From assembly GCF_963921235.1 (NCBI RefSeq), contig NC_086097.1, positions 118,856,001 through 118,920,000 of the forward strand: DNA of 64,000 nt, read 5' to 3'. This stretch comes from Mobula hypostoma (Eukaryota). The notes below the pieces were generated by a model. It saw nothing but the letters and a program-made list of their open reading frames with translations. It was not told the origin of the DNA and did no database searches. The translations under genes were made by a program, and so were the position numbers. Positions 1-64,000 of this stretch are shown piece after piece. Position 1 is the stretch's first letter. Each line of letters begins with the position of its first letter.

Positions 1-284
1 GATTATGACTAATGAGAGAGGTTGTTTAAAATCATGAAACATCTCCTGTCCATCGCTGATGATGCAAGTCTCAAGGTTACCACATATTGTACTGTGGTAA
101 TAACTTTTACTTCCACTTTAAAAACAATCGCTGTCATTGGAAAGACAGCGTATGGGGAATGTTGGCCTGTCCAACCGAGCTGCAAATGGGGGAAGATGAA
201 TTTGGGCAGATGAGAGAGGGAATAAACAATGCCATATCTGTGAACTGCAGAACACAGCAGCTGCTGGATTTATAAAACTAAAAA

Positions 285-460
285 AAGACTGCTAGAAATA
301 CTCAGCAATTCAGGCAGAAAGGGGAAAAAAGAACAGTCAGTGCCCTTACATCAAAAGTGTCTGGTTCTAACTCAGTTCTGGAAAAATGTCATTGACCTGA
401 ATCCTTTACTCTTAATCTCTCTGACAGGCACAGAGTATATCCAGAATTTTGTGTTTCTAT
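285..460. mobile_element. Old fold-back PLE pLTR-derived mini-element
   Basis: gctagaaatactcagc...caggcag on the left is roughly inverse to ...gagtatatccagaattttgtgttt on the right. A decayed hammerhead-like segment (cagttctgga...gtcattgacctgaatcc) lies between them. It resembles the pLTRs elsewhere in the window. Confidence 0.45.
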
Positions 461-799
461 TGCCAAATAAAAATAGATGGGTTCCTATATAGATTTGTAC
501 GACCACCAGACTCTCTTCATGATTAAAGCTATCTCACCACCATTTCCCCATTGCTGTCAAAGTATGTTAATTTCTTCTTTAGTTTATTGACTGATGTTTA
601 AAAGGTTCCTTACAGGTGTTTGCAGTATGACTGGAAAGCACCCTATTGTAAAAATTTTTCCCCTCTATGTGAATGATGGTTAGAAGAGACTGCACGCACA
701 CCTGCAACAAGACACACACGTGACTGAGGGAGGTAAAAGTCTGCAATTTCACACTCTGCTGTTGGACCAAGATGCAGGGCAAAAGCTGGAAATAATGGA

Positions 800-916
800 A
801 AGTCACACATGAAATGCTGCAGGAAGTCAGCGGGTAAGGCAGCATTTATAGTGGGAAAAGGATTGTCAACTTTTTGGATTGGGATCTTTCACCTGGACTG
901 AAAGGTGGAAGGGAGA
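800..916 (-). mobile_element. PLE pLTR fragment (decayed)
   Basis: aaatgctgcaggaagtcagcgggtaaggcagcat...gtcaac...ggact aligns by eye to the pLTR at 17203-17300. Confidence 0.6.
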
Positions 917-1129
917 TTTGCATTTTGCAATTCCTTACGATACAGATGAATATTTTTACACTGTGTCACGTTAGCTGGAATGCTTTGCTACTCATTAATT
1001 GAGTCTCCATGTGAAAGAACAACTCAGGAAAGCAGCAACCATCATAAAGGACCCCCACCATTCAGGCCAAGCTTACTTTTCACTACTATATCTGGCAGGA
1101 ATTGCAGAGGTTCCACACCACCACCAGTT

Positions 1130-1245
1130 GTTTGACAATTTTTATTGATGCATAATTTTTTATATATTATTTTGTATTTCCTTATTTTCCTGTAAATGCC
1201 TGCAAGAAAACGAATCTCAAGGTAGAACCTCAAACTTTACAACTT
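1130..1245 (+). mobile_element. LINE/SINE 3' tail (family ending cctgcaagaaaatgaatctcaaggt...tttgaacttt)
   Basis: The same motif recurs at 3165-3430, 27170-27450, 27830-28170 and 34415-34700. Confidence 0.55.
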
Positions 1246-1449
1246 TCTTCTTTGGTGTTTAAGCTTTCATTATTTTCAAATATTGATTGAACTCTATCCA
1301 TCAATACATGCTAAATGGTGTCAGCTAGGCACATGCAAATTGCATCAGAGCCTGTGTTCCGCCCCTGTGTGTCCAGAATGGTTTTTACTTTGGATAGCGA
1401 GGAGGATACAAAAGGCTCCCAAAGTGAAATAACATTTTTGATGAATAAA

Positions 1450-1596
1450 ATAGTCCCGATGAAGTGATGAAGTGTCCTTGCCCAAGACATCAACCGTTTA
1501 TTCTCCTTCCCAGATACTGCTTGACCTGCTCTGTTCCTCCAGCATTTTGTGTGTGTTGCTTTGGATTTTTAGCATCTGCGAAATCTCTTGTGTTTA
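1450..1596 (+). mobile_element. PLE pLTR fragment
   Basis: agtcccgatgaag...cagatactgcttgacctgctctgttcctccagcattttgtgtgtgttgctttggatttttagcatctgc matches the pLTR 3' arm at 7750-7848. The hammerhead core is decayed. Confidence 0.7.
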
Positions 1597-1920
1597 TAAC
1601 ATGGTGAGTAATTGCCACACTTGTGGTTACCCCTTTTCAATAACTACCGACAGCACAGGTTGCATCAAGTGCTTTCAGAAGATCTGCACAGTAAGAGGAA
1701 GTATTTCAAAGGAGACTCATTAGCCTTCGCCTGGGCAGAATCTAACGTTGTGCATCCCATAAAGAATTGCTAGGAGTGTTGAAGGTCACATTGGTGATGC
1801 AGCTTTCTTCTCGTATCTGTCAACTTTCCAATCACACTTCATGAAATGGTAAAACTGTGAATTAAACTAGTCCGGGTTTCATCTTGCAACAGTGAGAGTT
1901 TCCTAATCTGTCCTGTACAA

Positions 1921-2238
1921 TTAGATTAGTTTTATTTGTCACATGTACGTCAAAATATACAGTAAATTGTGCCAATTGCAGCAGATCAAATCAGCGAGAA
2001 CTGTGCTTGGCAGCCCACAGGTGTCGCCATGCCTACGGCGCAACTATAGCACGTCCACAGCTTACTAGCCATAACCTGTATGTCTTTCGAACATGGGAGG
2101 AGACTGGAGCACCTAGCCAAAACCCTTGTTATTGCAGAGAAGACATACAAACTCCTTACAGACAGTGATGGGAATCGAACCCTGATCTTATGGTTAGCAC
2201 TGTAATAGCATTACATTAACTGCTACACAACTGTGCCA
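1921..2238 (-). mobile_element. tRNA-derived V-SINE (HE1-like)
   Basis: On the minus strand: B box GGTTCGATTCC (about 2171-2181), V-domain-like gtgctccagtctcctccca, and tail acatgtgacaaataaaactaatctaa. Confidence 0.75.
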
Positions 2239-2837
2239 TCCTTCCAAGGCCTAAATTAGGCTTTATATGAATCCAAAGCTTCAAGAAATCCCTTTTAAAC
2301 CCACTTAGTTTCCCTTGTTCTCCTATTATTCATTTTTGTTTTTGTCAGAAACGAAGTTCACCTCAATGAGGTGCAATTTCCCACAATGTTATTTCTCTCT
2401 TAGAGCCTTCTGCTCCCTCCTCCCTGTAATTACAGCAGTATGTCAAAGTAAAGGTAAAATTGACAATCAGAATGATGCTGCAGCTAAAAACAATCAGCTG
2501 GAAAGGGATCAGTTACTGTGTGGGAGTGGAGAGTACTTTTCTAATGGTAAATATCCTAGCAGTGTTATTTAATACAGGAGGTCTCTTATTTCCTTGATAC
2601 TGCTGAAGAATTAATTTCCCTTTATGCCTTTCACTGTCTTCACTAATGATCACTGTAGACCACCACATTAGAACTCAAAGCCAGAAAACAGAACTCTTGC
2701 ATTAAAACACCAAGAGCGCAGTTCCTACAGTGAAAGAAAATCTATGATAAAGAATGTCTGTGCCTTTTGAATGAAAGAACCTCACCCAAGGCCCATTTCC
2801 CTGCAGATCATGCATGGCTTTTCAACATAAATTAAGA

Positions 2838-3058
2838 CCACAAACACAAGAGCTTCTATAGATGCTGGAAATCTAGAGTAATACACACGAAATGCTGAAG
2901 GAACTCACAGGTTAGGCAGCATCTATGGAAAGAATTTAACAGTTGAAATTTTGAGCAGAGGCAGCTCATTAGGCCCAGATCGTTGACTTTTTATGCCTTT
3001 CCATAGATACTGCCTGACCTGCTGAGTTCCTCTAGCATTTTCTGCGTGTTATCCTACA
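2838..3058. mobile_element. Fold-back PLE pLTR mini-element with 9-bp TSD
   Basis: Two inverted pLTR arms (aatgctgaaggaactca...ggcagcatctatggaaag / ctttccatagatactgcc...tgagttcctctagcattt). TSD aaattaaga at 2829-2837 and 3059-3067. Confidence 0.8.
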
Positions 3059-3164
3059 AAATTAAGATCTTCCTAAACATTTCTACCTTTAGCACCCTTC
3101 CAGGGAGTGAAGTCAGTGCCCTTTCTGCCTTGGAGTGACAAAATATTTCATTTCCCTTTGAGTA

Positions 3165-3435
3165 GTTCAAAGTTCAAAAGCTTAGACTAAATTTATTATC
3201 AAAGTATTAATATATCACCATATGCTACATTGTGATTCATAATCTTGTAGACATTTACAGAGAAATCAAGAAATATAATAGACTTTATGAAAAAATTATA
3301 CATGATGCTTGACAAGCAAAAAAGACAAAATCATGCAAATAATAAAAAGTAAATTACAGTATAGTACTATGAATAAGAGTTGTAGATTTCTTAAAAGTCT
3401 AGAGGTTGTGGAGTCAGTTCAGTGTGACGTGTGTG
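3165..3435 (-). mobile_element. LINE 3' tail fragment
   Basis: gttcaaagttcaaa...aaatttattatcaaagta...gattcat; same family as 34415-34700. Confidence 0.6.
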
Positions 3436-4247
3436 AAGTTTCTACCAAATACTTTAATTCTAAACTCCTGATTGTTAAGCTCGTTCTAAAGGAAATTGAT
3501 CTTGTGGACAAGACTCCAAAGACAAGGACACCAGTTGTCTTCAGGGGAATTACACACCCTTTCTCCACACACTCTGGTACAGTCAGTAAATGAATTGGTC
3601 TAGATTCTGAATCTCAGAGTTCCAGGAAAGCAGCAGAAAATAATATTACATGTCTTGCCAATTTGCAATTGTATTTTTATTTTGAGAAGTGTTGATTCTC
3701 ATCAAAGTACTGTGCAGCATTTGCTGACTTCTCTTCATAACTATGTCCAGTTTCCCTTCCTCTAATTATCAGACTGATTCATATAAGACTTTAAGATGCT
3801 CAAACTCAGCAAATGCATTATTACACTGAAATTTATAGTAGAACATATGGTGTCTCATTCTCCAGTCAGCGGTTCTGATAATACCCATGATTAGATTTGC
3901 AGCCCAAGATTATTAATGACAACAGTAGCAGTACAAAGTTGTTGTTTATTCCTGGACACTCACTCTGAGGAGGTAATACAGAATTTAGGTTCAAATTTAA
4001 TTAACAGGCCACAGCTATAATCTCAACTAAATGAATGATGTTTATGCAATCTCAGCAATTAACACAAGGAAATATATGAGACTCAGCAACATCTCATTAT
4101 TCCCCAGCTGCTCAATGCTTGCACAATCCAATTCTGCTTTTGCAATACTATTTATATGGTAAAAAGTTATTTGCATCATTCAAAAGTAAACACAGCTTGA
4201 GAAAATATATAAGAAAATTGATAGCAAGAGAATAATAAAGGAATGAA

Positions 4248-4528
4248 ACTAGGACTAGAGTTCATGGGTTAAGGGTGAAAGATGAAATGTTTAAGGGGAA
4301 CATGGATGGAACTTCTTCACTCAGGGGGTAGTAGAGTGTAGAACAGGCTGCCAGCTGCTTTGATCTCAAAACTTAAAAAAGGTTTGGCTAAGTACATGGA
4401 TGGAAGGGGAGGGGTATGGAAGATTATGGTCCAGGTGCAGCTCAGTGAGGCTTGGTAGGATAATAACTTGACGTAGAGAAGATGGGCCAGGGGCCCTGTT
4501 TCTGTGATATAGTGCTCTACGATTCTAG
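4248..4528 (+). mobile_element. CR1 LINE 3' end
   Basis: aggactagag...tttaaggggaacat...acttcttcactcag (RGNFFTQR region) followed by the CR1-type 3' UTR gatgggcc...cctgtttctgtg...ctctacgattcta. Confidence 0.75.
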
Positions 4529-5756
4529 TGATAAGTAACTGTTGCTAAATAAAGCATTAATTTAAATAAACAGTGGTCTGTATCAGTTTAAAATGGCAAT
4601 TAAAATATTATTCTATTTTGTTGTTTGCTTTTGACTACACACCAACAATATTAATGTAAGGAAACAAAATTTCATTTATTATTGTTAATACTTTTTTCTC
4701 ATTTGAAAATCTTCCTCGGTTTACAAATTAATTCAGATTCAGGTTTAAATTTGTTTTTCACATGTACGTCAAAGACACATTGAGATGTGCCATTTGTGTT
4801 AACAAGCAACACAACCAAACAATGTGATGGGGGCTGATCATAATTGTCGTCACACATTCTGACATACCCACAGTGTTGACCAAGTTTCATATCTCAGCAA
4901 CCCACGGGGAAATAATGTTTGAAAACAATTTGCGGTCTGAAATGTATGCAGTAGAAGTTAGCAGTGCAGAGACACAAATATGATTGATTTCATGAATACA
5001 TCAACCAAAGGGGTGACTAAAGCACACAAAATGATGTGCATTCATTTAAAACTGTCTGCCTGCCAAACCTCTGTGTTCAAGCTATTAAAATGATTTGCAA
5101 CTCAACATGTTAGGTATCAGCCAGTGTGTGGATTTGCCTCACAGAAGCTTTGACATGGAATCATTGCAAGAGTAAAATTACTCATCAAATTGCTGATTAA
5201 ATCAGATATATTCCCATCCAAACACCTCTGTGGTAACCACCAAATATTAAACAAAATATTTTCAGACATGGTAGTGGACGATATTTTAAGTTCTTCAGAC
5301 TATGTCATTCAGGGACTTGAGCTAATATTATTTTGTGACTTTTATATGCTGGATGGTGACTATATGTGCTCTGAGTGACTATGCAGATTGTGTTTTACAC
5401 CTTGGCCCCAGAGGAACGATGTTTCCTTTAGATGTATACATGTATATGGTTGAATGACAATAAACTTGAAGTTAATCAATTTATGGATGCAACAAAAAGC
5501 CAGGATTGATGATATAAAGTGAGGTTGCATCAATTAATTTTCACGGGAGCAATTTTTGGTGTTAAAATTGTCGTTTTTTAATGAATGAACTGATGTAACG
5601 AGAGGCCATGTTTCTGGATTCAACTTGCCTTTGGAGATCCATAGTTGAGAGCCATACTTGCTGACTGGACTAAGAGCTGTCCTTATCTTCTTCAGTGGTT
5701 TCCCTGGTCTCATTGCTATGAATTGGCCAATAATGTCTCTGTCACTTTAAGCCATT

Positions 5757-6810
5757 TCAGGTGATATCTCTAGACCAGTTGGTCTGCTGACAGAACTCTC
5801 TGCTCCACTTCTTATTCTGGGAACAGTGGAGGATGATACCCAAATTTGCATTCAAAAGCAAACAAATGCTGCAATGTGTTGTGCGCTTTTTGTAATCGAT
5901 CCTTACCACAAACAAATGGTTGGATCCCTCCAACCAGTGCCTCCACTTCTCCAGTGCCAGTCTCAGTAGAAGAAACATGTCTTGAATAGAAGGCACAGAA
6001 GTGCAGTTTGTGGTCTGTGGCAGGTCGTTAGGACAAGATGGTCCCAACACCCATGTCTGATGTGTTGACCTGCACCACAAAAGGTAAGTCCAAGTCTGGT
6101 GGAGCTAGAATAGATGACGGACATGAACTTTTGTTTTAACTCCACAAAAGCCTTCTAAGCTTCCAGAGACCAGATGAAGGGCCTAGTAGATTTGGTGAGC
6201 GGTGCTGCCATTGAACTGGAACTGTGGATGAACCACCTGTAAATATTGGCAAAGCCTAGAAACTGCTGGAGTTGTTTCAGGGAGGTGGATTGCAGCAAAT
6301 TCTGCACGTCCTGGGTCTTATTGGGGTCCATTTGTAGGTTGCCATTTGATACTACAAACACAAGGAAGGAGACTGTGGATTTCGCTCTTCTCCAGTTTGA
6401 CGAATAATTGATTCTCAAGAAGCCATTGTAAAATTTATTGGAAGTGCTGGATGTGTTTGTGAATGGACTGGGAGAAAATGAGTATATCATCTAGGTAGAC
6501 AAAGACAAAATGGTGTAGCATCTCCTGGAGCTCATCATTGATGTAGGCTTGAAATACCGCTGGAGTGTTGCCAACCTGAAAGGCACATCCCAGTACTTGT
6601 AGTGGCCCATAGCCCATAGGTGTGCTAAATGCCAGTTTCCATTTGTCTCCCTCATGAATGCAAATTAGGTTGTAGGTGCAACAGAGGTCCAATTTGGTAA
6701 ATGTTGGGCCTTGCAGTATCTCAAAGGCTGTATTCATGAGAGAGAGGGTACACTTTTTAACAATGATCTTAGTTACCCCCCTATAGTCTATGATGTGCCT
6801 TGGTCCACCA
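5757..6810 (-). pseudogene. pol: Ty3/Gypsy LTR-retrotransposon pol remnant (RT-RNase H)
   Basis: ORF pieces read IDYRGV, FTKLDL, DKWKLAFST, VFVYLDDILIFS, LQQFLGFANIYRWFI and ALEKWRHWLEG, with frameshifts. Confidence 0.9.
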
Positions 6811-6991
6811 TCTTTCTGCAGATGTTGAAAATCCAGAACAACACACACAAAGTGCTGGAGGAACTCAGCAGGATACGTAGCGTCGATGGAGAGGATAAAC
6901 AGTTGATGTTCGCGCTGAAGCCCTTCATGAGGAATGCAAAGGAAGGGAGGATAAGAGGTGGGGAGAGAGGAAAGAATACAAGTTGGAAGGT

Positions 6992-7848
6992 AGCATCTCT
7001 AGGAAGATGTACAGTTGATGTTTCAGGCCGAGACCCTAAAAAAATGGTGAAAATAAAGCGGTGTGGGCCAGGGAACTTAAAATCATCGAAAAGTTTAAGA
7101 GCATGAGAAGGGTCACGAACATAGGTCGGAAGGGATTGAACAAGGGGGGATAAAACCGTGTCGAGGTATGCAGAAACGAGTTCGGTGGGGCAGGAGCAAG
7201 CTGAGACAATAGGTCTGCCAGGACAGGCAGGTTTGTGGATCTTGGGTAGGAGGTAGAAACGGGAAGTGCGGGGTGTGGGAACTATAAGGTTGGTAGCAGT
7301 GGATGGGAGATCCCCTGAGCGGATAAAGTCGATAATGGTGTGGGAGACAATGGCCTGGTGCTCCTTAGTGGGGTTACGATCGAGGGGTAAATAAGAGGAG
7401 GTATCCGCAAGTTGTCGCTGTGCCTCAGCAAGGTAGAGGTCAGTACGCCAGACTACAACAGCACCCCCCCCCTTATCGGCTGGTTTAATAATAAGGTTAG
7501 GATTAGTGCGGAGGGAGTGGTTAACAGAACGTTCCGAAGGAGTGAGGTTGGAATGGGTTAAAAAAAATGGTGAAAATAAAGCGGTGGGGGTCAGGGAACT
7601 TAAAATCATCGAAAAGTTTAAGAGCGTGAGAAGAGTCTTAAAAAAATGGTGAAAATAAAGTGGTGGGGGCCAGTTAAAAAAAATGGTGAAAATAAAGCAG
7701 TGGGGGCCAGACGAAGGTCCTGACGAAGGGTCTCGGCCTGAAATGTTGACTGTACCTCTTCCTCGAGATGCTGCTTGGCCTGCTGCATTCACCAGCAACT
7801 TTGATGTGTGTTGCTTGAATTTCCAGCATCTGCAGAATTCCTGTTGTT
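6992..7848. mobile_element. Rearranged PLE insertion: inverted pLTR arms, RT N-terminal coding segment and four re-start copies
   Basis: 15-bp TSD tacaagttggaaggt at 6977-6991 and 7849-7863. The minus-strand peptide IIKPADKG...FYLLPKIHKPACPGRPIVS...PTYVRD is PLE RT N-terminal sequence (about 7045-7557). 6992-7037 is the inverse of 7727-7772. Confidence 0.9.
7717..7750 (+). ncRNA. Minimal type-I hammerhead ribozyme motif (CpG-decayed stem III)
   Basis: gtc-CTGACGA-agggtctcggcct-GAAA-tgtt-gac. Confidence 0.7.
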
Positions 7849-8827
7849 TACAAGTTGGAAGGTGATAGGTCAAACCAGAAGAAGGGGAGAGTATGTGGTT
7901 GGGTGAGGGGGATAAAGTGAGAAGCAAAGAAATGATAGGTAGAAGAGGTAAAGGTCTGAAGAAGAAGGAATTTGACAGAAAGGACAGCGGACCATGGGAG
8001 AAAGGGGAGGAGGAGCACCAGATGCAGATAATCAACGGACAAGAAACAGAGAAGTAATAAGAGGGCAGCCAGAATGGGCAATGGAAAAAGTGAAGTGGGG
8101 GGGACAAGGCCATTTCTGTAAGTTAGAGAAATTGATGTTCATGCCATCAGGTTGGAGGATATCCAGATGGATTATGAGGTGTTGCTCCTCCAACATGAGA
8201 GTGGTCTCATCATGACTATAGAGGAGACTATGGATTGACATGTTGTAATAGGAATGGGAAGTCGAATTAAAATGAGTGGCCACAGGGAAATCTTACCTTC
8301 TGTGGTGGAGAAACCTAGGTGCTCTGCAAAGAAGTCCTCCGATCTACATTGGGTCAATTATTATTAAATTCAATTCTGCTTGCTACCCTTAAGGAGGATG
8401 TGTGAGATTCAGAGGTGTTGCAGGGAACCACTAGAGTGGTTCCAGAGATAAGGATTTTTACTGCACGTTAGGCAGGAGAAGATGGAAATATTTCCCCTGG
8501 AGGGAAAAGAAGAAGAAATTGAAAGAAGTGTACAGGATCTTGAGAAGTTTGGACAATGGGAAATAGAGAGAAACTGTTTTCAGCACTGATGGATAAAGGC
8601 TCAAGGGATGTATAATATATTTGTAGTGAAGGGGCAAGATCTGTAGGCGATATGAACATTTTTTTGTTAATGCAGAGTTTTAGATTTGGGATTCAAATTT
8701 CTAGGGGTGGGTCTTGAATGTTTAAAGACAAGAGAAACATTGATTCCATTGTCATTGGAAAATGACAGTATGTGGACTGATTGAGAGGGCTGGCATGATT
8801 GATTCTATGTGCCTTAGACTGTATGAC

Positions 8828-9362
8828 AGATGTGCTAACAGACATCTTCAGCATCTCTCTGGATAGCCCATTGTTCCCTCAGGCTTCAAGGCAGCCACCA
8901 TCATCCCGGTGCCCAAGAGGGTGTTAGTAACCTGCCTCAGCGACTACTGTCCAGTGATACTCTACTCAGCAATAATGAAATACTTTAAGCAGCTGGTTAT
9001 AGCTTACATTAAATCCAATTTTTTTGCTACATTGGATCCACTTGAATCGGTCCACTTGATGATACCACTCCATTCTGTCCTGTCCCACCTGGAAAATGGT
9101 ACTTCATCCACCAAGAAGCTGCTTATTGACTTCAGCTCGTGTTCAATCCCTCAGAAGCTGGTGGGTAAACTGTCCTCATTGGGTCTCAACAGCTCTCCCT
9201 GTAACTCTGTAATTAGATCCTGGACTTCTAGCCAGAAAGGCCACTGTCAGTCCATGTTGGCAGGAACATCTCTAGCTCCATCACACTGTTGATGCATGAC
9301 TGCTCTGCTGGATTTATTTCAAACAGAATCATCAAGTTCAGTGATGACACAACAGTGGTTGC
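8828..9362 (+). pseudogene. Rex1/Babar-like LINE RT fragment
   Basis: VPKR..CLSDYCPVIL..IMKYFKQLV..LDPL..LLIDFSS..LVGKLSSLG, then IIKFSDDTTVV. Confidence 0.75.
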
Positions 9363-9369
9363 ACCTCTG

Positions 9370-9570
9370 TAACTTTTACGTTGGCTTTGACCTCTCTTGT
9401 TAGCCATGGCTGTGTCATCTTTCCTTTAGAATACTTCTTCCCTTCTGTGATGAAAATAATCTTGACCCTTCTGAATCACGTCCTGAAATTCCAGCCAATG
9501 CTATTCTGTCATCATCCCTGCCAGTTTTCTTTCCCTATCAATTCTGGCCAACTCCTCTCTCATGCCTGTG
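9370..9570 (-). mobile_element. CR1 ORF2 fragment
   Basis: Reverse complement of the CR1 ORF2 segment seen on the plus strand at 32670-32870. Confidence 0.55.
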
Positions 9571-9760
9571 TTTGAGAAGATTATATAGCCATGAACTGAC
9601 CAATACATACATCATAAGAGTAAAAATATGAACCAAGGCAGTATGTGTATGTGATATATATATATATACTGTGTTTTGGAACCATATAACCAAATAGCAA
9701 TTACAGCATGGAAACAGGCTATCTCAGCCCTTCTAGTCCATGCCAAACTCTTACTCTCAT

Positions 9761-12684
9761 CTAATCCCACCAACCTGCACTCAGCCCATAACCCTCCATT
9801 CCTTTCCTGTCCATAAAGCTGTCCAATTTAACTTTAAACAACAACATCGAACCTGCCTCAACCACTTCTGTTGGAAGCTCGTTCCACACAACTACCACTC
9901 TCTGAGTAAAGATGTTCCCCCTCATGTTACCCCTAAACTTTTGCCCTTTAACTCTCAACTCATGTCCTCTTGTTTGAATCTACCCCACTCTCAATGGACA
10001 AAGCCTATCCACGTCAACTCTATCTATCCCCATCATAATTTTAAATACCTCTATCAAGTCCCCCCTCAACCTTCTATGTTCCAAAGAATAAAGACCCAAC
10101 TTGTTCAAACTTTCTCTGTGACTTAGGTGATGAAACCCAGGTAACATCCTTGTAAATCTTCTCTGTACTCTCTCTATTTTGTTGACATCCTTCCTATAAT
10201 TCTGTGACCAAAACTGAACACAATACTCCAAGTTTGGCCTCACCAAGCCTTGTAATATTTCAACATTACATCCCAACTCATATACCCAATGCTCTGATTT
10301 ATAAAGGCCAGCATACCAAAGCTTTCTTCACCACCCTATCCACATGAGATTCCACCTTTAGGGAACTATGCACCATTATTCCTAGATCCCTCTGTTCTAC
10401 CGCATTCTTCAATGCCCTACCATTTACCATGTATGTCCTAATTTGATTAGTCCTACCGAAATGTAGCACCTCACATTTATCAGCATTAAACTCCAGCTGC
10501 CGTCTTTCAGCCCACTCTTCTAACTGGCCTAAATCTCTCTGCAAGCTTTGAAAACCTACTTCATTATCCACAACTCCACCTATCTTAGTATCATCTGCAT
10601 ACTCACTCATCCAATTTACCACCCCATCATCCAGATCATTAATGTATACGACAAATAACACTGGACCCAGTACAGATCCCTGAGGCTCACCACTAGTCAC
10701 CAGCCTCCAATCCGACAAACAGTTATCCACCAGTTCTTTCTGGCACCTCCCATCCAACCACTGCTGAATCTATTTTACTACTTCAATATTAATACCTAAC
10801 AATTGGACCTTCCTAACCAACCTTCCGTGTGGGACCTTGTCAAAGGCCTTACTTTAGTCCATATAGACAACATCCACCGCTTTACCCTCATCAACTTTCC
10901 TAGTAACCTCTTCAAAAAATTCAATAAGATTTGTCAACCATGACTTTCTGTGCACAAATCCATGTTGACTTTTCCTAATCAGACCCTGTTTATCCAGATA
11001 ATTATATATACCATCTCTAAGAATACTTTCCATCAATTTACCCACCACTAACATCAAACTCACAGGCCGATAATTGCTAGGTTTACTCTTAGAACCCTTT
11101 TTAAACAATGGAACAACATGAGCAATACGCCAATCCTCTGGCACCATCCCCGTTTCTAATGACATTTGAAATATTTCTGTCAGAGCCCCTGCTATTTCCA
11201 CACTAACTTCCCTCAAGGTCCTAGGGAATATCCTGTCAGGATCCGGAGACTTATCCACTTTTATATTCCCTAAAAGCTCCAGTACTTCCTCTTCTTTAAT
11301 CATCATAGTTTCCATAACTTCCCTACCTGCTTCCCTTACCTCACACAATTCAATAACCTTCTCCTTGGTGAATACCGAAGAAAATAAATTGTACAGAATT
11401 TCCCCCTTCTCTTTTGGCTCCACACATAGCTGTTCACTCCGATTCTCTAAGGGACCAATTTTATCCCTCACTATCCATTTGCTACTAATATAATGGTAGA
11501 AACCCTTGGGATTTAATTTCACCTTACTTGCCAAAGCAACCTCATATCTTCTTTTAGCTTTTCTAATTTCTTTCTTAAGATTCTTTTTACATTCTTTATA
11601 TTCCTTGAGCACCTCATTTACTCCATGCTGCCTATATTTATTTTAAATATCTCTATTTTTCCGAACTAAGTTTCCAATATCCCTTGAAAACCATGGCTCT
11701 CTCAAACTTTTAACCTTTCCTTTCAATCTAACAGGAACATAAAGATTCTGTACTCTCAAAATTTCTCCTTTAAATGACCTCCAGTTCTCCATTACATTCT
11801 TCCCATAAAACAAATTGTCCCAATCCACTCCTTTTAAATCCTTTCACATCTCCTCAAAGTTCACCCTTCTCCAATCAAAAATCTCAACCCTGGGTCCAGA
11901 CCAATCCTTCTCCATAATTATATTGAAACTAGTAGCATTGTGAATACTGGACCCGAAGTGCTCTCCAACACAAACCTCCGTCACCTGACTTATCTCATTC
12001 CCTAACAGGAGATCCAATACTGCCCCTTCTCTAGTTGGTACCTCTATGTATTGCTGCAAAAAAACTATCCTGTACACATCTTATAAACTCCAAACCATCC
12101 AGCACTTTTATAGTATGGGCTTCCCAGTCTACGTGTGGAAAATTAAAATCTCCCACAATCACAACCTTGTGCTTACTACAAATATCTGCTATCTCGTTAA
12201 AAATTTGCTCCTCCAATTCTCGCTCCCCATTTGGTAGTCTAAAATACACCACCATAAGAGTTACTACACCTTTCCCATTCCTCAATTCCACCCAAATAAC
12301 CTCCCTAGACGAGCCCTCTAATCTATCCTGCCAGAGCACCGCTGTAATATTTCCTCTGTCTATCAGTGCAACACCTCCCCCTCTTGTCCCTCCGATTCTA
12401 TCACACATGAAGCAATTAAATCCAGGAATATTTAGTTGCCAATCACACCCCTCCTGTAACCATGTTTCACTAACAGCTACCACATCATTCCAGGTATCAA
12501 TCCACGCTCTAAGCTCATCCACCTTTCTTATAATGCTCCTAGCATTAAAATAAATGCATTTAAGAAATTTTCCAACTCTTTCTCTCTGTTTATCACTAAC
12601 AGCGCAAACAACTTTACTATTTTCTTTTTCTTCCTTCTTCACTACATCTGTTCCTACACTCTGGTTCCCCTCCCCCCCCCCCAT
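9761..12684 (-). pseudogene. CR1 ORF2 (apurinic endonuclease + reverse transcriptase)
   Basis: YFNARS, VAVSETW, VGDFNFP, LDLLL, DKSPDPD, NYRPVSL, QHGF, VVYMD, PQGSVLGP, YADDTK, LEYCVQFW. Confidence 0.95.
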
Positions 12685-12686
12685 AT

Positions 12687-13579
12687 CTAGTTTAAATCTA
12701 CCGGTGCCTCTCTAGAAAACCTACCTGCAAGAATATTTGTTCCCCAACAGTTCAGATGTAACCCGTCCCGTTGGAATAGGTCCCACCTTCCCTGGAAAAC
12801 TGCCCAATTAACTAAAAATCTGAAGCTCTCCCTCCTGCACCATGTCTTCAGCCACGTGTTGATCTGTGCTATCTTACTACTTCTAAACCCACCTGCACGT
12901 GGCACTGGAAGAAATCCTGAGATTGCTCCCTAAATTCATCCTTCAGGACCTCCTCACTCTTCCTAGCAATGTCATTGGTCCCTACATGGATCACGACATT
13001 CGGCTGCTCACCCTCCTTCTTGAGAAAACTGAGAACTCGATCCGAGATATCACATACCTTGGCACCAGGGAGGCAACAGACCATCCGGGATTCTTGATCT
13101 CTTCCACAGAACCTCTTATCTGTTCCCCTAACTATCGAATCGCCTATCACTACTGCTCTACTCTTTTCCCTCCTTCCCTTCTGAGCTGAGGGTCCAGTCT
13201 CAGTGCCAGAGACGCAACCACTGCAACTTGTCCCTGATAGGTTGTCCCCATGAACAATATCCAAAACGATGGACTTATTATTGGTGGGAACGGCCACAGG
13301 GGTGCTCTGCTCATTCTGTCTATTCCCCTTCCCTCTCTTGACAGTCACCCAGCTACCTGTCTCCTGACTCTTAGGGGTGACTATCTCCCTGTAACTCCTC
13401 TCTATTTCTGCCTCTGCCTCCCAAATGATCCAAAGTTCATCCAGCTCCAGCTCCAGTTCCCTAACTCAGTTTGTCAGGAGCTGCAGCTGGATGCACCTTT
13501 CGCAGGTGTAGTTATCAGGGACAATTGTGCTCGCCCTGACTTCCCACATACTGCAAACGGAGCGCTCAACTGCCTCCAT
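12687..13579 (-). pseudogene. CR1 ORF1 (zinc finger/leucine zipper + SGNH esterase)
   Basis: From the ATG at 13579: MEAVERSVCSMWEV...YTCERCIQLQLL...ELELELDEL. Then VVIGDSIVRG, CLPGA, HVGTND and DGLHLN (SGNH/GDSL blocks). Confidence 0.9.
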
Positions 13580-14871
13580 TACCTACTCTTAAGGTAATTA
13601 GATTTATTAAAAGAAATTACCTGGCCTTACCTCACTTGGAGCGAAGCTCTTCCTCAGCCTCAGCTCACCGAAGCCTCAGGAGCCAAAGCCTTCCTACTCT
13701 GTCTCCCTCTACTCCATCACCCGCTACAATGTCGCCCGCTCTGTTAATCTGCTCTCTTTTAAATACTCCCGCTGCCTCATGGTCCGACTTACATGCGTTT
13801 GCGTACTCGTGCCCCGTTCAACTGCTGAAGAAAATGACCTTAGTTCCAGAGAACATTGTTTCATTTAACTGTAACATGTGTACGGTTGAATAAAATGAGG
13901 TTAAACTTGGAGTAGTACAATGTCATTCTGAACAAAGTTGTACTGTGCACTCTTCTACTTGATTGGTAGCACCTTAAACAAACTAAATATTCACTCCCTC
14001 CACTATCATTGCATAGAGGTTGCAATCTATGCAGTTTACAAACTGCACTTACTTTTAACTTTAATAACTGTGTGTTGCATTGTTTTTGATTCACCAGCCA
14101 AAAAAGAAACAGTAATTTTGATGTTTTTCCATTCCAATATTGAGTTTGTCTTCCTTTGGATCTTGGCCGACAACTCAATCCCACTGTACAGTTTTATGAA
14201 TGGCCTATGGTTATGTCAGGTCTCCAGGTTATGTCAAGGTTACTTTTCTGAGAAACGTTGGTGATCCAATTTTATCTTCGTTATCAGCTGGAAATGAACA
14301 AAAACTGTGTGGGAGAAAGTCAGAGGAACAGCTGTGGCAAGAGAGTGAGCTGGCACAGGATGAACAGTGCCAGCTGGCCTCACTCATTCAGTGAGGGAGC
14401 TAGCAAGTCTCCTCCTCTCTCCCAGCTAATGGCCCGTTCCTGATGATGTCTGCAGCCCTGCAGAGCCTTGCAAATCCATCCCCACTCAGCCTGCCAGTCT
14501 CCCAAACACTCAGCCTTTTGTACAAACATCTAAAAGTTGGGTATACATTATGGAGGGAAGGCATGTACCACCTTCAGATAATGTACAATTTGAGAGTTTA
14601 TCAACTAACAAAACTTTTTATGACCTATAAATAATTACAACTGTAAATCTTACTCATTGTCTGTTAAGAAATGATGGTTCTCTGAATATCCTGAACAGAA
14701 TTAAGTGTCTGTGCAGGTTTCATGTCGGAATCATTTCAATGAAGCTTTGAATATTTTGTCCTGATATGCATTTCAATTCACTTGCCGTAAATACTAACGC
14801 TGCTGTTGTTTCTACTACTTTTCTTCTTTTTTCCTTGCTTACTATTACTGAGACTCAAACTACATAAATGA

Positions 14872-15800
14872 AGTCATAAAACCATAAGACCATAAAATAC
14901 ATGGGCAGAATGAGGCCATTTGGCCCATCAAATCTGCTCTGCCATTTCATCATGGCTGATCCAATTTTCCTCTCAGCCCCAACCTCTTGATTTCCCCCCA
15001 CACCGCTCCCCCCCCCGGATCCCTTCACATGCCCTGACTAATCAAGAATCTATTAACCTCTGTCTTAAATATACATACAGCCTTGGTCTCCACAGCTGCC
15101 TGTGGCGATGAATTTCACAGATTTAACCCTCTCTGGCTAAAGAAATTCCTTCTCATCTCCATTCTAAAAGGACACCTCTCTATCCTGAGACTGTGTTCTC
15201 TGGTCTTAGACTCTCCCACAACAGGAATCATCCTCGCCACATCCACTCTATCAGGGCTTTTGATCAATCTATAAGCTTCAATTAGATCACCTCTCATTTT
15301 TCTAAATTCTAGTGAATACAGAACCAGAGCCATCAAATGCTCTTCGTATGACAAGCCATTCAATCCTGTATTCATTTTCCTGAACTTTCTTTGTACCCTC
15401 TCTAGTTTCAACACATCCTTTCTAAGATGAGTGGCCTAAAACTGCTCACAATACTCTAAGTGAGGCCTCACCAGTGCTTTATAAAGTCTCAACATTGCAT
15501 CCTTGATTTCATATTCTAGTCATCTAGAAATGAATTCTAAAATCACATTTGCCTTCCTCACCACAGACTCAAATCCAATTGCACCTTAGTTTCTTGTATT
15601 TTCTCTCCATTTGAAAAATAGTCACAGTTTACTTCTTCGACCAAACTGCATGACTGTCCATTTTCTGACACTGTATTCCATCTGCCATTTCTTTGCTCAT
15701 TCTACTAATCTGTCTAAGTCCTTCTGTAGCCTCCCTATTTCCTCAAAACTACCTCCCCCTCTGCATATCTTCATATCATTCACAGATTTTGCAAGAAAGC
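14872..15800 (-). mobile_element. CR1 LINE 3' portion
   Basis: LERVQRKF...LYSLEFRKMRGDLIE...RRNFFSQR; tail (accataag)n at 14880. Confidence 0.9.
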
Positions 15801-16319
15801 TATAAATGATTGTTCTCTTCCAATAAAATTAAATTATTTGTTTTTCTTAATATCATACCACATATGCACTCATCAAATCCCTTGTCTTCATAAACCAATT
15901 AGATGTAACTTGTAATGGATATTCACTCTCCTTGGCCAGTGTGCCACTTGCTTGCTTGCTAAGTTTGCTTTCGAAACACACCTGCCGCTTTAAAGATCAA
16001 AATAGCTGTAAGTAAACTTACAGCTAAAAGTTTGTTTTATTGCTGGCAATAAATGGAAGCCAGTCTTTACTTTTTACAATGTGAATGGATGGAAAGCAGT
16101 AATGAGCTTCAATTTAAAAGCACAACTTGCAAACAAGCTCTCTATTTTGCAGACATTCTGTCTGTATAGAAGCAGATGCTAGCTCACAGTATCCTAATTA
16201 ATGCTAAGAATAGAGTATAATACAACAGGTTGTTTTGAACAGACAAATTGACTCTGAATTTGTTTAGTTCAAAGAGGCATGTAGAACAGATGAATAATAC
16301 AATTTAACATATGATTAAA

Positions 16320-16632
16320 TCTTAAATTAAAGGTTTCCGTTAGTCTTGCGAGACCATGGATCTGCGCCTGGAAAGTCTTCACTCTCCAGGGTGCAGGCCT
16401 GGGCAAGGTTGTATGGAAGACCAGCAGTTGCCCATGCTGCAAGTCTCCCCTCTCCACGACACCAATGTTGTCCAAGGGAAGGGCATTAGGACCCATACAT
16501 CTTGGCACCAGTGCCGTGGCAGAGCAATGTGTGATTAAGTGCCTTGCTCAAGGACACAACACGTTCCCTCAGCTGGGACTTGAACTTCAGGTAGCTAGTC
16601 CAATGTCTTAACCACTTGGCCACGTGCCCAAC
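16320..16632 (-). mobile_element. tRNA-derived SINE with CORE-like domain
   Basis: A box TGGCCAAGTGG and gtgtccttgagcaaggcacttaa (CORE-like). 12-bp TSD catatgattaaa at 16308-16319 and 16633-16644. Confidence 0.85.
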
Positions 16633-16775
16633 CATATGATTAAACACATATAACTGATGTGTTTAAAGTTGGAAAGTTTATCTGTTCAAGGAAGTTAGCT
16701 TCACTGTATTTACAGCCTTAGTTCTGATTTAATTATCCAAAACACATTTTTAGATAATTTGTGTTAAAATATTGT

Positions 16776-17182
16776 CATAGTCATAGTCATAGTCATACTT
16801 TATTGATCCTGGGGGAAATTGGTTTTCATTACAGTTGCACCATAAATAATTAAATAGTAATAAAACCATAAATAGTTAAATAGTAATATGTAAATTATGC
16901 CAAGAAATAAGTCCAGGACCAGCCTATTGGCTCAGGGTGTCTGATCCTCCAAGGGAGGAGTTGTAAAGTTTGATGGCCACAGGCAGGAATGGCTTCCTAT
17001 GACGCTCTGTGTTGCATCTCGGTGGAATGAGTCTCTGGCTGAATGTACTCCTGTGCCCAACCAGTCCTATACGTAGTGGATGGGAGTCATTGACCAAGAT
17101 GGCATGCAACTTGGACAGCATCCTCTTTTCAGACACCACCGTCAGAGAGTCCAGTTCCATCCCCACAACATCACTGGCCTGA
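16776..17182 (-). mobile_element. Rex1/Babar-like LINE 3' end with (ACTATG)n tail
   Basis: ASDVVGMELDS...SHPL...TERHRKPFLPVAIKLYN. Nearly identical to 58561-58956. Probable TSD aaatatYRt (16767-16775 / 17185-17193). Confidence 0.85.
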
Positions 17183-17260
17183 AGAAATATCATATAAGTG
17201 TCATACATCAAAGTTGCTGGTGAACGCAGCAGGCCAAGCAGCATCTATAGGAAGAGGCGC

Positions 17261-17296
17261 AGTCGACGTTTCAGGCCGAGACCCTTCGTCAGGACT
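17261..17296 (-). ncRNA. Minimal type-I hammerhead ribozyme (intact motif)
   Basis: Minus strand AGUC-CUGACGA-AGGGUCUCGGCCU-GAAA-CGUC^GACU: stem I AGUC/GACU, conserved core, stem II, palindromic ACGU stem III and GUC cleavage triplet. Confidence 0.85.
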
Positions 17297-17578
17297 AACT
17301 GAAGGAAGAGTGAGTAAGGGATTTGAAAGCTGGAGGGGGAGGGGGAGATGCAAAATGATAGGAGAAGACAGGAGGGGGAGGGATAGAGCCGAGAGCTGGA
17401 CAGGTGATAGGCAAAAGGGGATACGAGAGGATCATGGGACAGGAGGCCTAGGGAGAAAGACGGGGGGGGGGTGACCCAGAGGATGGGCAAGAGGTATATT
17501 CAGAGGGACAGAGGGAGAAAAAAGAGAGTGAGAGAAAGAATGTGTGCATAAAAAGGGGGTACGAGGGGGAGGTGGGGC

Positions 17579-18060
17579 CTAGCGGAAGTTAGAGAAGTCA
17601 ATGTTCATGCCATCAGGTTGGAGGCTACCCAGACGGAATATAAGGTGTTGTTCCTCCAACCTGAGTGTGGCTTCATCTTTACAGTAGAGGAGGCCGTGGA
17701 TAGACATGTCAGAATGGGAATGGGATGTGGAATTAAAATGTGTGGCCACTGGGAGATCCTGCTTTCTCTGGCAGACAGAGCGTAGATGTTCAGCAAAGCG
17801 GTCTCCCTGTCTGCGTCGGGTCTCACCAATATATAAAAGGCCACATCGGGAGCACCGGACGCAGTATATCACTCCAGTCGACTCACAGGTGAAGTGATGC
17901 CTCACCTGGAAGGACTGTTTGGGGCCCTGAATGGTGATAAGGGAGGAAGTGTAAGGGCATGTGTAGCACTTGTTCCGCTTACACGGATAAGTGCCAGGAG
18001 GGAGATCAGTGGGGAGGGATGGGGGGGACGAATGGACAAGGGAGTTGTGTAGGGAGCGAT
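17579..18060 (-). pseudogene. PLE GIY-YIG endonuclease domain (C-terminal part of the PLE ORF)
   Basis: VIY..YIG motif with CCHH zinc ligands. The 5' end is truncated and there is no native start. Confidence 0.9.
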
Positions 18061-18949
18061 ATGTCTTCCAAATGGGCAAAGCTATATAAATGTAGAGAGC
18101 TGTTCAAATTTATTAGGAATGAGATAAGTATCAAGAAACCTGAAAGAAACAAAGGGCAAACCAGAATCCAATCCTCCAGCTTTGGTTTCTGTGATAGATG
18201 ATTTGTTTGTCTGCAAATCGGGGGAATATTTTTTAAGTTTATATGAATTGTACCTGTGTTTTGGAAATCCTTAATCCTTTGTGTTTGATAAACGCTTTGT
18301 GCGCTATGCTTTATGTTTAAGAAATGCCTTAAGTTTAGGAAATGGTTTGTGGTTTAGAAATGGTTTGTAATTTGACAATGTTTTATTAGTTAGAAGTCTT
18401 CTGGGAGAATTTGGAAAGTTTAAGATAGAAATCGTCTGAGTCTTAAATGTGGCTTAAGAATTCATGGATTTAGACACGTATCACTATAGATAAATGAACT
18501 GTATTTTAAACTACTTTGTAAGCTGGAAGTATCTTCTCCTCAATCGGAAAAAGACACCCACGGCTCGAAAAGTTGGTATTGGCAGCTAAACTCGCCGTGT
18601 AGAATTAAAAGAGCAATGAACTAGGCTTTGACGATTGGGTAGTTATAATATAACCTCCCTTTAGTGAAAGTATTCATGGCAATTTATCTCTAATAGGGCT
18701 TAAAGTCTTTACTTAAGTTTAGAACTTCACTGTCTGCAAACCGAATACCACCACAAACTGAGACTAACTTTCTGATTGAATTTTTATCAATCAACCAATT
18801 AACAAAGGCAAAACTTCCCAAGAAAATTAAATAGTACCTTAAACATTGCCGATTCATTCAGTCTGTTGCTCCTGAATTTTTTGGTTTTAACTCTCAGTTT
18901 GATCTTTTGGGCTGGAATTTATATTGAACAGTGAACAACTTCAAAACGT

Positions 18950-19058
18950 TAGATAGCATGGTAGTTAGTACAACCTTTTGCAGCACCAGTGATCATTGAT
19001 TGGGGTTTGATTCTTGTTGCTGTCTGTGAAGGGCTTATACATTCTCCCCATGACGTTG
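18950..19058 (+). mobile_element. V-SINE 5' fragment
   Basis: ggggtttgattcttgttgctgtctgtgaagggcttatacattctccccatgac matches the V-SINE head. Confidence 0.55.
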
Positions 19059-19400
19059 TAGTTACGATACTCACCCATCTGTGTCAGCTTCCAGGGTTTA
19101 GGCACTTCACCTCTCCAGAATATGGATAGCTGGTGCAGCCTCTTTAAAGACTCAGGCCTGCACCACTAATTGTTGGCCATATTTTGGCGCCAGGATTTTA
19201 ATATTTAAAGAGCACCTGAACTAAGACTTAGGGCTCAAATCATCAGTTCAACTTTGGATTCTCATCTAGTGTCTAGTTTATAACTCTGTCCTCGTATCAT
19301 GTCTCAATTCTAGTCTTGGATGCTCCTAATTGTACTCGCCTAGATCTCTTTTCACAATACGATTGAGCCCAGCCTGGACACAGCAGAGTATTGGAGCTTC
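19059..19400 (+). mobile_element. Gypsy-type LTR remnant
   Basis: The start (gttacgatactcacccatctgtgtcagcttccag) and the TATA-like tatttaaagagcacctgaac resemble the PPT-preceded LTR at 25270. Confidence 0.55.
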
Positions 19401-19414
19401 TCACAGTGAGAAAA

Positions 19415-20432
19415 TTACTTACACTTTATACATTATTGTCACCAAACAATTGATACTGGAACGTACAATCATCACAGCGATATTTGATTCTGCGCTTCAC
19501 ACTCCCTGGAGTACAAATCGATAGTAAATATTAAAAATTTAAATTATGGGCGGGAGGAGAAGATGGCAGCGCGCCTCGTGTGCGCAGCCCTCTGGTGAGA
19601 AAATGATATCATATCTGTTAAATAGGGGCTGTGGACAATTCTGATTTGATGGAGAATGGACGTGAAAGCACAGAGGAACAACTGGAGAAATTTCTGAAAT
19701 CCCCATCCGCTGCTGTCGTTACTGTGTGGTCGGGAATCTTTCGGAGGGTAGGCCTCAAAATCCCCAGCCTTGCCTGCTTTAGGCGACCAAGAAGGAGGTT
19801 GAATTGTTCGGACAGAGATGGCGCTCAGTACTCGGTGTCGGAGAGCTGATCAGAGCTCGAAGTTTTCAGATGACTCAGAGTCGGACTGTGGTCGGGTATG
19901 GCAGAGAGAGTTTTTCTTCTTCTCCCGTCTGCGTGAGATGTGGGACATCTGAGAAACTTTGAAATTTACTGTGCTCATGGACTTCTTCATCAAGTTATGG
20001 TATTGTTACACTGTTTGTAACTATATGTTACAATAATGTGGTTTTGTCAGTTTTTTCAGTCTTGGCTTGTCCTGTGTTTTGTGATATCACACCGGAGGAA
20101 ATAATGTATCATTTCTTAATGCACACATTACTAAATGACAATAAAAGAGGACTATGCGTCTTCATAATCATATAAATCATAAATAGAAAATAGAAAATGG
20201 AAAGTAAGCTAGTGCAAAAAAAAACAAGAGGCAGGTCTGGATATTTGGAGGGTACGGCCCAGATCCGGGTCAGGATCAATTCAGAACTCTTATCACAGTT
20301 GGAAAGAAGCTGTTCCCAAATCTGGCAATACGAGTCTACAAGCTCCTGAGCCTTCTCCCGGAGGGAAGAGGGACGAAAGGTGTGTTGGCTGGGTGGGTCG
20401 TGTCCTTGATTATCCTGGCAGCACTGCTCCGA
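19415..20432 (-). mobile_element. Rex1/Babar-like LINE 3' end, interrupted by 19548-20170
   Basis: RSSAARIIKDTTHPANTPFVPLPSGRRLRS plus a 3' UTR shared with 20598-20960, 31105-31608 and 60665-60896. Confidence 0.85.
19548..20172 (+). mobile_element. Non-autonomous LINE-like element (GC-rich AAGATGGC 5' end, AATAAA/(ATC)-type tail)
   Basis: It splits the conserved aaattat|aaatcataaatag of the host LINE tail. It starts ggaggagaagatggcagcgcg, ends caataaaagaggactatgcgtcttcataatc, and has no recognisable coding sequence. Confidence 0.7.
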
Positions 20433-20598
20433 CAATTGCTTCTGCCTACATAATGTCCATATCCTTCCATTTTCCTCACATTCATGTGCCTATCCAAACA
20501 TATCTTAAAGTTCTCCAATGCATCTGCCTCTACCACCACCCAGGCACCCACCACTCACTGTGTAAAGATCTTACCCCTCACATCTCCTTTGAAATTAT
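20433..20598 (-). mobile_element. CR1 3' fragment
   Basis: Nearly identical to 37467-37630. Confidence 0.8.
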
Positions 20599-20961
20599 AC
20601 TTCATACTTTATTGTCGCCAAACAATTGATACTAGAATGTACAATCATCATAGCAATATTTGATTCTGCGCTTCCCACTCCCTGGATTACAAATATTAAA
20701 TATTAAAAATATTGAAGATTAGTAAATATTAAAAATTTAAATTATAAATCATAAATATAAAATAGAGAAATGGAAAGTAATGTAGTGGAAAAAAAACGAG
20801 AGGCAGGGCTGGATATTTGGAGGGTACGGCCCAGATCCGGGTCAGGATCCATTCAGCAGTCTTAGCACAGTTGGAAAGAAGCTATTCCCAAATCTGGCCG
20901 TATGAGTCTTCAAGCTCCTGAGCCTTCTCCCAGAGGGAAGAGGGATGAAAAGTGTGTTGGA
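20598..20961 (-). mobile_element. Rex1/Babar-like LINE 3' end
   Basis: Same 3' UTR and PLPSGRRLRS coding end as 19415-20432. Confidence 0.85.
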
Positions 20962-21497
20962 TGAGATGCTGAGGGATCTGATGCTTGGTGCATGATTTGC
21001 AAAAGATGATTTTATTTTTAAGTATGTCTTACATTAACATGTATTATGTTTCTAATCTAAATTGAAAAACTAAATACAGAACACAGTTTCAAAGCTGAAT
21101 CCAGGTGTGTTTTCCCCACCTAGCCCGGCACTGTTTCCTGCTCCCCATTGATCTGAAGTCAATAAAAGACACAAGAAGATATTCTTAAAATGCCTTCATT
21201 CACCAATCTTATCACATGTCCTTAAAGTTCACAAATGATATAGAAATGATTGAGAGTGACCAAAATCAACAACAAAACTACATTTATCTTCAGTCACTTT
21301 GAAATTAGATTTTAAGCTAATGCTATACTTAAATGTCACTGATCTCTCCTGACGGTAGTGGTTTGTTTTTTTTCTAACATTATAAGTGTTGCTATATTGA
21401 TCCTTATCTCAATCAATCTCAATTCCATGTCACACATTCCGTTCCCAAGCAGCAGAAATGAGCTGAGGAAAATGGTAGGCTTAATGATACTTTTCAT

Positions 21498-22010
21498 TTG
21501 CAGCACACACAGAGTTCTGGAGGAATTCAGCGGGACAGACAGCATCTATGGAAATGAATAAACAGTCGATGTTTTGGGCCGAGATCCTTCTTCATGACTG
21601 AGAAGGTAGGGGAAGGGGAAGGAGGCTCTGTGGTCGGGGTGAGGACATGGTTCAGGAGCTGGAGGGAGCAGGAACCATGGAGGGGGAGCAGGGAAAGAGG
21701 TTTACACTGAACTTCCGTTGAAAAGAAAATTTAAACTTCTTCAGGGTAGGTATCCCTTGAAGAGACTTTGCAGTGGAGCAGCAAATCATGAACATGAATA
21801 ATTTGGATGACAGAAAAATGGTGAAGGGCAGAAGGAATATGATAGGAGAGGAGGGTGGACTATAAGGGAAAGGGAAGGAGGACAGAACCCAAGGGGAAAT
21901 GATAGGCAGGTGAGAAGAAGTAAAATAAAGGAGTGGGGAATAGAAGAAGAAGGGAGGAGGAGGGAATTTTTTTTACCAGAAGGAGAAATCAGCATTCATA
22001 CCATCAGACT
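21498..22010 (-). mobile_element. PLE pLTR remnant with an internal unrelated or ORF-start segment (about 21625-21790)
   Basis: pLTR arm 21498-21620 with a decayed hammerhead (cagtcatgaagaaggatctcggcccaaaacatcgactg). The purine-rich pLTR body at 21820-22010 matches 28980-29190. Confidence 0.7.
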
Positions 22011-24210
22011 TGATCCAAGATCATCCTCAGGTCCAAATCCTTCCCATTCCACAAGGAACTCCTTAACACCCCAGAATTCTTTTTACCGTGAAAAGCTGTT
22101 TCCCATTGACAAATCTGGATGGCAGCTCAGCTGATGGCTTAATTTAGAAATATGGAAAGTGGGACTGATCTTGAGGGTCTTGGGGATCTGCAAAGTGTAA
22201 GCCACCAGGTTTACTTTCGTGAGAACCTTGAAGGATCCAATGAGCTTAGGCATCATTTTCCTAGACTCCACCCGGAGAGACAAATCCTGAGTAGACAGCC
22301 AGACCTGTTTCCCAGGTTATAAAGCTGGTCCCTGTCTTCTTTTGTGGTTAGCCTTTATTTCAGCCTTACAGGTAGAGGCCAACAAAATCTCCTATGCCCT
22401 AGTCCATCTACCTTGTAGTGTTGGATGAGATCTTTGTCTGCAGTAGCCCCAACCTCGAACTCCTCTTCAGGGAAGAGTGGTGGAGAATACCCAAACTGTC
22501 AGGCAAGTGGGGACATCTTTTGTACAGAATGCTGTAAAGTGTCGTGGGTGATCTCTTCTCAAAAAAAGTGGTTGCATCACTCATCTGGTCTTTCTGAGGC
22601 AGGGATCTTAGGGGTCATTCCGTATCCTAGTTCTTCCACTCTGTCTGGCTGTTGTACTGCAGGTGAAGTCCAGAGAAAAGAATCACTGTAACTCCAGTCA
22701 GCATATAGAACTCCTTCCAAAAATGTGTTGTGAATTGTGGACCCTGATCCGACACAATATCCATTGGAAATCCGTGGATCCTGAAGACTTGATGCAGAAC
22801 AATCTCAGCCATCTCCATCACTGACAGTAGTTGTCTAATGCACTGAATTTGCAAGCCTTTGAAAAACAATTCTCAATTACCCTGATGATACCTTGGAAAG
22901 TGGAAGACCCATGACAAAGCTCGTGTAGAAATGCACCCATGGTTTGTCCGGAACAGGTAAAAGGTGAAGGAGCCCTTGAGCATGGGTGTGGGTCTCTTTG
23001 TTCTTGGCGCACATCTTGCCTGTCTACACACATTGTTGGACCTCTTCAGCAATTCCAGGCCACCAGTATCTTCTCTTAATAACTTGAAAGTTCTGGCAAC
23101 CTTTGGGTGAGTGGCCATTCTAGATGTGCATCACCATTGAAGTAAATTTAGACCTGACTAAACTTGGGATGAACAGACAACAGGGAGGACCATTCTTGGG
23201 ACCTTGTGTCTGTGCTTTGAGAACAAGTGCACCGTCTCCCCAACAAATGGGTGCTATCAGCTTAGCTTGGGGCAAAATGGTGGTAGGTTGCTCCTTTCTG
23301 TTGGGTTTGTCAAACTGATGACTCAAGGTATCTGGTTTTTGATTATTTGATCTTCGTCAACAGGTCAGAACAAATTTGAATTCTTTAAAGGAAAAAGACC
23401 ACCTGGCCCTGACTGGAATTCAACCTTTCGGCCTCCAGACTATAAACCATGATTTGGTGATCTATCCATACAATATAAAGGATTCTTGGCCCCCTCAGTG
23501 ATGCCATTTCACCAATGCCAACTTGACCACGAGTGGCTCTCTATTTCCAATCTCAAAGTTCATCTCTGCCAGGGATAACTGCTTGGAGAAGAAAGTAAAT
23601 GGGTGCAGTTTATTGTCCGAAGGTCTCTGTTGAGACAACACTGCACCCATTCTGACATTCACCTTCATGATGAAGAGAAAGGTTAGGTGAAGCCAAAGTG
23701 GGAGCTGTCATGAACTACTGTTTGATTTCCACAAAAGCAGCCACCACCTCAGTAGACTGAACCAAAGGGCCCGTGGATCTCTTAGTACCGTCATTAGAGC
23801 CACCGCTGAGCTGAAGCTCCTAATGAACTTTCCGTAAAAGTTGGCAAATCCCAGGAATTGTTGGACATGTTTCACATTGGATGGCTGTGGCCAATCTCTT
23901 AATGCCCATGTCTTAGTAGGGTCCATCTTGAGATTGCCACTAGAGGTGATAAAACCCCAAAATAAAACGGTGCTTATGTGAAATATGGATTTCTCCAGCT
24001 TTACATCAATTCCATGATCTAGAAGTCCTTTTAAGATATCTCTTATGTGAGCAAAGTGCTCCTCCATGGATTAGGATTAGGATGTCATTCTAGTAGACAA
24101 AGACGTACTCATGGAAAACATCCCAGAACGTGTCACTTATAAAGACCTGTAAAACTGCTGGCACATTAACTAGGCCGAAGAGTACGACCAGGTACTCATA
24201 TTCTCCTGTT
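22010..24210 (-). pseudogene. pol: Ty3/Gypsy pol remnant (RT, RNase H, integrase, chromodomain)
   Basis: VQQFLGFANFYGKFI, VFRIHGFPMDIVSDQGPQFT, PKLIGSFKVL..YTLQIP..PTFHISKL (GPF/GPY region). Confidence 0.9.
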
Positions 24211-24414
24211 CCAATGAACAGGGGACCAATGAGCACTGAGTGAGGAAGCCGCAGAAGGATCCCAGGTCAGCGCCGAATCTCTCTGGGGTTGGAAGATAGA
24301 CTGACTCAGCAGAGCGACCGACAGCCTCACCCGAGCAATTCTGGCTTCCCCTTAACTATAGTTGGTGCATAGCAACCTGGCAGCAATGTATCTCCCAGTT
24401 TGTCATGAAATGAA

Positions 24415-24742
24415 TAAGTGGAACAGGTCAAAAACTTTAAGTTCCTCGAGGCCAATATCATGCAGAGTCCACTGCCAAGAAGGCCCACCAGTGTCTTTAC
24501 TTCCTGAGAAAACTAAAGAAATTTGGCCTGTCCCCTAAAACCCTCACTAATTTTTATAGAAGCATCGTAGAAAGCATTCTTCTAGGGTACCTCACAACCT
24601 GGTACGGAAGTTGTCCTGTCCAAGACCGGAAGAAGATGCAGAAGATCGTGAACACGGTGCAGCACATCACACAAACCAATTTTCCGTCCGTGGACTCACT
24701 TTACACCGCACGCTGTCGGAGCAGTGCTGCCAGGATAATCCA
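24415..24742 (+). mobile_element. Rex1/Babar-like LINE fragment
   Basis: KKAHQCLYFLRKLKKF...FYRSIVESIL...WYGSCPVQDRKKMQKIVNT; same family as 31335-31608. Confidence 0.8.
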
Positions 24743-24749
24743 GATAGGG

Positions 24750-25269
24750 CAAGGGAGTCTTGTTTCCAAAGGCTAAAATAAAGTCTAATTGCAGGAGAAG
24801 ACAGGAACCAGTTTTGCAGCCTGGGCAACAGGTCTGGATGTTGACTCAGGATTTGCCTCTCCTAGTGGAGTCCAGGAAGTTGGCGTCCAAGTTCATTTGA
24901 ACCAAGGTTCTCAGGAAAGCAAACCTGGTGGCCTACATCTTGCTGCTCTCTAAGACCCTCAAGATCAATCCGACTTTCCATGTTTCCAAATTAAAGCCTG
25001 TGAACACCAGCCCTTCAGCCTGACCACCACCAGTCCCACCGCTGCCCAGGTTTGTTGGGGAACAGGTCTTCACTGAGAAAAAAAAATTTAGATTCATGAA
25101 TGATTCAGTGTGTTTGGCAGTTCCTCAAGAACTGGGAGGGATTTGGACCCGAGGAACGGTGTCAAGTTCCTGAAAGGGGCATCTTGGATCTGGCTCTGAT
25201 CCATGACGACAATCATTGTCTCTCTGAGAAGCCAGAACCATCAGGAGATGGCCACTGGGGAGGGGATCC
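24750..25269 (+). pseudogene. pol: Gypsy integrase C-terminus/chromodomain and polypurine tract
   Basis: INPTFHVSKLKP and WEGFGPEERCQVP..ILD (chromodomain); PPT ggggagggga at 25257-25266. Confidence 0.8.
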
Positions 25270-25610
25270 TGTTATGACACGCACCCAACCACGTCAGCTT
25301 CCAGTGTTCAGACGCTCTAACTCCCCGGAGTATTCCTAGCTGGCATTGCAGCTTTAAATGTTCTGGACTCTTGGCAATCATGTTTTGGGTGCCAATAATT
25401 GAGTATTTAAAGCGTATCTGAACGGAACTTCAGTACTCAATCGTAAGCCTAACTAGTGATGTGTTCTAACGTTTGTTTTGTGCTCAGTTCTTGTTCCATT
25501 TTCACACTGTGTCTGGATCCTTGCTTCGAATATGCCAGCATCTGGGTCCAAGCCATCCTCGTCATGGACTCTCGTCACACAGACTCTTCCAAGTTACTCA
25601 ACTTTATATC
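25270..25610 (+). mobile_element. Gypsy 3' LTR (partial)
   Basis: Starts TGTTATGA a few bases after the PPT and has a TATA-like tatttaaa at about 25405. The 3' boundary is uncertain. Confidence 0.7.
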
Positions 25611-25614
25611 GTTC

Positions 25615-25742
25615 TACTAGCTTCACTTATCACCTGCCAGTTTGTCCTCCTCCTCCTCCTCCTCCCCCTTCCTTTCTAGTCCTGATGAAGGGTCTCAGCC
25701 CCAAAACATTGACTGTTTATTCCTCTCCATAGATGCTGGGAG
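25615..25742 (+). mobile_element. PLE pLTR fragment with decayed hammerhead
   Basis: agtcCTGATGAagggtctcagcccCAAAAcattgact; the G of GAAA is lost. Confidence 0.75.
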
Positions 25743-25879
25743 ACTTCATGTTTTCTGTGGAAAATTGTGTTAAACTATCATCGCAAACAAAGAAGAGACA
25801 AGCGAAGATGAGGCTGACATGAGGGTTGAGGCGTGAGAGTGGGATGCAAAGTCGGAGTGAGGTAGAAGTGTGTTCGAGG

Positions 25880-26510
25880 TGGAGTCAGAGATGGAGATAG
25901 TGTTGGGACATGCGAAGCGGGGAACAGTCAGAGCAGAGGAATTTTGGAGCCCGTCCACCTAAACCGAGGGTGAGGTTGGGTAAATCTAAACGCCGGGCTG
26001 ATTTGAAAAGGTCGGGAATGGGCTGAGAAGTGGTGACAGGTTCAGCCTCTGACGGGGTCTTGGTCACAGTGCGGGGGATGACGCAGTGTTCGGACAATTT
26101 AAACAATGGGCCAGGTGGACTGAAAAGGTAGGGATCGGGCCGGTTCTGCCTGCTGTTCTGCGACACTTACTCCGCTCTCCGTGACACTGACGCTGTGTCC
26201 CACTCTGGCTGCTCCTGGATTCATCTCTGCGAGACTGACGATGATTTGCTCCACTGTGTGATGAACTGAGGCTGTGGCTATGGGCTTGCTCTGGGCTTTA
26301 TGTCAATCCGCTCACTCTCGTTCTGAGTGCTGTTTTCTTGCTTCTATTGTTTGCGGGATTTGTGTTTTTTTCCTCTCTCTCTGTGCATTAGGTGTTGGTC
26401 TTTTTTTAAAGTGGGTTCTTTTGGGTTTCTAGTTTTGTGTCCGCCTAATTTCAAGGTTGTGTAACTTATACGTACTTTGATAATAGATATATTTTGAACT
26501 TTGGATTTTG
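25880..26510 (+). mobile_element. Non-autonomous retroposon with non-tRNA head and LINE-type tail
   Basis: Homologous by eye to the inverse of 55900-56500 (gtccacctaa..gggtg..aggttgg; ctgatttga; acaattt). Ends with the tactttgataat..tttgaacttt tail. Confidence 0.6.
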
Positions 26511-27169
26511 ACCTGCAAAATTCCTGCAGTATGCTTAAGTGTGTTGCATTGGAACAGTAAGACAATTCCCCTTGCAAGATACAAGCTGGCACAACCATAG
26601 AAACATTAACTTGAAATTCTTAGCAGATTATCTCATAATCTTCTTATTTATTTAATGAATCAGCCCATGTATTGGCAGTGTTATGGGTGACAAACTTGGC
26701 TTTCCACGCGTGAGCAATTTTCAAGTTGCTTGAGCTTTGGGAGATGAACTGTAAATTGAACAGTTTAAAATTTCTGTAGTATTGTAAGAACAGTGGATGT
26801 GTTAAGCTGAAAACAACTTTTTAATAAGGGCATTTCAAAATAAAATATTGTAACACTGACAAGTAAGTTGCAACACTACTTAGAGCACTTCATAATTAGT
26901 CATTTTGTTGACAATGTTTTTCCTCTGCCTGTGATACAAGTGTGATTCTTGCTATCCCTACTACTAGATAAAATAGTCCAAGCCATGTAGTTGATTTCAC
27001 ACTATTTAGAATGTAGTAATGGCGATTATGTAAAGTTGTAGCTCAAGACAAATCAGTCAGCATCTGGACTACTTGTTCAGGGGTTTGGAGGTACACAATG
27101 GGAGGAGATGGTGGGAATGTACATTTACCTGCCTGTAATTGGCCATTCACTCCAGTAGGCAGGAGATGT

Positions 27170-27460
27170 TCAAAGTTCCAAGTTCATTTACTTTCCAAGC
27201 ATGTACTGTACATGTCAACGTATACTACCTTGAGATTCATTTTCTTGTAGGCATATACAATAGAACAGAGAAATACAAAGGAATCAATGAAAATCTACAC
27301 ACAAGACTGTCACACAACCGATGTGCAAAAGAAGACAAACAGCAGAAATTATAAATTAATAAACAAACTAACTAACTAACTTACTAAATTTTTAATTGAC
27401 TAACTAACTAATTGAGAATGTTTATAGAGTCTTTGAAAGTGAGTCCATAGATTATGGCAT
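27170..27460 (-). mobile_element. LINE 3' tail
   Basis: ttcaaagttccaagttc...ctaccttgagattcattttcttgtaggca. Confidence 0.65.
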
Positions 27461-27824
27461 CCAGATGTGAAGAAGAATGAGTAAACTTCAGGACTCCTTA
27501 GATATTCTTGGGTATTCATCTTCATGCTCCAAAAGTCACCATCAAAATTTCCTGCAGCTTATTCCGGTCACCATGTTTCTCCCATCATGTTCCTGCTGTC
27601 AAACAGCAGCACAGTGCAGGATGTAAATATAAGCAAAGGTGGAGGGAGTTTTGCCTGTGATGGGCAGGGCTGCATCTACCATTTTCAGTAGCCTTTTCTG
27701 TTCCTGGGCATTGGTGACTTGTAAAATTACTTACAAGTACCTACAGCACACACACAGATACTCAAACCCACAGCTATCTATGTGGAATGAGCTGTAAATT
27801 ACTCCAGGAACTGTTGTTAATCTA

Positions 27825-28170
27825 AAACCATCAGGCTCCTGAGCTAGTGTGAATAACTTCCGTCACTTCAACACTGAATTGATTCCACAACCTATGGACT
27901 CACTTTCCAGGATTCTACAGCTTACGTTCTCAGTATCATTTATTTACTTATTGTTATTGGTATTGTTATTAATATTATTATGTTTTTTATTTGCACAGTG
28001 TGTCTTCTTTTGCACATTGGTTGTTTGGCAGTCTTTGTGCACAGATTTTTAAAAATTGGTTCTATTGTATTTCTTTGTTCCACTGTGAATGCCTGCAAGA
28101 AAATGAATCTCAAGGTAGAATATGGACATATATGTATGTGGATAAAAAATTCATTTTGAACTTTAAAGTT
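27825..28170 (+). mobile_element. LINE 3' tail
   Basis: ccatcaggctcctga...gcctgcaagaaaatgaatctcaaggtag...ttttgaacttt. Confidence 0.7.
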
Positions 28171-28759
28171 CATAAACTTTTGATACAACAGTAAAAAACT
28201 GAGCATTTCTGAGGTACTGTGAGGTCAGCATCTACAACAAAAATGTAGATAACCATGATCTGTTAGCTCATGGGCACCGCGGCACCAAGGGACTGACCTT
28301 GTTTCACTTTAGTACATAAACTGTCATGACTGGTGTAGCACTGGACATGAGGAAATGAAATCACTACACACCAGCATGGGTATTAATCATTAAAGGTGTA
28401 CTTTATGGATGGATTATATCAGCAGAAGAGCAGAGCAGAGATTGTAGCTTTGATCCAGATGAGAGAGAACTACCTCAATCTCAACTGCAGTGGGAGATAA
28501 ATTTTACATGTGTTTAGCCAGAGCTCCGAATGATTTATTCTTGTTCTCCTTCCCATGCCCCCACCTTCCATATATGTTAGCATAAAACTCACAATATAAA
28601 GAGACACTAGACTGAAAGAAATGCAGCAATGGCGATTGGATCTGGCCATATCTTCACTGTTGAAGATTTTCTGTTGGTGCTCACCTTTCAGATCATTCTA
28701 CATTTCTGTCAATAAAAGAGAACAAAATTGCACTAACCAGTCAATGTCCTTTCCTACAC

Positions 28760-29224
28760 ATGAGAACTTCTGCAAATGCTGGAGATCCAAAGCAACACAC
28801 ACAAAGTGCTGAAGGAACTCAGCAGGTCAGGCAGCCTCTATGGAAATGAATAAACAATCAGCATTTTGGACTGAGACCCTTCTTCAGGACTGAAAAGAAA
28901 GAGGAAAGACGCCAGAATAAAAAGGTATGAGGAGGGAAGGAGGCTAGTTAGAAGGTTTTGGGTGAATTCAGGTGGGTGAGAAATGTAAAGGCTTAGAGAA
29001 GAAGGAATCTGATAGAAGAGGAAAGTGGACTATAGGAACAAGGGAAGGAGGACGAGAGCCAGGGGGAAGTGATAGGCAGGTGAGAAGAGGTAAAAGGCCA
29101 GAGTAGGAATAGAAGAATTGAAAAAAGGAGGGGAGGGAGATTTTTTTACTGGAAGGAGAAATCAATATTCATGTCATCAGGTTGGAGGCTACACAAACGA
29201 AATATAATGTATTGCCCCTCCACT
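28760..29224 (-). mobile_element. PLE 3' end (last GIY-YIG codons + pLTR)
   Basis: Minus strand ..SLQPDDMNIDF plus a full pLTR; the hammerhead is decayed (about 28857-28891). Confidence 0.85.
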
Positions 29225-29404
29225 TTTCAGTATCCTGCCAATTATCAAATGGAAGAGATAATCTTATGATACCGATTATATTAAGTCTGATGTTTGATAA
29301 GACTTACTGCTCTTTGGATCACAGTATAATGCTCATGATGAAATGAAAGCAGTTACCTCCAATGCCAAGACAGATTCCATCCAAGAGTGTCAGATATAAT
29401 ACTG

Positions 29405-29660
29405 AGATCAGAGTCAGAATCAGAATCAGGTTTACTATCACTGACATGTGTGGTGAAAGTTGTTTTGTGCTAACAATACTGCGCAAGACCAATAAAAATA
29501 CAAACAAGTAAATGAAGTGAACTAAATTGTAAATAAGATAGATAGATAGATAAATGAATAATGCAAAAGCAGAATAGTGAGCAAGTTTTTATGAATTCAT
29601 AGTCCATTCAGAAATATGATGATGGAGGAAAATAAGCTGCTCCTAAAACATTAATGATGT
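29405..29660 (-). mobile_element. LINE 3' tail with (CTGATT)n end
   Basis: (aatcag)n followed by gtttactatcactg; same family as 57249-57535. Confidence 0.6.
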
Positions 29661-30471
29661 TTGTTATGCTCCAGTTATAACAGCAGTAGGACAGCATTGC
29701 AGTGTTCCTCAAGTGTAGCTGATTGACAAAATCATGCAAAGATGCTTCAGTGGAGGGTCTTACACATATTATAAGGTCAAGTGCAGACTGATTGCCAGAT
29801 GCTTCCAGTTTGCTGTCATTCACAGCTCCTGTCAGCTCATGCCAGCCTGAAGGATAACTTAATAATTTACAGGTGACACATGCCACAGAGTGGTATCAGG
29901 CACAAGCAACTTCCAACAAAGGATATCACTATCTCTACATGACCTTCAATTATTTTGACAATCACATGTCAGCTATTGTTATCAAGAAATTTAACTGGAA
30001 TATTCATATTAAACCCATAGATTAAAAAAGACTGACAAGTAGAAGGTGAACTATTTGTAATAACGCTCTCAGCTCCTGACTCCCAAAGAAAATATCTATC
30101 ATTTTTGAGGCTACTGTTAGAAATACAGATGAATTACTCGCCATTCACTTGAACAGGAGCAGTAGGAGTATTTAAGAAGCTAAACTCTGGCCAGAACTAA
30201 GGTATGTGCTCCCTCAGAATGTACATTTTTAATGTGAAGAATTTGTCCTTGTCTTAAGACGGGAAAATTTGTATCACCCATTTACATTTACAAGACAAAT
30301 TCAATCCTGTCATCTAAGGAGAGTTGAATAGCTTCCACTTACATAGACCCTTTAATGTAAAACAAATATTGGGAGATGCTTTATAGTATTAAAAAACATA
30401 GGATTTGGGGGTAGATGAACATTTGTAGGTGCAGGATGTAGCTTTCAAGAATTGGAAAGCTGTTGCTTTTA

Positions 30472-30770
30472 AGGGTGGCATGGCAATGTAGAAGTCAGCC
30501 ATAAGATCAGGGTTCAATTCCCACTGCTGTCTGTAAGGAGTTTGCACACTCTCCCTGTGACCATACGGATTTCCTCTGGGTGCACCAGTTTTCTCTCACC
30601 TTCTGAAGATATACAATTAGGTTAGTGCGCTGGAGGCATGTTATTTTGGCACCCACGGCAAAACTTGTGGACTGTCCAGAACAATCTGTGGTGATTTGCT
30701 TTGACACAAACGAAGCATTTCATTATATGTTTCAATGTACATGTGACAAATCTTTAATCCTTTCAAATCT
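30472..30770 (+). mobile_element. V-SINE
   Basis: B box ggttcaattcc, ctgtctgtaaggagtttg, gatttcctctgggtgcaccagtttt, and tail tacatgtgacaaa. Confidence 0.75.
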
Positions 30771-30771
30771 T

Positions 30772-30920
30772 TAAACACAAGAGATTCTGAAGATGCTGAA
30801 AGTCCAGAGAAAAACACACAAAATGCTGAAGGAACTCAGGCAGCAATTATGGAGAGGAAGAAGCAGTTAACGTTTTGGGTTGTGATGTTCCACCAGGACT
30901 GGGAAGGAAAAGGGAAGACT
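30772..30920 (-). mobile_element. PLE pLTR fragment
   Basis: aaacacaagagattctgaagatgctg...aaatgctgaaggaactcaggcagca...caggact. Confidence 0.75.
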
Positions 30921-30945
30921 TTAAAAACTTACTTTATTCATAGTA

Positions 30946-32429
30946 CACTACTGTGCAAAATTCTTAGGCACATATAAAAAAATTCTATATAGCGAAGATG
31001 CTTTATAATGAATTGAAAAGTTTCTAAGTATCAAAACATTTACTATGAAGAGCAGTAAACAATAAAAATACTAAATCAAGTCAATATTTGGTGTGGCCTT
31101 TAAAACTTTACATTTTATACTTTATTGTCGCGAAAAAAATTAATACTAGAATGTACAATCATCACAGTGATATTTGATTCTGTGCTTCGTGCTCCCTGAA
31201 GTACAAATCAATAGTAAATATTAAAAATTTAAATTATAAATCACAAATAGAAAATAGAAAAGGGCAAGTAAGGTAGTGCAAAAAAAAAATGAGAGGCAGG
31301 TCTGGATATTTGGAGGGTACGGCCCAGATCCGGGTCAGGATCCATTCAGCAGTTTTGTCACAGTTGGAAAGAAGCTGTTCCCAAATCTGGCCTTACGATT
31401 CTTCAAGCTCCTGAGCCTTCTCCCGGAGGGAAGAGGGACAAAAAGTGTGTTGGTTGGGTGGGTCGTGTCCTTGATTATCCTGGCAGCACTGTTCTGACAG
31501 CGTGCGGTGTAAAGTGAGTCCAAGGACGGAAGATTGGGTTGTGTGATGTGCTGGGCTGTGTTCACGATCTTCTGCAGCTTCTTCCGGTCTTGGACAGGAC
31601 AACTTCCAAACTGCATAATTTCTCTTAGGTACACTGTCATGCAGTTTAATAAGAAAGTCAGCTGGTAGTCTGTTCGAGGCAACTTGGAGAACCTGCCACA
31701 GTTCTTCTGCAGATTTTGGCTGTCTTGCTTGCTTCTGTCTCTCAGGGTAATCCTAGACAGCTTCGATGATGCTGAGGTCAGGACTCTGTAGAGGCCATAC
31801 TATCTGTTGCAGAACTCCTTGTTCTTCTTTTCACTGAAGATATTTCTTTATGACCTTGGCCATGTGTTTGGGGTCACTATCCTGCTGCAGATTGAAGTTG
31901 GGACCAATCAGACAAGTCCATGATGGTATTGCGTGATCTGCTTTGTACTTCTCAGCACTGAAGGTTCGGCTAATTCTGGCTAGATCACCAAATCCATTCG
32001 CAGGAATGTAGCCTTAGACATGCAGGGAGCTTCCACTGTGCTTCACTGTTGGCTGCGGACACTCAGCTATGTAGTGCTCTCCAGCTCTTCTACAGACAAA
32101 CTGCTTCCTGTTTGAGCCAAATATTTCAAATATTGACTCGCCAGTCCAGAGCACTTGCTGTCATTGTTCAGCAGCTCAGTACCTGTGTTTTTGTGCAAAG
32201 GGGAGTCTCGTGCCTTTGTTTGCACTTTGCAGCAATGGCTTCTTGGCAGCAGCTCTTCCATGAAGACCACTTCAGACTGTAGGGGAACGTTCTAGTGGTT
32301 TCAGTGGGTTCAGACCTGACAGCAGTGCTGTACTTCTTCCGACTCAGAAGGGACGTCAGTTTGATGTATCTCTCTTCTGCTGCGATCTGTTTCTGTGGCT
32401 GGTGGCACCATTTCTGGTTCTCATCCTTA
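30946..32429 (-). mobile_element. Tc1/mariner transposon remnant (DD34E transposase pseudogene about 31625-32400; one TIR)
   Basis: TA followed by TIR cactactgtgcaaaattcttaggca. Minus-strand translation gives ERYIKLTSL, VLWTGESIFEIFG, TVKHSG, QQDSDPKH and WPLQSPDLSIIEAV. Interrupted by a LINE at 31105-31608. Confidence 0.85.
31105..31608 (-). mobile_element. Rex1/Babar-like LINE 3' end inserted in Tc1
   Basis: GSCPVQDRKKLQKIVNTAQHIT...PLPSGRRLRS...NSFFPTVTKLLN. Confidence 0.9.
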
Positions 32430-32650
32430 GGGTTGTGATGTTCCACCAGGACTGAAAAGGAAAAGGGAAGACTTTAAAAACTTACTTTATTCATAGTACA
32501 CTACTGTGCAAAATTCTTAGGCACATATAAAAAAATTTTATATAGCGAAGATGCTTTATAATGAATTGAAAATTCCCGTTTCTTAGGCACATATAAAAAA
32601 ATTCTATATAGCGAAGATGCTTTATAATGAATTGAAAAGTTCCCGTTTCT
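32430..32650 (+). repeat. Local duplication of 30877-31020 plus about 69-bp tandem re-copy
   Basis: gggttgtgatgttccaccaggactg...gctttataatgaattgaaaa is nearly identical at both sites. Confidence 0.9.
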
Positions 32651-32659
32651 TTGTGCTTT

Positions 32660-33325
32660 CAGTGGAGTAAAGGAAATTACAGTGGTATGAGAGAAGAGTT
32701 TGCCAAAGTAAATTGGAAGGTGATGCTGGCAGGGATGTCAGCAGAGCAGCAATAGTGTGAGTTTCTGGGAAAAATGAGGAAAGTGCGGGATAGATGATTT
32801 TCAAAAACAAAGAAATACTCAAATGACAAAATAGTGCAACTGTGGCTGCCAAGGAAGTCAAAGCTAATGTAAAAACAAAAGAAAGGGCATACAACAATGC
32901 AAAAATTAATAGTAAGACAGAAGATTGGGAAGCTTTTAAAACCCTACAGAGAGCAACTAAAAGAATCATTAGGGGGGAAAAGATGAAATACGAAAGCAAG
33001 CTAGCAAACAGTATCAAAGTGGATAGAAAAAGCTTTTTCAAGCACCTGTATGTAAAAAAATAAAAGAGAGTTGAGAGTGGATATAGGACCACTAGAAAAT
33101 TAAGCTGGAAAAATAATAGCGGGGGACAAGGAGATGGCAGATGAAGTAAATGTGTATTTTGCATCAGTCTTCACTAGTAGTGTGTCAGATGTTGAAGGTG
33201 CGAAGGAAGAGAAGTGAGTACAATTACTATCACAAGGGAGAAGATGCTCAAAAAACTGAAAGACCTAAGGATACATAAGTCACCCGGACCAGATTAACTG
33301 CACCCTAGGGTTCTGAAAGAGGTAG
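32660..33325 (+). mobile_element. CR1 ORF2 fragment
   Basis: KTEDWEAFK...YESKLANSIKVDRKSFF, then FASVFT and KSPGPD..HPRVLKEV. Confidence 0.85.
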
Positions 33326-34414
33326 AGGAGCTCACCTCCGTGCACAGGTGCAATGAAACACTTACTTACCACAGCATCATACAAGGAGCATATCCAAGAA
33401 ATATGAAAATAGTGCACATTGTTTTCAAGAGAACACTACCTGAACAAAAAATAAATCCAGTTTAGTGCAATATGGTCAAAGTAGTCCGAGTGTTAGGTTT
33501 TTGCCAGTTGTTTTGAGAATTGAATGGCTGAACGGAAGTAGCTATTCTTCAACCTGGTGTACTTCAACACAATAGGCAAATGGTCTATGTTTAATTGTTT
33601 TCTTCCCCCAGAATATTTTACAGCCCACAGTAGCTTTTTGTAAGCTTGCACACTAGAAGATTTAATCCATGTACTTAATTGAATGAAATACTAGGAAGAC
33701 AACAAATGTGATTTGGATATCTAGAAAGTTGTTGGAATTGACCTTTAGATGAATAACAAAGAAAGGGTTGACATTTAATCGGGAAACATTTTCTATGGAA
33801 ACATAGTGATGCTGTCACTTTATCAGACCCACGAAGCGTATTTGGTATACCATTCTGTGAATTATTGAGAAGGATTCATGTTAATTCTTTTCTCCTCTGC
33901 TTATTAAGGTAGCAGTTGACATTTCATAAGCCTCACAACAGAGGAGAACAGAATGATTTTTTTTCTTAAATTTGGATTTATGTTAATAAAGTCTTGTTCC
34001 TTCTTAGTGTGCTCAGTTTTCAAATTAGTGTCCCATTCCTTCAAAGATGCTGACACATTTAATGGTCCAAACTATTTATGATATCCCATGGTGTTTGAAA
34101 TAAGCAGTTCTCGACACTAGATATTGTTGGTATGTCATATGTCCGTCATTGTTGTGTGCAATTGTTTAACAGCAAACAGTCGCTGATGTGAAATCCTAAT
34201 ATGCCAAAGTTAAACACTACATGTTTTTCTTTTAAAAATACAACATGCCTTTTCATCATTGAAACAGACTATCAGAGCTCCGTGGCGTAGTAAATTTATT
34301 TCCTTCAATAATTATTGTTTGTAGCCCCTACAAATCTTCAATTGTGAAGTTGCAAGTTTGGTTGTTTATTGCCTATTTTCTTGAGCCTGCTCATGGCTGC
34401 ATGGTGTCTTAAAT

Positions 34415-34720
34415 ATCAAAGTTCAAAGTAAATTTATTATCAATGTACATATATATCACCATATACTACCCCGAGATTCATTTTCTTGCAGACATTCACA
34501 GAAGAACAAAGAAATACAATAGAATCAATAAGAAATAAACACACGCAAAGACTGACAACAACCCATGTGCAAAAGAAGATAAACTGTGCAAATACAAAAA
34601 GAAACAAATAATAAGTAAATAAAAAGCTAAACAAAAAATAACAAACAAACAGACAAATACATAGATAAACAAGTACTGAGAACATGAGTTGTAGCATACT
34701 TGTAAGGGAGTTTATAATTT
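34415..34720 (-). mobile_element. LINE 3' tail
   Basis: tcaaagttcaaagtaaatttattatcaatgtacatatatatcaccatatactaccccgagattcattttcttgc. Confidence 0.75.
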
Positions 34721-35744
34721 ATGGAAAAATCTCAATAGTTATTCAATCCGAAAGCAACAGCTCCAGTGTATGCTGTCTCTATTTATGTGTTTACTAAGCT
34801 TGTCTATTACAAACTATTCTTGCCAGTATTTCCCCTGACAGGCAAACTTACTGAAGTTTGAGAAGTTATTTTAGGCTCTTTCTCTTTTAAGTTCATTAAT
34901 TTTAGCATCCGCACTGCAACTTGTCAACCGATGTGTTGCAGAATTTATCCAATGAAATCTGAGCTGGAGCTCTAGGATAATCCATATGCATACAAAGTAC
35001 GTCATTAGAGTATGTCAGAGTTATTGAGGTGGAAATTCATCCTCGGTTGGGTGTGCTAAAGATAAGATATTCTAGCAGGTATGGATTACACTCTGCCTCT
35101 GAAATTCTGTCTCTTTTACTTGATTGGTCTATATTTTAGAACCAGAGTACAATACACAGTCAGTTGTAAATAATGCATTATTGCATGCATCCAAAGTTGT
35201 AGATTGACCTCTGTTGCATTCACTGTGCATAACTAGCTTGGCAATCATCAAAGGAGATTTTACATTACAGAGCAGAAATGTGCTTAAACACCCATGCATT
35301 AATTTTAAAGGATGGGAAATATTGATTGGTCCACTGATCTTCCAGTTTTTATTACGTTTCCAACATGCTTGCTTCTAACCCTAGCACATCAAACTTCAGG
35401 GAATGGTGTACATACCCTATAATTGTTAGTACATAATATAATAAAGCTCATAGTATGAGATAACAAATTGGAATTGAAGTTGACATAGACGTTATCAGGT
35501 TGTTTTCTGATTGGCAGCAAATAAAAGTAGTTGGGATTGATCTTGTGGCCTCAACTTTTCACACTGCTTGTATAAGGGGTTCAATGGCTTGGTTATGTCA
35601 TGTTCATTTCCAAAATTAGTTATCCAACTGTGCTGTAGTACAGGGAGAGAATAAAGGCAAACAGTGAGGAAAATATGAGGACACAGGAGGCCAAGAAATG
35701 CAGAACTTGCCCTTGGCAAGGAAAGTAAAACAATGAAGTTTTGG

Positions 35745-36410
35745 CCAGCATGCTGACACAGCAGTTAGAATAACACTATTACAGTGCCAACTCGTGGAAA
35801 AAAAAATACTGTCTGTCTTCTCTATCTGTGCCCCTCATAATCTTATAGACCTCTATCAAATCACCCTTCAGCCTTCGCCGCTCTTGTGTTGGCGCATGGC
35901 CAAGTGGTTAAGGCATTCGTCTAGTGATTTGTAGGTCGCTAGTTTGTGTCTTGGCTGAGGCAGTGTGTGTGTCCTTGAGCAAGGCACTTAACCACACATT
36001 GCTCTGCGACGACACCGGTGCCAAGCTGTATAGGTCCTAGTGCCCTTCCCTTGGACAACATCGGTGGCGTGGAGAGGGGAGACTTGCAGCATGGGCAACT
36101 GCCGGTCTTCCATACAACCTTGCCCAGGCCTGCGCCCTGGAAACCTTCCAAGGTGGAACTCTATGGTCTCATGAGACTAACGGGTGCCTATAAATAAAAT
36201 TACAGCACCAGTAACTTGGGTTCACTATTCTAGCACCAGAGGCCTAGGTTCATTTCCTGCTATTGCCTGTAAGGAATTTGTACATCCTCCCCATGACAAC
36301 ATGGGTTTCCTTTGGGCGCCCCACTTTCTTACCACATAAATGTAAATCAAGTGGGGTGGGCTCATTGGGCCAGAAGAGTCTGTTAGTGAGCTGTAAGTCT
36401 CTAGATTTCT
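35745..36410 (+). mobile_element. V-SINE interrupted by the chimeric insertion 35790-36198
   Basis: Head at 35745-35789 continues at 36211 (ggttcatttcc..ctgtaaggaatttgtac..tgggtttcc). Confidence 0.7.
35888..36198 (+). mobile_element. tRNA-derived CORE-like SINE
   Basis: A box tggccaagtgg and gtgtccttgagcaaggcacttaa; homologous to 16320-16632; A-rich tail. Confidence 0.85.
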
Positions 36411-36734
36411 AAATTAAAGACATACTTTAAATAGTTAAAAAAATACAGAAATCTGAAATGTGGAGAGAAAGGGGTTTGCAGATATGGGAAGTAATTATGA
36501 ATTTTTTTTAAATAAGTAAGTTAATAATTATTGTTCAGGATTTGAATAAAAAAGTAGTGCAGTTATGCCTCACTTTAGTGAGGGATCTCGGAAACACATC
36601 TGGATAAATGTGCACAGCATTATCTAAGGAAGGATGTAAATGCAAAGGAAGTATTCAGAAACTTGGGATGAACAGGGTGGCTAGTATTGTACCTGCTGAA
36701 GTTTAGAAGAATGAGAGGCTACTTTATTGAAACT

Positions 36735-37250
36735 CACTGAGTGGCCACTTTATTAGGTAGTCTGTATACCTGCTCGTTTTAGCAAATATCTAATCAGCCA
36801 ATTATGTGGCAGCAACTCTATGCATAAAAAGCATGCAGGCATGGTCAGGAGATTCAGTTGTTGTTCAGAATACACATCAGAATGGGGAAGAAATGAGATC
36901 TAAGTGACTTTAACTGTGGAGTGATATTGGTGCCAGGCGGGGTAGCATCAGTATCTCAAAAACTGATGATCCCCTAGAATTTATAGAGAACGGAGCAAAA
37001 GCAAACAAATATTCAGTGAGTGGCAGTTCTGTGAGTGAAATTACCTTGTTAGTGTGGTTAGAGAAGAATGGCCAGGTTGGTTCAAGTTGACAGGAAAGTG
37101 ACAGTAACTCAAGTAACTATGTGTTACAACAGTGGAGTGCAGAAGAGCCTCCCTGAATGCACAACATGTTGAACGTTGAAGTGGGTAGGCTACAGCAGTA
37201 GGAAACCACATCAGGTTCCAAGGTGTAGCTAATAAAGTGGGCAATGAGTG
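36735..37250 (+). mobile_element. Internally deleted Tc1-like element
   Basis: TIRs cactgagtggccactttattaggta / tagctaataaagtgggcaatgagtg followed by TA. Contains the start of a paired-like HTH transposase (MGKK*DLSDF). Confidence 0.8.
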
Positions 37251-37909
37251 TAAGAGCAAAGAAAGTTTTCACAAACCTGGCACAAGGTTTTTATGAGAAC
37301 ATTGTACGTGCTGGAGGCAGAAGAATGAAAGATTACTTGATTGAAATATATAAGGTACTGAGGGGTAGAACCTAGAACACAGAACATGGAACAATACAGC
37401 CCAGAAACAGGCCCCTTGGCTCACAATGATGACTACTTAAATTAGTAATCAAATGGCTATCTTAACTAATTGCCTCTGCCTACACAATGTCCATATCCTT
37501 CCATTTTCCTCACATTCATGTGCCTATCCAAGCATCTCTTAAAAGTTTCCAATGCATCTGCCTCTACCACCACCCAGGCACCCACCACTCACTGTGTAAA
37601 GATCTTGCCCCTCACATCTCCTTTGAAATTACCCTCTCTACCTCAAATATACCCACTGGTTTTAGATATTTGAACTCGTGGTAAAAAATACTGTCTGTCT
37701 GCTCTACCTGTGCCTCTCATAATCTTATAGACTTCTATCAAATCACCCTTCAGCCTTCGCCGCTCTTGAGAAAACAACCGCGGTTTGTCTCACCTCACAT
37801 TATAGCACATGTTCTCTAATCCAGGCAGCATCCTGGTAAACTTCTTCTACACCCTCTCCAAAGCCTCAACATCTTTCCTATAAAGGAGCGACCGAAACTG
37901 TATGCAATA

Positions 37910-38117
37910 AACACACACAAAACGCTGGAAGAACTCAGAACTCAGCAGGCCAGGCAGCATCTATGGAAAAGAGTAAACAGTCAATGTTTCGGGCCAAGTC
38001 CCCGTCATCAGGACTATTTACACTTTTCCATAGACACTGCTTGGCCTATTGAGTTCCTCTAGCATTTTAGGTGTGTTGCTTGGATTTCCAGCATGTGCAA
38101 ATTTTCTCTTGTCTGTG
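37910..38117. mobile_element. Fold-back PLE mini-element with hammerhead
   Basis: Inverted pLTR arms; minus-strand agtcCTGATGAcggggacttggcccGAAAcattgact (37979-38015); TSD actgta(t)gcaata at 37897-37909 / 38118-38129. Confidence 0.85.
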
Positions 38118-39153
38118 ACTGTAGCAATACTCCAGATGTGGCCCTGATAAGAGTCTTATAAAACTACAGAAACTTCCCAACTTTTGAACTCAGTGCCTCA
38201 ACTATTCAAGATAAGCATGCCATATGCCTTCGTAACCACCTTATCCACCAGTGTAGCCATTTTTTAGGGAGCTATGAACCTGGACCCCAGAATCCCTCTG
38301 TTCCCTCACTGGTAAGGGTCTTGCCCTTTACAGTGTACTGTCTCTTTATATTTGGCCTACCAAGATCCAACACTTCATATTTGGCCGGGTTAAACTCAGT
38401 CTGCCATTTCTCCATCCATAACTGCAAATGATCTATATTCAACTGTATTCTTTGCCAATCATCTACACTATTGACAACACCACCAATCTTTGAATCATCT
38501 ACAAAATGACAAATCCACCCATCTATATTCTCATCCAGGTCACCTATATGCATCACAAACAGCAGAAGTCCCAGTATAGATCCCTGCAGAATGTCTCTAA
38601 TCACAAACCTCTAGCTAGAATAAGGCCCTTCGACCACTACCCCTTACCTTCTATGGACGAACCAACTCTGAATCCAAATGGCCAATTTGCCATTGATCTC
38701 ATGCATCCTAATCTTCTGGATGAGCATCCCATGAGGGATGTTGTCAAACACCTTACTAAAATCCATGTAGACAACATCCACAGATTACATCTACATCAAT
38801 CACCCTTGTCACCTCATAAAAAAACTTAGTCATTAGTAAGACACAAAAATCTTAATCATTAGTAAGATACAACTTGCCGTGCACAAAACCATGCTGGTTC
38901 TCCTTTTTGGGTTACGGTTTTCCAAATGCTCACAAATCCTATCCCTAAGAAATTTCTTCAATAACTTCCCTGCCACTGACGCGAGATTAACCCATCTATA
39001 GTTTCCAGGACTACCCCTGGTTCCCTTCTTGAATAATGATACAACATTAGCTACTCCTCAGTCCTCTGGGACCTTGCCCATGTCTAGAGAGGACACAAAG
39101 ATATTGGTTAATATCTTCACACGTCTCTCAATAACCAGGGGTACACCCCATCA

Positions 39154-40834
39154 AAGTCCTGGGTATGACTCTAAACTGCAACAGGTGATGAGGCTCTGAT
39201 TGGGGATCTTCAGAGCTTTGGGAAAAGTGGAGTTACCCCTTAGTCATTCATTGCTCCCAGGGCCGCTCTGACCTGGAACAGTAGCACCTGCAAGGGTTCC
39301 TGCTCAGGATACGAGTGAAGGCCAACGGCAGATCCCGCAGGTTCAGTAACTGAACTTATGATGGAGAAGGCAGTTGAGCTAAGACCTCAAATGTCAATGG
39401 CTATAGTACAGGTGGATGAACATTTGGAAAGAGAAATGGCGATTTCTTTAGTTCGCCCAATGGTAGGCAATAGCAAACCACCGTTGCTAGATACTAGGTT
39501 TCCTAGAATCTATTTGCTAAGAAAACCATGGTCAAACTCACAAAATGTATCACACAACAACAGCATCAAGAGGATCTTCAAGACAGTTCTGAAGATGCTT
39601 CCCTCAGAAGGGTTGATTCTGGTCAGCAGGGGATCCCCCACCGTCATCAAGCTACTGCTCATAAAATTCAAGGAACACAGAAGAAATACTATATTGATGT
39701 TAAGGATACTATCAGAATGAGCTATTCAAGTGCAAAAAGATTTGTTTGTTTGTTTTATCGACTACACAAAAGCATTTGATAAAGTGAAGCACAATAAGTT
39801 ATTTGAAATATTACAGAGAAGTCTAGATCTAGATTCGGAAGACCTCTGCTTAATCAGAAATCTGTACTGGGAACAAACTGCCGCTGTAAGAATAGATGGA
39901 GAAGTGAGTCAGTTTATGAAAATCAAGAGAGGCGTTAGACAAGGGTGTGTTTTCTCCCCTGATTTATTTAATGTGTACAGTGAAACAATATTACAAAAAA
40001 TAAGATACATCTTGGGAATCAAAGTTGGAGGTGAAAACATCAATAATTTCAGATATGCAGATGACACTGTGTTACTTGCAAATACGGAGGAAGAACTACA
40101 AAACTTAATTGATATAATTTTTGAAGAAAGTGCAAACATGGGTCTATCTATCAATTTCAAAAAGACAGAATATATAGTGATATCCAAAAAGAAGAAGAAT
40201 CCTATCTGCAGGCTGAGAATAAACGGGGAAGACATAAAACAAGTACAGAAATTTTGCTACTTAGGAAGCTGGGTGATATCAGATGGCAGGTGCAACATGG
40301 ACATCAAAAGAAGAATAGGGATGGCAAAAGACACCTTTATGAGAATGAAGAGTATACTGACCAATACTAAACTACAACCCACCTCAGAGTACTGAGATGT
40401 TACGTTTATCCAGTTATGTTATATGGCTCAGAATGTTGGACAATATCTAGTAACATGAGGAATTGAATTGAAGCAGCAGAGATGTTGTTTTTGAGGAGGA
40501 TGCAAAGAATATCATGGATGAAACAGATATCTAACGAGGATGTCATGAACAGGGCAAACACAAAACGAGAAATAATGTTTGAGATCATGAAAAGGCAATG
40601 TAACTTCATTGGACATGTGACTAGGAAAGAAGAGTTAGAATGCACGGTAATTATGGGAAAGATTGAAGGGAAGAAAGCAAGAGGAAGACAAAGACAAATG
40701 ATGATGGAGACAGCAGCCAGAGAACTAGAAATGAATACCAATGAATTGATCCACTTGACTCGAAACAGGAGTGTGTGGGCCATGGCAGTCAAAGCTCAAA
40801 CTGGGCACGGCACCTGATGATGATGATGATGATG
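39154..40834 (+). mobile_element. RTE-clade LINE, internally deleted (5' end joined to RT 3' half)
   Basis: FIDYTKAFD, GVRQGCVFSP, FRYADD, YLGS, GKIEGKKARGRQR; (TGA)n tail; 11-bp TSD acaccccatca at 39143-39153 / 40835-40845. Confidence 0.92.
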
Positions 40835-42549
40835 ACACCCCATCAGGCTTTGGGGACTTGTTCAACTTAATGTTTTTAAAAGACCCAGTTCTACCTCCCG
40901 CTTTACATCAAAATGCCCTAGCATATTAATACTCTCAGCACTGATCTCCCTATACTCCACATCCTTCTCTTTGGTAAATATTGATGTAAGGTATTCATTA
41001 AGGATGTCATTTGCATCATCTGATCCAAGCAAATGTTCCCTTCTTTTTTCTTGAGTAGTCCTACCCTCTCCCTAGTTATCCTCTTGTTACTGATACACCA
41101 TGCGTATTCAATGCCTTGGGATTGTCTTTAATCCTACTTGCCAAGGACTTTTCATGGTCACTCCGGGGTTTCCTAATTCTCATCCTGAGTTCTTTTCTGG
41201 CTTCTTTATAATCCTCAATGGCTGAATTTGATACTAGCTTCCCAAGATTTGCATACTTTTCTCTTTACTTCCTGACTAAATTCATCACATCTCTCAATAT
41301 CCAAAATCCTCCTATCTTGTCATCCTTGTGCTTTCTTCTGACTGCAGCACACCTGTCCTCTATTCCGTTCAGTTAGTCTTTAAAAACTCCCCACCTGGCA
41401 GAAATGGACTCCCTCAAAAACAGCTATTCTCAATTAATTTTCCCTGGTGCCTGCCAAAGGCTCTCGTAATTTGCCCTGCTACAATTTAATGCTCTCCCTC
41501 AAGGTCAATACTTATCCTTTACCTATATCTACCTTAAAACTGAAAGAGACATGGCCACTGTTCCACAAATGCTCATCCACTGACAGGTCAATCACCTAGC
41601 CAGGCTCATTACTCAACGCCAGATGCAGTTCAGCCCCTCCTCAGGTTAGACTATCTACATATTGATTTAAGAAACTTTCCTGGATACAGCTAATTCTGTC
41701 CCACCTAAACCTTTTGCATTCAGAAAGCCCAGTATATATTAGGGAAATTGAAGTTCCTCATGACATCAACCTTATTGTTCTTATACATGCCTTAACCTGG
41801 CTGCATATCAGTTCCTCAGTGGTTATTAAATGATCTGTAGTACAATCCTGTCAGAGTGATAGCATCCTTCCTAATTTTGTGTTCTACCCATATAGACTCA
41901 ATGGAACATCCCTCTATTAAGTCTCCTCTGAGTCCAGCTGTGATATTATCCCTGATTTGCAATGCAACTCCCTCCCACTACACTTTTATCTCCCTCTCTA
42001 TCTTTTCTAAGAAACCCTGGAACATTAGACACCCATTTCTGTCCCTCTCTCAACCAATCCTCCCTGATGGCCACAATGCCATAGTTCCATGCACTGATCC
42101 ATGCTCCAAGTTCATTACCTTTACCCATAATACTCCTAGCATTAAAATACAGACTTCAAACTATTTATCCTATTGTATCCATTACTTTGCTCTTACCTGT
42201 TTGTTTTCTGACCCTGATATCAATCTTCTTCTCCACCCCTCCACTCTCTGACCTGGTACTCTAGTTCTCATCTCCCTGCTAAACTAATTTAAATCTTCCC
42301 GAGAGCACTAGTGAACCTCCCAACCTGGATATTGATTTCACTCCAGTTTAGGAGCAACACATACCACGTGTACAAGTCACACCTGCCTCAGAACAGGTTC
42401 CAATGCTCCAAGAACCTGAAACCCTGCCCCTGTTCCTCAGCCACTCATTCATCTGTACTAGTATCATCCTATTTCTGCGCTGATTAGTATGTGGCACCAG
42501 GAATAATTCAGAGGACTGTTCTTCATCTTCTTTCTTAGCTTCCTATACT

Positions 42550-43675
42550 CCCATTTGGATAAGCAGGTATCGTACAGCCCTCACTGCTGGGGGAAAAGCT
42601 CCATTCAATGCAGGTTGGCACTTCCATTGTATCCTGGATAATGGACTACCTGACTGGCAGAGCATAGTTTATGCAGCTTCAGAGCTGTGTGGCAGACATG
42701 GCAATAGGCAACACTGGGTTAAACAGGGGACTGTGTTGGTTCCCTTCCTGTTTATCCTGTATACCTCGGAAATTAGATACAACACTGAGTCATGTCATCT
42801 GCAGAAATTCTCTGATGACTCAACAATAGTTGGATCTTTACAGGGAGGATGGGAGGATGAATACAGGGCCCTGATAGAGGACTTTGTCAAATGGTGGAAG
42901 CTGAATCATCTGCAGCTCAACATTAGTAAGACAATGGATGTGATGATGGACTTTAGGAATGCTAAGCCTGCACTGCTCCCTGTTACTATCGATGGTGAGG
43001 ACATGGATATAATGAAGACCTGCAAGTATCTGGGGGTTCCCCAGGACGACAGACTTCAGTGGAGCACCAATATAGAGGCTGTGTACAAGGAGTGCCAGAG
43101 TCACCACTACTTCCTGCGAAGAATGACGTCCTTTGGAGTATGCAGCCCTCTCCTTCACCTGTTCTAGCAATCTATTGTCACCAGTACAGTCTTCAATGTG
43201 GTGGTGTGGCTAGGGCAATGACATCAACACAACTAATGCCAACAGGCTCAATAAACTGATTAGAAAGGCCGGCTCTGTTATAGGAATCAAACTGGACACA
43301 CTGGAGGGTGTGTTAGAACAAAGGACCCTACAGAAATTTCAGGCAGTTCTAGACAATGTTTCTCATCCTCTGCATGCTACCTTGGCTAAGCAGAGGAGCA
43401 CTTTTAGTAATAGACTAAGACAAATGCACTGTTTCAAAGAGTGTTATATGAGGTCATTCTTACCCTCGGCCATTAAGCTCTATAATGAGTCAACCTGTAG
43501 CCAGGGAAGTGATGACCCCCTCCTGTTAGACTGTTTGAATGAACTTATTTTTTATTCTTTCTTACTTCTCTTCTAATATTTGTGTATTTGTATGTCCATG
43601 CACTTGTAATGCTACGGTGACACTGTAATTTCCTTTGTGATCAATAAAGTCTCTATCTATTTATCTATTTATCTA
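42550..43675 (+). mobile_element. Rex1/Babar-like LINE 3' half
   Basis: PFLFILYT..HLQKFSDDS..LQLNISKT..KYLG..SHPLH..RSFLPSAIKLYN; AATAAA and (CTAT)n tail. Confidence 0.9.
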
Positions 43676-44644
43676 CTCTCTACTCTTCCGCCCTTTCTAG
43701 ATATATCATTGGTACCAATGTGCGCCATGACAGTCAGCTGCTCACACTCTCCATTGAGAATATTCTGCAGCCACTCTAAAGCACCCTGGACCCTAGCAGC
43801 TGGGAGCCCAGCATCTCTTTCAGGGCCACAGGATTTCCTGACCATGCCCCTAACCACTGAGACTCCTATCACAATTGTTCTGCTGACTTTATCCTTTCCT
43901 GCTAGGCATGAGAGCCAGTCATAGTGTCATTGACCTGACAGCTACTGCTGTGCCCTGATAAGTCATAGTCCCAATAGTATTCAAAGGAGTATACATGTTG
44001 CTGAAGGGAATGGCTGCAGGGGATCCCTGCATTGGCTGTTTACTTCCCTTACTTTTCTTGGTGGTCACCCATCTACTGTCTGGCGCCTGCACTCTGGGTG
44101 TGACCACCACAGTAGAAGTTTCACCTGTGAGGTTTTCAGCCTGCAGGATAGTCCTGAGCATATTCAGCTCCAGTTCATTGAGTGGGGCAGTCAGGAGCTG
44201 AAATTAGGTGCACTTCCTGAAGTTGTAGTCATCAGGGAGACTGTTAGATACCACAAAACCCCACATCTCACAGGAGGAGCATTCACTACTTTAACCATCC
44301 TGCCTACACTGAAGTAAGGACTAAAGATTTACAGACAAAAAAAGCTTATCTGTATCTTCAATCTGAAACCTTGAAGTTTCATACATATATAGGTCACTTG
44401 CACAGTCACTTCTCCAATTCTCATCAAACTTGCTGTATCTTTGCTCTAACTTAGCAAGTGCAAGTTCCACAATCAAAAATAACTGATAAAAATTGACTCA
44501 GCACCCTTAGACTTTGCTTGTTCCCGCCAAAGCCGGTTGAGTCAAAGCCTAACCACTCTAACACTGGCCCGCTCCCACAATGACAACTCCACTTACACCT
44601 CATTTCTTTTTATTGGCTCAAATAAAGCTCACTCTCACTTGCTA

Positions 44645-44970
44645 CTTTGAAGAATGATCTTGACATGCTGGACATAGACAGAATGCTTCCTTCTACAATT
44701 CTTGTAGAAGAATTGAAAACCAGGGATTCACTGTTTAAAAATTTGGAGGCACCCATTGGAATGAAGGAAAAAGGTGAGTTTTCTAAAAAGGTTTGAAGCT
44801 CTTGGATGTTTTATCCTCAAAGACCAGTAGAGAATTGTTTGATTGTGGTGGATTGATTCTCAAATGTTACATAGGGTGGGTGGAAATGTACAGCTGAGGT
44901 TCCAATCGCATCAGTTATCCTTCTCTTGAATGGCAAAGCAGACTCCACGGTTCAGCCGCCCTGTTCTTGC
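44645..44970 (+). mobile_element. Old CR1 3' remnant
   Basis: gacagaatgcttcc...aaaaccagggattcactgtttaaaa and CR1-type 3' UTR ttgaatggcaaagcagactc..ctgttcttgct. Confidence 0.5.
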
Positions 44971-45524
44971 TGTTAAATCACAATATTCAATATTCAGATC
45001 AACATTACTCATTCTTAAACTGATTTGAGCACCTCGTTCTGTTCCACTGTGTTTCCAGCTCTTCACTCAGAGGCTCTGTTTTACCAAAGTTTTCTCTCTG
45101 TTTGTGTATGCTCTCTGGTAGTTTTCCCCAGGTCCATTTGGGTATCACAATTTTTCAGTTAATGTAACGATTTCTTCCTTCAATTCCAACAGAAAATAGG
45201 CAAAACCTTTAGCAAAATGTAACGGCTAATTAATCTGAGCATCTGCTGCTTGATGGATTCAAGATTCATTATTCAAGATTGTTTAACGTTATTTACAGTA
45301 CGCAAGTGTAAAGGGGAACATAATAATTGTTCATCTGGATCTGATGCAGCATAAAAAAGGCACACTAAGATAAAAAACACAACAATGAAAAAAAAAACAA
45401 CAGGTAATAGTACATAAGGTAGCTTATCTACATAGAGCCCCAAAGGCTGTCCTTCTTTGGGATTGCATCAATTTTTCGGGTCCAGGATAGATTCTTGGAA
45501 ATGTTGAAGTTTAGGCACTTGAAG

Positions 45525-46701
45525 TGTCATGGTCCGGTCTGTGAAGTCCGCATTCTAGTTCATGGTCCGGTCCATGGACGCAGGACTCCGGGTCTTCCAG
45601 GTGTCCCTTGTTTGACTAAATCAAAGGCACCTGATTTCCATCTCTGGGCTTGCAATATAAGTAGCCTTGGGATTGAGTGTGGGCTGCTGGTTTGTCTTGT
45701 CAGTCCCTGTTGGAGTAAGCTGCTGATGAAACCATTTGTGATCTCTAGGCTTGGTTGGAGGACCACTGCTTCATGGAACCTTGTTGCCACTTGTTGGAGT
45801 AGTCTTTGTGGTCTGGATTTGGCTGTTTCCTGGGCCAGCTGAGTGGCTGCCAGCCACTCTGAGCTCGGTAGAGATCTGGCTGTTTCTGTAGCCAGCTGAG
45901 TTTGCTGCTGAACTGAGACTTGGAGCTACACTGGAGCAGAGATGGAACTGTCTGTTGTTCTTTGGTGTTTGTCTCTTCTTGTCCTTGCCTCTGTGAGGTA
46001 AATCAGGCTGTCTTTTCTGTTGCCCTGTGGGGGGTCATATCTTGTCTTGTCTTTGCCTCTGTAAGTCTGGCTGTCCTGCTGTTACCCAACAGGTGGACAT
46101 GTCCGACCTTGGTGTGGAGATGAAGTTGAGTCCCAGCTTGTTGTAGGATTAATTCTGGCTCTATGTCTATATTCTGTCCTGTCTCATGTTAGTGTTGTGT
46201 TAAAGATGAGTCCTGGCTTGTTGAAGGATAAGTCCTGGCTCTATGTTGATGTTCAGTTCTCAGTCTGTCTCTCAGCTCCAGCCTCTGAGTTACCAGCCTC
46301 CACATTTCAAGATGAAGATCCCGCAAGCAAGCTCCAAGACCCCCAGCCTCGAGGATCCTGCAGTCAAGCTCCAAGACCCCCAGCCTCAAGGATCCCGCAG
46401 GCAAGCTCAAGACCCAAGACCCCAGCCGGCAGCCAAGTCATGTCCTTGCCTGGTTCTGTGGTCCGAGCCCGAGGCAAGACCTAGTTTCTGGGTCCTTGTC
46501 CAGTCTCGGGCTCGGAGTCCAAGCCTTGTCTCCTAGTCCATGGTTCCTAGTCCTGGTCCCGCTTTCCCTAGCCCAAGTCTACGCTCTTGTCCCTGCTCCT
46601 TGCCTGAATCCTGTCATGTCTTTACTCTAGTCAAGTCCTGATCCTTGTACTTCAGTATCTGTGTCTTGCATTTGGGTCTGTTCCTAGCACCCCATGTGAC
46701 A
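45525..46701 (+). mobile_element. Solo LTR (Gypsy-type), 1177 bp
   Basis: TGTCA...TGACA termini; 5-bp TSD tgaag at 45520-45524 and 46702-46706; TATA-like aatataag at about 45654. Confidence 0.9.
46310..46430 (+). repeat. About 35-bp minisatellite inside the solo LTR
   Basis: gatcccgcaagcaagctccaagacccccagcctc(g/a)ag repeated about 3 times. Confidence 0.8.
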
Positions 46702-46706
46702 TGAAG

Positions 46707-47468
46707 CTACTCATCTTTTCTATGGTTGACCATTCAATGAGATCTGCTGTGTGTTCCCCTATCTTCCCTTTCCTGAAGTCCACAATAATTATTTTTCTTG
46801 TCTCGCAGGCACTGAGAGCTTGGTTGATACTACGCAACCAGCCAACTTATTTCACTCCTGCACACTTCCTTATTGCCATATGAGATTCTGTTAACAACAT
46901 TGCTGTCATTGGCAAATTGACAGATGGATTTGAGCTGTGCATGAGCTTGGAGAGAATAGAGGAAAGAGCTAAGCACTTACCCTTGAGGTGCACCTGTATT
47001 GGTTGTCAGAGAGCAAGGATTTGTTATTGTTCCGTACAGACTGTGGCCTCATGATGAGGAAGTTGGGGATCTAGTTGCAGAGGGAGGTGCAAGTTTTCAA
47101 GCTTGATAATTTGTACTGAGGGGGTAGTAATGTTGAACGCTGAGCTGTAATCAATAAAGTGCAGCCTGACCATAGGTTTTGCTGTTGTCTCTGTGGTCCA
47201 AGGCCAAGAGAAGAGCCAGTAAGATTGCTTCTGCTGTAGACCTGCTTCAGCATTAGGCAGTGGGTCCAGATCCTTTCACAGTCAGCAGTTAATCCTCGCC
47301 ATGAGCAACCTCTCAAAGCTCTTTATCACAGTACTCTTTGCTGCTGACCACTGAGGCAGCTCACTCTGCTCTTCTTGGGTGCCGGTATGACTGCTGCCCT
47401 TTTGAAGTAGGTGGCATCCTCTGACCTCCGGTAGAACCAGGTTGAAGATTTCTTTGAACACTCCCACT
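46707..47468 (-). mobile_element. Rex1/Babar-like RT remnant
   Basis: GVFKEIFNL, IKSFERLLMARI, RKIIIVDFRK. Confidence 0.7.
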
Positions 47469-47661
47469 AATTATTTAGTACAGGGTTATCCTTCAGATTG
47501 CAGCACCAGAGAGACACCAGGCACTGTTGTGTTCTCTGCTTCATAGAGACGTGGCCCACGCCCAACACGCCAGACATAGCACACCAGACTGAGAGCTACG
47601 CCTCCCACCATGTGGACCAGATGATGGTATCATTTAAAGGCAGAGGTAGTGGCATTTGAAA

Positions 47662-48285
47662 ATAGAACACAGAGCATAGGACATAAAATATAAAACATTA
47701 CACCATGTATAGATCCTTCATCCCATGATGTGCCAATGTTTTAACCTACTTCAAGAAAAATCCAACCATTCCCTCCCACATAGTCCTGTATTTTTCGATC
47801 ATCCACATACCTATCTGAGAATTTCTTAAATGTCCATAATTCATCTGTCTCTACCACCACCCCTGGCAGCTTGTTTCACGCACCCACCACTGAGTAAAGA
47901 ATGTACCTCTGACACCTCCATTATACTTTCCTCCAATCACCCTAAAATTATGCCCACCTTTACTAGTTATTTTCACCCTCAGAAAAAGTCTGTCTACCCA
48001 CTCGATCTGTGCCTTTTATCATCTTGTACACCTCTATCAAGTCACCACTTATCCTCCTTCACTCCAAAGAGAAAAACACTAGCCCACTCAGCCTATCTTC
48101 AAAAGACATGTTCTTATGTCTTGTAAGGGAACATCCTCACGAATCTCCGCACTCTCCCTTAAGCAGTTGCATCCTTCCTGTAATGAGGAGATCAAAACTT
48201 AACACGATATTCCAAATATGGTCTAATCAGGATTTTATAGAGCTGCAACATTACCTCGTGGCTCTTGAACTGAATCCTCTGAGTA
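47662..48285 (-). mobile_element. CR1 3' portion
   Basis: Minus strand LEYRVKF..GLVFFSLE..DLIEVYKMIK, plus a CR1 3' UTR. Confidence 0.75.
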
Positions 48286-48882
48286 CTGAATATTTTGCTC
48301 GATGATAAACTTATCATGGTGCACAGACATGATAGTTCTGTTTTAGTCTTGCTTCGGCAAACTGGAACATCTAATAGTCAAGTGCTGATCATTCTAAATG
48401 TTAAGGGAGCTTTTTGTCATCATCCTGGTACATTCTACCCCTGGCCAACATCAGGGTCGCACAGGAGGAGCTGAGTACAATGATACTAGTCACATGACAG
48501 CGCACACTGATGTGACCCTGATTATTGTAAGCCAGCTGGAAGAAAACCTCTGACAAATTACCACCAACAGGTCACCTGTGGAAGCAGAGGCAGCAAAACA
48601 CTGGATCACTGTTACACCACTATCAAGAATGGCTACCATGCCATCCCACACCTGCACTTTGGCAAGTCTGGTCACTAAGCTGTACTTCTACTCCTGGCGT
48701 ACAGGCGGAGACCGAGGACCACAGCACCAGTGGTGAGGACCATGAAGTTATCTTCGAGGGAAGCAGAAGACTACTTTGAATTGCTGGACTGGACCAAGAT
48801 CAGATTTATTTATTAATCACAGCTACATCAAAATGTATTGTGAAATGATCATTTTAGCTAAAAACCGACAAAATCTGAGCAT

Positions 48883-49358
48883 CACACATCAAAGTTGCTG
48901 GTGAACGCAGCAGGCCAGGCAGCATATCTAGGAAGAGGTACAGTCAACGTTTCAGGCCGAGACCCTTCGTCAGGACTAACTGAAGAAACAGCTAGTAAGG
49001 GATTTAAAAGGGGGAGTGGGAGATCCAAAATGATAGGAGAAGACAGGAGGGAGAGGAATGGAGCCAAGAGCTGTACAGATGATTGGCAAAAGGGGTATGA
49101 GAGGATCATGGGACAGGAGGCCCAGGGAGAAGGAAGAGGGTGAGGGGGGGGAAGCCCAGAGGATGGGCAAGGGGTATAGTCAGAGGGACAGAGGGAGAAA
49201 AAGGAGAGTGAGAGAAAGAATGTATGTATATAAATAACCGATGGGGTACGAGGGGGAGATGGGGCATTAGCGGAAGTTAGAGAAGTCAATGTTCATGCCA
49301 TCAGGTTGGAGGCTACCCAGACGGAATATAAGGTGTTGTTCCTCCAACCTGAGTGTGA
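48883..49358 (-). mobile_element. Short PLE insertion (GIY-YIG C-terminus + pLTR)
   Basis: TLRLEEQHLIFRLGSLQPDGMNIDFSNFR*; 8-bp TSD ctgagcat at 48875-48882 / 49359-49366; close to 17202-17670. Confidence 0.92.
48942..48977 (-). ncRNA. Minimal type-I hammerhead ribozyme (intact motif)
   Basis: AGUC-CUGACGA-AGGGUCUCGGCCU-GAAA-CGUU^GACU. Confidence 0.82.
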
Positions 49359-50769
49359 CTGAGCATGTGTTGCTGGGGCAGCCTGCCAGTGTTGCCCCAC
49401 ATTCTGACATCAAAATAGCATGTCCATATTCAGCAGAACCACATGCTGCCAGCATCCAACTAACAACAACAACAGCAAAAAAAAATATCCTTTCCCAGTG
49501 CACGAACCACATACAGAGACAGGCCTCCAACATCACTACAGGCCACTGCACAACAGCCTCAAGAACATGGCCTCCGACCTCCGGAGTCACCAACTTAGGG
49601 GTTTCAACTTTCGGGCTTTGACCTCCAGACAAACCGAACTCTGGGCTTCAAGGGCTGGACTCACTAATTACAGGCCTCTGACCTCAGGACCTGACAACTG
49701 ACCTTTGACATCCAATCCTGGCAGACTCGCTGAAAATGGACCTCTAACCCCAGGACTCACAAACATCAGACCTTGGACTGACCTTAGGGATCACTGGCCT
49801 CTGACCTCACAGAGCTGTGACCTGTATTCCGACCTATGGTTCCTTCCCCTAATTCTTCATTTGCTGCCCTGACCTCTCACTCTACTTATCCCCATCTCTA
49901 CCCCTATCATGACACCTAGCTTTCTATACTGTACCCAAAAGCCATCCCTATAGACCTAGAACACTTAAAGAACCTAAAAGCTGTACTTGGAAATTCATTT
50001 TCAGATCTGAATGGATATGCCACAGTTGTTAACAACTTCACCAAGACCTATGTGGATGAGTGTATGCCTTCGAGATTATTCCATATATACCCGAAACTGA
50101 AGCTAAGGACAAGCCAGGAGTTTCACAGTCTGCTGAGGCCTGTTGTGTCCAAGAGTGGTGATCCAGAATTTTTGAAGAAGTCCATGTTCAACCTATGAAA
50201 AGTCAATGTAAGAGTGAAAAGGAATTCTATGTGAAGTTAAAGACAGAACCTGGATGCATGACAGATGTGGCTGTATTTGCATGTCATTACTTCCTTCGAG
50301 GCAAATTCTAACAGTATTAATGTCTGTGATGTTTCACTCCCTAATGAGCTCAATGCATTTTGTGTTTGCCTTGAAAGGGAGAATTAATCTACACCTGTGT
50401 TAATCCCCACAGCATCTGTCGACCTTGTAATCTCAATCTTGGAGGCCGACATCAGAACATCCTTTAAGAGAGTGAACCCTTGCAAGGCATCAGTCCCTGA
50501 TGGTGGGCCTGGCAGGGGACGAAACCTTGCATGCAAACTGAAAGGTATGATTATTTCTGATGACTCCTTATGTGTCAACATTAACTGGACTTTAAAGAGC
50601 CACCTGGTACAGCTTCCTTCAAGCTAGGAAGATAGCACGCTAGATTGTTGCATTTTCTCTTTTTAGTGAGATGTTCTGCCAACAATTACTAAGGTTTTCA
50701 CTCAATCTTCTCCTCATCAGTGCAATCACTGGCGGGTCTCCACAACCAGATGAAATGATGTGGCCATGT

Positions 50770-51066
50770 TTGTTTATTTATTTATTTATTGTGATACAGC
50801 ATGGAGTTGGCTCTTCCAGCTCTTCAAGCTGTGATGAACAGCAATCCCCCCAAGTTAATACTAGCCTAATTATGGAACAATTTACAATGACTAATTTACC
50901 TACCAACCAGTACGTCTTTAGACTGTGGGAGGAAACCAGATCACCTGAAGGAAATCCTCACAATTACAGGGAGAACATACAAAAAGGTTATAGCCAACGT
51001 CAAGAATTGAACCCCAGTTGGCTGTAATGTAAAGCATTGTGCTAATCACTACGCCACAATACCATG
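50770..51066 (-). mobile_element. V-SINE
   Basis: tacgtctttagactgtgggaggaaaccaga..; gaattgaaccc (inverse B box); (TTTA)n tail. Confidence 0.7.
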
Positions 51067-51384
51067 TCTAACCACTCAGGACTGGATTTGAATCTTAGAG
51101 CAGGATACATGACCGTCAGCAAAAACCCTGCTCCACTACAGATTTCAGAGTCACTGCATCCCATTCTGACCACTCTGATGATAATTGAGTTCACAGGCTC
51201 ATGTTCTGCAACCAGTCATCACTGTGTGGGAAGACCAATGCTCTCATACTTCATTGATATCTCCATGAAGATTAAAGTCATGTTGTTTCTCAACTCCCCT
51301 GTCACATGGTCTTTCCAAGTGGCCTATAGATTTCTGCCATGCCCATTAGCTTTCTGCTTACTGCTGCATCAGTGAGGCAACCAA

Positions 51385-51665
51385 GACACTGCATTTTACC
51401 AAAGCATTGTATATTAAAATTGGGTGATGCACAATCTGATTCATGTTCTGGTATGAAGAGGGCACTGCACAGGACTGGAAATAGCTGCAGATGGTTGAAA
51501 ACTCAGCCAGATCCATCATGGGTATTACCCCCAACATCGAGGACATCTTCAAAAGCCAATACCTCAAAAAAGGCAGCATCCGTCATTACGGACCAGCACC
51601 ACCTAGTTACATGCCCTTCACCCATTATAGCCATCAAAGTGGAGATGCAAGAGCCCAAAGAGACT
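51385..51665 (+). mobile_element. Rex1/L2-like LINE 3' remnant
   Basis: LQMVENSARSIMGITPNIEDIFKSQYLKK..IITDQHH. Confidence 0.55.
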
Positions 51666-52931
51666 TATTGTAAATAAACTTATTGTAAATGTAATTAGGT
51701 TCCAGAAACTTGTAATTAGTCTTCAGTGTTTTTTGTAAATTGAAAACAATAGATTGATATTACAAGCACAGGCTGCCCCACAGACCAAGAGATTGCATGT
51801 GCATCAGCCACGTGTTAAGACAATTGTGTCAATCTTCTGACATTTTACTGCACAGCCCTTGAAGGTATACTGTGACTGACAGCCGCATTGCAACAAACAC
51901 AGGCTGCTGTAAAGAGAACAGGTAGTTCGTGTTGTTGATGCTGTGTGGATCAGGAAATGAAGACAGCTCTGACAGCTTGAAGGCAGCACCGGAGCGGATA
52001 ACACAATTCAAGTTTATTCTTTTTCACTGATACATGCTTAAATCCAACAACATTCTTAGAACGCACGAAAACCTCACAGTGGATTTCAATCTTATCTTGA
52101 GTCATTGAATCATTATCATGAATCTTGAAACATTATGAAACATTTCCAAATTACAAACCATTTCTATAATCTACAGCATTCAGTGTTTCTTAAACACAAA
52201 GGATAAATCATAAAGCAAAAAGGACAAATGATTTCTGAAACACAGGTACAATTCCTATAAACTAAAATGACATATCAAAGATACAGACAAACAAATTGTC
52301 CATTGCAGAAACTAAAGCTGGAGTGATGGATTCTAGTTCTTCCATGTTTCTTTATGTTTCGTACCTCATGAGCCTGAACTGTTCTCTACATTTATACCCT
52401 TTCCTGCTACTTGAGTGACCGTACAAGCATGTGATATTTCCTCAGATACCCTTTTAACACAAATGATCTAAAACCATTTTTGGAGACATAGGTCTTAGCA
52501 AGCTACCACTGATGCTGTAAAACTAACTTCTGAGTGCATAAAATTCTTCCAACTATAAACATATCAGTTATTGATAATGCTAAATGACATTATCCATCTG
52601 CTCTGCAAGCTACCTTAAATGAAGCACCTTAGGGGTCAGCCTGTCTGTTTGAAATGACCCAAATTAAACAGCTCATTGTCTTGCATTAATAAAGCAGAAG
52701 CAGTGTCTCTTTATAGACGGGATGCTATCTAAATACAGAGCCTATTTGCAAAGCTGTTATATAAAGAGTGCATTTTAACCTTCAAGCTGTCTTTTATTTA
52801 TATTTTAAAAACTGAAGACTGACTTCCATTTATGTCCAGATGTTAAACAAAGCAATATAGTTGAAAGTTTACTTATATGTATTGGTGACCTTTCAAATAG
52901 TAGCTGCTATTTAGAAAGCAAGTTTAGCAAA

Positions 52932-52986
52932 CATAGTCATAGTCATAGTCATAGTCATACTTTATTGATCCCGAGGGAAATTGGTT
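52932..52986 (-). mobile_element. Ultra-short Rex1/Babar tail insertion
   Basis: (catagt)n followed by catactttattgatcccgagggaaattggtt, matching the tails at 16776 and 58561; aaacat on both sides. Confidence 0.7.
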
Positions 52987-53044
52987 AAACATCAGATAGA
53001 AGCAATTATCTATCACAACTTGACAGAGTGGTAGAGCATTTAAA

Positions 53045-53310
53045 GAGCAAAAGTTTAGGGGTAACATGAGGGGGAACTTCTTTACTCAGAGAGTGGTAGC
53101 TGTGTGGAACGAGCTTCCAGCAGAAGTGGTTGAGGCAGGTTCGATGTTGTCGTTTAAACTTAATTTGCACAACTAGATGGACAGGAAAGGAATGGAGGTT
53201 ATGGGCTGAGTGCAGGTCAGTGGGACTAGGTGAGAGTAAGAGTTTGGCATGACTAGAAGGGCCGAGATGGCCTGTTTCTGTGCTGTAATTGTTATATGGT
53301 TATATGGTTT
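53045..53310 (+). mobile_element. CR1 3' end (same subfamily as 9680-13830)
   Basis: Close inverse of 9680-9950; tail gttatatggttatatggtt. Confidence 0.88.
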
Positions 53311-53864
53311 TATGTAATAAAAGTGATTCTGACTAAAGTAAAATTGCAGGAAAATGGGACTTTTTTGGTCAATCTGGTGGTGCCTTACAGATTAAAAAAA
53401 AGTCTTCATTTTGTCTGCAGTGTGCTGCAAAATCTTTTCTAACAAAGGCAGGAGAAGGCAAATGTATCAATATACCTAGGGCCTGGAGGGTAATACGAGC
53501 AAGGAATTTAGAAAGAGGAGGGGTAGGTACCAGGGAAGTGTCTCTGTTCAGTCACCACAGCATCTTTTGTCTGACAAATGACAGAGAGAAGCATTGACCA
53601 AAAAGAATAAAAGAGGCTCTCTAATGGAAAGAACATTTCCATCAGAAACCTCTAGAATAAAATTCAATATAAGCCAAATGACTCTGGGCTCAATACAATC
53701 CTTAATGCTGACAATAATCAGTGCATTAGGAGTGTATAGATGGTTCTTTAGTTTTTTTAAGTTTTACTTTTACGTGACATATTACTGGGTTATGGCCACT
53801 ATTACAGTCTGCACCTGGATATGTTTTGCATTGAGTCACTGAGTTTCTAAGTCTTTGGTTTATA

Positions 53865-55310
53865 GTAATAAAGTCAACTTAAAAAAACTAAAGAAGCAAA
53901 ATCCTGAATAATCTTTTGACTACTCACAATTAATTAAAGAAGAAAACTTAAGACAAAAATTTATAGTAAGGAATAGATTTCAAAGTCTAGAAATAGAATC
54001 TGTTGAAGATGATAGTAATCATGCAGAAATGAAGATTAATTCTCTGAAGGATGCCTTGGTAGAATCAGCAAAGTCAGTGATTCCTAAAAAAGAAAAAAGC
54101 ACAAAGAATAAATGGATGAAAGATGAAATCAAAAATCTAATGGAAGAAAGGAGACTGAAGAAAGTAAATCCTATGGAATATAAGTCCTTAGATAAAAAAG
54201 TTAAAGGCTTATGTCAAAAAGCCAAAGAAGAATGGTTAAACTAGGAATGTGAACAACTAGAAAGAATCCCTACTACTGATCCAAAAAGGGTACAAATCAA
54301 GAATATCATTGGTAAAAAGCCCCTCTGTTCTTCAGGTGGATGTTTGAAAGCAAAGGACGGTACCATAATCTTAGAAAAAGATGAGATTATGAACAGATGG
54401 ACTGAGTATATTCAGGAATTATTTGAAGATGATCAAGGTGAAGAAACAGAAATTAAGAAGAAAATTGAAGGTCCAAGTATTTTAAAATCTGAAGCTCGTA
54501 ATGCAATACATAAGATGAAGAAAGGAAAGGTGGCAGATCCTGATGAATTAGTAATAGAACAAATTATCACCCTTGAAGATTATGGAATTGAAAAACTTAC
54601 TGATTTAATCAATGACATTTATGAGACTGGAACAATACCAGAAGAGGTGAAAAAATCAGTACTTATCACTCTTCCTAAGAAACCTGCAGCAATAGAATGT
54701 GAATTACATAGGATTATAAGTTTAATGAGTCATATCACTAAGATACTTCTAAGAATTTTGATGACAAGAGCTAGAAGTAAGATACAAGCTGAAATAGGTA
54801 AAGAACAACGTGGTTTTGTGAAAGACGAAGGTACAAGAAATACGATATTGATGTTAAGGATACTATCAGAATGAGTTATCCATGTGCAGAAAGATTTGTT
54901 TGTTTGTTTTATCGACTACACAAAAGCATTTGATAAAGTGAAGCACAATAAGTTCATTGAAATATTACAGGAAACTCTAGATTTAGATTCGAAAGACCTC
55001 CGCCTAATCAGAAATCTGTACTGGGAACAAACTGCCACTGTAAGAATAGATGGAGAAGTGAATCAGTTTACAAAAATCAAGAGAGGCGTTAGACAAGGGT
55101 GTGTTTTCTCCCCTGATTTGTTTAGTGTGTACAGTGAAACAATATTCCAAAAAATAAGAGACATCTTAGGAATCGAAGTTGGCGGTGAAAACATCAATAA
55201 TTTCAGATATGCGGATGACACTGTGTTCATTGCAAGTACAGAGGAAGAACTACAAAACTTAATTGATATAGTTGTTGAAGAAAGTGCCAAAAATGGGTCT
55301 ATCTATCAAT
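53865..55310 (+). pseudogene. RTE-clade LINE ORF fragment (linker + RT N-half), 3'-truncated
   Basis: RWTEYIQELF, KMKKGKVADPD, LPKKP..CELHRIISLMSH, EQRGF, FIDYTKAFD, YADD; close to 39675-40155. Confidence 0.92.
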
Positions 55311-55414
55311 TACAAATTACAAATATATATATATAACAAATAAGGTGTGCATAAAGAGAGCAAAATGAGGCCGTGTACATGGGTTGATTAACTGAAGCAG
55401 CTGTTTCTAACACA

Positions 55415-55900
55415 CTGCATTCCACACTTGCCTCTCTTTTGCAGTTTATGTAAATGAAAAAACTTTTGGTATCCTCTTCAAAATTTTTGGGTAGCTGACT
55501 TTCGTATTCCATCTTTACCAGAAACTCCAGCCATTGCTGTCATCCCTGTCAGTGCTTTATTCCAATTGATTCTGACCAACTCCCTCTCATGCCTCTGTAA
55601 TTTCTTTAACTCCACTGTAATACTGATACATCTGACTTTAGCTTCTCCTTCTGACATTTCAGGGTAAATTTGATCATACTATGATCACTTCCCTTAGGGG
55701 TTCTTTTCCCTTAAGCTCTCAAATCAATTCCAGTTCATTGCACAACACCCAATTCAAAAAATGCTGATCTCCTAGTGGGCTCAACAATGAGCTACTTTAA
55801 AAACCCATTTTGTAGGCATTATAGAAGTTCCCCCTTTCAGAATCCCACATCAACCTGATTTTCCCAATCTACCTGCATATTGAAATCCTCCATGACTATT
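55415..55900 (-). mobile_element. CR1 ORF2 fragment
   Basis: IVMEDFNMQVDWENQ (APE), EEDTKSFFIYINCKRE. Confidence 0.7.
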
Positions 55901-56500
55901 GTAACAATGTATAAACTATAAACCTTGAAATTTGTCTGCTTATAGGCAAACTCAAAGCAAGAAACTTGATTAACCCAATTAAAAATAAAAGACCAAAAAC
56001 CACTGCACATGATGAAGGAGGGAAAAAAAAACATTGTGCAAACAATAGAAGCAAGCCAACAGCATCCCGAACCAGACTGAGTCCCAGATCCCCTCTTGGA
56101 GCAGACAAACCTTGATCCCCAGCTTTCACACCAGTGGGTCAAGAATGCACAGCAACCAGCTCAGTTCTCAGACCTGGTGCCGTGGGAGAGCAAACAAGAA
56201 ACAACCCGAACCTTGCCTCCGTATCTGACACTTGGGCTTCTAGTCTATCTGGGGTGACCTTCAAATTGTTCAAGCACCGAGTAGTGCCATCCTCCAGGAC
56301 CCAGATCCAGACATGGCGACGCACCCAGGCTACCCAACCTGAAGCCGTTCTGGATCTTGTCAAATCAGCTTGCCGCTTGTTTGGATCCAACCTCACACCC
56401 AGGTTAGGTGGACAGGCATCAAAAATCTCCCACAATGACTCCTCTCCAAATCACTCCCTCCATCTCCGGTAGCAATACCAACTCTGACTGCGTCCACGGT
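55900..56500 (-). mobile_element. Non-autonomous retroposon (same family as 25880-26510)
   Basis: Shared internal motifs and LINE-type tail. Confidence 0.6.
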
Positions 56501-57248
56501 GGCTCGAACAGCTATAATCACTGGGATTCAAGAACATTCTTTAGGACTATACCCTTCCCAATCCACAGGGTACTGTAATTTACTACATCCCCAGCAAATT
56601 CCACAAGGCTCCACACAGTATAGGCCAAGGAACCATTTACCAAGCAGGGAGGAGGGGAAGGTGGGGTGACTGGGGCCGGGGGAAGAGGTAGTAATCGATT
56701 GAGCTGGGAAACATGAAATACTGGATGGATCTTCAGCGATGCTGGTGGACACAATCTATAGGACACCTTGTTGACAGCCTTTTCCACTACAAATGACCCC
56801 ACATAGCACAGAGCCAATTTGCTGCTCTTGACTTTCAGTGGAAGATCCCTTAATGCAAACTAGACGACCTCTCCTGGCTTGAATGGTCTCACCTGTCAGC
56901 AGAGATGACCAGCCTGCTGAGCATGTTGTTTTTGGGCGCACAACAAAGAGGCTCTGCTTCGTTTCCAGGTGTGCTTGAACCCATGGATAAGCTGTTCAGC
57001 AGCAGGAACTCTTCCCTGGTTAAGGAAGAGCAGTGGCTCGAATACCTTCTGGTATTCAAAGGAGAACATAGCCATGGAGGACAACTGTGGGTTCTTGTGG
57101 GTAATCTCTGCCCAAACCAATTGGGAGCTCCAGGATGTGGGTTTGGAAAAGGCAAGGCAGTGCAGGGTTGTCTCCAACTTCTTATTCTCTCAGTCTGGCC
57201 ATTGTATTGGGGGTGGAAACCAGACAAGATGTTGGCTTCTGCAAGAGA

Positions 57249-57535
57249 ATCAGAATCAGAATCGGGTTTATTATCGCTGGCATGTGATGTGAAATTTGTT
57301 AACTTAGCTGCAGCATTTCAATGCAATACATAATCTAGCAAGAGAAAAAAGTATTAATAATAAATGAACATAATAATAATAAATAAACAATTAAATCAAT
57401 TACACATATTGAATAGATTTTTAAAAACGTGCAAAAACAGAAATATTGTATATTTAAAAAGAAGTGAGATAGTGTCCAAAGATTCAATGGCCATTTAGGA
57501 ATCAGACGGCAGAGGGGAAGAAGCTCTTCCCCTGA
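57249..57535 (-). mobile_element. LINE 3' tail with (CTGATT)n inserted in Gypsy integrase
   Basis: TSD aagaga at 57243-57248 / 57536-57541. Confidence 0.75.
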
Positions 57536-58560
57536 AAGAGAGCAGAAAGCCTTCCAAAAGCAGAAAGAGAAATGTGGTCCATGATCAGACACTATATCTT
57601 GAGGGAAGCCGTGGAGCCTGAACACAAGTTGAACCATGAGTGTGGGTGTCTTATGAGCTAACGGGATCTTAGAGAGGGCAATGAAGTGGGTAGCTTTGGA
57701 AAATTGATCACAGCAACCAAAATGGTAGTATCTCAAGAGGTGGAACCAGAGGTCCTGAGGACCGGTCATAGCAGACCTGCAGGATTTTGGTGTGACGTCT
57801 TGCTCTGAGTGCAGGTGGGACAGGCAGATATAAAGTCGTGGACATCTTGGGCATAGATGGCCATCAAAACTGTCTCTTAATAAACTCCTGGGACTTTTGA
57901 ATACCCAGATGGCAAGCTGGACAGAAGGAGCGACCTGATTCCAACTCTTTAGAGCACAATGTTGCAGGGACAAACTGCAGATTGGGAGGTCCCCCATTTG
58001 GGCCTGGGTCTGACTGCTGAGCGGCCCTCACCTCCACCTCTATTGCACAGATTACTGGAGCGGCAACGTACAAGTGAGGAAGGATGGGCTCTGGATTAGC
58101 ATTGTTCTCAGATCCATCAAACGGCCAGGAGAGATCTTTGGCCTTGGTACTCTTGCAGCCAGATTGACAAGTGAGGATGAAGATAAAGCGGGTGAAGAAG
58201 AGAGCCCACCAAGCTTGATGGGAGTTGCGTCTCTTTGTGTCCTGAATGTAGGAGAGATGCTTATGATCTATTCTAGTCAAGAAAGGATGGATGTACTGTC
58301 CTGTTCAGCCAGTGTTGCCATCCCTCCAGGGCCTCCTTGACAGCCAGAAGTTCCCAGTTCCCAACATCGTAATCACTCTCAGTTGGAGTCAAGCGACGGG
58401 GATAAAAGACACATGGGTGCAGCCAGCTATCTGAAGGTGAGGACAGCTCCAATGTTGACATCGATGCATCCACCTTGACTATGAATGGCCATGATACGTC
58501 TGAGTGTTGCAGTATGGGGGCAATGGTGAAACACTGCTTTAACTCCAAAAATGTTGGTCA

Positions 58561-59874
58561 TAGTCATAGTCATACTTTATTGATCCCGGGGGAAATTCGT
58601 TTTTGTTACAGTTGCACCATAAATAATAAATAGTAATAAAACCATAAATAGTTGAATAGTAATACGTAAATTATGCCAGGAAATAAGTCCATGAACAGCC
58701 TATTGGCTTAGGGTGTCTGACCCTCCAAGGGAGGAGTTGTAAAGTTTGATGGCCACAGGCAGGAATGACTTCCTATGACGCTCTGTGTTGCATCTCGGTG
58801 GAATGAGTCTCTGGCTGAATGTACTCCTGTGACCAACCAGTACATTATGTAGTGGATGGGAGATATTGTCCAAGATGGCATGCAGATTGGACAGCATCCT
58901 CTTTTTAGACACCACCGTCGGAGAGTCCAGTTCCATCCCCACAACATCACTGGCCTTACGAATGAGTTTGTTGATTCTGTTGGTGTCTGCTACCCTCATC
59001 CTGCTGCCCCAGCACACAACAGCAAACATGATAGCACTGGCCACCACAGACTCGTAGAACATCCTCAGCATCGTCCGGCAGATGTTAAGGACCTCAATTT
59101 CCTCAGGAAATAGAGACGGCTCTGACCCTTCTTGTAGACAGCCTCAGTGTTCCTTGACCTGTCCAGTTTATTGTCAATTCGTATCCCCAGATATTTGTAA
59201 TCCTCCACCATGTCCACACTGACCCCCTGGATGGAAATAGGGGTCACCAGTACCTTAGCTCTCCTCAGGTCTACCACCAACTCCTTAGTCTTTTTCACAT
59301 TAAGCTGCAGATAATTCTGCTCACACCATGTGACAAAGTTTCCTACCGTAGCCCTGTACTCAGCCTCATTTCCCTTGCTGATGCATCCAACTATGGCAGA
59401 GTCATCAGAGAACTTCTGAAGATGACAAGACTCTGTGCAGTAGTTGAAGTCCGAGGTGTAAATGGTGAAGAGAAAGGGAGACAAGACAGTCCCCTGTGGA
59501 GCCCCAGTGCTGCTGATCACTCTGTCGGGCACACAGTGTTGCAAGCGCACGTACTGTGGTCTGCCAGTCAGGTAATCAAGAATCCATGACACCAGGGAAG
59601 CATCCACCTGCATCGCCGTCAGCTTCTCCCCCAGCAGAGCAGGGCGGATGGTGTTGAATGCACTGGAGAAGTCAAAAAACATGATCCTCACAGTGCTCGC
59701 TGGCTTGTCCAGGTGGGCGTAGACACGGTTCAGCAGGTAGATGATGGCATCCTCAACTCCTAGTCGGGGCTGGTAGGCGAACTGGAGGGGATCTAAGTGT
59801 GGCCTGACCATAGGCCAGAGCAGCACCAGAACAAGTCTCTCCAGGGTCCTCATGATGTGGGAGACCAATGCTAA
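58561..59874 (-). mobile_element. Young Rex1/Babar-like LINE, 5'-truncated, RT nearly intact
   Basis: 267-aa plus 123-aa ORFs (LDPLQFAY, FFDFSSAFNTI, GAPQGTVLSP, KFSDDS, KYLG) separated by one frameshift; TSD tggtca at 58555-58560 / 59875-59880. Confidence 0.95.
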
Positions 59875-60664
59875 TGGTCAGCACCGTCCGTCCACTGGTA
59901 TCCTGCGGAGGTCTTCCTGGTGAGTGCACTTATAGGAACCACGATAGAGCTGAAATTTCAGATGAAGTGGCGATAAAAATTTGCAAACGCCATGAAGCAG
60001 CACACCTGTTGGACTGTAAATGGTTTGGGCTACTCTGTAACTGCCTGAACTCTACTAGGGTCCATTCCAACACTGAATGAGGTAAGTATATAGCCCAAAA
60101 GTAACACCTGACCTTTATGGAATTCATATCCCTCGGGTCTGATGTACAGGTTATTTTCAAGGAGCCTTCTGAAAACCCTGAGGACATGCTGGATGTGTTC
60201 CCGATGAGAGCGGGAATAGATTAGCATGTTGTCTAAATACACAAATACAAACTGGTTCAACATATCCCTGAGCACATTGTTTATTAAGGCTTGGAAAACA
60301 GTGGGGGTGTTGGCCAGACTAAAGGATATCACAAATTACTCATAGTAGCCATTAGAGGTGTTGAAAGCCAACAAAATGTTGGAATGACCGGGTTGTGAGG
60401 TTTCCTTGCTCCCATAAGGCATTGAACAGACTGAGTGGAGGTCCATCTAGAAGATCGGCCATGTATGCCAGTTTTTATCCTCACCAAAATAACCAGGCTG
60501 GGCTTGGAATGTCAGCTCATATTGGGTAATAAAATTTCTCCAATCATCAGGATCACCAGAGTATCTGCCTGGTGTTGGAATACTCAGATCTTGCATGGAT
60601 GACGGTATCTGTGGTTGTCCAAAAGTGTGAATCAGTCCTGGCCCAGGCACGGGAGTGGGAGCAG

Positions 60665-60896
60665 TACTTTACTTTACCTTTATTTTATTGTTGCCAAACA
60701 ATTGATACTAGAGCGTACAATCATCACAGCGATATTTGATTCTGCGCTTTGCGCTCCCTGGAGTACAAATCAATAGTAAATATTAAACATTTAAATTATA
60801 AATCATAAATAGAAAATAGAAAAGGGAAAGTAAGCTAGTGCAAAAAAACCAAGAGGCAGGACAGATATCTGGAGGGTATGGCCCAGATCCGGGTCA
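60665..60896 (-). mobile_element. Rex1/Babar-like LINE 3' UTR inserted in gag
   Basis: Same UTR as 20598-20845. Confidence 0.85.
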
Positions 60897-61269
60897 CTAT
60901 CCATAGTGGTAGAAGTTGTTGGGGTAGCAGAAAAGAAGGACCTGCGAGTTGCTGGGAGTGGAACTGAGGCAGCCAGAGGCTGCTGAATTGCGTTGGCGAG
61001 AGTGTTACTGGCTGTCTGCAATAAGTTTGTAGACAGTGAATGTGAGAGCAGAATTTGCAGACACCTGATTCTGATTGTCTGCGGAGGATGCTGTAAGGGA
61101 TGATGCCTGTTCCTCAAGATGAGAATGGGCTGTCAGCACGACATTATCTGCCTCATTGCTTCAGTAACCTCACCCAGAAAAGATGCAATTGCCTGTAGCT
61201 TGTCCCCTACCTGACCAATGAATCTCAGAGCCAAGGTCAGCTGCTTTCTCTCTGCTGGTTGAGACTTGC

Positions 61270-61657
61270 TGTCAGTTTAATCAGACATGGCCCAAGTGCA
61301 GAGTGAGAGACAGTGAAGCGGGTCAATAGTTCACAGACTTTAATGTGAACAGGGTGTTAAGAGAAAAGAAAACAATAAACACTCAGCCAAACACAGCCAT
61401 TAACTAAAACTCTCAAATGGTAAACTAGATGCCAACACTGCAGCTAAATGGAATACCCTAAACATAAAATGAATACTACTGGTCTTCAGCATCAGTCAAC
61501 TTGATAGTCCACTTTCTCAGGCAAGGCCAAATACAAGCACTGCAATGAAAAGAATGGAGTTAAATACAGTCATAATGAAATAATAGTTAGTTGTCACATG
61601 TTTACGCAGAACTGCAGTTGCTGAAACTGCTGCACAGCCTGGTGCGTGGTTGTGACA
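61270..61657 (-). mobile_element. Gypsy 5' LTR
   Basis: TGTCA...TGACA termini immediately upstream of the gag remnant. Confidence 0.65.
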
Positions 61658-61712
61658 GTTAAGTCACAGTTAAGTACAAAGGGTTTTGCTCTTTTGGTAA
61701 TCTGCTCGGAGA

Positions 61713-62165
61713 CTTAAGACAATGGCAATCCCTTCTTGTAAAGCTCAGTAACATGTGACCACTCAAGTCGAGTATGATGTTCTCCGAAGGGGTTATCTAT
61801 CGGAGGACCCTCAGATGGCTGTTGAGGCTGATTCAAGATTATCGGGTGGATTACTTTAATGGAAAACACCTGTGTGACTTTGTTTAACATGGGGAAGCTG
61901 ATGCACGAGTAGACACCACACACTCCTTGACAGATCAGGGACAAGATCCAGTGGCATAGAGTGCAAAACGACAGGAGCCTTCAGTGCTGCGGCCTTCACT
62001 GCCATCGTGATGTGTCATCATCTTCTGCCACCTCCAATACTGAGGTCATGGCTGAATCGTTCTTTGTCTGGATCACTCTTTGTCATGGGTGATCCTACTA
62101 GGAGCTAAGCACCAGATGGTTAAACTCCAGAAGACAGCACTCTGGGGATCTCAGGAACTTACACA
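61713..62165 (-). mobile_element. Probable RTE-derived non-autonomous element
   Basis: The minus strand has ctcctagtaggatcacccatg (RTE-like 5' motif) and ends catactcgacttgag...gccattgtcttaag; no ORF. Confidence 0.4.
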
Positions 62166-62204
62166 AAGGAAGGCTGATGCACAGCCAGCCACCGCACAAT
62201 CCTT

Positions 62205-64000
62205 AAAAGACAGGCATTACTAGGAAGATAACAGCATGAATAGGAGATTGGCTCAATGGCAGGAGGCAAGGAGTGGGAACAAAGTGGGGCCCTTCTGGCT
62301 GCTGGTGACTAGTGGTGTTCTGCAGGAGTCTGTTTTGGGACCGCTTCTTTTTACATTATATATTAAAGTTTCAGATGATGGAATTGATGGCTTTGTGGCC
62401 AGGTTTACAGATGATATGAAAATAGGCAGAGGGGCAGGCAGTATTGAGGAAGCAGGAAGTTTTCAGGATATTGACAAATTGGGAAAAAGGTCAAAGAAAT
62501 GGCAAGTGGAAAATAGTGTAGGGAAGTGTATGGCAATGCACTTCGGTAGAAGAAATAAAGGCATAGATCATTTAGAAACAAGGAGAAAGTTCAAAAACCC
62601 TTTTGGAAGTCCATGTGCAGGATTCCCTAAGGGTTAACTGCAGGGTGAGTTGGTGGTGAGGAAGGCAAATGCAATATTAGCATTTATTTCGACAGGTCTA
62701 CAATATAAAAGCAAGGATGTAATGCTGAGGCTTTATAAGGCATTCCTCAGACCACACTTGCAGTATTGTGAGCAGTTTTGGATGCCTTATCTAAGAAAGG
62801 ATGTGCTGACATTGGAGAGGGTCCAGAAGAGGTTCACAAAAATAATCCAGGATGGAAGTGAAAACATGTGAGAAGCATTTGATGGCTTTGAGCCTGTATT
62901 CATCGGACTTTAGAAGAGTGAAGGAGGGTCTCATTGAAACCTACTGAGTATTGAAATGTCAATATAAAGTAGACAAGGAGAGGATGTTTTCTATTGTGTG
63001 GGAGTCTAGGATCAGAGGGCATAGCCTCAGAAGAGAAGGACATCCCTTTAGAATGGGGATGAGGGGGAATTGCTTGAGCAGCTGAGTGGTGAATCTGTGG
63101 AATTTATTGCCACAGATGATTGTGGAGACAAAACCATTGGGTATATTTAAAGCAGTGGTTGATAGGTTCTTGATTAGACCATAAGACCATGAGACCATAA
63201 GATATAGGAGCAGAAATAGGCCATTCAGCCTATTGAGTCTACTCCACCATTCATTCGTGGGCTGATCCAATTCTTCCAGTCATCCCTACTCCCGTGCTTT
63301 TACCCCATACCTTTTGATGCCCTGGCTAATCAAAAACCTATCTATCTCTGCCTTAAATACACCCAATGACTTGGTCTCCACAGCTGCTTGTGGTAACAAA
63401 TTTCACAGGTTTGCCACCCTCTGATTAAAGTAATTTCTCTGCATCTCAGTTCTAAATGGATGTCCTTCAATCCTGAAGTCATGCCCTCTTGTCCTAGAAT
63501 ACCCTACCATAGGAAATAACTTTGCCATATCTAATTTGTTCAGGCCTTTTAACATTCAGAATGTTTCTATGCGATCCCCCCCTCATTCTCCTGAATTCCA
63601 GGGAATACAGCTCAAGAGCTGCCAGATGTTCCTCATACAGTAACCCTTTCATTCCTGGAATCATTCCTGTGAATCTTCTCTGAACCCTTTCGAATGTCAG
63701 AATATCCTTTCTAAAATAAGGAGCCCAAAAATGCATACAATACTCCAAGTGTCATCTAACGAGTGCCTTAGAGAGCCTCAACATCACATCCCTGCTCTTA
63801 TATTCTGTACCTCTAGAAATGAATGCCAACCTTCTTCACAACTGACTCAACCTGGAGGTTAACCTTTAGGGTATCTTGCTCAAGGACTCCCCAGTCCTCT
63901 TGCACCTCCGCATTTTGAATTCTCTCCCCATCTAAATAATAGTCTGCACATTAGTAAGGGTATCAAAGGGAATTGGGGAGAAGGAAGGGGAGGGCTAATA
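62205..64000 (+). mobile_element. CR1 3' half (plus strand), interrupted by an opposite-strand CR1 at 63178-63949
   Basis: VTSGVLQESVLGPLLF..FTDDMKIG; LQYCEQFW..LERVQKRFT; resumes at 63950. Confidence 0.88.
63178..63949 (-). mobile_element. CR1 3' portion
   Basis: EYCMHFWAPYFRKDILTFERVQRRFT; (accataag)n tail; TSD attag at 63173-63177 / 63950-63954. Confidence 0.9.

Follow-up and report, generated by a model that had tools for sequence, protein, structure and literature searches.

Architecture of the insertion

The insertion occupies positions 6992–7848 of the window, the whole 64-kb stretch of Mobula hypostoma DNA that was analysed. It consists, in this order, of an inverted 46-nt pLTR piece, four segments of Penelope reverse transcriptase (RT) coding sequence (S1 to S4), a 6-nt filler and a sense pLTR arm. 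The two target-site duplication (TSD) copies on the plus strand (6977–6991 and 7849–7863) are identical at 15/15 positions, and the exact 15-mer is found at these two places only in the window, in agreement with the proposal of the first-pass annotation that a single 15-bp TSD encloses the whole structure. The structure belongs to the inverted-pLTR type of Penelope insertion that is already known. It sits in an older 3' fragment of a Penelope element (6814–8355, minus strand), within the 3' UTR; this fragment carries an endonuclease tail, 3' UTR and pLTR and is 78% identical to a copy at 17202–18075. The older fragment adjoins an LTR-retrotransposon RT remnant (6438–6809; RVT_1, E 1.9e-10), Gypsy-like by its motifs. 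The region 5757–8355 thus shows three levels of nesting, with the insertion inside a Penelope 3' fragment that itself abuts the LTR-retrotransposon remnant.

Four of 24 sequencing runs were compared, all as contigs, including X1, X2, X5 (organism B) and the RNA-like run X10; X1 and X2 are one sample, possibly the source of the assembly. Flank contigs covering 7828–7960 are identical in X1 and X2. Run X5 covers both flanks, and no empty-site joint occurs among the best 15 of 274 joints. The empty site was also rebuilt and aligned to two older paralogues; this alignment was gappy and did not establish a single TSD copy. Length variants at 6908 in the left flank, with one T inserted (X1, X2, X5) or two (X5), suggest alleles or an orthologous flank in organism B.

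The left arm (6992–7037, minus strand) runs from hammerhead stem II to just beyond the cut site and is 87% identical over its 46 nt to 7727–7772 in the right arm, as expected for the antisense pLTR piece that had been recognized there. Its outer end coincides with the ends of neither the right arm nor the window paralogues, and lies 39 nt inside the end position of one of the latter. The stretch 6988–7037 aligns to 48917–48966, and the TSD end matches the pLTR continuation of one paralogue at 3 of 4 nt. The pLTR itself carries TT immediately past the left-arm end. The right arm (7717–7848, plus strand) extends from hammerhead stem I through a tail of about 37 nt, and reaches 33–38 nt beyond the ends of two window paralogues. 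A sense pLTR starting at the hammerhead had been reported to follow the segments directly; the sense pLTR is indeed present, but the filler intervenes and the arm begins within stem I, about 30 nt ahead of the inferred cut site. A hammerhead-like core is visible in the right arm at 7720–7726 and 7740–7743, decayed at CpG sites, and its motif is intact in the 17-kb paralogue. Rfam gave no hammerhead match at the gathering score; the motif is read as a putative pLTR hammerhead from its visible core and from work cited in PMC8557442.

The copies at 17202–18075 and 48878–49360 carry this pLTR downstream of the end of the endonuclease ORF (residues 761–840 of protein P0010 match 17753–17998). Both are young 5'-truncated copies of the same Penelope family that end at the short, untailed pLTR end, and the former is inserted in a LINE-like 3' region. 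At 37910–38112 there is an older, small head-to-head pLTR pair, 73–78% identical to the right arm, which turns near the hammerhead head. A direct join of the left to the right arm (7037 to 7717) recurs in 17 contigs of X1 and 18 of X2, indicating that the simple fold-back form, lacking RT pieces, exists elsewhere.

The RT segments and their junctions

All four segments read as RT on the minus strand. S1 (7037–7557) consists of a T1A7 head followed by 513 nt of RT coding sequence, S2 (7558–7637) of T2A8 and the first 70 nt of the same sequence, S3 (7638–7673) of T2A7 and the first 27 nt, and S4 (7674–7710) of T2A8 and 27 nt that share both extent and stop with S3. Every body is thus a prefix of the longest. 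Including their heads the segments measure 521, 80, 36 and 37 nt, and the four starts previously placed at about 7037, 7558, 7638 and 7674 are confirmed. The start motif occurs 4 times in the window, whereas 100 shuffles gave no match. The exact reuse of one junction and the start shared across bodies of 513, 70, 27 and 27 nt also support the earlier view that copying restarted repeatedly at one fixed end.

The minus-strand translation of S1 comprises 171 RT residues, 155 of which (91%) are identical in the M. hypostoma protein P0001. It ends in FIFT, where P0001 goes on with MDVQS; the segments are therefore broken directly before the motif A Met-Asp, just ahead of the Asp, as had been noted. 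A strict M-D-[IV] pattern occupies this position in 81 of 120 homologues, and many of the 39 that it missed carry near variants. RVT_1 is present in the homologues, along with a weak GIY-YIG match that falls under the curated cut-off; the 171-residue piece of S1 by itself gave no Pfam match.

Two local features of S1 were recorded. At 7464–7472 a run of C's exceeds that of many family contigs by 3 nt (31–39 contigs in X1, X2 and X5 are without those 3 nt), which adds one in-frame Gly to the DKGG motif. At 7521–7524 three substitutions within 4 nt convert the family letters to TTAA, the letters that open S2 to S4. This could possibly be an aborted fifth restart that returned in register, a weak reading because chance alone would produce about 0.13 such clusters at 4% divergence.

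The segment stops end in GGG, GTC and CAG whereas the starts read TTA, with no repeat between stop and start. None of the restarts into S2, S3 and S4 has microhomology with the RT continuation; for the S1 end this was judged from the P0001 protein only. The S2 stop is the sole position among 504 possible S1 stops with an 8-nt match to the pLTR head, a match counted on S1 letters (S2 has one mismatch) and found after the fact. At the final junction, the S4 stop shows an imperfect match to the pLTR head and is followed by the filler (7711–7716, plus strand), a templated 6-nt repeat of part of the hammerhead head (7723–7728) that corresponds to a small slip at closure.

Family abundance and sequencing support

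In total, 66,927 X1 contigs fit a 1081-nt stretch, which indicates that the family is very abundant; depth in this comparison is not a copy number. Among the best 24 of 2067 loose-end rows, five rows of loose ends before 7044 and 7567 (13–36 contigs each, agreement 0.76–0.98) show the normal continuation into motif A, and none shows a second copy of the restart junction. The T6-7 plus A/AA is thus foreign to the family, while the first A and T (in the sense orientation) are templated. The first-pass annotation had considered the entire U7-8(A/AA) tract to be foreign to RT coding sequence, and had proposed its comparison with the family. This comparison upholds the idea for T6-7 and the A/AA, since family contigs read on into motif A, but not for the first A and T of the tract, which are family letters at the start of the Met codon.

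The same data bear on the idea that a donor locus already held the RT fragment beside T6-7AA. In such a case the tract would be genomic, and the template would be a transcript of that locus, either in sense or in antisense with its 5' end fixed, or else a cDNA flap that had been cleaved and carried an A-rich primer. The size of the family leaves much room for a donor of this kind, insertions into older copies occur, as here, and T6 followed by AA is found 14 times in the window, 3 of them at the insertion; in addition, antisense templates have been proposed for PLEs in passages of PMC3846280, and flap capture is described in passages of PMC11702581. On the other hand, no copy continues past the AA into a donor flank, the loose ends at 7044 and 7567 show the normal family continuation, and repeated restarts would still be required, so that the proposal overlaps with the mechanism that we favour below. 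We consider a donor locus unlikely.

Sequencing support for the array itself is partial. Among the matches listed no contig runs through the entire stretch, and none covers the S1/S2 or the S2/S3 border; the lack of a spanning contig, and the possibility that X1/X2 is the very sample that was assembled, are what could be said for an assembly artefact. However, the copies differ from each other at 2–4 sites, and an X1 contig of 96 nt (7644–7739) is identical to the window at a depth of 13.4 versus 14 for the flank contig, which is single-copy-like. This contig reaches 30 nt to the left of the S3/S4 border and 29 nt to the right of the S4/filler border, 1–2 nt short of our 31-nt bridging rule at the two borders. 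An artefactual origin of S1 to S4 thus appears extremely improbable. The RNA-like run X10 bears neither way, with no contigs over 7657–7693 and no loose end at the break among the matches listed. A pattern scan of one metagenome yielded no matches.

Timing of the array

Within the 27 nt shared by all segments, each of the four carries one private change and none is held in common; two of these changes are CpG decays. The copies were therefore made before decay. Over the 70 nt that they share, S1 and S2 disagree at 4 sites. At position 7111 the family has T in 680,118 of 680,169 X1 depth units (more than 99.9% of the depth in X1, X2 and X5, among the best 40 of 106 variant rows), but G stands in S1 and A at the corresponding site of S2. 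The simplest reading, one variant template followed by one later transition, fits a single template lineage at this single site.

Could later tandem duplications and deletions have built the array from an ordinary insertion? Short duplications do arise in the window by other routes, as six other tandem units in 2–3 copies with lengths of 26–66 nt show, and S3 and S4 have identical ends. Yet the unit repeated in S3 and S4 runs precisely from junction to junction, which holds for 1 of 72,982 possible units of 10–100 nt, so that the unit ends coincide with the chimeric junctions. Moreover, plain duplication puts the short copy first, whereas the observed long-to-short order would take duplication plus deletion twice, and the four copies lack common derived changes. 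On these grounds of order, private changes and exact junction reuse, later tandem duplication, which the first-pass annotation had named, together with a truncated donor copy, as a refutation of its interpretation, is judged very unlikely. We therefore place the origin of the array at or close to integration. The annotation's claim of one integration event is likewise sustained by the single TSD around all parts, the long-to-short order and the private mutations.

Two further explanations were rejected. Nested independent insertions do not account for segments that are without pLTR ends and for which no internal TSDs are listed. A plus-strand poly(A) signal lies 14 nt before the S3/S4 stop, but the A-tract opens each segment and none follows S4. 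Elsewhere in the window, 2.7 tandem copies of a 37-nt unit lie in overlapping open frames at 46317–46415; the period is that of S3/S4 and the sequence is unrelated.

Origin of the T6-7/AA tip

The tip was likely made once, since it would be surprising if four RNAs tailed independently had the same break and the same tail. Two sources are possible, and for each we would put the chance below even and at the same level: the tip may be an RNA tail, or it may consist of untemplated A's added after the pLTR's own TT and then re-copied from DNA. Origin from a donor locus or an antisense template is unlikely.

Both of the former have precedents. Truncated L1 RNAs bear oligo-U tails in 10–25% of non-poly(A) cases (passages of PMC6191937), and for the R2 RT untemplated addition consists mainly of A's, from a minimum of 3 up to 7 (passages of PMC8857657). 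In its most explicit form, the RNA-tail reading would have the Penelope RT catch one of its own RNAs, broken and U-tailed, and read the same molecule four times, with the weak rU:dA end fraying and re-engaging while earlier cDNA was displaced over ever shorter distances of 513, 70, 27 and 27 nt. A frayed rU:dA end would account for both the re-engagement and the shrinking lengths, and would leave the AA after the U's unexplained. We hold this full scenario to be somewhat doubtful.

Alternatively, the RT may have made S1 only, using the pLTR TT, untemplated A's and a jump to an RNA end, after which a Pol theta-like or second-strand polymerase would have re-copied the junction from DNA several times while joining the arms, making an RNA tail unnecessary. 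Several features speak for such host repair: the TT that follows the left-arm end in the pLTR, the A's added by R2 RT in the range just cited, the S2 stop as the best pLTR-head match of 504 positions, the templated filler at the closing junction and the recurrent direct join of the arms. Multiple rounds of synthesis and realignment have also been proposed for Pol theta, in passages of PMC2895639. Nevertheless, S1 has a single T where the other segments have two, and a later loss of T in S1 would be required. The restarts occurred without microhomology and ignored a TTAA that sits 5 nt past the S3/S4 stop, while at the other two of the three stops the match to the pLTR head is no better than background (3 nt). 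A hairpin pairing the left-arm end with the S2 stop, which could have explained the fixed block, is not the predicted fold (z 0.10), and the Pol theta runs in the cited passages are of 3–8 nt, not 36–80. Host repair as the source of S2 to S4 is therefore rather unlikely.

Proposed mechanism and significance

In the reading that we favour, and consider probable, there was one integration in which synthesis likely broke off and began again three further times at one unchanging template end, probably through RT jumps from end to end, before the arms were joined. Starting from what is read directly, namely the anatomy, the family sequence at the break and the private mutations, we infer the following course. 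The endonuclease would cut both strands, 15 bp apart. The bottom strand would copy the pLTR, beginning at the usual tailed start and ending at the edge of the hammerhead, to yield the right arm, while the top strand would copy 46 nt of pLTR and jump to a broken sense template that ended just before motif A. The T6-7/AA tip would be made once and then re-copied, with the growing strand coming back after 513, 70 and 27 nt. Annealing would be attempted at the right-arm head, through the 8-nt match at the S2 stop and then through the imperfect match and 6-nt slip at the S4 stop, and the gap would then be closed.

The lack of microhomology at the restarts suits an RT clamping on a free end, and homology seems to have guided the closing steps. 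For the R2 and L1 RTs, template jumping accompanied by untemplated addition has been demonstrated (passages of PMC8857657 and PMC10830420), and purified anole PLE protein starts without primer homology and extends both strands (PMC11167929); template jumping by a PLE RT was not found in the literature examined. According to passages of Pimentel et al., jumping is possibly unneeded in vivo and L1 chimeras are attributed to RNA ligation. Passages of PMC13174262 list switching, ligation and twin priming for L1 chimeras and contain no occurrence of 'uridyl'. It also weighs against the favoured mechanism that the array is a single locus while the family is very abundant, and that the sequence does not reveal in which direction synthesis ran; on the bottom strand the segments would share a stop and lengthen, so that uridylation could not apply.

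PLE RTs and telomerase have a common ancestry. The four-restart junction constrains models of how PLE insertions are completed, in that a return of synthesis to a fixed end can precede the joining of the arms and needs no homology. Should the tip be an RNA tail, a third class of retroelements would be subject to uridylation, and a U-tail, which is a priming block for L1, could serve a jumping RT as a landing site. If the reiteration on a U-tail is true as well, the locus would preserve in the genome a fossil trace of two processes, the uridylation of PLE RNA and reiterative copying by the retroelements most closely related to telomerase. No description of four restarts or of PLE uridylation was found in the titles and abstracts searched. 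A single event in a family of very many copies is a lead and not proof of a pathway; the structure is real, odd and informative on the finishing of PLE insertions, and its most striking reading is unproven.

Comparison with known systems

We compared the locus with five systems, in each case as described in passages of the papers cited. It resembles the inverted-pLTR insertions of Pen2a_Av (PMC3846280; scheme in PMC8557442) in its single TSD, its outward-facing inverted pLTRs and the 30–40-nt tail on one arm, and also in 5' truncation and captured internal DNA, for which template jumps have been invoked. It differs from those insertions and from the scheme in the four nested RT copies with the same end, in the foreign T6-7AA tip and in a left arm that ends inside the pLTR.

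With the uridylation of LINE-1 mRNA by TUT4/7 (PMC6191937) it shares the possibility that truncated retroelement RNAs bear oligo-U tails. There, however, uridylation was shown on RNA and blocks priming, and the tail classes were U, AU, A and none, not U then A, whereas here the tract is known from DNA alone.

Pol theta iterative templated insertions (PMC2895639) likewise contain repeated pieces templated nearby and short fillers at a joined break, but here the units are of 36–521 nt and the restarts took place without microhomology, which is seen only at the closing junction and the S2 stop.

As in concatemer synthesis by telomerase or DRT2 (PMC12039810), one template region was repeatedly copied into tandem DNA, with S3 and S4 as equal units. 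Unlike these systems, the array has three different stop points and no dedicated template RNA, and is a single accident rather than a programmed product. The label "telomerase-like" given earlier does not hold: there is no alignment region, as the differing stops and the TTA starts make plain, and the boundaries are not fixed, two of the four bodies being equal.

The closest parallel in process is template jumping by R2 and LINE-1 (PMC8857657, PMC10830420) together with multi-template L1 insertions (PMC11702581), which share homology-free cDNA concatemers, added A's and extra cDNA between opposed arms. Those RTs belong to another class, and in their in vivo examples the joined pieces are distinct or do not overlap, in contrast to four restarts at a single end; the array at 7037–7710 is a one-off variant of known template jumping.
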